Shown: positions 1-36,955 of the stretch, in pieces | How positions within the stretch are numbered: the stretch's first letter is position 1 | How the letters are laid out: every line of letters begins with the position of its first letter | IMG/VR virus record: IMGVR_UViG_2681813166_000002 | Location: 1 to 36,955 of that record | Source of the DNA: a virus | Taxonomy: Duplodnaviria > Heunggongvirae > Uroviricota > Caudoviricetes | DNA: 36,955 nucleotides | Direction: 5' to 3' (one strand) | Translations under genes and position numbers: made by a program | The notes under the pieces: generated by a model | Told to the model about the DNA's origin: nothing | The model's input: the letters and a program-made list of their open reading frames with translations, nothing else | Databases searched by the model: none

Positions 1-333
1 ACTTTCGTCGCGATAGATGATCGGGGATTCAGTAACATTCACGCCGGAAGTAAACTCAAACAGGGCTCTGGCGTCATTCTCGTACTGTTTTCCCCAGGCC
101 AGCGCCTTAGCGTTAACTTCCGGAGCCACACCGGTGCAAATCTCAGCCAGCAGGGTGTGAAAGTAGGACATTTTCATGTCAGGCCACTTTTTACCGGAGC
201 GGGGTTTTGCTATCACATTGTGAACTTCTGAAGCCGTGATGACGCCGAGTCGTAATTTGTTCCACGCATCATCTCCCTGTTCGACAGCTCTCACGTCGAT
301 CCCGGTACGCTGCAGGATAATGTCCGGTGTCAT
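1..333 (-). CDS. exo: Lambda exonuclease (Red alpha), N-terminal 111 codons; C-terminus lies beyond the window start
   Basis: Reverse-strand translation begins [24 protein letters not shown]..., recognised as lambda Exo; its ATG overlaps the bet stop (GCATGA). Confidence 0.9.
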
Positions 334-1115
334 GCAGCCACCTTCTGCTCAGAGGCTTTCTGTTTCAGGAATCCAAGAGCTTTCACTGCTTCGGCCTGTG
401 TCAGTTCTGACGATGCGCGAATGTCGCGGCGAAATATCTGGGAACAGAGCGGCAATAAGTCGTCATCCCATGTTTTATCCAGGGCGATCAGCAGAGTGTT
501 AATCTCCTGCATGGTTTCATCGTTAACCGGAGTGATGTCGCGTTCCGGCTGACGTTCTGCAGTGTATGCGGTATTTTCGACAATGCGCTCGGCTTCATCC
601 TTGTCATAGATACCAGCAAATCCGAAGGCCAGACGGGCACACTGAATCATGGCTTTATGACGTAACATCCGTTTGGGATGCGACTGCCACGGCCCCGTGA
701 TTTCTCTGCCTTCGCGGGTTTTGAATGGTTCGCGGCGGCATTCATCCATCCACTCGGTAACGCAGATCGGATGATTACGGTCCTTGCGGTAAATCCGGCA
801 TGTGCAGGATTCATTGTCCTGCTCAAAGTCCATGCCATCAAACTGCTGGTTTTCATTGATGATACGGGACCAGCCATCAACGCCCACCACCGGAACGATG
901 CCGTTCTGCTTATCAGGGAAGGCGTAAATTTCTTTCGTCCACGGATTAAGGCCGTACTGGTTGGCGACGATCAACAATGCGATGAACTGCGCATCGCTGG
1001 CATCACCTTTAAATGCCGTCTGGCGAAGAGTGGTGATCAGTTCCTGTGGGTCGACAGAATCCATGCCGACACGTTCAGCCAGCTTCCCTGCCAGCGTTGC
1101 GAGTGCTGTACTCAT
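330..1115 (-). CDS. bet: Bet / Red beta single-strand annealing protein
   Basis: 261-aa [41 protein letters not shown]... matches my recollection of lambda Bet along its full length. Confidence 0.95.
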
Positions 1116-1120
1116 CCGTT

Positions 1121-1417
1121 TTATACCTCTGAATCAATATCAACCTGATGGTGAGCAATGGTTTCAACCATGTACCGGATGTGTTCTGCCATGCGCTCCT
1201 GAAACTCAACATCGTCATCAAACGCACGGGTAATGGCTTTTTTGCTGGCCCCGTGGCGTTGCAAATGATCGATGCATAGCGATTCAAACAGGTGCTGGGG
1301 CAGGCCTTTTTCCATGTCGTCTGCCAGTTCTGCCTCTTTCTCTTCACGGGCGATCTGCTGGTAGTGACGCGCCCAGCTCTGAGCCTCAAGACGATCCTGA
1401 ATGTAATAAGCGTTCAT
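1121..1417 (-). CDS. gam: Gam (RecBCD inhibitor), 98-aa short form
   Basis: [34 protein letters not shown]... recognised as lambda GamS; position immediately upstream of bet. Confidence 0.92.
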
Positions 1418-1492
1418 GGCTGAACTCCTGAAAATGGCTGTGAAAATATCGCCCGCGAAATGCCAGGCTGATTAGGAAAACAGGAAAGGGGA

Positions 1493-1699
1493 TTAGTGAT
1501 TCAGGCCGTTACCGCGTCCGTCGAGAAAAACTTCCACGAGCAAATCACGGGTATAAGTGCGCTCGATGCCGCGATGCAGATATAGCCGTCCGCGTAAATT
1601 AGCTGATGCTGTCCAGGTGCCATCTTTGTGCTTAACCAGCATTCCTGGCCGGACGGCACCGCGATTGACGGTCTGTGTGCCGTAATGTTGATGAACCAT
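1493..1699 (-). CDS. Small pL-operon protein in the kil/cIII position, function unassigned
   Basis: 68-aa ORF with AGGAG RBS 5 nt upstream of ATG; sits between pL and gam. Confidence 0.5.
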
Positions 1700-1739
1700 A
1701 AAAACTCCTGCCCGTAAGCTGGGCTGCTGAACATATGAA

Positions 1740-1978
1740 GACTTCTGCGCTTAATCTGGCGGTGGATGGCCGCCGTTAGTCATAACTAAGCCGCCTCGGT
1801 GAAGCGACTGAGGTATGAAGTGTTGAGTTGATTCCAGATGGTCACACCGACGTTCACACGTCCGTTTCACCCCTCGCACTCCCCGGAACCTGCTGAAATT
1901 CAAGCTGCGGATCTAAGCGGTCATCGCAACGGTGAAGCGGGTGAACTGGTGGTTGCCCCATCGCTGTGTCGTTGCGAT
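1740..1978 (-). other. Long GC-rich untranslated leader of the pL transcript with nested inverted repeats
   Basis: No ORF of useful size on the minus strand; stems such as CCATCGC...GCGATGG and ATCGCAAC...GTTGCGAT are visible. Confidence 0.3.
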
Positions 1979-1984
1979 GGAATG

Positions 1985-2060
1985 ATAATAGCTATTGCTA
2001 TTGGCTATATCAATACGTATTGTTATTGCTTGATGCGATTGGTTATTAAATCATTGATAG
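1985..2060 (-). promoter_or_regulatory. Candidate pL promoter and OL operators
   Basis: Minus strand reads TTGATA, 17-bp spacer, TATTAT (plus coordinates 2008-2013 and 1985-1990); motifs ATAGCTATTGCTATTGGCTAT and CGTATTGTTATTGCTTG recur in the OR region. Confidence 0.45.
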
Positions 2061-2154
2061 CAAAAAGAATTTATTTTGTGGTTTGCATCGCGTAGCGATA
2101 GCTGAAGTGAGATTGTGGTTGTTTTTTAGACGTTGAGTGTGTTGGGGAAGGGGG

Positions 2155-2186
2155 GAAGAAAACCCGGCGCGGTGGCCGGGTTATGG
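2155..2186 (-). terminator. Intrinsic terminator after the rex-position cassette
   Basis: Minus strand CCCGGC-caccgc-GCCGGG followed by TTTTCTT, immediately after the stop of the 130-aa ORF. Confidence 0.5.
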
Positions 2187-2573
2187 TTTTTTCATGTATA
2201 AATTTACGAGCAAAGTTATGACTGGCATTGCAACGGATAAGAGAAGAATTCCGAGCATCCAAGCCTTTAAATTACCTGTTTTTACTTCGACAAAATCCTT
2301 ACTTGCTTTATGAGATAACTTTTCGTCAATATCTACAAGTTTTTGAAGTATCGTAGAAACATCAGTTTTTATAGAAGAGGTAATTTTTGTCAGCTCTCTC
2401 ACATCCGCGCGAGTTTCCGCTAAGTTTATCTTGATGTTTTCAACGTCGGCTTCAAGTTTTGCAACTCTGACCTCGAGCATGCCATTCCCCCCACCATCAC
2501 TACCACCGTTTTTATGGTTATTTCTATCATCCCCCTCAGGGAAAAGAGGAGCAATATTATCAAAAGGATTCAT
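2181..2573 (-). CDS. Hypothetical membrane-anchored coiled-coil protein (Gly-rich N-terminus, C-terminal TM helix)
   Basis: 130-aa ORF in an AT-rich segment; heptad-like LEVRVAKLEADVENIKINLAETRADVREL; hydrophobic tail WMLGILLLSVAMPVITLLVNLYM. Confidence 0.6.
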   Translation of the reverse strand: MNPFDNIAPLFPEGDDRNNHKNGGSDGGGNGMLEVRVAKLEADVENIKINLAETRADVRELTKITSSIKTDVSTILQKLVDIDEKLSHKASKDFVEVKTGNLKAWMLGILLLSVAMPVITLLVNLYMKKP

Positions 2574-2593
2574 TTATTCTGGCCCGGATGTCA

Positions 2594-2992
2594 TTATTGG
2601 TCAACTTCGTTATTCTTTAGCCAGTAGAAAACAAGCCATGCCAAATAACTTGTAACGAATCCGCAATGTTTGCATATCACTCTAAACTCATAATCCATTA
2701 AGTTTTCTTTTGTCATATTCCATTGCTCATTACTATGTGGAGCATCAACCTTGTAAAGCCTTAAAACAGTATATTTTTCAATATTATTAAGATCTGTTTT
2801 CCCTTCCTTGCTGTTGAATTTATCCCAATGCCAGTCTTGCACTGCTATAAGTTCAGCCTTACCGCAAGATAAGCAGTTATGATTTGCCCCAACATGCTTT
2901 AAATATGCAGAAAATTGAGCGGTTGTAATATTTTTCACTTTATTATGAAAATCAGATACTTCATCACTTACAGATTTGTCATCATTACTCAT
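2594..2992 (-). CDS. Hypothetical zinc-ribbon protein with hydrophobic C-terminus
   Basis: 132-aa ORF in an AT-rich segment; two CxxC pairs (CLSCGK, CKHCGF); C-terminal YLAWLVFYWL. Confidence 0.6.
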   Translation of the reverse strand: MSNDDKSVSDEVSDFHNKVKNITTAQFSAYLKHVGANHNCLSCGKAELIAVQDWHWDKFNSKEGKTDLNNIEKYTVLRLYKVDAPHSNEQWNMTKENLMDYEFRVICKHCGFVTSYLAWLVFYWLKNNEVDQ

Positions 2993-3067
2993 TTTTGGTG
3001 CCTTATATCAAGTGATGCGTGGAGTTAATCAGGGGGCAGGTATTCATGAATATAAATAGCAAGATTT

Positions 3068-3760
3068 TTATCCATGCTTCCTGTACGTCTGCGGCATGCT
3101 CCCGATGACTTTCCCGAAGATGAACACTCGGTTCATCTCGTCTTTCTCGATCGGGTCCCACGGTGAGTAGCTCTTGTTATCAGAGATAACCAGCAGCTTA
3201 TCCTTCATCATTTGCAGACGTTTTACATGAGCGGTTTCGTCGTAGAGGAACGCATAAATCCCATCGCCGTCGAACGATTTGACGCTGATATCGACGAACA
3301 GCAGGTCACCTGGTTCGATCGTTCCTGACATGCTGTCGCCACGCACGTTAATAATGCGGATGTTTTCTGCTTTGCGGCCATCAAACATGTGACGCGCATC
3401 ATCATGGGAGTACTCAACCGATCGCAAAACTTCAACGAACTCACGGTTAATGACGCCTGGCCCTGCACTTACTTCCATATCAAGAACGTCAATCTTGAAG
3501 TATTTGGAAGAGCAGGTCGCCGGTTTTCCTGGCTGAACGCCATTATCCCTCATAGGGCCTATGCCTGAGGAAAGCCATTCAGTGCGAACCCCAAGTGCAT
3601 TAGCGATTTCGACAATTCTTGTAGATCCGCGTGCATTGCCGCTTGTCAGTCTCCAGATTGTGGGTTGAGCTACACCAGACGCCTTTGCAAGAGCGCCTTG
3701 AGACATTCCAGATTGTTCCATCGCTAGGTTTAAGCGATCAGCAAGAGTTTCTTTTTTCAT
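3068..3760 (-). CDS. cI: CI-type prophage repressor (HTH plus S24 LexA-like peptidase domain)
   Basis: HTH-like N-terminus (QGALAKASGVAQPTIWRL) and C-terminal S24-like segments (GDSMSGTIEPGDLLFVD, VKRL); start set at ATG 3760 (MKKETLADR...); the ORF track extends to a TTG at 3796. Confidence 0.88.
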   Translation of the reverse strand: MKKETLADRLNLAMEQSGMSQGALAKASGVAQPTIWRLTSGNARGSTRIVEIANALGVRTEWLSSGIGPMRDNGVQPGKPATCSSKYFKIDVLDMEVSAGPGVINREFVEVLRSVEYSHDDARHMFDGRKAENIRIINVRGDSMSGTIEPGDLLFVDISVKSFDGDGIYAFLYDETAHVKRLQMMKDKLLVISDNKSYSPWDPIEKDEMNRVFIFGKVIGSMPQTYRKHG

Positions 3761-3870
3761 AAGTTTTAATTTATACGCTTGCGTATCGATGGTCAAAACA
3801 CGTTTTGCTATTGCTATGCTTAATACGCATTGCTATTATTTGTTCATTGCAATACCAATAGGAATTGATA
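3761..3870. promoter_or_regulatory. OR region with divergent pRM (leftward) and pR (rightward) and repeated operator motifs
   Basis: pR: TTGCTA (3811-3816), 17-bp spacer, TATTAT (3834-3839). pRM on minus strand: TTGACC (3791-3796) and TATAAA (3770-3775). Repeated TTGCTATTGCTAT and CATTGCTATTAT motifs; ATTGCAAT palindrome. Confidence 0.55.
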
Positions 3871-4098
3871 ATGACAAATCAAACCATTCAACTCGCAATC
3901 AGTATTACAGGTAGTCAAAAACGACTGGCAGATCTATGCGGTGTAGCCCAACCCACTGTTTGGCGTTGGCTACACGGTGGCGGAATTGATGCCCGCTATG
4001 TAATGAAAATTGTCTCAGCCACTGGTGGAAAGATTAAACCAGCAGATATTCGTCCCGACCTCGCACCATTGTTTAACGCGAGTAATTCTGCCGCCTAA
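3871..4098 (+). CDS. cro: Cro-like HTH regulator
   Basis: 75-aa ORF divergent from cI; HTH-like QKRLADLCGVAQPTVWRW; AGGA RBS 7 nt upstream of ATG 3871. Confidence 0.75.
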   Translation: MTNQTIQLAISITGSQKRLADLCGVAQPTVWRWLHGGGIDARYVMKIVSATGGKIKPADIRPDLAPLFNASNSAA

Positions 4099-4122
4099 AC
4101 TGCGGCGTTAACTGATAAGGCA

Positions 4123-4668
4123 ATGACTATGCAACCACTTACATACCAACAGACTAGCGGATTTAGCCCGACTGCGGTGATAAATCGTTCTCAAACAAAA
4201 CAAGCTCCAGGCCACGAAAAAATCCGTGATGCCGTCCGCGCCTGGTCGGCTGCAGATAATCAGGATGTTGTTGCCGCACTCATTGTGAATGAGTATCGGG
4301 AGCAGGGCGGCGGCACCATCGATTTCCCTGATGATGTCAGCCGTGCACGCCAGAAGCTGTTCCGCTTCCTCGATAACAAATTCGATTCTGAAAAATACCG
4401 AAATAACGTGCGTGAACTGACCCCGGCAATTCTGGCGGTACTACCGCTGGAATATCGTGGTTACTTGGTTGAGCAGGATAGCTTCATGGCTAGGTTGGCT
4501 GAAATGGAAAAGGAACTCAGTGAGGCAAAACAGGCTGTCATTCTCAACGCACCACGCCACCAGAAACTGAAGGAGATGAGTGAAGGCATTGTGTCGATGT
4601 TTCGTGTGGACCCGGATTTGGCTGGTCCACTGATGGCGATGGTCACCACCATGCTGGGGGCAATATGA
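4123..4668 (+). CDS. Hypothetical protein in the cII position (181 aa), possibly a CII/YdaT-like regulator
   Basis: ORF between cro and O; not recognisable as lambda CII; function inferred from position only. Confidence 0.55.
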   Translation: MTMQPLTYQQTSGFSPTAVINRSQTKQAPGHEKIRDAVRAWSAADNQDVVAALIVNEYREQGGGTIDFPDDVSRARQKLFRFLDNKFDSEKYRNNVRELTPAILAVLPLEYRGYLVEQDSFMARLAEMEKELSEAKQAVILNAPRHQKLKEMSEGIVSMFRVDPDLAGPLMAMVTTMLGAI

Positions 4669-4754
4669 CAGGTTCAGAAATGGCGAAAGCCGGTCTGCGC
4701 GAACAGAACCGACTTTCAGGTGCAAATCGTAACACACTCATTGCGGGAGGAATT

Positions 4755-5684
4755 ATGGCAAACACTGCTGAGATATTCAATTTTCCAGTGCCGGATGAGG
4801 CACAAAAGGAGCGGCGCGTGGCAGATCTCGATGATGGTTATACGCGCATTGCAAATGAGTTGCTGGAAGCTGTAATGCTGGCAGGATTAACACAGCACCA
4901 GCTTCTGGTCTTCCTGGCTGTCATGCGCAAAACATATGGCTTTAATAAAAAACTGGATTGGGTGAGCAACGAGCAACTTTCCGAATTGACCGGGATATTG
5001 CCGCACAAGTGTTCTGCTGCAAAAAGCGTTCTGGTAAAGCGTGGGATTCTTATTCAGAGCGGGCGGAATATCGGCATCAATAATGTGGTCAGTGAATGGT
5101 CAACATTACCCGAATCAGGTAAGAAAAATAAAGTTTACCTGAAAGAGGTAAATTTACCTGAATCAGGTAAGAAAAGTTTACCCAAATCAGGTAAAGGCGT
5201 TTACCCGAATCAGGTAAACACAAAAGACAAACTAACAAAAGACAATATAAAACCTTTTTCGTCCGAGAATTCTGGCGAATCCTCTGACCAACCAGAAAAC
5301 GATCTTCCTGTGGTGAAACCAGATGCTGCAATTCAGAGCGGCAGCAAGTGGGGGACAGCAGAAGACCTGACCGCCGCAGAGTGGATGTTTGACATGGTGA
5401 AGACTATCGCACCATCAGCCAGAAAACCGAATTTTGCTGGGTGGGCTAACGATATCCGCCTGATGCGTGAACGTGACGGACGTAACCACCGCGACATGTG
5501 CGTGCTGTTCCGCTGGGCATGCCAGGACAACTTCTGGTCCGGTAACGTGCTGAGTCCGGCCAAACTCCGCGACAAGTGGACCCAGCTCGAAATCAACCGA
5601 AACAAGCAACAGGCTGGCGTGACAGCCGGCAAACCAAAACTCGACCTGACGAACACTGACTGGATTTACGGGGTGGATTTATGA
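4755..5684 (+). CDS. O: Replication initiator O
   Basis: MANTAEIFNFPVPDEAQKERRVADLDDGY... and a C-terminal half (ENSGESSDQPENDL...TNTDWIYGVDL) matching my recollection of lambda O; GGGAGG RBS; track ORF extends upstream to 4665. Confidence 0.92.
   Translation: MANTAEIFNFPVPDEAQKERRVADLDDGYTRIANELLEAVMLAGLTQHQLLVFLAVMRKTYGFNKKLDWVSNEQLSELTGILPHKCSAAKSVLVKRGILIQSGRNIGINNVVSEWSTLPESGKKNKVYLKEVNLPESGKKSLPKSGKGVYPNQVNTKDKLTKDNIKPFSSENSGESSDQPENDLPVVKPDAAIQSGSKWGTAEDLTAAEWMFDMVKTIAPSARKPNFAGWANDIRLMRERDGRNHRDMCVLFRWACQDNFWSGNVLSPAKLRDKWTQLEINRNKQQAGVTAGKPKLDLTNTDWIYGVDL
5105..5262. repeat. Replication origin: five ~19-bp palindromic iterons followed by an AT-rich tract, inside O
   Basis: ATTACCCGAATCAGGTAAG, TTTACCTGAAAGAGGTAAA, TTTACCTGAATCAGGTAAG, TTTACCCAAATCAGGTAAA, TTTACCCGAATCAGGTAAA, then ACAAAAGACAAACTAACAAAAGACAATATAAAACC. 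Confidence 0.8.
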
Positions 5685-6382
5685 AAAACATCGCCGCACA
5701 GATGGTTAACTTTGACCGTGAGCAGATGCGCCGGATCGCCAACAACATGCCGGAACAGTACGACGAAAAGCCGCAGGTACAGCAGGTAGCGCAGATCATC
5801 AATGGTGTGTTCAGCCAGTTACTGGCAACTTTCCCTGCGAGCCTGGCTAACCGGGATCAGAACGAACTGAACGAAATCCGCCGCCAGTGGGTTCTGGCTT
5901 TCCGGGAAAACGGGATCACCACAATGGAACAGGTTAACGCAGGAATGCGCGTAGCCCGTCGGCAGAATCGACCATTCCTGCCATCACCCGGGCAGTTTGT
6001 TGCCTGGTGCCGGGAAGAAGCATCCGTTACCGCCGGGCTGCCAAACGCCAGCGAGCTGGTTGATATGGTTTACGAGTATTGCCGGAAGCGTGGCCTGTAT
6101 CCGGACGCAGAGTCTTATCCATGGAAATCAAACGCGCACTACTGGCTGGTTACCAACCTGTACCAGAACATGCGGGCCAATGCGCTTACTGATGCGGAAT
6201 TACGGCGCAAGGCTGCCGATGAACTGTCCTGTATGACCGCGCGAATTAACCGTGGTGAGGCGATACCTGAACCAGTAAAACAGCTTCCTGTCATGGGCGG
6301 TAGACCTTTAAATCGTGCACAGGCTTTGGCGAAGATCGCAGAAATCAAAGCTAAGTTCGGACTGAAAGGAGCAAGTGTATGA
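5681..6382 (+). CDS. P: Replication protein P (DnaB helicase loader)
   Basis: 233-aa ORF MKNIAAQMVNFDREQMRRIANNMPEQYDEKPQ... matches my recollection of lambda P. Confidence 0.95.
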   Translation: MKNIAAQMVNFDREQMRRIANNMPEQYDEKPQVQQVAQIINGVFSQLLATFPASLANRDQNELNEIRRQWVLAFRENGITTMEQVNAGMRVARRQNRPFLPSPGQFVAWCREEASVTAGLPNASELVDMVYEYCRKRGLYPDAESYPWKSNAHYWLVTNLYQNMRANALTDAELRRKAADELSCMTARINRGEAIPEPVKQLPVMGGRPLNRAQALAKIAEIKAKFGLKGASV

Positions 6383-6666
6383 CGGGCAAAGAGGCAATTA
6401 TTCATTACCTGGGGACTCATAAGAACTTCTGTGCGCAGGACGTTGCCGCGGTAACAGGCGCAACCGTAACCAGTATAAATCAGGCTGCGGCTAAAATGGC
6501 GCGGGCAGGAATCCTGGTCGTTGATGGTAAGGTCTGGCGAACGGTGTATTACCGGTTCGCTACCAGAGAAGAACGGGAAGGAAAGGTGAGCACGAATCTG
6601 ATTTTTAAGGAGTGTCGTCAAAGTGCCGCGATGAAGCGGGTGTTGGCTTTATATGGAAGAGAGTAG
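6379..6666 (+). CDS. ren: Ren
   Basis: 95-aa ORF MTGKEAIIHYLGTHKNFCAQDVAAVTGATVTSINQAAAKMARAG... recognised as lambda Ren. Confidence 0.9.
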   Translation: MTGKEAIIHYLGTHKNFCAQDVAAVTGATVTSINQAAAKMARAGILVVDGKVWRTVYYRFATREEREGKVSTNLIFKECRQSAAMKRVLALYGRE

Positions 6667-6730
6667 GTATGAGCAATTATTGTTACTAATTTTAGTTTTA
6701 CGACATTCGTGATAACTAAATAATTGATGT

Positions 6731-6985
6731 GTGGAACTGAATTATAAAGGGGATGATGTTTTGGGAAATAAAGAAAATATCGATTGTAAGCACACAAGAA
6801 GCTCATGCTATAAAAACAAGCAGATGAAAGATGTTATTTATATTACATTGCCTAAACTCACTGAAGAAGAAGTAGAGATTTTTAAGGGACCAATGCATAA
6901 AGCATTGCTTGCAGGGGTAAATGTTACAAAAAAGGCAGTTTCTGATGCCCTGCTAAACAAAGGGATAAAAGTTGAATTTAAATAG
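6731..6985 (+). CDS. Hypothetical small protein in AT-rich insertion; start uncertain (GTG 6731 or ATG 6824)
   Basis: 84-aa ORF on the track; weak translation signals; convergent with the 472-aa gene. Confidence 0.3.
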   Translation: MELNYKGDDVLGNKENIDCKHTRSSCYKNKQMKDVIYITLPKLTEEEVEIFKGPMHKALLAGVNVTKKAVSDALLNKGIKVEFK

Positions 6986-6996
6986 AGTAATTCAGT

Positions 6997-7028
6997 GGCA
7001 ACAATAGCACTCATTTGTGAGTGCTGTT
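6997..7028. terminator. Hairpin between convergent genes; possible bidirectional terminator
   Basis: AGCACTCA-tttg-TGAGTGCT perfect 8-bp stem with flanking extension; no clear U-tract on either strand. Confidence 0.35.
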
Positions 7029-7036
7029 GAAATTTA

Positions 7037-8455
7037 TTAGAAAATAATGTTTGCTATATCCGAGATAGCATTTAAAGAACCTCTGTGGTCACTTCCTGTT
7101 TTAGGTAAAATATAGGAATATCGAGGGTCTTCATTATATGTTAACTTCCAGTGTTTTCCATCGCTTGACGCACTGAAACCTAAGTCCTTTAAATTTCTTT
7201 GTGTTGCGCTATCCATGCTTCTGTAACCTGTTAAAGTCCTTTTAAGTAATTGGCGGCGACTCTCGGTTTCTTTATTGTATTCATTATTGGCAATTAGGGA
7301 TGATAAGATATGGTAGCTTCTACCAAATTCATTTTTATTTTTTATGGCAGTTTTTAGTGCGTCAATAATTATATTTTTGATTTCTCCATCAAAAAAGTCA
7401 GTCTCTTCACCAGCATTAAGCACAATGCTTCCTTGGGCTGAAGCTTGTGATTGAAGAGTGCGTACTCTGTGCTCTAAAGAGGAGATCTTATGCTTAAGAT
7501 CTTCTATTTGGTCATCTTTCGCAACATTATCGGCTTCGTAAAGCGCCATCAGTTCGCGTGTGTATTCTCCTCTTTCTTTGAGTGAGTTAATAGAGTCTTT
7601 CGTTTTTCTGGTTTGTATCTCACTCCATCCACTATCTGAGACAGGAGCCATTGTAGTCGTAGCTCTTACAACATCATCAAATAACTCATCTTCAAATTCT
7701 TTTGCGGTTTTCTCACCACGGCGATAAAAACTGATATTTTGACCCCGTGGCCAATAGATACCAACAGCACCAGCATAGGCATTTTTAGCATTTGTCTCAT
7801 TTTTTAGCTTAATAGAAAATAGTCTATTGCTAGGCTCAATTAATACATGTGCTAATCCGCATACCTTTCTTGCAAGGCGTTCTGGGATGATATTGTGAGC
7901 ATGTTCATTAAAAAAATACTTGGAGCTAACGTATATTATTGGTAGTCTGTTGTCAGTTTCACCATTTATAACTTTAGCTGCTATATTTAAATGTTCATCA
8001 GTATCATCTAAGGAATGAGGTTCGACTGACACCTTGAAAATATCATCAAGACCACCAGAAAATTTATCAATCAATCTCATAACAACTAATGGTTTCTTAG
8101 GTTGCGGGGCTAGATAAGCTGCATCTTGGCTTACAACGCTAGATTCCACCTGAATCCACATGGTATCAGTTTTGAGATTTTTATTAATTGAAATATCTGT
8201 TACCCATTTGTGTGGCTCAGATATTTTCGAATACCTAAAACAGCCTAAACTAGTATCTTTGTTTTTATAAGTTATTATATCAATTCTTTCATTTTTAGAC
8301 TCTATGAAGTACTCCTCGCTTTTATAATCACATACTAATTGTGCTGGAATAAAAGTTGTATGTGGTGAGTCGTTTACCCAAGAAAAACATTCATTAAAGA
8401 TCTCAGCTAGAGATGTGGAGTTTGAAACATAAAAACCAGTTGAGAAATATTTCAT
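7037..8455 (-). CDS. Hypothetical 472-aa orphan protein, candidate accessory or defence gene
   Basis: Long intact ORF in markedly AT-rich DNA, opposite strand to flanking phage genes; AAGGAAA RBS 7 nt upstream of ATG; no motif I recognise. Confidence 0.75.
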   Translation of the reverse strand: MKYFSTGFYVSNSTSLAEIFNECFSWVNDSPHTTFIPAQLVCDYKSEEYFIESKNERIDIITYKNKDTSLGCFRYSKISEPHKWVTDISINKNLKTDTMWIQVESSVVSQDAAYLAPQPKKPLVVMRLIDKFSGGLDDIFKVSVEPHSLDDTDEHLNIAAKVINGETDNRLPIIYVSSKYFFNEHAHNIIPERLARKVCGLAHVLIEPSNRLFSIKLKNETNAKNAYAGAVGIYWPRGQNISFYRRGEKTAKEFEDELFDDVVRATTTMAPVSDSGWSEIQTRKTKDSINSLKERGEYTRELMALYEADNVAKDDQIEDLKHKISSLEHRVRTLQSQASAQGSIVLNAGEETDFFDGEIKNIIIDALKTAIKNKNEFGRSYHILSSLIANNEYNKETESRRQLLKRTLTGYRSMDSATQRNLKDLGFSASSDGKHWKLTYNEDPRYSYILPKTGSDHRGSLNAISDIANIIF

Positions 8456-8472
8456 GAAATTTCCTTATTAAA

Positions 8473-8490
8473 AATGAGATTAATCTCATT
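8473..8490. promoter_or_regulatory. Perfect 18-bp palindrome in the 5' region of the 472-aa gene; candidate operator
   Basis: AATGAGATTAATCTCATT is its own reverse complement and lies between a promoter-like region and the RBS. Confidence 0.3.
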
Positions 8491-8729
8491 GGCTATGATA
8501 ATTGTTACCCTCCTTTGGATCTAGTGTTCATTTGACATAAGAACCTATTGATTCATCATAATCAACTCGCCATAATCATGTCATCGGAGCCTGAACAACT
8601 CCGGTGACTTCTGCGCTAAACGGGGACGTTTATGCGCACATACAATCCAAACTCTCTTCTCCCTTCACAGATGCAGAGATGCACCTGCGATTTTTTGCAT
8701 CCAGCGTTTGACCTCTGCGGAGGTGAAGC

Positions 8730-9185
8730 GTGAACCTCCCACAAGACGGCATCAAATTGCATCGTGGTAACTTCACTGCTATCGGTCAGCAGATCCAGCC
8801 TTATCTGGAGGACGGCAAATGCTTTCGCATGGTGCTTAAACCGTGGCGCGAAAGACGCAGTCTTTCCCAGAATGCACTCAGCCACATGTGGTACAGCGAA
8901 ATCAGTGAGTACCTCATCAGCAGGGGGAAATCGTTCGCTACTGCAGCATGGGTAAAAGATGCTCTCAAACACACATACCTCGGTTATGAAACCAAGGACC
9001 TGGTTGATGTCGTAACCGGCGAAATCACTACGATCCAGTCGTTACGCCATACCTCCGATCTTGATACCGGAGAGATGTATGTCTTCCTGTGTAAGGTTGA
9101 AGCCTGGGCGATGAATATTGGCTGCCACCTGACTATTCCGCAGAGCTGCGAGTTCCAGCTGCTGCGCGACAAGCAGGAGGCGTAA
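8730..9185 (+). CDS. ninB: NinB/Orf-family recombination protein
   Basis: 151-aa ORF with [21 protein letters not shown] resembling the NinB RSLDQN region; position after ren; GTG start with GGAGG RBS. Confidence 0.75.
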
Positions 9186-9355
9186 TGGCTACACCGCTTA
9201 TTCGGGTCATGAACGGACACATCTACAGAGTACCAAATCGTCGTAAGCGTAAGCCTGAGCTGAAGCCATCCGAAATACCAACACTGCTAGGGTATACCGC
9301 CAGCCTGGTTGATAAAAAATGGTTGCGACTGGCAGCAAGGAGGAATCATGGCTGA
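9185..9355 (+). CDS. ninE: NinE-like small protein (56 aa)
   Basis: Translated by hand (below the track size cutoff): [56 protein letters not shown]; stop overlaps next start as ATGGCTGA. Confidence 0.5.
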   Translation: MATPLIRVMNGHIYRVPNRRKRKPELKPSEIPTLLGYTASLVDKKWLRLAARRNHG

Positions 9356-9638
9356 TTTGAGAAAAGCAGCGCGTGGTCGGGAATGCCAGGTAAGAATCCC
9401 TGGCATATGTAATGGCAACCCTGAAACGTCTGTACTGGCACATATCCGGCTGGCTGGATTGTGTGGCACCGGTACCAAACCGCCAGACCTGATTGCCACC
9501 ATTGCATGTTCTGCCTGTCACGATGAGATCGACCGTCGCACGCATTTTGTTGACGCTGGATATGCAAAAGAATGCGCGCTGGAAGGTATGGCGAGAACAC
9601 AGGTTATCTGGCTGAAAGAGGGGGTTATTAAGGCGTGA
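9348..9638 (+). CDS. ybcO: YbcO-like / DUF1364 cysteine-rich protein
   Basis: [42 protein letters not shown]...CSACHDEID; AAGGAGG RBS; DLP12-like order NinB-NinE-YbcO-RusA. Confidence 0.7.
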
Positions 9639-9997
9639 ATACCTACAGCATCACATTACCCTGGCCTCCGAGCAATAATCGCTATTACCGCCATAATCGC
9701 GGGCGCACGCACGTCAGCGCAGAGGGACAGGCATACCGCGATAACGTCGCTCAAATCATTAAAAACGCAATGCTGGATATCGGCCTGGCTATGCCAGTGA
9801 AAATCCGCATTGAGTGTCACATGCCGGATCGCCGTCGCCGTGACCTGGATAATCTACAAAAGGCCGCTTTTGACGCACTCACCAAAGCGGGTTTCTGGCT
9901 GGATGATGCTCAGGTCGTTGATTACCGCGTTGTGAAGATGCCCGTTACCAAAGGTGGAAAGCTGGAGCTGACCATCACTGAACTGGGAGATGAATGA
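9635..9997 (+). CDS. rusA: RusA Holliday junction resolvase
   Basis: 120-aa [40 protein letters not shown]... recognised as E. coli RusA. Confidence 0.93.
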
Positions 9998-10134
9998 TGT
10001 TTGAGTCTTATATGGCAGAACGTCTTCGCCACCGCTGGATGCGCCTGCGCTTATATCGTTTCCCCGGTTCTGTTTTGACCGATTACCGAATACTGAGGAA
10101 TTACGCCAAAACACTGAAAGGAGCTGCCGCATGA
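9994..10134 (+). CDS. ylcG: YlcG-like small protein (46 aa)
   Basis: Translated by hand: [46 protein letters not shown]; ATGA overlaps with both neighbours. Confidence 0.6.
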
Positions 10135-10820
10135 ATACCCAATATTTACAGTATGTCCGCGAGCAACTCATGGTGGCTACCGCTGACTTGAGCGGAGCAA
10201 CGAAAGGCCAGCTTGAAGCCTGGCTGGAGCATGCACAATTTGATACTGGTACATACAAACGAAAGAAGCGACGCATTCTGGATGAGGTAACTGGCAAGAT
10301 TATTATGCTGGATAATCCGCCGATTTCCGGTAAACAGTCGTACGCAAAAGGTTCATCTGTCGCCCTGATCAGTCCGGTCGAGTTTTCAACCTCTTCATGG
10401 CGCCGCGCTGTTCTGTCTCTCGATGAGCATCAGAAAGCATGGTTGCTGTGGAGTTACAGTGAAAATATTCGCTGGGAGCATCAGGTTGCCATAACGCAGT
10501 GGGCATGGAGCGAGTTTAAGACTCTGTTGGGTACCAGAAAAATTGCAGGTAAGACACTGGAACGCCTGAAGAAGTTGATCTGGCTGGCGGCACAGGATGT
10601 GAAGAGCGAACTGGCAGGGCGTGAGGCTTATGAATACCAGGAACTGGCGTCACTGGTGGGAGTGACATCAAAAAACTGGTCTGAGACATTCACTGAACGC
10701 TGGGTTGCAATGAAGCACATTTTTCTACAGCTTGATAGCGAAGCTTTATTGCTTCTAACGAGAACACGTTCAAAACAAAAGGCGACATTTTCACAGCAAA
10801 ATATTGCAAAGCTGGATTAA
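10131..10820 (+). CDS. Putative late-gene antiterminator Q-like protein (229 aa)
   Basis: Position between rusA/ylcG and the late promoter/lysis genes; no motif verified. Confidence 0.5.
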   Translation: MNTQYLQYVREQLMVATADLSGATKGQLEAWLEHAQFDTGTYKRKKRRILDEVTGKIIMLDNPPISGKQSYAKGSSVALISPVEFSTSSWRRAVLSLDEHQKAWLLWSYSENIRWEHQVAITQWAWSEFKTLLGTRKIAGKTLERLKKLIWLAAQDVKSELAGREAYEYQELASLVGVTSKNWSETFTERWVAMKHIFLQLDSEALLLLTRTRSKQKATFSQQNIAKLD

Positions 10821-11000
10821 AAAGCATATATTTCATATAAATCTGATATTTTGCCAATGTTGTACGCACTGGCAGTAATCCAAATTCAAGCTCGAGGTTT
10901 AAAGCCTTGGGCTTTTCTGTTTCTGGGCGGTGAGTATCCTTCCAACGTACCCCAGCCAGGGTGTCTTCAGCTGTTGAGTTGATATTGCTTAACCCTCTGT

Positions 11001-11026
11001 TGCCAGCTACATGCTGGCTTTTTTAT
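11001..11026 (+). terminator. Intrinsic terminator (tR'-like) in the late leader
   Basis: GCCAGC-tacat-GCTGGC followed by TTTTTTATT. Confidence 0.6.
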
Positions 11027-11141
11027 TCCAGGCTTGCGGGGAGCATCAACTCCGTGCTTTGTCGTTAAATTACCCCGTGAGCCTGATTTCTGACATTTAA
11101 CGTCCCGGCCTTTTGTCGGCGGCGAAACATTGGCTATTCAT

Positions 11142-11447
11142 ATGCACGAAAAAGAGAGCCTTGCCGGAGCGTTCTGGCTCGTTTTGCTGATCATCGCAGG
11201 TTGGGGCGGTCTGGTCCGCTACCTGATAGATGTGAAGCAGAGTAAAGCAACGTGGAGTTGGATAAATGCTCTGGCTCAGATAGTGGTATCAGGATTCACC
11301 GGTGTTATTGGTGGCCTGATCAGCATCGAAAGTGGATTCAGTATTTACATGATTCTCGCGACAGCGGGGATTAGTGGTGCGATGGGTTCGGTTGCACTGA
11401 CGTACTTCTGGGAACGACTGACAGGGGTGAAAAATGCAAAATCTTAA
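11142..11447 (+). CDS. Holin (three predicted TM segments)
   Basis: Hydrophobic segments AFWLVLLIIAGWGGLV, INALAQIVVSGFTGVIGGLISI, IYMILATAGISGAMGSVALTYF; immediately upstream of the endolysin; possible dual start (TTG 11130 / ATG 11142). Confidence 0.7.
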   Translation: MHEKESLAGAFWLVLLIIAGWGGLVRYLIDVKQSKATWSWINALAQIVVSGFTGVIGGLISIESGFSIYMILATAGISGAMGSVALTYFWERLTGVKNAKS

Positions 11448-11910
11448 TCCTCAGCGTAAGGCTTTCCTCGATATGGTGGCATGGTCAGAAGGAACGGATA
11501 ACGGACGGCAGAAAACCAGAAATCATGGTTATGACGTCATTGTAGGCGGAGAGCTATTTACTGATTACTCCGATCACCCTCGCAAACTTGTCACGCTAAA
11601 CCCAAAACTCAAATCAACAGCAGCCGGGCGCTACCAGCTTCTTTCCCGTTGGTGGGATTCCTATCGTAAGCAGCTTGGCCTGAAAGACTTCTCTCCGAAA
11701 AGCCAAGACGCTGTGGCATTGCAGCAGATTAAAGAGCGTGGCGCTTTACCGATGATTGATCGCGGCGATATCCGGCAGGCAATCGACCGTTGCAGTAATA
11801 TCTGGGCTTCTTTGCCGGGTGCTGGTTACGGTCAGTATGAACATAAAATCGGTGACCTGATTTCCCGGTTTAAAGAGGCTGGTGGGGTGGTAAATAAAGT
11901 TGAGCTATAA
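11434..11910 (+). CDS. R: Endolysin, lambda R-type lytic transglycosylase
   Basis: QRKAFLDMVAWSEGTDNGRQKTRNHGYDVIVGGELFTDYSDHPRKLVTLNPKLKST... matches my recollection of lambda R. Confidence 0.93.
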   Translation: MQNLNPQRKAFLDMVAWSEGTDNGRQKTRNHGYDVIVGGELFTDYSDHPRKLVTLNPKLKSTAAGRYQLLSRWWDSYRKQLGLKDFSPKSQDAVALQQIKERGALPMIDRGDIRQAIDRCSNIWASLPGAGYGQYEHKIGDLISRFKEAGGVVNKVEL

Positions 11911-12286
11911 GCTGGTTATCGCTGCATTCTTCTTTACTGTCATCGGTTCTTTCATCTGGTCTGCCAACCACTACTACAGCAAATATCAGCACGAAAAGAA
12001 ACGTGCTGATGAGGCTGTACAAAATGTTGAATCTGCAACAGCCATTACCCGTAACGTCCTGCAATCACTGCAAATCGTCAATACAGTTATAGAGGTTAAC
12101 CAGCATGCAAAACAGCAGATCGCACTGGAGTCACAGAGAACCCAGGAAGATATCAAAGTGGCTGTTGCGGATGATGATTGTGCTTCACGTCCTGTGCCTG
12201 CCGCCGCTGCTGACCGGTTGCGGAAGTACGCGGATAGTTTACGTGCCAGTTCCGGCGGTACCACTACCGGCGAACCTAACCGCTGA
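11900..12286 (+). CDS. Rz: Rz-like i-spanin (N-terminal TM, coiled coil); apparent TTG start
   Basis: N-terminal LVIAAFFFTVIGSFIW helix followed by a charged helical region; follows the endolysin. Confidence 0.6.
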   Translation: MSYKLVIAAFFFTVIGSFIWSANHYYSKYQHEKKRADEAVQNVESATAITRNVLQSLQIVNTVIEVNQHAKQQIALESQRTQEDIKVAVADDDCASRPVPAAAADRLRKYADSLRASSGGTTTGEPNR

Positions 12287-12428
12287 AACCCCTCAACCGG
12301 TTATTCCTGATCCATTGACCTACGGTGGAAGCTTGGATTTGAATGTGAGTCTGTTGTCGGCTCTGGCTGCCTGTAATAGGGATAAAGCTGATATTCATAA
12401 AATTGAGGCAGAGAGGAGCTGGCCATAA
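12171..12428 (+). CDS. Rz1: Rz1-like o-spanin lipoprotein in the +1 frame of Rz, extending past the Rz stop
   Basis: Signal plus lipobox MMIVLHVLCLPPLLTGC, proline-rich mature part. Confidence 0.55.
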   Translation: MMIVLHVLCLPPLLTGCGSTRIVYVPVPAVPLPANLTAETPQPVIPDPLTYGGSLDLNVSLLSALAACNRDKADIHKIEAERSWP

Positions 12429-12719
12429 AGCTGTAAAGCGGAAAGACCGCGGCAAGTAGTGCCAATGCAGCAGTAATTACGCTGCCCCGAATACCCAAAG
12501 TTGCTGGTAGCCAGTTTCAGGTAAAAAGCTGATAGCGCGCTGGTGAGGGTTAACGGGAAGAAGCGCGCTGGTGCCCCAGGTTGATCGCCGGTCAGCTTTC
12601 GGTTAGTGGTGAGGGATTCACGAGATACCTCTGACACATGGTTTCAAGGGCATGAGCGCGGCCACTGCGAGAGTGTGGCAGGCATTACAGCAGGCATTCA
12701 CCGAGTACCTGCGATAATG

Positions 12720-13115
12720 TTACGCAATGAGGCTACCAGCTAATGTACATAAATGCGGCCAGAGTGGCGTAAGAACAGTGACATGATCTGATAGTGATGA
12801 CATTAATTTAATGTATGAGTTTGAGGCGCTCTCTTTAGATGGAGCCGTTTTAATTTCGTCAAGTTTGTTATTAATTTCATTTTTTAATTTTTCATCAATG
12901 TTCAAGTTTAATAATTGAATTTTAGTTTGTTCTAACACAGTTAGCGCGTCTAAGCTGATAACTTGAACTGAAGAAAACTTATTATTGTAAGCTTCATCGA
13001 AGCGAATGCCTACGTCATATCCTACCGATGTTATGTTAGAAAGGTGATTTCCAAAACCCTTTTCAATATAAATCCCTGTAGAGGGCAGAGAAGGTGCATT
13101 TTTGTCTTTACTCAT
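12720..13115 (-). CDS. Hypothetical 131-aa protein (moron between lysis and packaging genes)
   Basis: Minus-strand ORF whose 5' two-thirds lie in AT-rich DNA with its own AT-rich upstream region; helical, charged repeats (IDEKLKNEINNKLDEIK). Confidence 0.45.
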   Translation of the reverse strand: MSKDKNAPSLPSTGIYIEKGFGNHLSNITSVGYDVGIRFDEAYNNKFSSVQVISLDALTVLEQTKIQLLNLNIDEKLKNEINNKLDEIKTAPSKESASNSYIKLMSSLSDHVTVLTPLWPHLCTLAGSLIA

Positions 13116-13256
13116 TTGATGTCCACCAATTTTAAGTTGATTTCAAAGTAACATTTACAACCTTAGGTTTGTGATGGTCAATCATTATCTATCCAGAATG
13201 AGATCTCATACAGGTCATTTGTTTATTGCATATACACTACCGAAGAGAATCTTACA

Positions 13257-13607
13257 ATGCCACCACGAACACCAAAAGCCTGCCGCGTCCGCGGTTGCCG
13301 CCATACCACGACTGACCCGTCAGGCTATTGCGAAAGCCACAAAAGTGAAGGCTGGAAGCAATACAAGCCGGGCCAGTCCCGCCATCAGCGTGGTTATGGT
13401 TCGAAGTGGGACGGTATCCGGGTGCGTGTCCTGAAGCGTGACAAAGGCCTGTGTCTGTTATGTCTGCGTGCTGGTGTGGCGCGTGAAGCGAAAACCGTTG
13501 ACCACATCATCCCTAAAGCACATGGCGGCACTGATGCCGACAGTAATCTGCAGAGTCTGTGCTGGCCGTGTCATAAGGCGAAGACGGCCCGTGAACGGCT
13601 TAAGTGA
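13257..13607 (+). CDS. HNH endonuclease (terminase-associated)
   Basis: 116-aa ORF with paired cysteines (CRVRGC...C; CLLC...CWPCH) and DHIIPKAHGGTD...N motif; immediately upstream of terminase. Confidence 0.85.
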   Translation: MPPRTPKACRVRGCRHTTTDPSGYCESHKSEGWKQYKPGQSRHQRGYGSKWDGIRVRVLKRDKGLCLLCLRAGVAREAKTVDHIIPKAHGGTDADSNLQSLCWPCHKAKTARERLK

Positions 13608-13632
13608 TAATAACTCTCAACTGTCTGAGGGG

Positions 13633-13692
13633 AGGGGCGGGTCAAATCTCTGTGACCTGACGTCTTCCGGACTGCCCGCCCCATCGTTTTTT
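13633..13692. promoter_or_regulatory. GC-rich inverted repeat with T-tract between HNH and terS; candidate cos region or terminator
   Basis: GGGGCGGG (13633-13640) and CCCGCCCC (13674-13681), then TTTTTTT. Confidence 0.3.
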
Positions 13693-13732
13693 TATACCCG
13701 CGAAAAATGAAATTTAACCAGGAGTGCCGCAT

Positions 13733-14227
13733 ATGGCTGGAACGGCGGGGCGTTCCGGGCGTCGCCCCAAGCCAACGGCGCGCAAGACGCTGGCCGGAAA
13801 CCCCGGCAAGCGAGCCCTGAACAAAGATGAACCTGTTTTTACGCCCATCAAAGGTGTTGAGCCACCAGAGTGGTTCGCTGAAGAAGATCTCCCTCTCGCC
13901 ACGATCATGTGGCAACTGACAACCAAAGAACTCTGCGGTCAGGGCCTGCTGTGCGTGACTGACCTGGCGGTACTTGAGCGGTGGTGCGTGGCCTATGAGT
14001 TCTGGCGACGTGCCGTGAAAAATATTGCCATACAGGGCAACACCATCACCGGTGCAATGGGCGGCAGGGTCAAAAATCCGGAGCTGACCGCCAAAAAAGA
14101 ACAGGAGTCCGAGATGAGCAGCACGGGGGCAATGCTCGGACTCGACCCCAGCAGCCGCCAGCGTCTGATTGGCCTGGCGGGGCAGAAGAAAGCCACTAAC
14201 CCGTTTCTGAAAATTATCGAATCATGA
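13733..14227 (+). CDS. Terminase small subunit
   Basis: Basic N-terminus [30 protein letters not shown] typical of P27/HK97-type TerS; GGAG RBS; ATGA overlap with terL. Confidence 0.8.
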
Positions 14228-15957
14228 GCCGGAAATCTTACCCCAACGTAAATGCTGCAAATCAGTATGCCCGGGATGTCGTGCGCGGAAAGATTGTTGC
14301 CTGCCAGTTTGTGATTCAGGCCTGCCAGCGCCATCTTGATGACCTGATGGCGGAAAAAAATAAGTCGTTTCGTTACCGCTTCGACAAGGACCTGGCTGAA
14401 CGGGCCGCCAAATTTATTCAGCTGTTGCCGCACACCAAGGGTGAGTGGGCATTTAAGAGGATGCCCATCACGCTGGAGCCGTGGCAGCTCTTTGTGATCT
14501 GCTGCGCGTTTGGCTGGGTCAATAAAGGTACCCGGCTGCGCCGCTTCCGTGAGGTGTATACCGAAATCCCACGTAAGAACGGCAAATCGGCAATCTCTGC
14601 CGGTGTCGCCCTGTATTGTTTTGCCTGTGATAACGAGTTCGGCGCGGAAGTGTATTCCGGTGCCACGACGGAGAAACAGGCATGGGAAGTCTTTCGTCCG
14701 GCAAGACTGATGTGTAAACGCACACCCATGCTGATGGAAGCGTTCGGGATTGAGGTTAACGCCTCAAACATGAACCGTCCGGAGGATGGTGCGCGTTTTG
14801 AACCGCTGATCGGTAACCCCGGTGATGGTTCATCACCCCACTGTGCGGTGGTGGATGAATATCACGAGCACGCCACAGATGCGCTTTACACCACGATGCT
14901 TACCGGGATGGGGGCGCGACGTCAGCCACTGATGTGGGCTATCACTACCGCCGGGTACAACATTGAGGGGCCGTGCTACGACAAACGGCGGGAAGTCATC
15001 GAGATGCTCAACGGCTCGGTGCCTAACGATGAACTGTTCGGGATCATCTATACCGTTGATGAAGGTGACGACTGGACCGACCCGCAGGTGCTGGAAAAAG
15101 CCAATCCAAATATTGGCGTGTCGGTTTATCGCGAATTTTTGTTAAGTCAGCAGCAGCGTGCGAAAAATAACGCCCGTCTGGCAAACGTCTTTAAAACAAA
15201 ACACCTCAATATCTGGGTGTCGGCGCGTTCGGCGTATTTCAACCTGGTGAGCTGGCAGAGCTGCGAGGATAAATCACTGACCCTTGAGCAGTTCGAGGGG
15301 CAGCCGTGCATTCTGGCCTTTGACCTGGCGCGTAAACTGGATATGAACAGCATGGCGCGACTTTATACCCGCGAGATTGACGGTAAAACGCATTACTACA
15401 GTGTGGCCCCGCGTTTCTGGGTACCGTATGACACGGTGTACAGCGTCGAGAAAAATGAAGATCGACGGACAGCCGAACGCTTTCAGAAATGGGTGGAAAT
15501 GGGCGTTCTGACCGTTACCGATGGTGCGGAGGTGGATTATCGCTACATCCTCGAGGAGGCCAAAGCGGCGAACAAAATCAGTCCGGTCAGTGAGTCACCC
15601 ATCGACCCCTTCGGGGCGACCGGGTTGTCACATGACCTTGCTGATGAAGACCTGAACCCCATCACTATCATTCAGAACTACACCAACATGTCCGACCCGA
15701 TGAAAGAGCTGGAAGCGGCAATTGAATCGGGGCGCTTTCATCATGATGGCAATCCCATCATGACCTGGTGTATCGGCAACGTGGTCGGCAAAACCATTCC
15801 GGGTAACGATGATGTGGTGAAGCCCGTCAAAGAGCAGGCGGAAAACAAAATTGACGGTGCAGTTGCGCTGATTATGGCGGTTGGCAGAGCCATGCTGTAC
15901 GAGAAAGAAGACACGCTGTCTGACCACATTGAGTCCTATGGGATCCGCTCGCTTTAA
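14224..15957 (+). CDS. Terminase large subunit
   Basis: 577-aa ORF with ATPase-like region ([11 protein letters not shown]) and C-terminal nuclease-type region; standard position. Confidence 0.9.
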
Positions 15958-15968
15958 CTGAGGTAATT

Positions 15969-16151
15969 ATGATCATGCTGATTCTCGCGCCTCTGGTGGG
16001 CGTGCTGGGGGCGCTTTTGCTGGCGTATGGTGCCTGGCTGATTTATCCCCCGGCGGGGTTTGTTGTTGCCGGGGCGTTGTGCCTGTTCTGGTCGTGGCTG
16101 GTGGCGCGATATCTCGACCGTACACAGCTGTCTGTTGGTGGAGGTAAATAG
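15969..16151 (+). CDS. Hypothetical small membrane protein (60 aa)
   Basis: Two hydrophobic helices; between terL and portal. Confidence 0.4.
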
Positions 16152-17392
16152 TGTTCTTTTCGGGATTATTTCAACGAAAAAGTGACGCACCGGTGACCAC
16201 GTCAGCAGAGCTGGCGGATGCCATCGGGTTGTCCTACGACACCTATACCGGAAAGCAGATCAGCAGTCAGCGGGCCATGCGACTGACGGCGGTTTTTTCC
16301 TGCGTCAGAGTGCTGGCAGAGTCGGTCGGGATGTTGCCCTGCAATCTGTATCACCTGAACGGCAGCCTGAAGCAGAGAGCCACCGGCGAACGTCTGCATA
16401 AACTGATCTCCACGCATCCCAATAGCTATATGACGCCGCAGGAGTTCTGGGAGCTGGTGGTCACCTGTCTGTGCCTGCGGGGAAATTTTTACGCCTACAA
16501 AGTGAAAGCATTTGGCGAAGTGGCTGAACTGCTGCCCGTCGATCCCGGTTGTGTGGTACCGAAGCTTAACAGTAGCTGGGAACCGGTTTACCAGGTCACA
16601 TTTCCGGACGGCTCCACGGATGTACTGAGCCAGGAAGATATCTGGCATGTGCGCACGCTGACGCTGGACGGTCTGGTGGGACTGAATCCCATCGCCTATG
16701 CCCGCGAGGCAATATCGCTGGCGGCAGCGACCGAAGAGCACGGGGCCAGACTGTTCAGCAATGGCGCGGTGACGTCGGGTGTGTTGCGTACAGAGCAGAC
16801 GCTGTCGGATCAGGCTTATGAGCGCCTGAAGAAAGATTTTGAGGAGCGTCACACCGGGCTTGGCAATGCTCACCGCCCGATGATCCTTGAGATGGGGCTG
16901 GACTGGAAGTCGATGGCGTTGAACGCAGAGGACAGCCAGTTCCTGGAAACCCGCAAGTTTCAGCTTGAAGAAATCTGTCGTCTGTTCCGGGTGCCATTGC
17001 ACATGGTGCAGAACACCGATCGCGCCACCTTCAACAATATCGAAGAACTGGGGCTCGGATTTATCAACTATTCACTGGTGCCGTATCTGACCCGCATCGA
17101 ACAGCGGATCAACACCGGACTGGTACGAAAAAGTAAGCAGGGCGTTTATTACGCCAAATTTAACGCCGGGGCGTTACTGCGCGGGGATATGAAGTCCCGT
17201 TTTGAAGCCTACGCCACCGGGATTAACTGGGGAATTTACTCTCCCAATGACTGCCGCGACCTGGAAGATATGAATCCGCGTCCCGGTGGGAATGTCTATC
17301 TCACACCGATGAACATGACCACGAAACCCTCCGATGGCAGTAAAGCCGGTAAGCAGAAGGATAACGCCAATGCAGACGAAACAACGTCTTGA
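16151..17392 (+). CDS. Portal protein (HK97 family)
   Basis: 413-aa ORF after terL; GTG start with GGAGG RBS; size and position typical. Confidence 0.88.
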   Translation: MFFSGLFQRKSDAPVTTSAELADAIGLSYDTYTGKQISSQRAMRLTAVFSCVRVLAESVGMLPCNLYHLNGSLKQRATGERLHKLISTHPNSYMTPQEFWELVVTCLCLRGNFYAYKVKAFGEVAELLPVDPGCVVPKLNSSWEPVYQVTFPDGSTDVLSQEDIWHVRTLTLDGLVGLNPIAYAREAISLAAATEEHGARLFSNGAVTSGVLRTEQTLSDQAYERLKKDFEERHTGLGNAHRPMILEMGLDWKSMALNAEDSQFLETRKFQLEEICRLFRVPLHMVQNTDRATFNNIEELGLGFINYSLVPYLTRIEQRINTGLVRKSKQGVYYAKFNAGALLRGDMKSRFEAYATGINWGIYSPNDCRDLEDMNPRPGGNVYLTPMNMTTKPSDGSKAGKQKDNANADETTS

Positions 17393-18020
17393 TGTACCGC
17401 TGAGTCTGAAATCTGTCAGTGACTCCGGTGAGTTTGAAGGGTATGGCTCCGTCTTTGGTGTAAAGGACAGCCACGATGATGTGGTGATGTCCGGGGCATT
17501 TGCTGCTTCCCTGCGGGCGTGGAGTGACAGAAAAGCGTTACCTGCGCTGCTCTGGCAGCACCGCATGGATGAACCCATCGGTGTTTACACCGAAATGAAG
17601 GAAGACGATGTCGGGCTTTACGTCAGGGGACGGTTGCTTATTGATGATGATCCCCTCGCAAAACGCGCACATGCACACATGAAGGCCGGTTCGTTAACCG
17701 GCCTTTCTATTGGGTACGTCCTGAAAGACTGGGAATACGACCGGAGCAAAGAAGCCTTTCTGCTGAAAGAAATCGACCTCTGGGAAGTCAGCCTGGTGAC
17801 GTTCCCGTCTAACGACGAGGCGCGGATCAGCGACGTCAAGAACGCACTGGCCCGCGGGGAAATCCCCGAACAGAAAAAAATCGAAAGAGTCCTGCGTGAT
17901 GTCGGACTCTCCCGTACCCAGGCCAAAGCATTCATGGCCGGGGGCTATGGCGCACTGTCCCTGCGCGACGCTGAGGATGTGGGCTCTGCACTGAATGCAC
18001 TGAAAAATCTGAACTTCTAA
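17370..18020 (+). CDS. Prohead protease (HK97 family)
   Basis: ORF after portal; start set at ATG 17370 with AAGGA RBS (track ORF begins at 17334, overlapping the portal). Confidence 0.85.
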   Translation: MQTKQRLDVPLSLKSVSDSGEFEGYGSVFGVKDSHDDVVMSGAFAASLRAWSDRKALPALLWQHRMDEPIGVYTEMKEDDVGLYVRGRLLIDDDPLAKRAHAHMKAGSLTGLSIGYVLKDWEYDRSKEAFLLKEIDLWEVSLVTFPSNDEARISDVKNALARGEIPEQKKIERVLRDVGLSRTQAKAFMAGGYGALSLRDAEDVGSALNALKNLNF

Positions 18021-18034
18021 TCAGGAGAAATACG

Positions 18035-19240
18035 ATGGCGGTTGATATTAAAGATGTCGAACAGGTCGCGCAGGAGCTGCAGCAGAAGTTTGACGACTTC
18101 AAAGCAAAGAACGACAAGCGCGTGGATGCGATTGAGCAGGAAAAAGGCAAACTTGCCGGGCAGGTGGAAACTCTGAACGGGAAACTCAGCGAGCTGGAAA
18201 ATCTCAAAAGCGACCTTGAAAAAGAGCTGCTTGAGCTGAAACGTCCGGCTGGTGGAGCGCAAAATAAACTGGCCACCGAGCATAAAGAGGCGTTTGTGGG
18301 CTTCCTGCGTAAAGGCCGTGAAGACGGTCTGCGCGATCTGGAGCGTAAGGCATTGCAGGTGGGTACCGATGAAGACGGTGGCTACGCCGTGCCGGAAGAA
18401 CTGGATCGCAACATTCTTAACCTGCTGAAAGATGAAGTGGTGATGCGTCAGGAAGCCACGGTGATCACCGTTGGCGGTTCCGACTACAAAAAACTGGTGA
18501 ATCTGGGCGGTACGGCTTCCGGATGGGTGGGGGAAACGGATACGCGATCCCAGACTGCCACCTCCAGACTGGAGCTGATTGAACCTCTCATGGGGGAAAT
18601 CTACGGCAACCCGCAGGCTACCCAGAAAATGCTGGACGATGCCTTCTTCAACGTGGAGGCCTGGATCAACAGCGAGCTGGCAACCGAATTTGCCGAACAG
18701 GAAGAAATTGCCTTTACCTCCGGCGATGGCACCAAGAAGCCGAAAGGGTTCCTGGCGTATGAATCCACGGATGAAACCGACAAGGTCCGGGCGTTTGGCA
18801 AACTTCAGCATATTGTATCCGGTGAAGCGACTGCGGTGACCGCTGATGCCATTATCAAACTGATTTACACGCTGCGTAAGGCACATCGCACCGGTGCGAA
18901 GTTCATGATGAACAACAACAGCCTGTTTGCCATTCGTCTGCTGAAAGACACCGAGGGTAACTATCTGTGGCGTCCTGGGCTGGAACTGGGGCAGCCATCC
19001 TCTCTGGCGGGTTACGGTATCGCTGAAAACGAGCAGATGCCGGATATCGCCGCGGATGCGAAAGCCATTGCATTTGGTAACTTCAAACGGGGTTACACCA
19101 TCGTTGACCGTATCGGTACCCGCATTCTTCGCGATCCGTACACCAATAAACCGTTTGTCGGTTTTTATACCACCAAGCGCACCGGCGGCATGCTGGTCGA
19201 TTCGCAGGCCATCAAACTGCTGAAGATTGCTGCGGCGTAA
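18035..19240 (+). CDS. Major capsid protein (HK97 fold, N-terminal coiled-coil delta domain)
   Basis: 401-aa ORF with coiled-coil N-terminus and capsid-like body; follows the protease. Confidence 0.9.
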   Translation: MAVDIKDVEQVAQELQQKFDDFKAKNDKRVDAIEQEKGKLAGQVETLNGKLSELENLKSDLEKELLELKRPAGGAQNKLATEHKEAFVGFLRKGREDGLRDLERKALQVGTDEDGGYAVPEELDRNILNLLKDEVVMRQEATVITVGGSDYKKLVNLGGTASGWVGETDTRSQTATSRLELIEPLMGEIYGNPQATQKMLDDAFFNVEAWINSELATEFAEQEEIAFTSGDGTKKPKGFLAYESTDETDKVRAFGKLQHIVSGEATAVTADAIIKLIYTLRKAHRTGAKFMMNNNSLFAIRLLKDTEGNYLWRPGLELGQPSSLAGYGIAENEQMPDIAADAKAIAFGNFKRGYTIVDRIGTRILRDPYTNKPFVGFYTTKRTGGMLVDSQAIKLLKIAAA

Positions 19241-19290
19241 TCATTCAGGGGCGCGGAACCGCGCCCCCTGTTCTGACAGGTGAAAGAATC

Positions 19291-19491
19291 ATGATCCTGA
19301 AACAAGATCTGAAATGGTCACCGGACGGTATGCGTGTTGAGGTCATTCGGGCCGGTGAGTATGGCGACGGGGCGCTTCCTGCCCGGGTGCAGGAGATTGC
19401 ACTTCAGGCCGGGTTAGCAGAACGCGGAACCAGTGCAAAAAGCAGTAAAGCGACAAAAGAGAAAAAAGCCACGACCAGTAAAGAGGGCTGA
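19291..19491 (+). CDS. Hypothetical small head-module protein (66 aa)
   Basis: ORF with lysine-rich C-terminus between capsid and connector genes. Confidence 0.4.
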   Translation: MILKQDLKWSPDGMRVEVIRAGEYGDGALPARVQEIALQAGLAERGTSAKSSKATKEKKATTSKEG

Positions 19492-19493
19492 GT

Positions 19494-19817
19494 ATGCTTC
19501 TGACAATGGAAGAGATTAAAGCCCAACTCCGGCTGGATGAGGATTTCGATGCTGATGACCGCCATCTGCAACTGCTGGCCTGTGCGGCGCAAAAGCGGAC
19601 GGAAACGTATCTGAACCGGAAGCTCTATGCACCGGATGAAACCATTCCGGACAGCGATCCGGACGGGCTGCACCTGCCGGATGATATTCGTCTGGGGATG
19701 CTGATGCTTATCAGCCATTTTTACGAAAACCGCTCGTCGGTTACGGAAGTGGAGAAACTCGACATGCCGCAGAGTTTTGGCTGGCTTGTCGGCCCGTACA
19801 GGTACTTTCCGCAATGA
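19494..19817 (+). CDS. Head-tail connector / DNA-packaging gp6-like protein
   Basis: 107-aa ORF; typical size and position after the major capsid. Confidence 0.7.
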   Translation: MLLTMEEIKAQLRLDEDFDADDRHLQLLACAAQKRTETYLNRKLYAPDETIPDSDPDGLHLPDDIRLGMLMLISHFYENRSSVTEVEKLDMPQSFGWLVGPYRYFPQ

Positions 19818-20224
19818 AAATTCGTCAGGCGCAGACCAGCGCAACCTACATTCTGCCGGACCCCGGTGAACTGAATAAACGCGTCCTGATCCGCCTGCGG
19901 GTGGATGTGCCTGCGGATAACTTTGGCGTGGAGCCTCAATACCCGGTTACGTTCCGGACATGGGCGAAGGTTATCCAGACCAGTGCCACCACCTGGCAGG
20001 AAACCGCGCAGACCGGGGACGCCATCACCCATTACATCACCATTCGTTATCGCCGGGGGATCACCGCTGATTATGAGGTGGTCTGCGGTGACAGTGTGTA
20101 CCGGGTGAAACGTCAGCGCGATCTGAACGGGGCGCGGCGCTTTCTGCTGCTGGAGTGTACGGAGCTGGGCGAATGTAGGCAGAGTCACGGAGGCAACAAT
20201 GACGACTTCCTTTTTGCACGTTGA
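19814..20224 (+). CDS. Head closure / head-tail adaptor protein
   Basis: 136-aa ORF coupled by ATGA overlap to the preceding gene; function inferred from position. Confidence 0.6.
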   Translation: MKIRQAQTSATYILPDPGELNKRVLIRLRVDVPADNFGVEPQYPVTFRTWAKVIQTSATTWQETAQTGDAITHYITIRYRRGITADYEVVCGDSVYRVKRQRDLNGARRFLLLECTELGECRQSHGGNNDDFLFAR

Positions 20225-20705
20225 TTTTCAGCAGCCCGCGGAGATGCGCTTTAACCGCGCCCGTGTCCGGCGGGCGTTTGTCACGATTGGTCAGCGTCAT
20301 ATGCGTGATGCCCGTCGGCTGGTGATGCGCCGTGCGCGGTCGACACCGGGTGAAAACCCCGGTTATCAGACCGGACGCCTGGCTCGTTCGATTGGTTACA
20401 TGGTACCCAGAGCCAGTAAAAAGCGAGCCGGTTTTATGACACGTATAGCCCCTAACCAGCGTAATGGAGAGGGAAACCGCCGTATCACCGGTGATTTTTA
20501 TCCGGCTTTTTTGTTCTATGGCGTGAGGCGATGGGCAAAGCGTCGTCGCAGCCATCATCGTGGTGCATCCGGTGGCAGCGGCTGGCGACTGGCTCCACGT
20601 AATAACTTCATGGTGGAAACGCTTGAAAAGAACCGCAGCTGGACACGCTATTTTCTGGCGCGGGAATTGCGTAAATCACTGAAGCCGGAGCGACGACACA
20701 GATGA
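20199..20705 (+). CDS. HK97 gp10-like tail-component protein
   Basis: 168-aa basic ORF in the neck module. Confidence 0.6.
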   Translation: MTTSFLHVDFQQPAEMRFNRARVRRAFVTIGQRHMRDARRLVMRRARSTPGENPGYQTGRLARSIGYMVPRASKKRAGFMTRIAPNQRNGEGNRRITGDFYPAFLFYGVRRWAKRRRSHHRGASGGSGWRLAPRNNFMVETLEKNRSWTRYFLARELRKSLKPERRHR

Positions 20706-21262
20706 AACTGACGCCTGTTATTGCTGCGCTGCGTGCCCGCTGCCCGTATTTTGAAAACCGGGTGGCAGGCGCGGCACAGTTCAAAAATCTGCCGGAGGTC
20801 GGAAAGCTGAGACTCCCGGCGGCGTATGTGGTACCGGGTGATGACTCTCCGGGAGAAAACAAAAGCCAGACCGACTACTGGCAGGAGCTGAAAGAGGGCT
20901 TCTCCGTGGTTGTCATACTGAGTAACGGGCGTGATGAGCGCGGTCAGTTTGCTTCGTATGATGTGGTGGACGATGTCCGGCAGATGCTCTTTAAGGCTCT
21001 GCTGGGCTGGAACCCGGAGGCGTGCGGTAACCCGATTACCTATGACGGCGGCACGCTGCTGGATCTGAATCGTCATGAGCTGATTTATCAGTTCGATTTT
21101 TCGGTCATCAGCGAGCTGACTGAAGACGATACCCGCCAGCAGGATGATCTGAACAGTCTGGATGAACTGCAAACGCTGGCGATTGATGTTGATTATCTCG
21201 AGCCCGGTAACGGGCCTGACGGCGATATCGAACATCACACCGAAATAACCCTTCCTTCCTGA
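20702..21262 (+). CDS. Tail completion / neck protein (function inferred from position)
   Basis: 186-aa acidic ORF between neck genes and sheath. Confidence 0.5.
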   Translation: MKLTPVIAALRARCPYFENRVAGAAQFKNLPEVGKLRLPAAYVVPGDDSPGENKSQTDYWQELKEGFSVVVILSNGRDERGQFASYDVVDDVRQMLFKALLGWNPEACGNPITYDGGTLLDLNRHELIYQFDFSVISELTEDDTRQQDDLNSLDELQTLAIDVDYLEPGNGPDGDIEHHTEITLPS

Positions 21263-21270
21263 GGATCCTC

Positions 21271-21441
21271 ATGTTTGTCAAACCTGTTAAAGGGCGGTCA
21301 GTTCCTGACCCTGCCCGCGGCGACCTTTTGCCCGCCGAAGGGCGAAATGTTGACGAGAACAACTACTGGCTGCGCCGTGAAGCAGCGGGTGATATCCGGC
21401 GCGTGAATAAAAAGGTGAATACCGATGACGATAAGTTTTAA
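21271..21441 (+). CDS. Small DUF2635-like protein preceding the sheath gene (56 aa)
   Basis: Translated by hand: MFVKPVKGRSVPDPARGDLLPAEGRNVDENNYWLRREAAGDIRRVNKKVNTDDDKF. Confidence 0.45.
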   Translation: MFVKPVKGRSVPDPARGDLLPAEGRNVDENNYWLRREAAGDIRRVNKKVNTDDDKF

Positions 21442-22921
21442 CACCATTCCGTCGAATACGCTGGTTCCGTTGTTTTATGCGGAAATGGATAACCAGGCGG
21501 CGAATACTGCACAGGACAGCGGAGCATCGCTGCTGATTGGTCATGCCAATAACGGTGCAGAAATTGTTGCCAACAGTCTGGTACTGATGCCGTCGGCAGA
21601 CTATGCCCGCCAGATTTGTGGTGCGGGAAGTCAGCTGGCGCGTATGGTCGAGGCTTATCGCCAGACTGACCCGTTTGGTGAACTGTATGTGATTGCCGTT
21701 CCTGAATCCACAGGCGCGGCGGCAACGGTTACGCTGACGGTGACCGGGGCGGCAACCGAAACCGGCACGGTGAATGTGTATGTGGGACGTACCCGCGTGC
21801 AGGCACCGGTGACTAACGGCGATAACGTCACGATGATTGCCAGTAGTATTCAGAATGCCATCAATGCCGTTCCGACCCTGCCGTTTACGGCTTCATCTTC
21901 GGCAGGCGTGGTCACACTGACCGCGCGTCATAAGGGGCTTTGCGGGAATGAAATTCCTGTCAGCCTCAATTACTACGGCTTTGGTGGGGGCGAAGTGCTG
22001 CCAGCGGGCGTACAGATTGCCGTGGCGACGGGTACCGCCGGAACGGGTGCTCCGGTTCTCACCGGCGCGGTGGCTGCAATGGCGGATGAGCCGTTTGATT
22101 ATATCGGCCTGCCGTTCAACGACACGGCCTCCGTTAACACGCTGGTGACCGAGATGAACGATACCAGCGGTCGCTGGAGCTATGCGCGTCAGCTGTATGG
22201 TCATGTGTATACGGCAAAGATCGGCACGCTGTCAGAACTGGTGACCGCAGGTGACCAGTTTAACCAGCAGCACATTACCCTGGCGGGGTACGAAAAAGAG
22301 ACCCAGACGCCTGCCGACGAACTGGCGGCAAGCCGTACCGCCCGCGCAGCGGTGTTTATTCGCAACGATCCGGCACGTCCCACGCAGACCGGTGAGCTGG
22401 TGGGTATGCTGCCTGCGCCGAAGGGGAAACGGTTCACGATGACCGAACAACAGACCCTGCTGTCTCATGGCGTGGCAACGGCGTATGTCGAAAGCGGGGT
22501 ACTGCGCATTCAGCGTGATGTCACCACGTACAGGAAAAACGCTTACGGGGTTGCGGATAACAGCTACCTCGACAGTGAGATACTGCATACCAGCGCGTAT
22601 GTACTGCGCAAACTGAAATCCGTCATTACCAGTAAGTACGGGCGTCACAAGCTTGCCAGTGACGGTACCCGCTTTGGTCCCGGTCAGGCGATTGTCACCC
22701 CGGCGGTGATCAAAGGGGAACTGCTGGCAACCTACCGTCAGCTTGAGCGTGCGGGGATCGTGGAAAACTACGAACTGTTTAAGCAGTACCTGGTTGTGGA
22801 GCGTGATGCCAGCGATCCGAACCGCCTGAACACGCTGTTCCCGCCTGACTATGTTAACCAGTTGCGTGTCTTTGCCGTGGTTAACCAGTTCCGTCTTCAG
22901 TATTCAGAGGAGTCTGCATAA
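21425..22921 (+). CDS. Contractile tail sheath protein
   Basis: 498-aa ORF followed directly by a ~118-aa tube gene, the standard myovirus arrangement. Confidence 0.85.
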   Translation: MTISFNTIPSNTLVPLFYAEMDNQAANTAQDSGASLLIGHANNGAEIVANSLVLMPSADYARQICGAGSQLARMVEAYRQTDPFGELYVIAVPESTGAAATVTLTVTGAATETGTVNVYVGRTRVQAPVTNGDNVTMIASSIQNAINAVPTLPFTASSSAGVVTLTARHKGLCGNEIPVSLNYYGFGGGEVLPAGVQIAVATGTAGTGAPVLTGAVAAMADEPFDYIGLPFNDTASVNTLVTEMNDTSGRWSYARQLYGHVYTAKIGTLSELVTAGDQFNQQHITLAGYEKETQTPADELAASRTARAAVFIRNDPARPTQTGELVGMLPAPKGKRFTMTEQQTLLSHGVATAYVESGVLRIQRDVTTYRKNAYGVADNSYLDSEILHTSAYVLRKLKSVITSKYGRHKLASDGTRFGPGQAIVTPAVIKGELLATYRQLERAGIVENYELFKQYLVVERDASDPNRLNTLFPPDYVNQLRVFAVVNQFRLQYSEESA

Positions 22922-23277
22922 TGGCCCGTATCGGGGGAACCTGTTATTTCAAAATTGACGGTCAGCAGCTATCGCTGACCGGCGGCATTGAGGTGCCCAT
23001 GAACAGGACGGTCAATGATGACATCATCGGCCTGGACGGTTCAGTGGACCGCAAGGAAACTCACCGTGCGCCCTATGTCAAAGGGACCTTCAAGGTGCCG
23101 AAGAATTTTCCGGTGAGCAAAATCACCTCGTCTGATGAGATGACCATCACTGCCGAGCTGGCGAACGGTCAGGTCTATGTACTGTCGTCTGCCTGGCTGC
23201 ACGGCGAAGCGAACCATAATGCCGAAGAAGGCACGGTTGATCTTGAGTTCCACGGTGAAGAAGGGGATTACCAGTAA
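22921..23277 (+). CDS. Tail tube protein
   Basis: 118-aa ORF directly after the sheath gene. Confidence 0.8.
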   Translation: MARIGGTCYFKIDGQQLSLTGGIEVPMNRTVNDDIIGLDGSVDRKETHRAPYVKGTFKVPKNFPVSKITSSDEMTITAELANGQVYVLSSAWLHGEANHNAEEGTVDLEFHGEEGDYQ

Positions 23278-23546
23278 TGAAAGAGCTTGAGTTAAAGAAA
23301 CCGATTACTGCTCATGGCGAGACACTCTCCGTACTTGAGTTTGATGAGCCCACCGGGAAAGATGTCCGCGAGCTGGGGTATCCCTACCAGATGAATCAGG
23401 ATGAGTCAGTCAGACTTCTGGCGCATGTGGTATCGAAATACATTGTGCGGCTGGCGAAAGTGCCGCAAAACTCTGTCGACCAGATGTCTCCGGCAGACCT
23501 GAATGCTGCGGCGTGGCTTGTGGCTGGTTTTTTCCTCCAGGCCTGA
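23277..23546 (+). CDS. Tail assembly chaperone (G-like)
   Basis: 89-aa ORF between tube and tape measure genes; overlapping -1 frame ORF downstream. Confidence 0.7.
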   Translation: MKELELKKPITAHGETLSVLEFDEPTGKDVRELGYPYQMNQDESVRLLAHVVSKYIVRLAKVPQNSVDQMSPADLNAAAWLVAGFFLQA

Positions 23547-23695
23547 CGGCTGAATACCTCACTGATCGCTTCTTTGACTGCGCCAGTTACTGGCGCATTA
23601 ATCCCTTCGAATTGCTGAATATGCCGATCAGTGAAATTCCCTTGCTGGTCAGTCAGGCAAACAGGATAGAGCAGGAGAAACGCACACATGGCTGA
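23528..23695 (+). CDS. Frameshift extension of the tail assembly chaperone (T-like, -1 frame)
   Basis: Slippery heptamer T_TTT_TTC at 23528-23534; the -1 frame stays open to 23695, overlapping the tape measure start. Confidence 0.55.
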   Translation, partial: FFPPGLTAEYLTDRFFDCASYWRINPFELLNMPISEIPLLVSQANRIEQEKRTHG

Positions 23696-25520
23696 ATTTG
23701 AGCTTAAGGCGTTGATCACCGGTGTCGACAGACTTTCTCCCGCGCTGTCGAAAATGCAAAAGAAAATCCGGGGATTTAAACGCCAGGCGGAAGAAGCATC
23801 ACAGGGTGGGCTGGCGCTTGGTGGCGGACTGGCAGCGGGTCTGACGCTTTCCCTGAAATCTTATGCCGATCAGGAAAACGCCGCCACCGGGCTGAAAGTC
23901 GCCATGATGGATGCGAACGGCGAGGTCGGAAAGAGCTTTCAGGACATCAATAAACTGGCTATTGGCCTGGGTAACCAGCTACCCGGTACAACGGCTGATT
24001 TCCAGAACATGATGCAGATGCTGGTGCGTCAGGGGATCCCGGCAGAAAATATTCTTGGCGGTGTGGGTAAAGCGACAGCTTATCTTGCGGTACAACTGAA
24101 AAAAACACCGGAAGCGGCTGCTGAGTTTGCTGCAAAGATGCAGGATGCTACCGGAACGGCGTCAGAAGACATGATGGGGCTGTTCGACACTATCCAGAAG
24201 GCGTTTTATCTGGGCGTTGACGATACCAACATGTTGTCCTTCTTCACTAAAACCAGTTCTGTTCTGAAGATGGTGAACAAGGACGGTCTTCAGGCTGCAC
24301 AGAGCCTTGCCCCCATCAGCGTCATGATGGATCAGATGGGGATGAACGGGGAGTCGGCAGGTAATGCCCTGCGAAAAGTTATCCAGTCCGGATTAAGCGT
24401 TAAGAAAATCAGGGACGTCAATAAAGTCATGGCCCGCCAGAAACTCGGAGTGCAGCTCGATTTTACTGACGGCAAAGGGAGTTTTGGCGGTCTTGATAAC
24501 ATGTTTAAGCAACTGGCAAAGCTGCGAAAACTGACCGACGTTAAGCGAACAGGTGTACTTAAGGCAATATTTGGTGATGATGCCGAAACCCTTCAGGTGG
24601 TCAATGCTCTGATCGATAAAGGAAAGGATGGTTACGATCAGATCCAGCAGAAGATGAATAAACAGGCCAGCCTGAATAAACGTGTTCAGGCACAGCTTGG
24701 TACGCTGTCCAACCTGTGGGAGGCAATGATGGGGACCGCAACTAACGGTCTTGCAGCTATTGGCGGCGCATTTTCTGGTGACGCTAAAAATATCACGCAA
24801 TGGCTGGGGGAGTTGGGGGAAAAATTCACGAAGTTTGCGGATGAAAATCCCCGGGTTATTCGCGGCGTCGTCGGGCTTGCTGCCGGTCTTGCGATTCTGA
24901 AACTGGGATTGATGGGCGTGGGCAGTGCCATCAGTATTGTCAGCAGGATCATGTCGATGACGCCGATTGGCATGATTGCGACGGCGATTGCTCTGGCTGC
25001 GGGATTAATTATCACTAACTGGGATGTAGTTGGACCTTATTTTAAGAAACTCTGGGAAACCATTGGTCCTTATTTTGAGGCTGGCTGGGAACTCCTTAAG
25101 AAAGTTTTTGCCTGGTCGCCGCTGGGGATGGTGATCAATAACTGGGGACCGGTTGTTAAGTGGTTTCAGGATATGTGGGATAAGCTGAAGCCGATTATTG
25201 AATGGTTTACCGACAGTTCCGGTGACACGGTCGATACCATTAACTCGGCGCAGTGGGGCGCGGGTGCTTATGATGCTTATGGGACGGGAATACCGGCACG
25301 GGGATACACTCCTTATCCGGCGGTGGATCCGGCTCAGGCAAACAACGCCTCCGATGCCACAGGCTCGAATCCCTTCATGATTAATAAAGCTACCGCGCCA
25401 AAAGTTGATGGTGAGATCAAGGTATCATTTATAAATATGCCACCAGGTATGCGGGTTACGGAAACACGCTCCAGTGGCATTGATATAAATCACGATGTTG
25501 GCTATACCCGATTTTGGTAG
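23688..25520 (+). CDS. Tail tape measure protein
   Basis: 610-aa ORF, Ala/Gly-rich helical with hydrophobic central segments. Confidence 0.85.
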   Translation: MAEFELKALITGVDRLSPALSKMQKKIRGFKRQAEEASQGGLALGGGLAAGLTLSLKSYADQENAATGLKVAMMDANGEVGKSFQDINKLAIGLGNQLPGTTADFQNMMQMLVRQGIPAENILGGVGKATAYLAVQLKKTPEAAAEFAAKMQDATGTASEDMMGLFDTIQKAFYLGVDDTNMLSFFTKTSSVLKMVNKDGLQAAQSLAPISVMMDQMGMNGESAGNALRKVIQSGLSVKKIRDVNKVMARQKLGVQLDFTDGKGSFGGLDNMFKQLAKLRKLTDVKRTGVLKAIFGDDAETLQVVNALIDKGKDGYDQIQQKMNKQASLNKRVQAQLGTLSNLWEAMMGTATNGLAAIGGAFSGDAKNITQWLGELGEKFTKFADENPRVIRGVVGLAAGLAILKLGLMGVGSAISIVSRIMSMTPIGMIATAIALAAGLIITNWDVVGPYFKKLWETIGPYFEAGWELLKKVFAWSPLGMVINNWGPVVKWFQDMWDKLKPIIEWFTDSSGDTVDTINSAQWGAGAYDAYGTGIPARGYTPYPAVDPAQANNASDATGSNPFMINKATAPKVDGEIKVSFINMPPGMRVTETRSSGIDINHDVGYTRFW

Positions 25521-25611
25521 CCAGAATTCCCCTCACATGTATTGCTGGTTGTAAGTCATAAATAGAGTGATAGAATTAATGCACATTTAGAAAAATGTTA
25601 ATAGGCGAAAA

Positions 25612-26142
25612 ATGAAAGGCTATATCACAGCAAGTGTAATTCTTGGAGTAGCGGCTATTTTTTCATCTCTCATAATCTCTGGCAACATCTCCTTTAAAGA
25701 TGAACATATTATTCAGTTATCTGGAGGAGCTATAAAACTTGGTGATGTTTATAAAGAAAATAAATTGATAAGTGCAAAGATTATTTTTCCAGATAATCAG
25801 GGTGAACAGATTCTTGTTGTCGACGGCAATCCTGAAAACTTTAAGGAGGATTTTCAGGAGAAATTAAATAAAGTAATAAAAACTTTAAATGCGTCAAAGA
25901 AAAAAGATGAAGAGAAAGTTAGCCTGGATAATTTAAGTGTTATTGAAGAGTCTAAACTAGAGCTCGTTTCTGCGGTGCGTTACTCTGCTCAGTATGTTCC
26001 TATGTTTACTCTGACGCTGGACAAAAAAGAAATTACCATGCCTAAAAATACGGTAATATTTCCATTTGCCAGCGATGAAACAGCTAAGTATTTAAATGAA
26101 CAACAGCAAAAGTATAAAGATTCGTTGTTTCTGACTCGCTAA
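25612..26142 (+). CDS. Hypothetical membrane-anchored moron protein (176 aa)
   Basis: AT-rich ORF with N-terminal TM/signal anchor ASVILGVAAIFSSLIISG, own RBS and own terminator, inserted between tail genes. Confidence 0.65.
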   Translation: MKGYITASVILGVAAIFSSLIISGNISFKDEHIIQLSGGAIKLGDVYKENKLISAKIIFPDNQGEQILVVDGNPENFKEDFQEKLNKVIKTLNASKKKDEEKVSLDNLSVIEESKLELVSAVRYSAQYVPMFTLTLDKKEITMPKNTVIFPFASDETAKYLNEQQQKYKDSLFLTR

Positions 26143-26159
26143 TTAATAAAATTCATTAC

Positions 26160-26190
26160 AAGGCCACCTTCTAATAGGTGGCTTTTTTAT
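26160..26190 (+). terminator. Intrinsic terminator after the moron
   Basis: GCCACCT-tctaat-AGGTGGC followed by TTTTTTATTTT. Confidence 0.65.
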
Positions 26191-26203
26191 TTTCGGAGTG
26201 TAT

Positions 26204-27532
26204 ATGACGTGGAAAGACAGGCTTCAGGATGCGTCATTTCGAGGTGTGCCGTTTAAGGTTGAAGAAGAAAGTGCGGGAACCGGCCGTCGTGTGGAAACAC
26301 ACGAATATCCGAACCGCGACAAACCCTATACCGAAGATCTGGGAAAAGTCACTTTCCGCCCGTCCATCACAGCTTATGTGGTGGGAGATGACTGCTTTGA
26401 CCAGCGCGATCGCCTGATTGAAGCGCTGAATAAACCCGGTCCCGGCACGCTTGTCCACCCGACATATGGTGAGCTGAAAGTCTGTGTTGACGGGGAAGTT
26501 CGGGTCAGCACATCGAAAAGTGAAGGGCGTATTGTCCGCTTTGACCTGAAGTTTGTCGAAGCGGGAGAACTCTCTTACCCCACATCAGGTGCGGCGACGG
26601 CGCAGACGCTGATGTCATCCTGTTCTGCACTGGATGACTGCATCAGTGACAGTTTCAGTGGTTTCAGTATCGATGGCGTGGCAGATTTTGTGCAGAACGA
26701 CGTCGTCGGTAATGCCGGCACAATGCTTGGGTATATTTCTGATGCGATGAAAGTGGTGGATTCTGCCGTATCGGATGCCGCCAGGCTGTTGCAGGGGGAT
26801 ATCTCGGTACTTCTGCCGCCGCCATCGTCAGGCAAAAATTTCGTTGAGCAGGTGCAGAAAATGTGGCGTACCGGGAAACGCCTTTATGGTAACGCCAGCG
26901 ACCTGGTCACCATGATCAAAACGCTTTCCGGTGTCAGCCTCGGCAGCGATCTGCAACCGCGCGGCGTCTGGAAAACGGACAGTAAAACCACCGCTACGGC
27001 GACGCAGCAGCGTAACGTGGTTGCCAGCACCCTTCGTACGACCGCAATCAGCGAAGCGGCGTATGCCGTCACCCGATTGCCTGCGCCAACAACTTCCGCG
27101 GTGATGCAGAATGCCGCAGTAGGGCAGGCAACAACAGCTGCGCAGAGCACCGGCTGGCCTTCCGTTACGCATCCGGCACTGAACAATGCACCGGCGGTGA
27201 AAAACACGGTTGATCTGTCGACGTGGGAAGAACTGACTGACATTCGCGACACACTGAATACGGCAATTGATAAGGAGTTGTCCCGTACAACCAGTGATGC
27301 GCTGTTTCTGGCGCTGCGCCGGGTGAAAGCAGATCTGAATGCGGATATCAACACGCGCCTTGAACAGTCTGCACGGATCATTCAGCGCACGCCGGATGAG
27401 GTTTTACCCGCGTTGGTGCTGGCGGCGACCTGGTTTGATAACGCGGCGCGTGACGCGGACATTATCCGGCGTAATGCCATTACGCATCCCGGCTTTGTGC
27501 CGGTGATCCCTCTGAAGGTGCCAGTGCAATGA
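26204..27532 (+). CDS. DNA circulation protein (Mu gp43-like)
   Basis: N-terminus MTWKDRLQDASFRGVPFKVEE, the characteristic motif of this family; GGAG RBS. Confidence 0.85.
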   Translation: MTWKDRLQDASFRGVPFKVEEESAGTGRRVETHEYPNRDKPYTEDLGKVTFRPSITAYVVGDDCFDQRDRLIEALNKPGPGTLVHPTYGELKVCVDGEVRVSTSKSEGRIVRFDLKFVEAGELSYPTSGAATAQTLMSSCSALDDCISDSFSGFSIDGVADFVQNDVVGNAGTMLGYISDAMKVVDSAVSDAARLLQGDISVLLPPPSSGKNFVEQVQKMWRTGKRLYGNASDLVTMIKTLSGVSLGSDLQPRGVWKTDSKTTATATQQRNVVASTLRTTAISEAAYAVTRLPAPTTSAVMQNAAVGQATTAAQSTGWPSVTHPALNNAPAVKNTVDLSTWEELTDIRDTLNTAIDKELSRTTSDALFLALRRVKADLNADINTRLEQSARIIQRTPDEVLPALVLAATWFDNAARDADIIRRNAITHPGFVPVIPLKVPVQ

Positions 27533-28608
27533 ACGATAACGTCACGCTACGGGTAAATGGCCGGGAGTGGAATGGCTGGACATCAGTGCGCATCGGTGCC
27601 GGTGTTGAACGACTGGCGCGGGATTTCAGTGTGGAGATCACCCGCCAGTGGCCGGGAGATGAGGGTATCACCACGCTTCAGCCGCGCATTAAAAACGGTT
27701 CAAAAGTGGAGGTGCTGATTGGTGATGAGCTGGTGATCACCGGCTGGGTGGAGGCGACGCCCGTTCGTTACGATGCCCGTTCGGTCAGCACCGGTATTGC
27801 CGGACGCAGTCTGACTGCTGACCTGATTGACTGTGCAGCCGAACCGACACAGTTTAACGGACGATCGCTGGTACAGATTGCGCAGGCGCTTGCTGCGCCT
27901 TTCGGCATTGAGGTGGTGAACAGCGGTGCGCCGTCGGGTGTTATTCCTGATGTCCAGCCTGATCACGGTGAAACGGTGATCGAGGTAATCAACAAAATAC
28001 TCGGTCAGCAGCAGGCGCTGGCTTATGACGACCCGCACGGCAGGCTGGTGATTGGCGGTATTGGCTCAACGCGGGCACATACCGCGCTGGTACTTGGGGA
28101 AAACATCCTTTCCTGTGATACGGAGAAGAGTATCCGGGAGCGGTTTTCAGTTTACCAGGTGGCGGGGCAGCGTGCCGGAAACGACGATGATTTCGGTGAG
28201 GCCACCACCACCGCGCTGCGGGCCCGCACAGAGGACGCATTTATTGCCCGTTACCGTCCGATGTATATCAGGCAGACAGGGCAGGCCACGGGGGCAGGCT
28301 GTATTGCGCGTGCTGACTTTGAAGCCCGACAACGGGCGGCGCGGACGGATGAAACCACCTATGTGGTGCAGGGCTGGCGACAGGGTAACGGTACGCTGTG
28401 GCAGCCCAACCAGCGGGTGATTGTCTTCGATCCGGTCTGTGGTTTCGACAATACCGAACTGCTTGTCTCGGAAGTCACGTTTACTCAGGACCAGAACGGC
28501 ACCCTGACGGAAATCCGTGTCGGCCCACCTGATGCTTATCTGCCTGAACCCGAAGCCCCCGGCGCGCGGAAAAAGAAAAAAGCCAGAGTACAGGAGGACC
28601 CGTTCTGA
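27529..28608 (+). CDS. Baseplate hub / tail protein (Mu gpP-like)
   Basis: 359-aa ORF in conserved order after the DNA circulation gene. Confidence 0.75.
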   Translation: MNDNVTLRVNGREWNGWTSVRIGAGVERLARDFSVEITRQWPGDEGITTLQPRIKNGSKVEVLIGDELVITGWVEATPVRYDARSVSTGIAGRSLTADLIDCAAEPTQFNGRSLVQIAQALAAPFGIEVVNSGAPSGVIPDVQPDHGETVIEVINKILGQQQALAYDDPHGRLVIGGIGSTRAHTALVLGENILSCDTEKSIRERFSVYQVAGQRAGNDDDFGEATTTALRARTEDAFIARYRPMYIRQTGQATGAGCIARADFEARQRAARTDETTYVVQGWRQGNGTLWQPNQRVIVFDPVCGFDNTELLVSEVTFTQDQNGTLTEIRVGPPDAYLPEPEAPGARKKKKARVQEDPF

Positions 28609-29156
28609 TGAGGACGATTGAAGCCATGCAGCGACAACTCCTCGGCCTGATTGGGCGGGCAGTGGTGAAAAGCATCAGTGCCGCCACGAAATGTCAGACC
28701 GTGGATGTGTCCCTGATTGCCGGTGAACCCAAAGCCGGGGTTGAACATCTTGAACCCTACGGTTTTACCGCAAGGGCAAACAGCGGTGCGGAAGCGGTGG
28801 TGTTGTTTCCGGATGGTGACCGTTCTCATGCGGTGGTTGTTACGGTGTCGGACCGGCGCTACCGCCTGAAAGGGCTGCAGACGGGTGAGGTGGCGGTCTA
28901 TGACGATCAGGGGCAGTCCGTGACGCTGACCCGGGAGGGGATCGTGGTGGACGGTGCAGGTAAAACGATCACGTTTCGCAATTCACTTAAAGCACGTTTT
29001 GAAATGGACCTGGAAGTGACAGGACAGGTGAAAGACCTGTGCGACTCTACCGGCACCACCATGTCAGCGATGCGGCTTGCCTATAACGGGCATCGTCACA
29101 GAGAGAACGGTCAGGGCAGTAACACCGACAAACCTGATAAAGCGATGGAGGCATGA
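28608..29156 (+). CDS. Baseplate assembly protein V-like (spike)
   Basis: 182-aa ORF in conserved order. Confidence 0.7.
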   Translation: MRTIEAMQRQLLGLIGRAVVKSISAATKCQTVDVSLIAGEPKAGVEHLEPYGFTARANSGAEAVVLFPDGDRSHAVVVTVSDRRYRLKGLQTGEVAVYDDQGQSVTLTREGIVVDGAGKTITFRNSLKARFEMDLEVTGQVKDLCDSTGTTMSAMRLAYNGHRHRENGQGSNTDKPDKAMEA

Positions 29157-29581
29157 TGGAACTGTGGCTGACGGTGAACGGTAAACGCACCTGCGCCAGC
29201 GCACCGCTGGATCCGCTGACCCGCGCCGTGGTGATTTCCCTGTTCACCTGGCGGCGGGCGGAGCCTGATGACAATGCCGACGTCCCGATGGGATGGTGGG
29301 GGGATACCTGGCCTGCGGTACAGAATGACCGTTACGGCTCCCGACTGTGGCTGCTTCAGCGCAGCAAACTGACCAATCAGCTGGTGCAGACGGTAAGGGG
29401 GTATATCCGCGAATGCCTGCAATGGATGATTGATGACGGCGTGGTGTCCCGTATTGATCTGGATATCCGCCGCACCGGGATTAATGTGCTGGGTAACAGT
29501 ATCACCCTCTGGCGTCGTGATGGACCAGTAATGATTTCTTTTGATGATCTGTGGAGTGCGATAACGCATGGCGGACAGTGA
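29153..29581 (+). CDS. Baseplate protein (Mu gp46 / gpW-like)
   Basis: 142-aa ORF in conserved order. Confidence 0.7.
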   Translation: MMELWLTVNGKRTCASAPLDPLTRAVVISLFTWRRAEPDDNADVPMGWWGDTWPAVQNDRYGSRLWLLQRSKLTNQLVQTVRGYIRECLQWMIDDGVVSRIDLDIRRTGINVLGNSITLWRRDGPVMISFDDLWSAITHGGQ

Positions 29582-30626
29582 ATTTCAGCGCCCGACGCTG
29601 GCAGAAAATATCAGTATGCTCCGTAACGATTTATTCGCCAGGCTGGACGTCAGCGACACGCTCCGGCGCATGGATGAAGACGTGCGGGCAAAGGTGTATG
29701 CGGCGGCGCTGCATACGGTTTACGGGTACATCGATTATCTGGCATTGAACATGCTGCCTGACCTGTGCGATGAGTCCTGGCTGGCGCGACATGCTGCGAT
29801 GAAACGGTGTTCGCGCAAGGGGGCCACGACTGCCAGCGGGTATATGCGCTGGGAAGGCGTCAGCGATGGCCTGAAGGTGACCGCCGGGAGTGTTATTCAG
29901 CGCGATGACCTGGTTCAGTACACGGCAACTGCCGATGCAACCAGCGCCGGTGGTGTCCTGCGCGTGCCGATCGCCTGCTCAAGTGCAGGCGCGGTCGGTA
30001 ACGCTGACGACGGTACAGCATTAATCCTGGTCACGCCGGTGAATGGTCTGCCGTCTTCCGGCGTGGCAGATACCCTGACAGGTGGATTTGATACTGAAGA
30101 GCTGGAAACGTGGCGCGCCCGCGTCATTGAGCGGTATTACTGGACGCCGCAGGGCGGGGCTGACGGGGACTATGTCGTCTGGGCTAAAGAAGTGCCCGGC
30201 ATTACCCGCGCATGGACATACCGTCACTGGATGGGAACGGGAACTGTCGGTGTGATGATTGCCAGCAGTGACCTGATTAATCCCATTCCGGAAGAATCAA
30301 CGGAAACGGCGGCAAGACAACATATCGAGCCACTGGCCCCGGTGGCAGGCTCTGATTTGTATGTATTCAGGCCGGTGGCGCATACGGTGGATTTTCATAT
30401 CCGCGTGATGCCGGACACACCGGAAATACGGGCTGCCATCACCGCGGAGTTGCGTTCGTTTCTTCTGCGTGATGGTTATCCGCAGGGAGAACTGAAGGTA
30501 TCGCGTATCAGTGAGGCGATTTCCGGTGCGAACGGGGAATATAGCCATCAGTTGCTTGCACCGGCAGACAATATCTCCATTGCGAAAAATGAACTGGCGG
30601 TTCTGGGGACGATTTCATGGACGTGA
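29568..30626 (+). CDS. Baseplate J-like protein (Mu gp47-like)
   Basis: 352-aa ORF in conserved order. Confidence 0.8.
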
Positions 30627-31201
30627 CAAACGATGATTACATCCGTCTGTTGTCGGCACTGTTGCCCCCCGGTCCGGCGTGGTCAGCCGGCGATCCGGCG
30701 ATTGCCGGTGCGGCACCGTCATTAACCCGCGTTCATCAGCGTGCGGATGCCCTGATGCGGGAGCTGGATCCGCGCACAACCACCGAACTGATAAACCGCT
30801 GGGAGCGTCTGTGCGGCCTGCCGGATGAATGTATTCCGGCAGGGACGCAGACCCTTCGCCAGCGTCAGCAACGGCTGGATGCGAAGGTTAATCTGGCGGG
30901 CGGCATCAATGAGGATTTTTACCTTGCACAGCTTGCTGCCCTGGGCAGACCAGACGCCACCATCACGCGATACGACAAAAGCACGTTCACCTGCTCATCT
31001 GCCTGTACTGACGCGGTGAATGCGCCGGAATGGCGGTATTACTGGCAGGTCAACATGCCAGCCGCCACCAACACCACCTGGATGACATGTGGCGATCCCT
31101 GTGATTCCGCACTGCGTATCTGGGGGGACACCGTTGTCGAGTGCGTGCTTAACAAACTCTGCCCGTCGCATACCTACGTAATTTTTAAATATCCGGAGTA
31201 A
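30617..31201 (+). CDS. Tail protein (Mu gp48-like)
   Basis: 194-aa ORF in conserved order preceding the fibre gene. Confidence 0.7.
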
Positions 31202-31204
31202 TCC

Positions 31205-31996
31205 ATGCATCGTATAGACACGAAAACCGCGCAGAAGGATAAGTTCGGCGCGGGTAAAAACGGTTTTACCCGTGGTAACCCCCAGACCGGCACACCTGCC
31301 ACCGATCTTGATGATGACTACTTTGATATGTTGCAGGAAGAACTCTGCAGCGTGGTGGAGGCATCCGGTGCCAGCCTGGAGAAGGGGCGGCATGACCAGC
31401 TGCTTACCGCGCTTCGTGCGCTGCTGTTAAGCCGCAAGAATCCGTTTGGCGATATCAAATCGGATGGCACGGTGAAAACGGCTCTCGAAAACCTTGGTTT
31501 GGGAGAAGGCTCTGCATTACCTGTTGGTGTGCCTGTTCCATGGCCTTCAGCCACACCGCCAACAGGCTGGCTGAAATGCAACGGTGCAGCTTTTTCTGCT
31601 GAAGAATACCCGGAACTGGCAAAGGCTTACCCGACAAATAAATTGCCTGATTTACGCGGTGAATTTATTCGTGGCTGGGATGACGGGCGTGGTATTGATG
31701 CTGTACGTGCCTTGCTAAGTCTTCAGAATGGAGGAGTGGAATCACACACCCACCAAGGGCAGCTCTTCAGAGTTAGTGATTATCGTACAAAAGAAATACC
31801 AGCATCAGAAGTTATGGGAAGAGGATATATTGCAAGCCTGACGCCGGGTGCTGATAGCCCACTTGATTTTGATGATTATTCTGTATCTTCTAATCCAAAT
31901 GGATATTTTGTCGGGAATCAGAGAACAACAGCATATGGGATAAATGAAACCCGTCCACGGAATATTGCATTTAACTATATCGTGAGGGCTGCATAA
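31205..31996 (+). CDS. Tail fibre protein: constant N-terminal part fused to variable C-terminal part in its current orientation
   Basis: 263-aa ORF with a tail-collar-like segment ([22 protein letters not shown]); recombination site inside the gene at ~31482-31507. Confidence 0.8.
31482..31507. promoter_or_regulatory. Left crossover site of the invertible segment (gix/hix-like)
   Basis: CTCTCGAAAACC-TT-GGTTTGGGAGAA, a 26-bp imperfect palindrome resembling the hixL/gixL consensus as I recall it. Confidence 0.6.
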
Positions 31997-32598
31997 TGGA
32001 TAACGCTGTATTAAATAGCGAGTTTATTGCTACAAAGGCGGGGAATATTACCGTCTATAACTATGATGGCGAAACACGGGAATATATTTCCACATCAACT
32101 GAATATCTTGCCGTTGGTGTCGGTATCCCTGCATATTCCTGTTTAGATGCCCCTAGCATACATAAGGCGGGTTATGCTATCTGCCGTTCGATGGATTTAA
32201 ACTCATGGGAATATGTGCCAGACCATCGCAGTGAAATTGTCTATAGCACCGAAACGGGAGATACCAAAGAAATCACAGCTCCGGGTGATTACCCTGAAAA
32301 TACAACCACTATCGCACCGTTAACGCCATACGATAAATGGGATGGTGAGAAATGGGTGACAGATACTGAGGCACAACACGGTGCTGCAGTAGAAGTGGCA
32401 GAAGCACAACGCCAGTCACTGATTGATACAGCAATGGCTTCCATTAGTCTGATTCAGCTGAAATTACAGGCCGGACGGAAGTTGACGCAGGCAGAAACAA
32501 CCCGACTTAGCGCCGTGCTGGATTACATTGACGCGGTGGCGGCAACAGATACCAGCACCGCGCCGGATGTCATCTGGCCTGAACTGCCGGAGGTGTAG
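31996..32598 (+). CDS. Tail fibre assembly protein (U-like), expressed orientation
   Basis: 200-aa ORF directly after the fibre gene with ATG overlap. Confidence 0.75.
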   Translation: MDNAVLNSEFIATKAGNITVYNYDGETREYISTSTEYLAVGVGIPAYSCLDAPSIHKAGYAICRSMDLNSWEYVPDHRSEIVYSTETGDTKEITAPGDYPENTTTIAPLTPYDKWDGEKWVTDTEAQHGAAVEVAEAQRQSLIDTAMASISLIQLKLQAGRKLTQAETTRLSAVLDYIDAVAATDTSTAPDVIWPELPEV

Positions 32599-33007
32599 GC
32601 CATTCAATATCTGGCGCACCGGTAGTATCGACTAGCTCCAGTGCGTCCAGATAATCCAGCCACGAATTATATTGCGCCAGTTCCTCGCCTTTCAGACGAC
32701 CAATAGCGGCTTTACCGGGCCATTGTTTACTGTTCATGTATTCGTTGGCCTGATTAAGCAATAATTGCCTTTCTGATTCTGCCTGTTGAATAAGTTCTTC
32801 ATGTGATGGTGGAGGTATTAGTGCCCATGTGGGTAATCCATTTTTTCCTGCAACACGAATTTTGTCATCTGGAGGCGTATTGATTGCAAATTCATTATAA
32901 ACATCATCACTGACAGCCAGAGCATCATCTGGCCATGAATTTGCATTAATGTAATCATCCTTAAGTGCAGGATTCACAAAAATGTTTAAAGATGGACTAT
33001 AAAACAT
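32570..33007 (-). CDS. Alternative tail fibre assembly protein (U'-like), opposite orientation
   Basis: 145-aa minus-strand ORF, convergent with U and sharing the C-terminal motif (APDIEWPTPP versus APDVIWPELP). Confidence 0.7.
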   Translation of the reverse strand: MFYSPSLNIFVNPALKDDYINANSWPDDALAVSDDVYNEFAINTPPDDKIRVAGKNGLPTWALIPPPSHEELIQQAESERQLLLNQANEYMNSKQWPGKAAIGRLKGEELAQYNSWLDYLDALELVDTTGAPDIEWPTPPAVQAR

Positions 33008-33008
33008 A

Positions 33009-33398
33009 TTACACCCCTATAGCGATATAACGACCTAATACAGCGTTTGCAGCAGTCGCTATGCTTGAAAAACCGCGGAACTGATTTGATGTAATTGCAG
33101 AAGCCGACAGGATTCCTGCGCCTGAAGGTGTATGCCCCACATGACTAACTATCATTCCATAACATGCTGACGGAAAGGCAAAAGGAAAATCGTTAAGATA
33201 TCCGGCATCTTCACCACCAGACCCACCAAATCTCGCCTGCCCCCACTGAATAATCAGTGTTCTCCGGGAACCTGAAATAATTAACGGGATCGTTACATAC
33301 CCATTCAGGCCAATGACACCCGATGCAGTGCCAGCCAGAGATAATTCTCCCAAACCAACGTTTATGAAAATGTAGAAATAACGAGCAAATGGCATCAT
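33009..33398 (-). CDS. Alternative tail-fibre C-terminal segment (Sv'-like); no promoter or start of its own in this orientation
   Basis: Minus-strand ORF contains the right crossover site in frame (…NVGLGELSLAG… versus …[11 protein letters not shown]… in the expressed fibre). Confidence 0.65.
   Translation of the reverse strand: MMPFARYFYIFINVGLGELSLAGTASGVIGLNGYVTIPLIISGSRRTLIIQWGQARFGGSGGEDAGYLNDFPFAFPSACYGMIVSHVGHTPSGAGILSASAITSNQFRGFSSIATAANAVLGRYIAIGV
33345..33370. promoter_or_regulatory. Right crossover site of the invertible segment, partly degenerate
   Basis: TTCTCCCAAACC-AA-CGTTTATGAAAA; its left arm is identical to the reverse complement of the left site's right arm; the outer arm is degenerate. 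Confidence 0.5.
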
Positions 33399-33424
33399 TC
33401 CTGCTTTTGTCAGGGAGATCCACC

Positions 33425-33515
33425 ATGCTTATTGGCTACGTACGCGTATCAACAAATGACCAGAACACCGCTCTGCAACGTAATTCGTTGAACTGTGCAG
33501 AATGTGAGTTGATTT
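33425..33515 (+). pseudogene. Truncated Gin/Hin/Pin-family serine DNA invertase (first ~30 codons only)
   Basis: MLIGYVRVSTNDQNTALQRNSLNCAECELI matches the invertase N-terminus including the catalytic serine region, then diverges into AT-rich sequence with an early stop. Confidence 0.8.
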
Positions 33516-33699
33516 TGAAGATAAAATCAGTGGCACAAAGTTCAATAAAAATATACCTGACACATTATACGAAGAAGATTTTATGGTTTTTTCTGTTGAT
33601 TTTTTAACATGGCTGCATGGATACAGATATGACGAAGGTAATGTAGAGTAGTAAGAACATAAATAGGCTGACAAAAGTTCAGCCTACAGTCTTTTCATC

Positions 33700-34584
33700 T
33701 TATCTTACAGCTGGTGTTTGAGGTGGCTTCGTTTTCGTTTTTTTCACGCCCTTGTTTTTTACTATTTCCAGTGCCCTTTTCTGAAGGTCTACTCCTGATG
33801 GATAGAGCACGTTGAGAATGTGCTCAGTCAGTCGGTACGCATCAAACAGATCACTTTGAGTTAAACCTGATGCTGCGTGACTCCCTTCATTACCTAACCA
33901 CTTAACAGCAAATAAAAGTCCATCTAACTTTCCAAATGTTTTTTTTCTATGTGCAGCTATGGTAATTCGTTCATGAAGAGACATGAGGCACCGCTCGCGC
34001 TTGGACTTACCCTTCCGCTTAATTAATTTGTATTTTGGTATATTGTATTCAGATAAAAGATTCTCTATTGCCATTCTAACCTTGTTTGCTGCTGAGCTTG
34101 GCGAAAGTAGTGTCAGTGAAAATGCTTCTTGCAAATTCTCATATACTTCAGATGGACATGTTGTGGGGATATCTATGTACTGTAGCGGAGGGATAAATAC
34201 TTTGGGGATGTAATAGCTAAAGTACTCCTGTATCTGTTCATCTCGATCATTTACAGTAATATCCATCTCAACATAACCAGTGCCTGAGCAGACGACAACT
34301 TCCTCGCATTCATGATTTTCGCATACCAGAACCGCAGTAAAAACCTCTTTAATCAGTTCTGTATCGGAGCCGAGAATCTCAATAAGATTATGTGATTCAC
34401 TAGTTACCTTTGCATAAAATTTTTCTTTATTTAATTTCAAACTGCTTCTTCCGCAACTTGGGCACGGGTATGTCACGTAGTCATTTACTTTGAAAGGTTT
34501 ACCAATTGAAAACTTATCCATTTTTCTCTCGTTAATTTCTCTATGAATGGTTGCTACTGAGTTTACCAACACTGTGTTTTGCAT
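33700..34584 (-). CDS. Hypothetical 294-aa protein: N-terminal zinc ribbon plus C-terminal helical domain with an R-x5-H motif
   Basis: AT-rich ORF; CPSCGR...CENHECEE cysteine cluster; C-terminal ERITIAAHRKK and KWLGNEGSHAAS. Confidence 0.7.
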   Translation of the reverse strand: MQNTVLVNSVATIHREINERKMDKFSIGKPFKVNDYVTYPCPSCGRSSLKLNKEKFYAKVTSESHNLIEILGSDTELIKEVFTAVLVCENHECEEVVVCSGTGYVEMDITVNDRDEQIQEYFSYYIPKVFIPPLQYIDIPTTCPSEVYENLQEAFSLTLLSPSSAANKVRMAIENLLSEYNIPKYKLIKRKGKSKRERCLMSLHERITIAAHRKKTFGKLDGLLFAVKWLGNEGSHAASGLTQSDLFDAYRLTEHILNVLYPSGVDLQKRALEIVKNKGVKKTKTKPPQTPAVR

Positions 34585-34807
34585 GCAATTTGCATGGAGT
34601 AGAATAAAAAAATCGGAAGTTGTCCGCTATCTCACAAATTTCCGCAAGCAATAACATCGCTAGCTTTAATACTTTAGCTCTCTCGATTTCTTGTTAATAG
34701 GAGTATGGGATTAATAATCCATACTCCTCGTTTTAAGGCAGCTAATAGACGCCTTTTGATGGGGTTAATAATATCATAAAAGAATTTAAAAATAACTTCA
34801 TTGTCTA

Positions 34808-35248
34808 TTAGTAACTAATGGTTATCGTAAACATAAATGTAGTTAGTTGACAAAAACCTACGACTGATAACATTATTTTTATCCAGAAAAAAAATAAGGC
34901 GGGGTAATTTATACAATTTGGTGGTTCTTTTAAATTATGTGTTTTTTTATCAAGTCCATTTTCCTCAAGATATTTTTCTCTTCTACGACCAAGCATTCCC
35001 CAAATAATAGTGGTTGCAGCATATTGCAGAAAATCCATTATTAAAGACATAACCAAGAACACTAATGACCAATATAGTGTATTGGGAAATAATAGAATTG
35101 TCTCAGACGAAGATCCTACTGAACTATTACTTATACTTCCCTTGAATAACCATATCAATGCAATCCCACCTAGACATGATTGCCTGTTAATATTTGATAG
35201 TGAACCGCTCGCATCATAGTATGCTTGCTGTATTTTATCTAAAAGCAT
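34808..35248 (-). CDS. Hypothetical integral membrane protein (146 aa)
   Basis: Several hydrophobic helices; start overlaps the stop of the upstream small gene. Confidence 0.6.
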   Translation of the reverse strand: MLLDKIQQAYYDASGSLSNINRQSCLGGIALIWLFKGSISNSSVGSSSETILLFPNTLYWSLVFLVMSLIMDFLQYAATTIIWGMLGRRREKYLEENGLDKKTHNLKEPPNCINYPALFFFWIKIMLSVVGFCQLTTFMFTITISY

Positions 35249-35535
35249 TACAGTACCTTCTTAATATTTGCACGTTTAGGCCCTGTACTGGTAGTCATTT
35301 TAGGCACATTTTCGGGGATGAGAATATTTTCGCTTGAAATTATTGCCCAGTTGCCTTTTTTTATTTGTCTGGTATTTAAATATGCTCGCCCATTTTTTAT
35401 AGTAATAAACCTTGAGTTTATAGAAACTCTTCTCGTCCTGTCAGGATTATCTTTTTTGGCTAATGTAATGCTGACTCTGGTAATCTTTGGATTTGATATA
35501 TGCATATGTACACGTAAGCCACGACTTTTTTTCAT
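35248..35535 (-). CDS. Hypothetical small basic protein (95 aa), first gene of a two-gene operon
   Basis: GAGGGG RBS 6 nt upstream of ATG (MKKSRGLRVHMHISNPK...); the track ORF extends further upstream without an RBS. Confidence 0.5.
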   Translation of the reverse strand: MKKSRGLRVHMHISNPKITRVSITLAKKDNPDRTRRVSINSRFITIKNGRAYLNTRQIKKGNWAIISSENILIPENVPKMTTSTGPKRANIKKVL

Positions 35536-36208
35536 TATCCCCTCACTGATACTAGCTTTAACACTGTGATACAATAACTTATATTTATGAATAAAATCAA
35601 TTGATAAATTGTAGCATTTCGGTGGCATGGAAGTTACTGTCACTACAAGCAGGTAACAACACACTCTCCTTGTTTATAACAGTAACGCACTTCAATCATG
35701 TCAAATATATGGCGGTCGAGAAATAAAGTGGCCTATAGCTATTCACTCGGGAACTGCGGCTCCTTTGCGTATCCTTTTTTGTCTCTTCACCTTCTGGTCG
35801 GTGTCTTGCTGAGATTTATAACTTCCTGTTTTTGTTGGTGTTGTCCTTACACCCTCCAATCATGATTGGCTGGCGGTAGTTGAACCCGCAGACACGTCGT
35901 ATGCAAGGACTTGCTGCGGCTGGATGGTGGACTTTCGATAGTGCGAGTATTGAATGATTTCCATCTATTATAGATTTTACCGTATTTCGGCATGAATGAA
36001 ATTGAATATCCTCCCACCGACCCTCCATGACTTTACACCACTGTCTCTGGGGCTGCTATGTGCCAAAAGCTGACATCTTCATTTTCGATGAATTTGTCAG
36101 CTACATATTATGACGCTTTCATATTTTGATGCTTTTCCCTAAATAATACTAACCCAATTCTCATCTATTTCGCTATCAATCTTAATCGTATTTAATAACT
36201 TGCAGTCA

Positions 36209-36955
36209 CTATCTATATAGCCTTTTTGCTAATGGTTCTATGGATGATGAATAGCAAAACTCTCTATTCATATTGTCTATCAATTCAAAAACTTGATCTT
36301 CAACCTCATAGTAATCATTTCTAGGCAATCGAGGATGGATTATTCCAAAATTTCGAAGCAAATTTGTGATGTTATTTTGATGTCTTACGTAAGAGAAAGA
36401 ACCTGATTTGGCTAGTGAACATGCAGTATTTGAGTCACTTATAGCACTGTTTAATTTTACAATCAGATTGCAGTAGTCTTGAGATATGGATGTAGAGCCA
36501 GAACGAGACTTATTAAAAATGATGTTATACCATTTGAATATATCAAATGAAGATGCGGATAGACGATCTCTTTTATTTATTTCGTATGATAAGTACTCTT
36601 GAAATATCTTAAAGTGTGATATATGGTTGCCAAGAGCTGACACGCTGACACTATTAGTATACCCAAGCAACGCAACAACTATTCCACCTATGCTAGCGAC
36701 TAACCCCAACAATATGAAAGTTGCTTGCAATATTAATATTGATTGTGAGTAACCTTTAGTAAAATTTGAAATGCAGGTATTATTGAAACAAAAACTCCGA
36801 TTAAAAAAACCTTCTTGCATTCCAGTTAAAATAAATGAAGTTACAAAAAGCATTATGCCTAGTGTAACAATAGTAATCAAACATAGAAGCAAGATTCTAA
36901 GAGAGTGTGAGTCTATTTTTTTTAGAAGGATATAACTTTTAAAAAAGTTTTTCAT
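36209..36955 (-). CDS. Hypothetical protein with two N-terminal TM helices and a soluble C-terminal domain (248 aa; start at window edge)
   Basis: AT-rich ORF; hydrophobic segments ILLLCLITIVTLGIMLFVTSFIL and ILILQATFILLGLVASIGGIVVALLGY; the ATG is the last three bases of the window, so the true start could lie beyond. Confidence 0.55.
   Translation of the reverse strand: MKNFFKSYILLKKIDSHSLRILLLCLITIVTLGIMLFVTSFILTGMQEGFFNRSFCFNNTCISNFTKGYSQSILILQATFILLGLVASIGGIVVALLGYTNSVSVSALGNHISHFKIFQEYLSYEINKRDRLSASSFDIFKWYNIIFNKSRSGSTSISQDYCNLIVKLNSAISDSNTACSLAKSGSFSYVRHQNNITNLLRNFGIIHPRLPRNDYYEVEDQVFELIDNMNREFCYSSSIEPLAKRLYR

Follow-up and report, generated by a model that had tools for sequence, protein, structure and literature searches.

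A two-gene cassette in a prophage cargo slot

Near one end of the 36,955-nucleotide stretch of DNA analyzed here, henceforth the window, two adjoining genes code for a small, strongly basic protein (A) and a membrane protein (B) (Table 1). The initial annotation had described a basic 95-residue protein overlapping one of 146 residues, and our reading reproduces its coordinates and the overlap, a TAATG in which the stop codon of A and the start codon of B share one nucleotide; both genes are on the minus strand, and the strong ribosome-binding site that it gave to A is likewise present. Both products are recorded in RefSeq as hypothetical proteins of E. coli EC6563 (WP_125077600 from a 288-nt CDS for A, WP_063102172 from a 441-nt CDS for B).

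Table 1. Features of the A-B locus in window coordinates
Feature	Positions	Strand	Details
Gene B	34808..35248	-	ORF; ATG at 35248, stop at 34810-34808; 146 aa, membrane protein
Gene A	35248..35535	-	ORF and sequence; ATG at 35535, stop at 35250-35248; 95 aa
Shine-Dalgarno GAGGGG of gene A	35539..35544	-	3 nt ahead of ATG; direct sequence reading
A/B coupling junction	35248..35260	-	GAAGG of B (35260-35256) within A; TAATG overlap 35250-35246
Motif codons T81-T-S-T-G-P-K-R88 of A	35272..35295	-	followed by 7-residue basic tail ANIKKVL
Candidate A-B promoter TTGACA, 17 nt, TGTTAT	35676..35704	-	weak, by eye; ~140 nt upstream of A
Perfect 9-bp inverted repeat GGAGTATGG ... CCATACTCC	34700..34727	.	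80 nt downstream of B, ahead of DUF4145 gene

Homologs of A are 75-81% identical to it in Yersinia, Serratia and Klebsiella and 62% identical in Enterobacter. Among the E. coli, Serratia, Klebsiella and Enterobacter copies, pairwise dN/dS amounts to 0.26-0.37 for A and 0.12-0.25 for B, and the A-then-B order with its 1-nt overlap is retained throughout. Based on these low ratios and the retention of the arrangement across genera, comparison of the sequences indicates that A and B are both genuine genes, with purifying selection acting on each.

By composition the A protein has a pI of 11.86, with 22 lysines and arginines versus four aspartates and glutamates, and its AF2 model (pLDDT 51, low confidence, from a shallow alignment) lays five beta strands across residues 20-67 between disordered basic N- and C-terminal tails. 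We accordingly picture A, with low confidence, as a putative cytoplasmic protein with a beta-rich center. A Foldseek search with this model returned only noise (best E = 1.7), and the E. coli-type body of A shows no match to known DNA-binding domains. The B protein has hydrophobic segments at about residues 24-36, 56-84 and 116-140; the initial description of it as multi-pass is therefore correct, with three helices and not four. Its predicted topology is one of three long helices with the N-terminus inside and the C-terminus outside, the AF2 model again being of low confidence (pLDDT 54, shallow alignment).

As to expression signals, the candidate promoter upstream of A failed a consensus scan because its second hexamer lacks the A at position 2. 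The inverted repeat downstream of B may end the A-B transcription unit; the terminator scan did not call it as an intrinsic terminator. Since the sole terminator-like site on the minus strand (33687-33663) follows the DUF4145 gene, that gene could be co-transcribed with A-B in the window. Scanning the region against Rfam and for tRNA genes gave no hits.

In an SfI/SfII-like prophage, the pair comes after the genes for tail-fiber assembly and a truncated Pin/Gin invertase, in a slot equivalent to the one where SfII carries its oac/gtrABC conversion genes. This agrees with the initial view of the pair as prophage cargo, and for the SfI/SfII phages it means that the serotype-conversion slot can hold A-B in place of gtr genes; a GtrA-like conversion protein was considered and rejected, there being no Pfam match. 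Local G+C at A-B is 35-37%, versus about 50-58% for most of the prophage. The immediate neighbors are the DUF4145 gene and a retron Ec48 system. We rejected a three-gene system that includes DUF4145, as the partner differs between genera; similar DUF4145 genes also adjoin the invertase in other E. coli prophages that have no detectable A-B match. Likewise, A-B occurs without the retron in five of six E. coli genomes, and the retron is also found without A-B in other strains.

Family extent and conserved features of A and B

The initial annotation could recognize neither protein, and our searches uphold this: Pfam, NCBIfam, PHROGs, PADLOC and PDB sequence profile searches return no match for A or B, and no PADLOC model matches 80 diverse B members. 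Homology to characterized transporters or regulators, which that annotation had named as the finding that would speak against its reading, was looked for in the family libraries and did not appear. The literature held nothing relevant on these proteins, their motif or DUF7420. Nevertheless, an exhaustive profile search with B recovered 1,127 clusters (defined at 50% identity) at E<=1e-3 and 332 at E<=1e-10, with members nearly all 125-145 aa long. A-B belongs to a large family of two-gene cassettes that has no name and had not been described before. B family members come from Proteobacteria and from at least one genome of the Balneolales/Bacteroidota type, and they are very common in metagenomes of soil, sediment and gut. 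A-B is present in 6 of 5,426 complete E. coli genomes, and B family members were found in one of 72,556 plasmids and one of 50,697 isolate phage genomes; a scan of genome contigs with patterns from a narrow enterobacterial alignment retrieved one locus.

We then compared 80 diverse B members, with the window copy as the reference row for numbering. Ten columns show complete invariance or a conservation of 90% or more, and window B has the family-conserved residue in all of them: Y10, R22, G28, A30, W33, D72, Y76, W83, N114 and K124. Four of these, R22, W33, D72 and K124, vary hardly or not at all across the family.

Conservation in A takes a different form. A small, very basic ORF on the same strand precedes B in about 75-90% of 88 diverse loci, and the sole conserved feature of these proteins is a short motif, [S/T/N]-[S/G]-[T/G]-G-P-[K/R], commonly at the extreme C-terminus. 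A strict pattern detects it in the ORF immediately preceding B at 68 of the 88 loci, with variants in several more, against a background of ~12 in ~5,540 other ORFs (about 0.2%). A clear motif-bearing ORF is absent in 10-25% of loci; one was found upstream of B in every genome context checked by hand. Window A ends ...TTSTGPKRANIKKVL, and the motif is unchanged in all its close homologs.

Outside the motif the body of A is interchangeable, being beta-rich in the window copy, whereas most A proteins (median pI 11.0) combine disordered poly-basic tails with swapped nucleoid-protein domains. Among 56 A bodies we identified SWIB domains in four, HU in three, H1-like HC2 in two, and a GIY-YIG and a papain-like peptidase domain in one each; HU was matched at E=1.6e-32 and SWIB at E=4.5e-25. 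As for the basic tails of low complexity, their ligand could be RNA or the membrane instead of DNA. These comparisons thus extend the initial annotation to a B family of more than 1,000 clusters, place the conservation of A in a C-terminal motif of 5-6 residues and not in the beta-rich body, and reveal that DNA-binding modules (HU, SWIB, H1-like) replace that body in many relatives.

The spacing of the two genes is tight across the family, with A-to-B gaps ranging from -4 to +14 nt (overlap in 30 of 88 loci, 0-14 nt from A stop to B start in 51 of 88). Since A is hypervariable except for a short conserved peptide encoded close to its 3' end, the motif lies 8-30 nt from the B start and the genes are translationally coupled, it could be argued that A is a regulatory upstream ORF whose Gly-Pro peptide stalls the ribosome in the style of SecM or MifM and thereby controls translation of B. 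We hold this to be very improbable. In some A proteins the motif is N-terminal (L079, L084), in others it is repeated two to four times (L021, L029, L089), and it is retained in the one clear A-B fusion seen, a 191-aa protein (P0142) in which a Lys-rich region, GSTGPR and the B domain follow in that order. Several A proteins contain full folded domains, and in Enterobacterales purifying selection spans the whole length of A (dN/dS ~0.3). Furthermore, A is hydrophilic and lacks the signal or membrane segment of known monitoring peptides, and RNA folding at the junction gave no stable structure (z = +1.0) and none sequestering the Shine-Dalgarno sequence. Selection on the motif acts at the peptide level, as its wobble positions are free: the T, G and P codons use all four bases in third position.

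Genomic contexts and proposed function

We next considered the contextual information from gene neighborhoods. In a lambdoid prophage, a pair 47% identical to that of the window (L023) directly follows a cI-like repressor on the same strand, and in a Vibrio PM2-like prophage a copy follows an S24 repressor. In Stenotrophomonas and Acinetobacter, A-B sits between hsdS and hsdR of type I restriction-modification (RM) operons. Other copies neighbor a TIR protein with an MmeI-like RM system, ThsB-TIR with a caspase and BREX, or AbiGi, and yet others Mrr, HNH or an AAA_23 system. In about a dozen hand-inspected contexts and ~45 metagenome loci, a sample that has no matched genome-wide control, A-B is found almost only in the cargo slots of mobile elements and in defense islands. 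A constant third partner did not emerge: 146 neighboring proteins are spread over 117 Pfam families, each of which occurs at most three times. Taken together, the neighborhoods and the distribution among genomes show an autonomous and sporadic cassette, which is best read as horizontally mobile.

Because A-B is located in prophage cargo slots and defense islands of many bacteria, its most likely role is an anti-phage one, and we propose, giving this roughly an even chance, that the pair is a self-contained exclusion or abortive-infection module which shields the lysogen from other phages or from mobile DNA. The initial suggestion of superinfection exclusion or membrane-depolarizing abortive infection fits the comparative evidence. 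We infer contact between A and B, a membrane-effector role for B and the anti-phage function itself from these patterns; searches for homology of A-B to validated defense proteins found none. In the mechanism we envisage, the pair would be expressed from the lysogenic-conversion slot of the SfI/SfII-like prophage, and B would be a small three-helix inner-membrane protein, with an N-terminal amphipathic helix and a charged loop facing the cytoplasm and the invariant D72 and K124 placed within membrane helices. A would serve as a strongly basic cytoplasmic adaptor, probably nucleic-acid binding, which coupled translation would produce beside B and whose S-T-G-P-K/R tail might dock on the cytoplasmic face of B. 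Two routes to protection can be imagined from this point: in the abortive-infection route, the more likely of the two, B would be a latent membrane-permeabilizing effector held or triggered by A, whereas in the exclusion route the pair would capture incoming DNA at the membrane.

The same features bear on other readings. A compact, autonomous and translationally coupled pair with the small soluble gene first, a sporadic distribution linked to mobile elements and the want of a conserved third partner would equally suit a toxin-antitoxin or addiction module, in which B is a membrane toxin and A its labile neutralizer, stabilizing the carrier prophage or island and not excluding phages. However, protein antitoxins are usually acidic or have autoregulating RHH, HTH or AbrB folds, whereas most A proteins are disordered and poly-basic, with exchanged nucleoid-protein domains; no toxin-antitoxin family in Pfam, NCBIfam or PADLOC matches, and defense cargo is the more typical occupant of type I RM operons and of sites next to repressors. 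We therefore rate an addiction role as unlikely, while noting that such a role and one in defense are not mutually exclusive.

The pair might also act as a DNA-membrane tether in the element's own biology, with no killing effector, for instance by anchoring or silencing DNA, by modulating induction or the entry exclusion of related elements, or by remodeling the envelope. We consider this distinctly improbable, given that the family is rare both on plasmids and among isolate phages and that many copies reside in non-prophage defense islands and RM operons, where a tether with a housekeeping role would be hard to explain. It does draw some support from the bona fide nucleoid proteins (HU, SWIB, H1-like HC2) among the A bodies, the very small size of B with no recognizable pore or enzyme signature, the location of the pair where an SfII-like prophage has its lysogenic-conversion slot, and one copy on a Vibrio plasmid that has ssb and traD nearby.

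The idea that A-B is a holin-type pair with which the prophage effects or controls lysis we regard as extremely improbable and largely refuted: B is indeed small and three-helical, of holin-like size, but the pair lies in a cargo slot on the opposite strand, outside the lysis cassette, matches no holin family, and belongs to a B family that is almost absent from isolate phage genomes and present inside RM operons.

Returning to the anti-phage proposal, we tentatively extend it, though with appreciable doubt, to the family as a whole: A-B may represent an unrecognized and widespread class of bacterial immune or conflict systems in which interchangeable nucleoid or DNA-binding heads (HU, SWIB, H1-like and others) are all wired to B via the single S-T-G-P-K/R motif of 5-6 residues, directly coupling the state of DNA, be it the integrity of the cell's own nucleoid or the arrival of foreign DNA at the membrane, to a membrane effector. 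On this reading, the absence of the class from defense catalogs would follow from its A genes being short, of low complexity and often missed by gene callers. They were indeed left uncalled in several contigs that we inspected, so neighborhood-based defense discovery meets only an orphan "hypothetical membrane protein". If A-B is a defense system, it would be a very compact (~730 bp) and widely distributed addition to the anti-phage repertoire. It would work by an unusual logic, with one universal short linear motif joining exchangeable DNA-binding heads to a membrane protein of minimal size, and the motif together with D72 and K124 would offer a directly testable handle on the coupling between sensing in the cytoplasm and effectors in the membrane.

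Comparison with known systems

In terms of sequence, the only library family with recurrent similarity to B is DUF7420 of Pfam, itself of unknown function, to which 17 of the 80 B members show weak matches over helices 1-2; the best of these reach ~15 bits versus a gathering threshold of 27, and window B has no match. The two-TM effector of the neighboring retron Ec48 system (36209-36955) resembles B in being a small membrane protein and the presumed effector of a defense system, and it lies in the same island. NF038235 and the PADLOC model 2TM_IV match this neighbor and not B, and a relationship between the two was rejected (hhalign probability 0.3%).

Among systems with comparable organization, RexA/RexB of lambda is likewise a prophage pair expressed in the lysogen, comprising a soluble partner and a polytopic membrane protein of ~145 aa, and the copy that follows a cI-like repressor (L023) matches the rexAB position exactly, downstream of the repressor on the same strand. 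However, no Pfam match to RexA/RexB was found at E<=1 for window A and B or at E<=0.1 for the 80 B members; RexA, at 279 aa, is far from A in size, RexB has four helices and B three, and the STGP[K/R] motif is not known in Rex. The window location also differs, as the cI-like gene (3068-3796) is about 31 kb away from A-B, which occupies the tail-end cargo slot. Kiwa is a two-gene defense system in which the membrane protein KwaA is coupled to the DNA-binding KwaB. Its likeness to A-B is an analogy of working principle only, that of a membrane protein with a DNA-binding partner: PADLOC gives no KwaA/KwaB match for A, B or the 80 B members, KwaA/KwaB are far larger, and the DNA-binding part of A-B is interchangeable and joined by a short linear motif.

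The Stenotrophomonas and Acinetobacter copies between hsdS and hsdR recall prrC, a guardian gene inside the type I RM locus EcoprrI that triggers abortive infection when the RM enzyme is inhibited (PMC12707154). There is no homology between the two; PrrC is an anticodon nuclease, whereas we propose a membrane effector, and the window copy has no RM linkage. Finally, in the HU-HIG proteins of Bacteroidetes an HU-type domain bears a short, conserved, glycine-rich C-terminal tail, for which partner binding in a conflict context was proposed (Burroughs et al. 2017, PMC5499826). A is defined by its linkage to B, and its motif may or may not match that tail; the shared architecture, seen in those A proteins that have an HU body, is an HU-type DNA-binding domain with a short conserved C-terminal extension.

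A two-gene cassette in a variable prophage slot

Genes A (upstream, for a small basic protein) and B (downstream, for a membrane protein) are real, are under selection and together make up an autonomous cassette, A-B. The cassette belongs to a large family without a name, whose hallmarks are a membrane protein of three helices and, encoded upstream of it, a basic protein carrying a conserved S-T-G-P-K/R motif; the family lives in cargo slots and defence islands. Both ORFs are as the initial annotation described them, with their coordinates, the Shine-Dalgarno of A and the overlap of the A stop with the B start (TAATG) all read from the window sequence. A is strongly basic in composition (pI 11.86; 22 K+R versus 4 D+E), B has three hydrophobic segments, and both are annotated by RefSeq as hypothetical proteins in E. 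coli EC6563, with which positions 33400-36955 share 99.6% identity. Pairwise comparisons of the E. coli, Serratia, Klebsiella and Enterobacter copies gave dN/dS values of 0.26-0.37 for A and 0.12-0.25 for B; hence, both are real coding genes.

Coordinates of the gene pair, its prophage surroundings and selected family loci
Feature	Coordinates	Strand	Details
Gene A	35535-35248	minus	95-aa ORF; GAGGGG Shine-Dalgarno 3 nt 5' of ATG
Gene B	35248-34808	minus	146-aa ORF; GAAGG Shine-Dalgarno within A
Inverted repeat	34700-34727		between B and DUF4145 gene
DUF4145-domain gene	33700-34584	minus	directly 3' of B, same strand; Pfam E=2.4e-10
Terminator-like site	33687-33663	minus	3' of DUF4145 gene
Pin/Gin-type invertase remnant	~33389-33607	plus	MLIGYVRVSTNDQ...
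Tail-fibre/assembly gene segments	32570-33398		opposite orientations
334-nt unannotated piece	35743-36076		right of A-B; common to ~4,300/5,426 complete E. coli genomes, often multicopy
Retron Ec48-family 2TM effector	36209-36955	minus	NF038235 E=7e-68; PADLOC 2TM_IV E=1.9e-82
cI-like repressor	3068-3796		S24 plus HTH
132- and 130-aa ORFs	2181-2992	minus	directly 3' of cI-like repressor
472-aa ORF	7037-8455	minus	PADLOC HEC-07 E=1e-9
Split A, Enterobacter bugandensis (locus L015)	7673-8001		two pieces
Uncalled A-type ORFs, L105-L110	~5819-6004		missed by gene callers/annotators
Uncalled A-type ORF, L016	13957-14223		missed by gene callers/annotators
Uncalled A-type ORFs, L114 and L116	upstream of 7001		missed by gene callers/annotators

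The window takes in the greater part of an E. coli myovirus prophage of the SfI/SfII-like type, whose structural region is 97% identical to the SfI/SfII phages across ~85% of its length. The SfII slot 3' of the tail-fibre assembly genes holds the lysogenic-conversion genes oac, gtrII, gtrB and gtrA on the opposite strand and adjoining int; the equivalent slot here comes after a truncated Pin/Gin invertase and carries the DUF4145 gene, B and A in that order on the minus strand. G+C content around A-B is 35-37%, as against about 50-58% across most of the prophage. The invertase, which is also frameshifted, adjoins oppositely oriented tail-fibre/assembly segments, the whole being a decayed invertible tail-fibre switch.

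The DUF4145 protein has a Cys-rich N-terminal segment and matches phrog_1305 (E=9e-23) and, weakly, PADLOC PD-T7-4 (E=0.0036). The sole terminator-like site on the A-B strand lies 3' of its gene; between that gene and B is a perfect inverted repeat (9-bp arms, 10-nt AT loop), for which an intrinsic terminator scan gave no call. Similar DUF4145 genes adjoin the invertase in other E. coli prophages with no detected A-B match, and the gene is probably a separate item of cargo. Word-indexed searches recovered only a handful of A-B homologues (62-92% identity, in Yersinia, Serratia, Klebsiella and Enterobacter), among which the order A then B with a 1-nt overlap is constant. Their neighbours in Serratia, an HNH_2 gene and an unidentified 1,083-aa gene, occupy the int end of an icd-linked prophage; Klebsiella has UmuDC upstream, and an unidentified 277-aa gene and Mrr_cat downstream; Enterobacter has WapI on the upstream side and, on the downstream side, a three-gene AAA_23 unit. 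As neighbours thus vary by genus, the DUF4145 gene is ruled out as an obligate partner and A-B stands as an autonomous unit. In the E. bugandensis locus, A is seemingly split by a frameshift while B is whole, reflecting either pseudogenisation or an assembly error.

To the right of A-B, the 334-nt piece, which tRNA and Rfam scans left without a match, lies between the prophage's variable cargo at the right end and the variable slot that comes after it, and is possibly a conserved prophage end or att flank. This second slot, adjoining yagP'/paoD, is filled by retron Ec48 in the window, its RT lying beyond the right end and next after the 2TM effector in EC6563, versus an S1 peptidase and IS4 in strain MIN10. 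The cargo of both slots differs in other strains, and A-B occurs in only 6 of 5,426 complete E. coli genomes. Elsewhere in the prophage, two unrecognised ORFs (37% G+C) lie co-oriented with the cI-like repressor in a rexAB-like position, with no Pfam match and only a weak PADLOC PbeC match (E=0.0026); the 472-aa ORF, in a 36.6% G+C patch and with no Pfam family, may be another defence-type moron.

The B family and its genomic contexts

The initial annotation could recognise neither protein, and searches of both against Pfam, NCBIfam, PHROGs, PADLOC and PDB sequence profiles likewise came back empty. AF2 models from shallow alignments were of low confidence (pLDDT 54 for B and 51 for A) and informative on secondary structure only: B shows three long helices, and A five beta strands together with basic tails that are disordered. 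As a Foldseek query, the A model yielded nothing but noise. A relationship of B to the neighbouring retron 2TM effector was rejected using hhalign. When 1.84 billion cluster representatives were searched exhaustively with a B profile in HMMER, 1,127 proteins matched at E<=1e-3, of which 332 reached E<=1e-10; almost all are 125-145 aa long. Named members, from hosts that include Stenotrophomonas, Acinetobacter, Marinobacter, Vibrio, Oxalobacter, Rahnella, Erwinia, Pantoea and Gracilimonas, are all labelled 'hypothetical protein' and contain no Pfam domain; the only recurrent likeness is to DUF7420, below threshold (~15 bits versus a cut-off of 27). Across 80 aligned, diverse members (27-47% identity to the window B), none of which matched a relevant PADLOC model, W33 and K124 are invariant, and conservation reaches at least 90% at Y10, R22, G28, A30, L58, L69, D72, Y76, W83 and N114. 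Hydropathy and charge suggest a cytoplasmic N-terminus, with a predicted order of amphipathic N-terminal helix, helix 1, short acidic outside loop, long helix 2 (with D72, Q75 and Y76 mid-membrane), charged 26-residue cytoplasmic loop and helix 3 bearing K124.

Across ~45 diverse loci we observed no conserved third gene: the 146 neighbouring proteins represent 117 Pfam families, no family is seen more than three times, and there is a scatter of defence and mobile-element genes (AbiH, caspase, methyltransferases, DRT UG24, PD-Lambda-3_B, mad3, IS66, Mu portal, RepB). Among contexts inspected by hand, A-B lies 3' of a cI-like repressor, the rexAB position, in a lambdoid prophage; 3' of an S24 repressor where a PM2-like prophage of Vibrio ends; in Vibrio fluvialis, at the integrase end of a P2/CP76-like element; and inside type I RM operons, flanked by hsdS/hsdR, in Stenotrophomonas and Acinetobacter, these copies being carried by an integrase island and a Tn7-like element. 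It adjoins TIR_2 and an MmeI-like RM system in Gracilimonas; in Marinobacter it adjoins ThsB-TIR and caspase, BREX being close by; and on an Oxalobacter contig it is followed by AbiGi. The family has hardly any members in isolate phage genomes (1/50,697) or on plasmids (1/72,556). B could in principle be a holin, but its genomic location and this near absence from phage genomes make this the least credible reading of all.

The upstream protein and its motif

PQ189331, a PM2-like prophage of Vibrio, has an unannotated ORF of 88 aa immediately 5' of a 27%-identical B homologue; this ORF ends in ...TRSGGPKSPKVVKL, and the window A in ...TTSTGPKRANIKKVL. A survey of 88 loci, drawn from collections of viral, metagenomic and genomic sequence, found the motif [S/T/N/D/G]-[S/G]-[T/G]-G-P-[K/R] within the last residues of the ORF just 5' of B in 68, and close variants (SPGPGR, STGAR, SGGAK) in several more; the A stop overlaps the B start in 30 loci and precedes it by 0-14 nt in 51. 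As a control, the core [T/G/S]-G-P-[K/R] was sought in the last 16 residues of all 5,629 stop-to-stop ORFs of these loci: it occurs in 76, of which ~64 are the ORF adjoining B. At the wobble positions of the motif's Thr, Gly and Pro codons, all four bases are evenly represented in 43 distinct instances (Gly 9/12/12/10; Pro 8/11/11/13); it is therefore the peptide that is under selection, and not an element in RNA or DNA. AGY codons specify Ser in 34 of 35 cases, and Arg is for the most part AGR, a pattern that fits K/R and S/N/G/T interchange via single transitions. The motif is N-terminal at two loci (L079, L084) and occurs 2-4 times at five (L021, L029, L089, L054, L075); it behaves as a short linear motif. 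In P0142, a natural fusion, GSTGPR follows a Lys-rich region and precedes the B domain by 13 residues.

The body of A, by contrast, is interchangeable across the family. A proteins have a median length of 69 aa, a median pI of 11.0 (above 10 in 57 of 65) and few hydrophobic residues. A Pfam scan of 56 A proteins identified SWIB in four (E=4.5e-25), HU/Bac_DNA_binding in three (E=1.6e-32), histone H1-like HC2 in two, and GIY-YIG and a papain-like peptidase in one each; the remainder have low-complexity tails rich in Lys/Ala/Pro/Gly/Ser, and the beta-rich enterobacterial body matched nothing. In several inspected contigs (PQ189331, L006/L007, L105-L110, L114, L116) A is uncalled, so that in annotation B genes look like orphan membrane proteins. 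That A is a SecM/MifM-like arrest ORF controlling B is highly improbable, as the motif may be repeated or N-terminal, some A proteins have folded domains, purifying selection extends over the full length of A, and the A/B junction lacks an RNA hairpin.

Proposed function and comparison with known systems

Based on strict adjacency, translational coupling, the fusion, the position-independence of the motif and the cross-phyla invariance of both partners' key residues, we propose that the motif is A's contact handle, through which it would touch B; alternatively, it might contact a universally conserved host factor. Nucleic-acid binding would fall to the bodies of A, with B as a probable effector at the membrane, and the cassette is predicted to exclude phages or other invading DNA. 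The suggestion of the initial annotation, superinfection exclusion or membrane-depolarising abortive infection, is plausible. Abortive infection, in which A would control a latent B able to permeabilise the membrane, ranks for us above entry exclusion, but the data do not tell the two apart. Our overall confidence, which is evenly poised, mainly covers a conflict or defence role; docking and pore formation specifically is a more tentative proposal, and that the motif-coupled architecture is a new class is somewhat doubtful. An addiction-type toxin-antitoxin module, itself compatible with defence, seems unlikely, and a DNA-membrane tether in the service of the element's own biology still more so.

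What makes the finding valuable is the pattern that it uncovers at the level of the family, and A-B itself fits a known kind, the small soluble-plus-membrane module borne by a prophage or island. A-B belongs to none of RexAB, Kiwa and PrrC; all sequence-based tests of membership came out negative. In terms of how it might work, lambda RexAB would be the closest parallel, and Kiwa, a membrane protein coupled to a DNA-binding partner, another. The RM-embedded copies recall PrrC: prrC is a guardian gene within the EcoprrI locus (PMC12707154), a position like that of A-B inside the hsdS/hsdR operons. The Bacteroidetes HU-HIG proteins, whose genes have no operon partners, bear a glycine-rich C-terminal tail that is loosely comparable to the C-terminal tail of A (PMC5499826).

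Follow-up and report, generated by a model that had tools for sequence, protein, structure and literature searches.

Temperate phages have slots for accessory genes, with conserved "boundary" or "linker" sequences between their modules. Integrases that target tRNA-like genes classically cross over in the T-loop. In E. coli K-12, the sequence between ypjF and ypjA is the distal junction of prophage CP4-57, which is integrated at the tmRNA gene (ssrA). At this junction, the 3'-terminal nucleotides of ssrA (about 15 nt) are followed by the native 3' trailer, including the palindrome CCAATCATGATTGG. Two other systems are relevant here. Phage lambda has a noncoding stretch in its b region, between ea47 and ea31 (24162-24340 of lambda), which is flanked by leftward accessory genes. 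A literature search on lambda b-region terminators found no function for this stretch. And in other prophages, such as those integrated at dusA, a dinI-like gene stops a few bases before GTAAAATC, which is the 5' boundary of a 95-nt module with two hairpins. In these dinI-type prophages, a U-tract follows the hairpin, and the module seems to be the 3' UTR and terminator of the dinI-like gene.

Here we compare these systems with a noncoding block near the right end of a 36,955-nt stretch of viral DNA (the window). The window covers most of a lambdoid prophage that has a contractile tail, and it encodes terminase, portal, sheath, tape measure, baseplate, YmfQ, and invertible tail-fibre genes. 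The block lies at the right end of this prophage, which is similar to e14 and CPS-53. The closest genome is EC6563, with 99.2% identity over 35400-36400. In EC6563, the prophage begins with an integrase beside tRNA-Thr (thrW) and ends before LysR'/paoD.

By homology, the block is a mosaic of four parts on the minus strand: a fossil of ssrA (35743-35889), a hairpin module that also occurs in dinI-type prophages (35886-35981), a segment that is similar to the lambda b region (35982-36076), and the 3' flank of a retron (36077-36208). Our preferred explanation is that the block is an ordinary noncoding recombination scar between two slots for accessory genes, and that it marks a site where prophages swap genes. 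We give this a probability of roughly 0.7, which is a joint figure for the scar, the capture of host DNA, the insulation of transcripts, and the exchange of cassettes, as described below.

The first-pass annotation had described a gene-free block of higher GC content at 35665-36208, with no convincing open reading frame and a perfect 14-bp palindrome. The block is indeed gene-free, but it is larger than that: in EC6563, RefSeq annotates no feature across the equivalent of 35536-36208 (673 bp). The left neighbour in the EC6563 annotation is a 95-aa coding sequence (35248-35535), not the 138-aa GTG-started frame that ends at 35664. The rise in GC content is real (0.42-0.47 over about 35600-36100 versus 0.29-0.37 in the flanking cargo genes). 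It reflects the origin of the block (host trailer and phage spacer amid AT-rich cargo genes), not its function. The overlapping reading frames encode just 32-70 amino acids, and the longest of these (70 aa) has no match in Pfam. The palindrome, CCAATCATGATTGG, is at 35856-35869, as reported. On its own, it is statistically unremarkable, as the window has six perfect 14-bp palindromes when about 2.3 would be expected. Its interest lies in being native to the 3' end of ssrA and conserved there.

When we compared the block to 5426 complete E. coli genomes with megablast, 35743-35889 was matched in 4246 of them, and ssrA is annotated under many of the matches. For example, in FDAARGOS_1300, the match spans the last 28 nt of ssrA and 125 bp downstream. 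In K-12, the match lies between ypjF and ypjA (93% identity over 117 bp). Judging from these alignments, 35743-35889 is a host-derived fossil of ssrA, comprising its last 23-28 nt and its native 3' trailer. The first-pass annotation had suggested a homology search for att sequences, and this search was productive: the block matches both the 3' end of ssrA and the distal junction of CP4-57.

The two parts of the fossil are both on the minus strand. The trailer (35743-35866) is 88-93% identical to the DNA just downstream of E. coli ssrA. It lacks the terminator hairpin, which is kept in other copies of the block. The degenerate last 23 nt of the tmRNA gene (35867-35889; alignments A1 and A3) comprise the T-loop, the 3' half of the T-stem, the 3' acceptor strand, and the CCA. 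Relative to ssrA, this core has a 5-bp deletion (TGGAG on the plus strand) and a single mismatched base, in the T-stem. A perfect 28-nt end of ssrA is seen in other copies, or 39 of 39 matches if the start of the trailer is counted. In these intact copies, identity to ssrA reaches the T-loop (28 nt), in contrast to about 15 nt at the CP4-57 junction. On the ssrA strand, the native sequence is ...GCGGGTTCAACTCCCGCCAGCTCCACCA|ATCATGATTGG... The last three bases of the palindrome are the complement of the CCA end of the tmRNA.

No complete tmRNA gene is present. ARAGORN finds no tRNA or tmRNA in the window, in agreement with the first-pass annotation, which had not recognised a tRNA. The proposed scans with Rfam and with tRNA and tmRNA finders, at both gathering and permissive thresholds, gave no match in the block. 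What is left of the gene is 23 of its last 28 nt. The palindrome abuts this tRNA-like fragment, which comprises the T-arm and the acceptor of the tmRNA.

The trailer is found in other genera as well. We scanned genome contigs with a pattern for the trailer; because the pattern specifies just 16 bases and most matches are due to chance, the informative loci are those in Klebsiella and Photorhabdus. In Klebsiella indica, the trailer, including the palindrome, follows a tmRNA gene that was called by ARAGORN. In Photorhabdus cinerea, the trailer follows the tmRNA gene at about 70% identity and lacks the palindrome. One alternative, that the trailer is the arm of an ancient element once integrated at ssrA, was rejected because the trailer follows ssrA in other genera. 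Given this conservation of position, the trailer is host DNA, not element DNA. The palindrome is present in all 17 copies of the block and at the native ssrA loci of E. coli and Klebsiella. In the phage, it has no separate role: it was inherited as native sequence of ssrA and its trailer, and it overlaps the CCA end.

At the other end of the fossil, the T-loop is where host sequence (the trailer and the 3' end of ssrA) meets the phage's hairpin module. (At the CP4-57 junction, this side is CP4-57 DNA.) In the window, the junction between ssrA and the hairpin reads CTGCGG|GTTCAAC. More broadly, the left flank of the hairpin is a general breakpoint of the mosaic: it is the stop codon of pin (a DNA invertase gene) in 14 copies, the ssrA fossil in 17 copies, and other sequences elsewhere. 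Copies in which pin abuts the hairpin read CTGCGGTTTCATTTATC, and they share about 10 bp of microhomology with the ssrA-type arrangement. EC6563 has neither a second ssrA core (within 3 mismatches) nor a meaningful direct repeat, and no integrase gene adjoins the block.

These junctions suggest how the composite might have arisen. An ancestral phage would have taken the end of ssrA and its trailer from the host's chromosome, either as an att-type (attR-type) junction of a prophage that was integrated at ssrA, or through illegitimate recombination in the T-loop, at the microhomology CTGCGG(G/T)TTCAA. The composite probably formed just once, or on a few occasions, and recombination between prophages would then have spread it. 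Where we examined the genomic context of composites, all were in prophages at thrW or dusA, and none was at the real ssrA locus, so neither route is favoured over the other.

Next to the fossil is the hairpin module. In comparisons of its copies, 35886-35981 is a conserved, sharply bounded module of about 95 nt with two hairpins. We aligned 91 distinct copies (alignment A2). In the minus sense, the module reads GTAAAATC..GGCTGG-(AAATCATTCAATACTCGCACTATCG..)-CCAGCC-A-CCGCAGCACGT-(UCUUGCAUACG)-ACGUGCUGCGG-UUUU. The 5' boundary, GTAAAATC, corresponds to 35973-35981 on the plus strand. Stem P1 (35923-35927 with 35961-35965) and its nearly invariant loop, GGAAATCATTCAATACTCGCACTATCG, are within 35920-35981, and hairpin P2 is at 35886-35919, both on the minus strand. 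The window's copy aligns over its full length, with the invariant loop and with both stems kept. P2 is a stable, G+C-rich hairpin of the sort that is found in intrinsic terminators: its predicted folding energy is -13.1 kcal/mol in the window and averages -14.5 kcal/mol across the 91 copies.

Both stems covary. Across the alignment, 93.4% of cells in the two helices are paired, and if the partner columns are slid, as a control, pairing drops to 25-61%. Both sides of the pair have changed in 33 cells, as compared to 7.2 in shuffled alignments, and none of 500 shuffles reached 33. For example, the lineage of the window's copy keeps P1 by a double change from C-G to A-U. The structure used for these counts was specified by hand; RNAalifold gave no consensus structure for the alignment, owing to gaps in the hairpin region. 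The covarying stems and the invariant loops show selection on a noncoding element.

The minus strand is likely to be the module's strand, although this is not settled. G-U pairs outnumber A-C mismatches by 63 to 29, which favours the minus sense. Of the 8 nt that follow the stem, at least 5 are T in 53 of the 91 copies on the minus sense, and in none on the plus sense. On the other hand, the plus sense of the module folds at lower energy.

The module is widespread. It was matched in 5385 of the 5426 E. coli genomes, at 14,661 places (a median of two per genome), and a pattern scan of viral contigs found at least 119 module loci. Among the RefSeq matches listed, there is no annotated feature under the module. 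In about 60 of the roughly 130 copies that we examined, an 82-aa dinI-like gene stops a few bases before the module. In 731 E. coli genomes, the arrangement is pin, then the hairpin and the module, then dinI and an integrase that read toward them, and then dusA. We considered whether the integrase beside dinI marks an att site at the hairpin, and rejected this because the integrase abuts dusA on its other side. In TUM22761, a laboratory strain whose Qin prophage has the same gene content as in K-12, the module is at the end of Qin, between ynfT and ydfJ', and has a good U-tract. Another copy of the module lies between ykgJ and ecpE.

The simplest reading of these neighbourhoods is that the module lies between convergent transcription units and, in most prophages, serves a dinI-like gene as its 3' UTR and intrinsic terminator. 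The window's copy differs from the dinI type in that no dinI precedes it: upstream are the lambda-like segment and the retron. If the simplest reading is correct, the module would end leftward transcription of the cargo (here, the retron) and would insulate it from convergent transcription of the tail-fibre genes and pin. A consensus scan for promoters and terminators gave no relevant call, either in the window or in canonical copies; for terminators, this result is uninformative, as the scan excludes loops of more than 8 nt (and hence P2), and it also missed the ssrA terminator hairpin in another copy (L002).

In the window's copy, the U-tract has been replaced by the ssrA fragment. What follows the hairpin is GTTCAACT, with just 3 T in 8 nt. 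(Across the hairpin junction, the canonical copy reads CTGCGGTTTTTC and the window's copy reads CTGCGGGTTCAACT.) Because the U-tract was lost, termination at the window's copy is predicted to be weak, and this copy would terminate or insulate only weakly. With the U-tract replaced and the ssrA terminator deleted as well, transcripts from the retron may read into the cargo genes to the left, which are on the same strand.

The main alternative is that the module functions as an RNA. The first-pass annotation had raised a noncoding RNA or a regulatory region for the whole block; this is plausible for 35886-35981, whose stems covary, but not for the rest. Besides the covariation in both stems, the 25-nt loop and the hairpin loop are nearly invariant, more so than a terminator or a recombination anchor would need, which may point to a sequence-specific function. 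The 25-nt loop stays constant despite unrelated upstream DNA (the dinI type, the lambda type, and others). Also, the excess of G-U pairs suggests an RNA in the minus sense, the module's 3' end resembles a terminator, its 5' boundary has a conserved TAAAAT box, and the module is nearly universal in E. coli. In Shigella flexneri 301, a Northern blot detected CssrB, an RNA of about 180 nt, which spans a locus that shares the hairpin (PMC3071730).

Other observations argue against a functional RNA. Upstream of the TAAAAT box, we recognised no -35 element at the usual distance, and the scan called no promoter there. No Rfam family matches the module. As mentioned above, the folding energy is lower for the plus sense, which makes the strand ambiguous, and the window's copy lacks the U-tract. 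We searched for duplexes between the invariant loop and potential targets in the window and in another copy's contig (L046), and no complementary target was better than for shuffled loops. A full-text literature search for the loop sequence found no paper.

The resemblance to CssrB is limited to the hairpin. The 3'-terminal stem-loop of CssrB corresponds to P2, and its body corresponds to the variable left flank, with the probe detecting the opposite (plus) sense. Accordingly, the Rfam model for CssrB (RF02799) has no match in the window at E up to 10. In a canonical copy (L034), it scores 44.1 bits, as compared to a gathering threshold of 76, and the match covers the hairpin only, on the opposite strand. 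There were no Rfam matches to prophage sRNAs of the Pas, AgvB, or AsxR type. We considered PasB since matches to Rfam's IS009 flank both, but the PasB probe (AATCCCGCAGTGATCGCGGAGCT; table S6 of PMC8550237) has no counterpart in the module. AgvB and AsxR were rejected by their locus, as both are at the PR' moron site (PMC4104026).

Overall, it seems rather unlikely that the module is an undescribed functional structured RNA (an Hfq- or ProQ-binding sRNA derived from a 3' UTR, or a cis-acting element) whose functional site is the loop. We also consider it unlikely that the module (35886-35981, minus strand) is itself a regulatory RNA, whether derived from a 3' UTR or independent, that binds Hfq or ProQ and uses the loop as its seed, with the block being kept for the sake of this RNA. 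If there were such a functional RNA, then about 99% of E. coli genomes would have it, in lambdoid and e14-like prophages and their remnants, and it would be a marker for the inner edge of the slot for accessory genes in phages. Either way, the module lacks an Rfam family although lambda and K-12 carry it, and its function could be tested in standard strains.

We return to the preferred explanation, in which the block separates two slots. On the left, the block is preceded by a remnant of pin (33425-33527, plus strand), which retains about the first 34 codons (by tblastn, 79% identity to PinE over 34 amino acids). The equivalent of this remnant is annotated as a recombinase pseudogene in EC6563 and FDAARGOS_1267. 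The rest of pin has been replaced by a cassette on the minus strand, which we call cargo 1; it encodes a DUF4145 protein (33700-34584) and two small proteins. The block comes next, and after it is the gene for a two-transmembrane effector of a retron of the Ec48 family.

The boundaries of the shared sequence differ with the cargo. The upstream or leader DNA of cargo 1 (35536-35742, minus strand) replaces the native ssrA terminator, and it is inherited together with cargo 1 in the genomes H6-H10 and H219-H223. In these genomes, the shared sequence extends through cargo 1 and into the block as far as about 36065. In the A22 and CUVET copies, AAAAAGCCCGCATAAGCGGGCTTTT takes the place of the leader (alignment A1). 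On the other side, four genomes (H2-H5) share the block and the retron, with 97.4% identity over 35743-36400, so that 36077-36208 (minus strand) is a 3' flank that is inherited with the effector gene. In genomes with other cargo, homology is lost at about 36065-36076. In other words, homology breaks at both sides of the block, and the genes there vary between strains and are mostly defence genes. We propose that the conserved block would serve as flanking homology, so that cassettes on either side could be exchanged by homologous recombination. This resembles the accessory slots of other phages, with a conserved noncoding anchor, variable cassettes (often for defence), and breakpoints at the edges of the anchor. 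This anchor differs from the usual phage linkers in that it is partly derived from the host (the ssrA trailer) and in that it splits the region from pin to att into two slots.

These breakpoints also bear on whether the ssrA-like core and the palindrome are a live, secondary attachment site, at which integrases that target ssrA (similar to that of CP4-57, or others) move the cargo cassettes. Other copies do retain the perfect 28-nt end of ssrA and the trailer, the flanking cargo varies on either side, and the junction falls in the T-loop. But homology breaks at the outer edges of the block (35743 and about 36066) rather than at the core. The window's core has its 5-bp deletion and its mismatch, and there is no adjacent integrase gene. 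In EC6563, neither cassette is bounded by a second core or by a flanking direct repeat. The window's copy also differs from CP4-57 in lying within a prophage whose closest relative sits at thrW, not at ssrA, as well as in its degraded core and the lack of an adjacent integrase. A live site is therefore quite improbable. The earlier proposal of an att site or an integration remnant is essentially right for 35743-35889, as this 3' end of ssrA with its trailer also forms the distal CP4-57 junction, but the window's copy is degraded and is not a working site.

Rightward of the ssrA piece, the matches change to lambda, to phage phi458, and to DNA that starts exactly at the stop codon of pinE in other prophages. 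Within this region, a noncoding "type A" segment (35982-36076, minus strand) is common to the lambda b region between ea47 and ea31, phi458, and the DNA downstream of pin in other prophages. It is 96% identical to phi458. The alignment to lambda (24162-24340) has 81% identity over 179 bp, with the same orientation relative to the tail-fibre genes. Phage lambda also carries the module, and just before the hairpin, a few of its bases still align with the end of pin. Lambda differs from the window in that it has no ssrA fossil.

The lambda sequence also weighs against a small protein in this region, such as one from the 70-aa frame on the minus strand (35816-36028) or from a 63-aa frame that is annotated in lambda. 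Frames of 34-70 aa are present, and the lambda imm21 record annotates a hypothetical 63-aa coding sequence with a ribosome-binding site (24083-24274). Yet the start codon of the 70-aa frame is ATA in lambda, and the frames run into unrelated flanks (the ssrA fossil here, and the pin remnant in lambda). Substitutions between copies are mostly nonsynonymous, and in several copies, one of the candidate frames has a stop codon. There is no match in Pfam and no RefSeq coding sequence in E. coli. We consider a small protein to be very improbable.

To the right of the block, the effector gene (36209-36955, minus strand) was identified from the RefSeq names in EC6563 and by PADLOC (2TM_IV, E = 1.9e-82). 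In EC6563, the retron's reverse transcriptase gene is upstream of the effector, past the end of the window; the reverse transcriptase and the msr-msd are outside the window. Although the block is a structured noncoding stretch beside retron genes, there is next to no chance that it is the msr-msd RNA of this retron, since retron RNAs sit upstream of the reverse transcriptase, the block is downstream of the effector, and its conserved parts are present in thousands of genomes and in phage lambda without a retron. The odd block is neither a hidden gene nor a retron RNA; it is a scar that records recombination with the host's tmRNA locus.

Across E. coli prophages, the block recurs as a landmark: the full composite (the trailer, the end of ssrA, the hairpin, and the module) is present in 168 E. 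coli genomes, in prophages that are integrated at thrW or at dusA, and the module itself is in nearly all of the genomes. As the two slots that the block separates hold many defence systems, it could help to find cargo systematically. In the strains compared, the slot between pin and the block contains GIY-YIG, restriction-modification, ImmA/HTH/BRO, or the DUF4145 cassette. The slot between the block and the end of the prophage contains retron Ec48, a 379-aa protein, SMEK, an S1 peptidase, a DMT transporter, or ABC-3C. Avs2 follows a copy that has no ssrA part, in one of the prophages where the homologous DNA starts at the stop codon of pinE. At the corresponding position in lambda are ea31 and ea59.

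The window is, judged from its matches, a recombinant without an exact counterpart among the 5426 complete E. coli genomes searched. We reach this view from a comparison of positions 12000-36065 with 36066-36955. The genomes that match best across the whole prophage (AST216, FDAARGOS_1267 and others; 96.8%) lose homology at 36065 and lack the retron, having a DMT transporter and an aminotransferase in its place. EC6563, which has the retron, matches the window from 13257 onward only. The retron is an Ec48-family defence system at the right end of the prophage (36209-36955, minus strand), and it continues past the window's end: its two-transmembrane effector starts at the very last base. In the closest genome, the reverse transcriptase lies immediately upstream of the effector, which is outside the window here; one would expect to find the msr-msd still farther in the upstream direction.

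The composite block (ssrA fossil, trailer and hairpin module) could have come from the kind of arrangement seen at the real ssrA locus of E. coli FDAARGOS_1300. There, a degraded prophage lies past the ssrA trailer (L012 36810-46870) and contains an integrase, yfdPQR, IS3, a dinI pseudogene accompanied by the module, and a GIY-YIG gene. The sequence flanking this prophage's hairpin, CGGTTTCAATCACC, is similar to the T-loop region of ssrA. Several of the hairpin left flanks that we had classed as "other" (those in L021, L114, L126 and L033) still resemble decayed 3' ends of ssrA that lack the trailer; one of them, TTTCAACTACCGCAGCCAG, has the mismatch and the deletion of the window's copy. Such decayed ends in several copies point to recurring recombination at the left flank of the hairpin.

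The ssrA 3' trailer itself is conserved across Enterobacterales, as in GCGGCTCCTTTGCGTATCCTTTT (alignment A3, of window positions 35743-35866 with the native ssrA loci L004, L212 and L206). E. coli, Klebsiella and all of the phage-borne copies, including the diverged ones, keep the palindrome located at the CCA end. The conservation of the trailer and the palindrome suggests an unexplained constraint acting on the pre-tmRNA trailer.

Within the prophage, at 33425-35535, a cassette on the minus strand has truncated the pin invertase, of which about 34 codons are left, and the switch that inverts the tail-fibre genes is presumably locked. This cassette encodes a DUF4145 protein (294 amino acids), a hydrophobic protein (146 amino acids), and a basic protein (95 amino acids). 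PADLOC gave no more than a marginal match for it (PD-T7-4, E = 0.0036). The cassette may be uncharacterised defence cargo.

Of the 5426 E. coli genomes, 5385 have the ~95-nt module, and none of the matches listed has a feature annotated underneath it. In the laboratory E. coli strain TUM22761, a copy lies between ynfT and ydfJ' at the end of the Qin prophage, among K-12-like Qin genes (L259 3501-3596). Another copy is at a chromosomal site between ykgJ and ecpE (L260 3501-3587), adjoining a 40-amino-acid tail-fibre-assembly fragment; this suggests that the surroundings of ykgJ are what is left of an old prophage that became fixed. Directly on the tail-fibre side of the module, two other loci match IS009 (L050 508-711 and L034 2159-2238), which Rfam describes as a gene of unknown type. 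At the comparable position in strain SA186 (L260 2955-3074), the 40-amino-acid fragment is annotated, so IS009, instead of being an RNA gene, may be a gene fragment.

Follow-up and report, generated by a model that had tools for sequence, protein, structure and literature searches.

The open reading frame (ORF) that closes the analysed stretch of DNA (hereafter the window, 36,955 nucleotides of the caudoviricete record IMGVR_UViG_2681813166_000002) very probably encodes the effector of a type IV (Ec48-family) retron, an anti-phage system that has three parts. Type IV retrons were defined by a clade-3 reverse transcriptase (RT) and a protein with two transmembrane (TM) segments, encoded just downstream of the RT gene or overlapping it (PMC7736814). 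The effector family is already named and annotated in RefSeq, and earlier work has described and classified this type of system and has tested a relative. A preliminary description of this DNA, made from the letters alone, had proposed a membrane-tethered defence effector, and that reading is borne out by full-length matches to the retron Ec48-family models NF038235 and 2TM_IV; what it had not recognised is that the family already existed under a name and an annotation.

The family assignment is based on several profile collections. The NCBIfam equivalog model NF038235 (retron_Ec48_2TM) scored the protein at 228.5 bits, against a cutoff of 65, and covered 217 of 219 profile positions; the PADLOC model 2TM_IV matched with an E-value of 1.9e-82 over 233 of 235 profile positions; and PHROG 10895, a family with no assigned function, matched at 7e-86. 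The protein is 100% identical to RefSeq WP_129467586.1, and its exact sequence is recorded on 266 contigs. A search of a large protein collection returned 21 clusters of homologues, all 21 of which carry PF28197 (Retron_Ec48_antiviral) as a precomputed annotation, and every named cluster among them is called 'retron Ec48 family effector membrane protein'. Homologues at 40-90% identity span several genera, and these, together with three independent profiles (E 1e-68 to 1e-86), indicate that the ORF is not a chance reading frame. Zero matches were obtained from the copy of Pfam-A that was searched directly, because the PF28197 model is newer than that copy. A PADLOC match to DpdF (E 0.0023) was weak and was dismissed as noise.

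The ORF encodes 248 amino acids on the minus strand and ends with a TAG stop (36209-36211), while its start codon appears as CAT in the final three plus-strand bases of the window. As had been described before, it lies in AT-rich DNA, with a GC content of 31.6% versus 49.4% for the whole window. The features of the ORF and of its downstream flank are the following.

36209..36955, minus strand: complete coding sequence of the probable effector, an Ec48-family (type IV) retron membrane protein (ORF and family profiles)
36896..36955, minus strand: N-terminal tail, residues 1-20, with 5 K/R and 1 D/E (charge count)
36821..36895, minus strand: TM helix 1, residues ~21-45 (hydropathy; AlphaFold helix 17-48)
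36743..36820, minus strand: inter-TM loop, residues 46-71 (26 residues), with C56 and C61 (alignment)
36662..36742, minus strand: TM helix 2, residues ~72-98 (hydropathy; AlphaFold helix 70-127)
36212..36661, minus strand: C-terminal all-helical domain, residues 99-248 (conservation; pLDDT mostly 75-96)
36102..36208, minus strand: 3' untranslated flank of the effector gene, part of the retron module (four-locus alignment)
36065..36101, minus strand: terminator-like hairpin (36069-36101) followed by UUUU, ~108 nt 3' of the effector stop (RNA fold)

Kyte-Doolittle hydropathy (19-residue windows above 1.6) peaked at residues 14-47 and 69-103 only. The AlphaFold2 model, for which the input alignment comprised 19 family sequences, is all-helical (mean pLDDT 85.5, pTM 0.58), with helices at residues 17-48, 59-68, 70-127, 139-146, 159-181, 189-203 and 212-233. 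Hydropathy and model agree on the architecture read earlier from the translation, that is, two N-terminal TM helices and a C-terminal domain of ~150 residues. By the positive-inside rule, both termini would be cytoplasmic and the loop that carries C56 and C61 would be periplasmic, and the helix of TM2 (70-127) is predicted to run on into the cytoplasm. The two loop cysteines are invariant in the 19-sequence alignment and may form a disulfide. A juxtamembrane block at residues ~99-161, including N110-H111-x-x-H114, is near-invariant across homologues of 40-90% identity. Searches of PDB and BFVD returned no informative sequence or structure relative of the C-terminal domain and no recognisable pore-forming or enzymatic fold in the effector; none of the solved structures matches it, and no structural study of Eco6 was present in the literature searched. 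The juxtamembrane block, the invariant cysteine pair and the relative-less fold could together point to a gating mechanism undescribed for retron effectors.

As the start codon coincides with the edge of the window, it had been held that neither the N-terminus nor the promoter could be assessed. In the loci of relatives, the reading frame is closed by a stop 13 codons before the effector ATG, with no other start between the two, and the annotated effector start is the same ATG as in the window. Because this stop leaves no alternative start in loci whose last 3.6 kb match the window at 99.6% or more, the N-terminus is judged complete; on the sequence of these relatives, the effector protein lies entirely within the window and it is the promoter and the partner genes that are cut off. 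The part of the earlier view that concerned the promoter therefore stands, and the part that concerned the N-terminus does not.

The partner gene that was expected beyond the edge, with a reverse transcriptase among the neighbours suggested for inspection, is present in the relatives. EC6563 and NS-NP030 both encode, on the same strand, a 407-aa RT (WP_052979504.1, annotated 'reverse transcriptase family protein') that ends 16 nt before the effector ATG. PADLOC assigned this RT to RT_IV at 2.4e-163, far ahead of RT_V (3e-68) and RT_VI (4e-54), and its YxDD motif reads YTRLVDD, with the aspartates at positions 214/215. An RVT_1 gene lies upstream of the exact effector sequence in all eight public contexts that were read, and the gap is 16 nt in seven of them. 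Ten distant loci were collected by way of the family alignment (Proteus, seven Pseudomonas, Paraburkholderia and Psychromonas; effector identity 35-85%), and in 10/10 the RT, at 46-93% identity, is directly upstream of the effector. In seven of the eight loci with the identical protein, the effector sits directly downstream of a type IV (clade-3) RT, and the neighbour is a retron RT rather than a gene of a known housekeeping operon. The effector gene was found in 5 of 5426 complete E. coli genomes, at 99.7-99.9% DNA identity.

Among public records, the closest match to the window end is 99.72% identical over 3.6 kb, short of full identity, and the window stops at the effector ATG, which keeps the upstream side out of view. 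The gene might in principle be an orphaned or decayed effector, a non-functional remnant, if the genome from which the window comes lacks the RT or the non-coding RNA (ncRNA), or has it in truncated form or set apart by an insertion; such a state is approached in one of the eight contexts (L024), where an IS1 separates a shortened 388-aa RT from the identical effector. The other seven contexts and all ten distant loci have an intact RT, however, three genomes with 99.6-99.7% identity to the window over its final 3.6 kb all carry it, and the effector ORF of the window is intact and identical to the common allele, which makes a remnant distinctly improbable. Judged from the near-identical genomes, the RT and the ncRNA would also be present in the genome of the window, and the type IV retron reading is retained below.

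On the minus strand, the complete module would be arranged as a sigma-70-type promoter, an msr-msd ncRNA (~250 nt), the 407-aa RT, the 16-nt gap, the effector and a hairpin terminator, with the promoter, ncRNA and RT immediately to the right of the window and the terminator inside it. The ncRNA was analysed in the relatives. In every locus, ~300 nt upstream of the RT could be aligned across genera, from E. coli to Pseudomonas, and the E. coli ncRNA region (conserved ~250 nt) opens with a TTGACA-17 nt-TATATA promoter. RNAalifold on the ncRNA alignment gave 66 pairs, 29 of them with compensatory changes. A structure specified by us, composed of a small 5' hairpin, a long-range 5'/3' pairing (a1/a2-like) and a long 3' hairpin, was then scored: 96.7% of the cells pair, versus 27-43% with the 3' partners slid by 1-3 columns, 22 of 44 pairs are changed on both sides (compensatory), and the covariation score was matched by 0 of 500 shuffles. 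As this structure was partly derived from the tested sequences, the ncRNA of phage pro147 was used as a held-out check, and there all 11 pairs of the long-range helices and 12 of 13 pairs of the 13-bp stem were kept with different bases. The layout is unusual and appears pseudoknot-like: the second, strongly covarying hairpin contains the 3' long-range segment in its apical part. These patterns argue for a structured msr-msd-type ncRNA upstream of the RT, in which the branching G and the msd limits are not placed with confidence. Rfam returned zero retron RNA families for the upstream region of the relatives. An alternative a1/a2 pair (CTCTGC with GCAGAG around a GC-rich hairpin) fits E. coli but, by eye, is not conserved in Pseudomonas, and it was rejected.

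The window represents most of a myovirus-type prophage with RecT, a CI-like repressor, terminase, sheath, tape measure and a Mu-like baseplate. At the left end in EC6563, a tRNA-Thr (PGAP annotation) beside proA adjoins the prophage integrase, and a 30-nt exact thrW 3' fragment occurs ~0.8 kb past the retron RT, followed by a LysR-family pseudogene and paoDCBA. The fragment was picked up by pattern search with a thrW sequence, and its identification is supported by the exact 30-nt match and by the annotated tRNA-Thr; between prophage and retron the search found no thrW fragment, which places the retron inside the att-bounded element, at its attR end. ARAGORN detected no tRNA in the window or in two of the retron-related loci (L001 and L002). 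No direct or inverted repeats flanking the retron module were found that would indicate a separate insertion. As part of a prophage integrated in thrW, the retron module forms an AT-rich cargo close to attR. In other strains, the same prophage occurs without the retron, the similarity stopping at ~36070 and being followed by a DMT transporter and an aminotransferase, and the same retron occurs beside a lambdoid prophage (L002), with common DNA from window position 35743 onward; the module is exchangeable between prophages. The flank 36102..36208 is common to retron loci beside a different prophage in the four-locus alignment. The hairpin at 36069-36101 (-17.5 kcal/mol, z = -4.64 versus shuffles) stands at the junction of retron-specific and prophage-type DNA and is plausibly the operon terminator. 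A promoter/terminator consensus scan of 35600-36955 gave no more sites than in shuffled sequence and did not call this hairpin.

A location at the end of a prophage, two TM helices as in many holins and exclusion proteins, and the lack of an assigned function for PHROG 10895 would also suit a prophage membrane protein without any retron role, one that acts in holin-like lysis or superinfection exclusion and is merely near an RT. This is very improbable in view of the strict linkage to type IV RTs in Enterobacterales, Pseudomonas, Paraburkholderia, Psychromonas and a P2-like phage, and of the independent occurrence of the two partners described above, the prophage without the effector gene and the gene with a different prophage. 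No endolysin or spanin is adjacent: the neighbours in the relatives are the RT on one side and accessory ORFs and a DUF4145 gene on the other. PHROG 10895 bears no lysis annotation, and the size of the protein (248 aa) and its 150-aa cytoplasmic domain set it apart from typical holins. Moreover, the tested family member needs its effector for retron defence (bioRxiv 10.1101/2020.06.21.156273).

Several other regions of the window and of its relatives were also characterized. Just left of the retron module, ~334 nt of non-coding DNA (35743-36076) are found in 4246 of 5426 complete E. coli genomes, in up to 7 places per genome, and parts of it occur in lambdoid phages, for instance HK97 (20941-21040), and close to the right end in records of Stx phages. 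It includes a T-arm-like tRNA/tmRNA hairpin, and the sole Rfam match obtained in the relatives was a 17-nt T-arm-like tmRNA/tRNA fragment in this prophage-end DNA. Prophage-type DNA seems to have its right end at this segment, with retron-specific DNA beginning just after it. Between the tail-fibre genes and the retron, an AT-rich accessory block on the minus strand (33700-35664) encodes a 294-aa DUF4145 protein (Pfam 2.4e-10; PHROG 1305 'DNA binding protein') and two small proteins (146 and 138 aa) without family matches, and this block travels with the prophage, retron-less copies included. The region 31205-33398 contains oppositely oriented pairs of tail-fibre and fibre-assembly genes (Gp53-like_C, Caudo_TAP); it differs among otherwise near-identical prophages, as expected of an invertible host-range segment, and a recombinase pseudogene or a resolvase is annotated adjacent to it in relatives. 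A 472-aa ORF on the minus strand (7037-8455), in an AT-rich island within the prophage (GC ~0.37-0.40 at 7000-9000), had no Pfam match, a weak match to the PADLOC candidate-defence model HEC-07 (1e-09) and a short C-terminal PHROG match, and could represent a further gene for defence or accessory functions. At the left window edge, a RecT recombinase is encoded on the minus strand (330-1115; Pfam 2.7e-33).

The thrW locus itself is a tandem integration hotspot in the relatives compared (L017-L024). Past the retron and the thrW fragment lies either the LysR-family pseudogene with paoDCBA or a further P4-type integrase, after which the cargo varies: a Gabija-like OLD-TOPRIM and UvrD pair (L023), two RT genes (L019), an SMC-like ATPase (L018), or a DNA methylase and HNH pair (L020). 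In L021, only the N-terminal remnant of an integrase is left, next to vat.

The tested member of the family, Ec48, was studied with mutants in which RT residues D216/D217 were changed or effector residues 3-85 were deleted, the latter removing both TM helices (bioRxiv 10.1101/2020.06.21.156273). A second E. coli lineage of the family (P0059, pro147-like), carried by P2-like prophages, was found in 57 of 5426 complete E. coli genomes. In its 408-aa form the RT has the YxDD aspartates exactly at 216/217, and its effector, of 235 aa, has hydrophobic segments at residues ~5-32 and ~58-86; this lineage fits canonical Ec48, an assignment that rests on residue numbering. Relative to it, the present retron shows 29% identity in the effector and 44% in the RT, and it is not near-identical to the tested allele either, with YxDD aspartates at 214/215 and TM helices at ~21-98. 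The retron census paper gives WP_097505494.1 as the Eco6 RT, and the neighbour RT here is WP_052979504.1. From these sequence comparisons, the present retron is distinct from Ec48 and best described as a divergent branch of its family. In pro147 and E. coli EC9 (L014/L015), a second, divergently oriented gene for an 'RNA-directed DNA polymerase' (514 aa) lies immediately upstream of the retron ncRNA, so that in this type of P2-like prophage two RT-based systems stand side by side in one phage hotspot.

The mechanism of Ec48 has been investigated experimentally. Its defence requires the RT catalytic residues and the effector TM helices, phages that escape it carry mutations in lambda gam or T7 5.9, expression of the RecBCD inhibitors Gam and gp5.9 leads to death of Ec48-carrying cells, and Ec48 cannot be established in a recB deletion strain (bioRxiv 10.1101/2020.06.21.156273). 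If the present retron works in the same manner, the RT would copy part of the ncRNA into multicopy single-stranded DNA (msDNA), and the RT-msDNA complex would monitor the cell, either for the integrity of RecB/RecBCD, as in Ec48, or for a related cue. Once RecBCD is disabled by a phage inhibitor (lambda Gam, T7 gp5.9), a signal would pass to the conserved cytoplasmic domain of the effector, and the two-helix membrane anchor would bring about loss of viability (abortive infection) before the phage cycle is completed. Because of the divergence of the present allele, we infer this mechanism, RecBCD guarding with abortive infection, by analogy with Ec48, and the trigger and the killing mode may differ.

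That the gene encodes a type IV effector whose branch senses a cue other than RecBCD, or kills otherwise than by membrane permeabilisation, is possible, if on balance unlikely. The low identity to the lineage that fits Ec48 (29% and 44%, as above) would allow for it, as would the unrecognisable fold of the effector. Retrons of the same clade vary in their trigger, type VI Vpa2 responding to Beta plus Exo rather than Gam (bioRxiv 10.1101/2025.10.22.683967), and expression of the Eco6 accessory protein by itself had no toxic effect (PMC8989520), which means that the simple picture of a toxin held in check is not established for the family. On the other hand, type V Sen1 and type IV Eco6 are triggered equally by Gam (bioRxiv 10.1101/2025.10.22.683967), and since the effectors of these two systems are unrelated, the trigger is suggested to be a property of the clade-3 RT and msDNA. 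The two type IV branches also have a conserved ncRNA architecture and the motifs of the cytoplasmic domain in common. That the thrW-prophage branch responds to a different phage cue or kills differently is considered rather improbable, and the Ec48-like mechanism is the one carried forward here.

For discovery, the locus offers little, as RefSeq already lists the effector with the correct family name. Its value for annotation is modest: the prophage of the window carries a retron defence module at its attR end, and the module is located within the thrW integration hotspot, a site at which other defence cargo is found in relatives. Mildly new are three points: how far the allele has diverged from the tested one, how rare it is in E. 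coli, and the position of the cargo at the attR end in thrW prophages. Comparison with this rare, divergent type IV branch could help to work out how a membrane effector is activated by an RT-msDNA sensor. It may also be speculated that, if the recombination module with RecT at the left end also has a RecBCD inhibitor beyond the window start, induction of the prophage could trigger a RecBCD-guarding retron at the other end.

Among known systems, type V (Retron-Sen1/Se72) and type VI (Retron-Vpa2) retrons likewise have RTs of clade 3, but their accessories are small cold-shock-like or HTH DNA-binding proteins, or a toxin encoded by a hybrid RNA, whereas the accessory here is a two-TM membrane protein. 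The two-TM effectors of CBASS and other abortive-infection systems likewise combine an N-terminal TM pair with a cytoplasmic receiver domain, and the authors of the Ec48 study likened membrane-mediated killing of the infected cell to such effectors (bioRxiv 10.1101/2020.06.21.156273). This is a functional analogy only, as the CBASS effectors have no detectable sequence or fold relation to the present one, and activation would differ as well, the RT-msDNA complex acting here in place of the cyclic-nucleotide signal of CBASS. The closest system is Ec48/Retron-Eco6 itself. Compared with the Ec48 lineage, the present effector has an N-terminus that is ~13 residues longer and a TM2 that ends at ~98 rather than ~86, the carrier is the attR end of thrW-integrated prophages instead of a P2-like phage, and the allele is rarer (5/5426 versus 57/5426 genomes). 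Both, however, are recognised by the effector models NF038235, 2TM_IV and PF28197 and the RT model RT_IV; both have the order ncRNA, RT and effector, with the effector abutting the RT; and both are borne by prophages, with a homologous ncRNA that has the same helices and with cytoplasmic-domain motifs and two loop cysteines in common.
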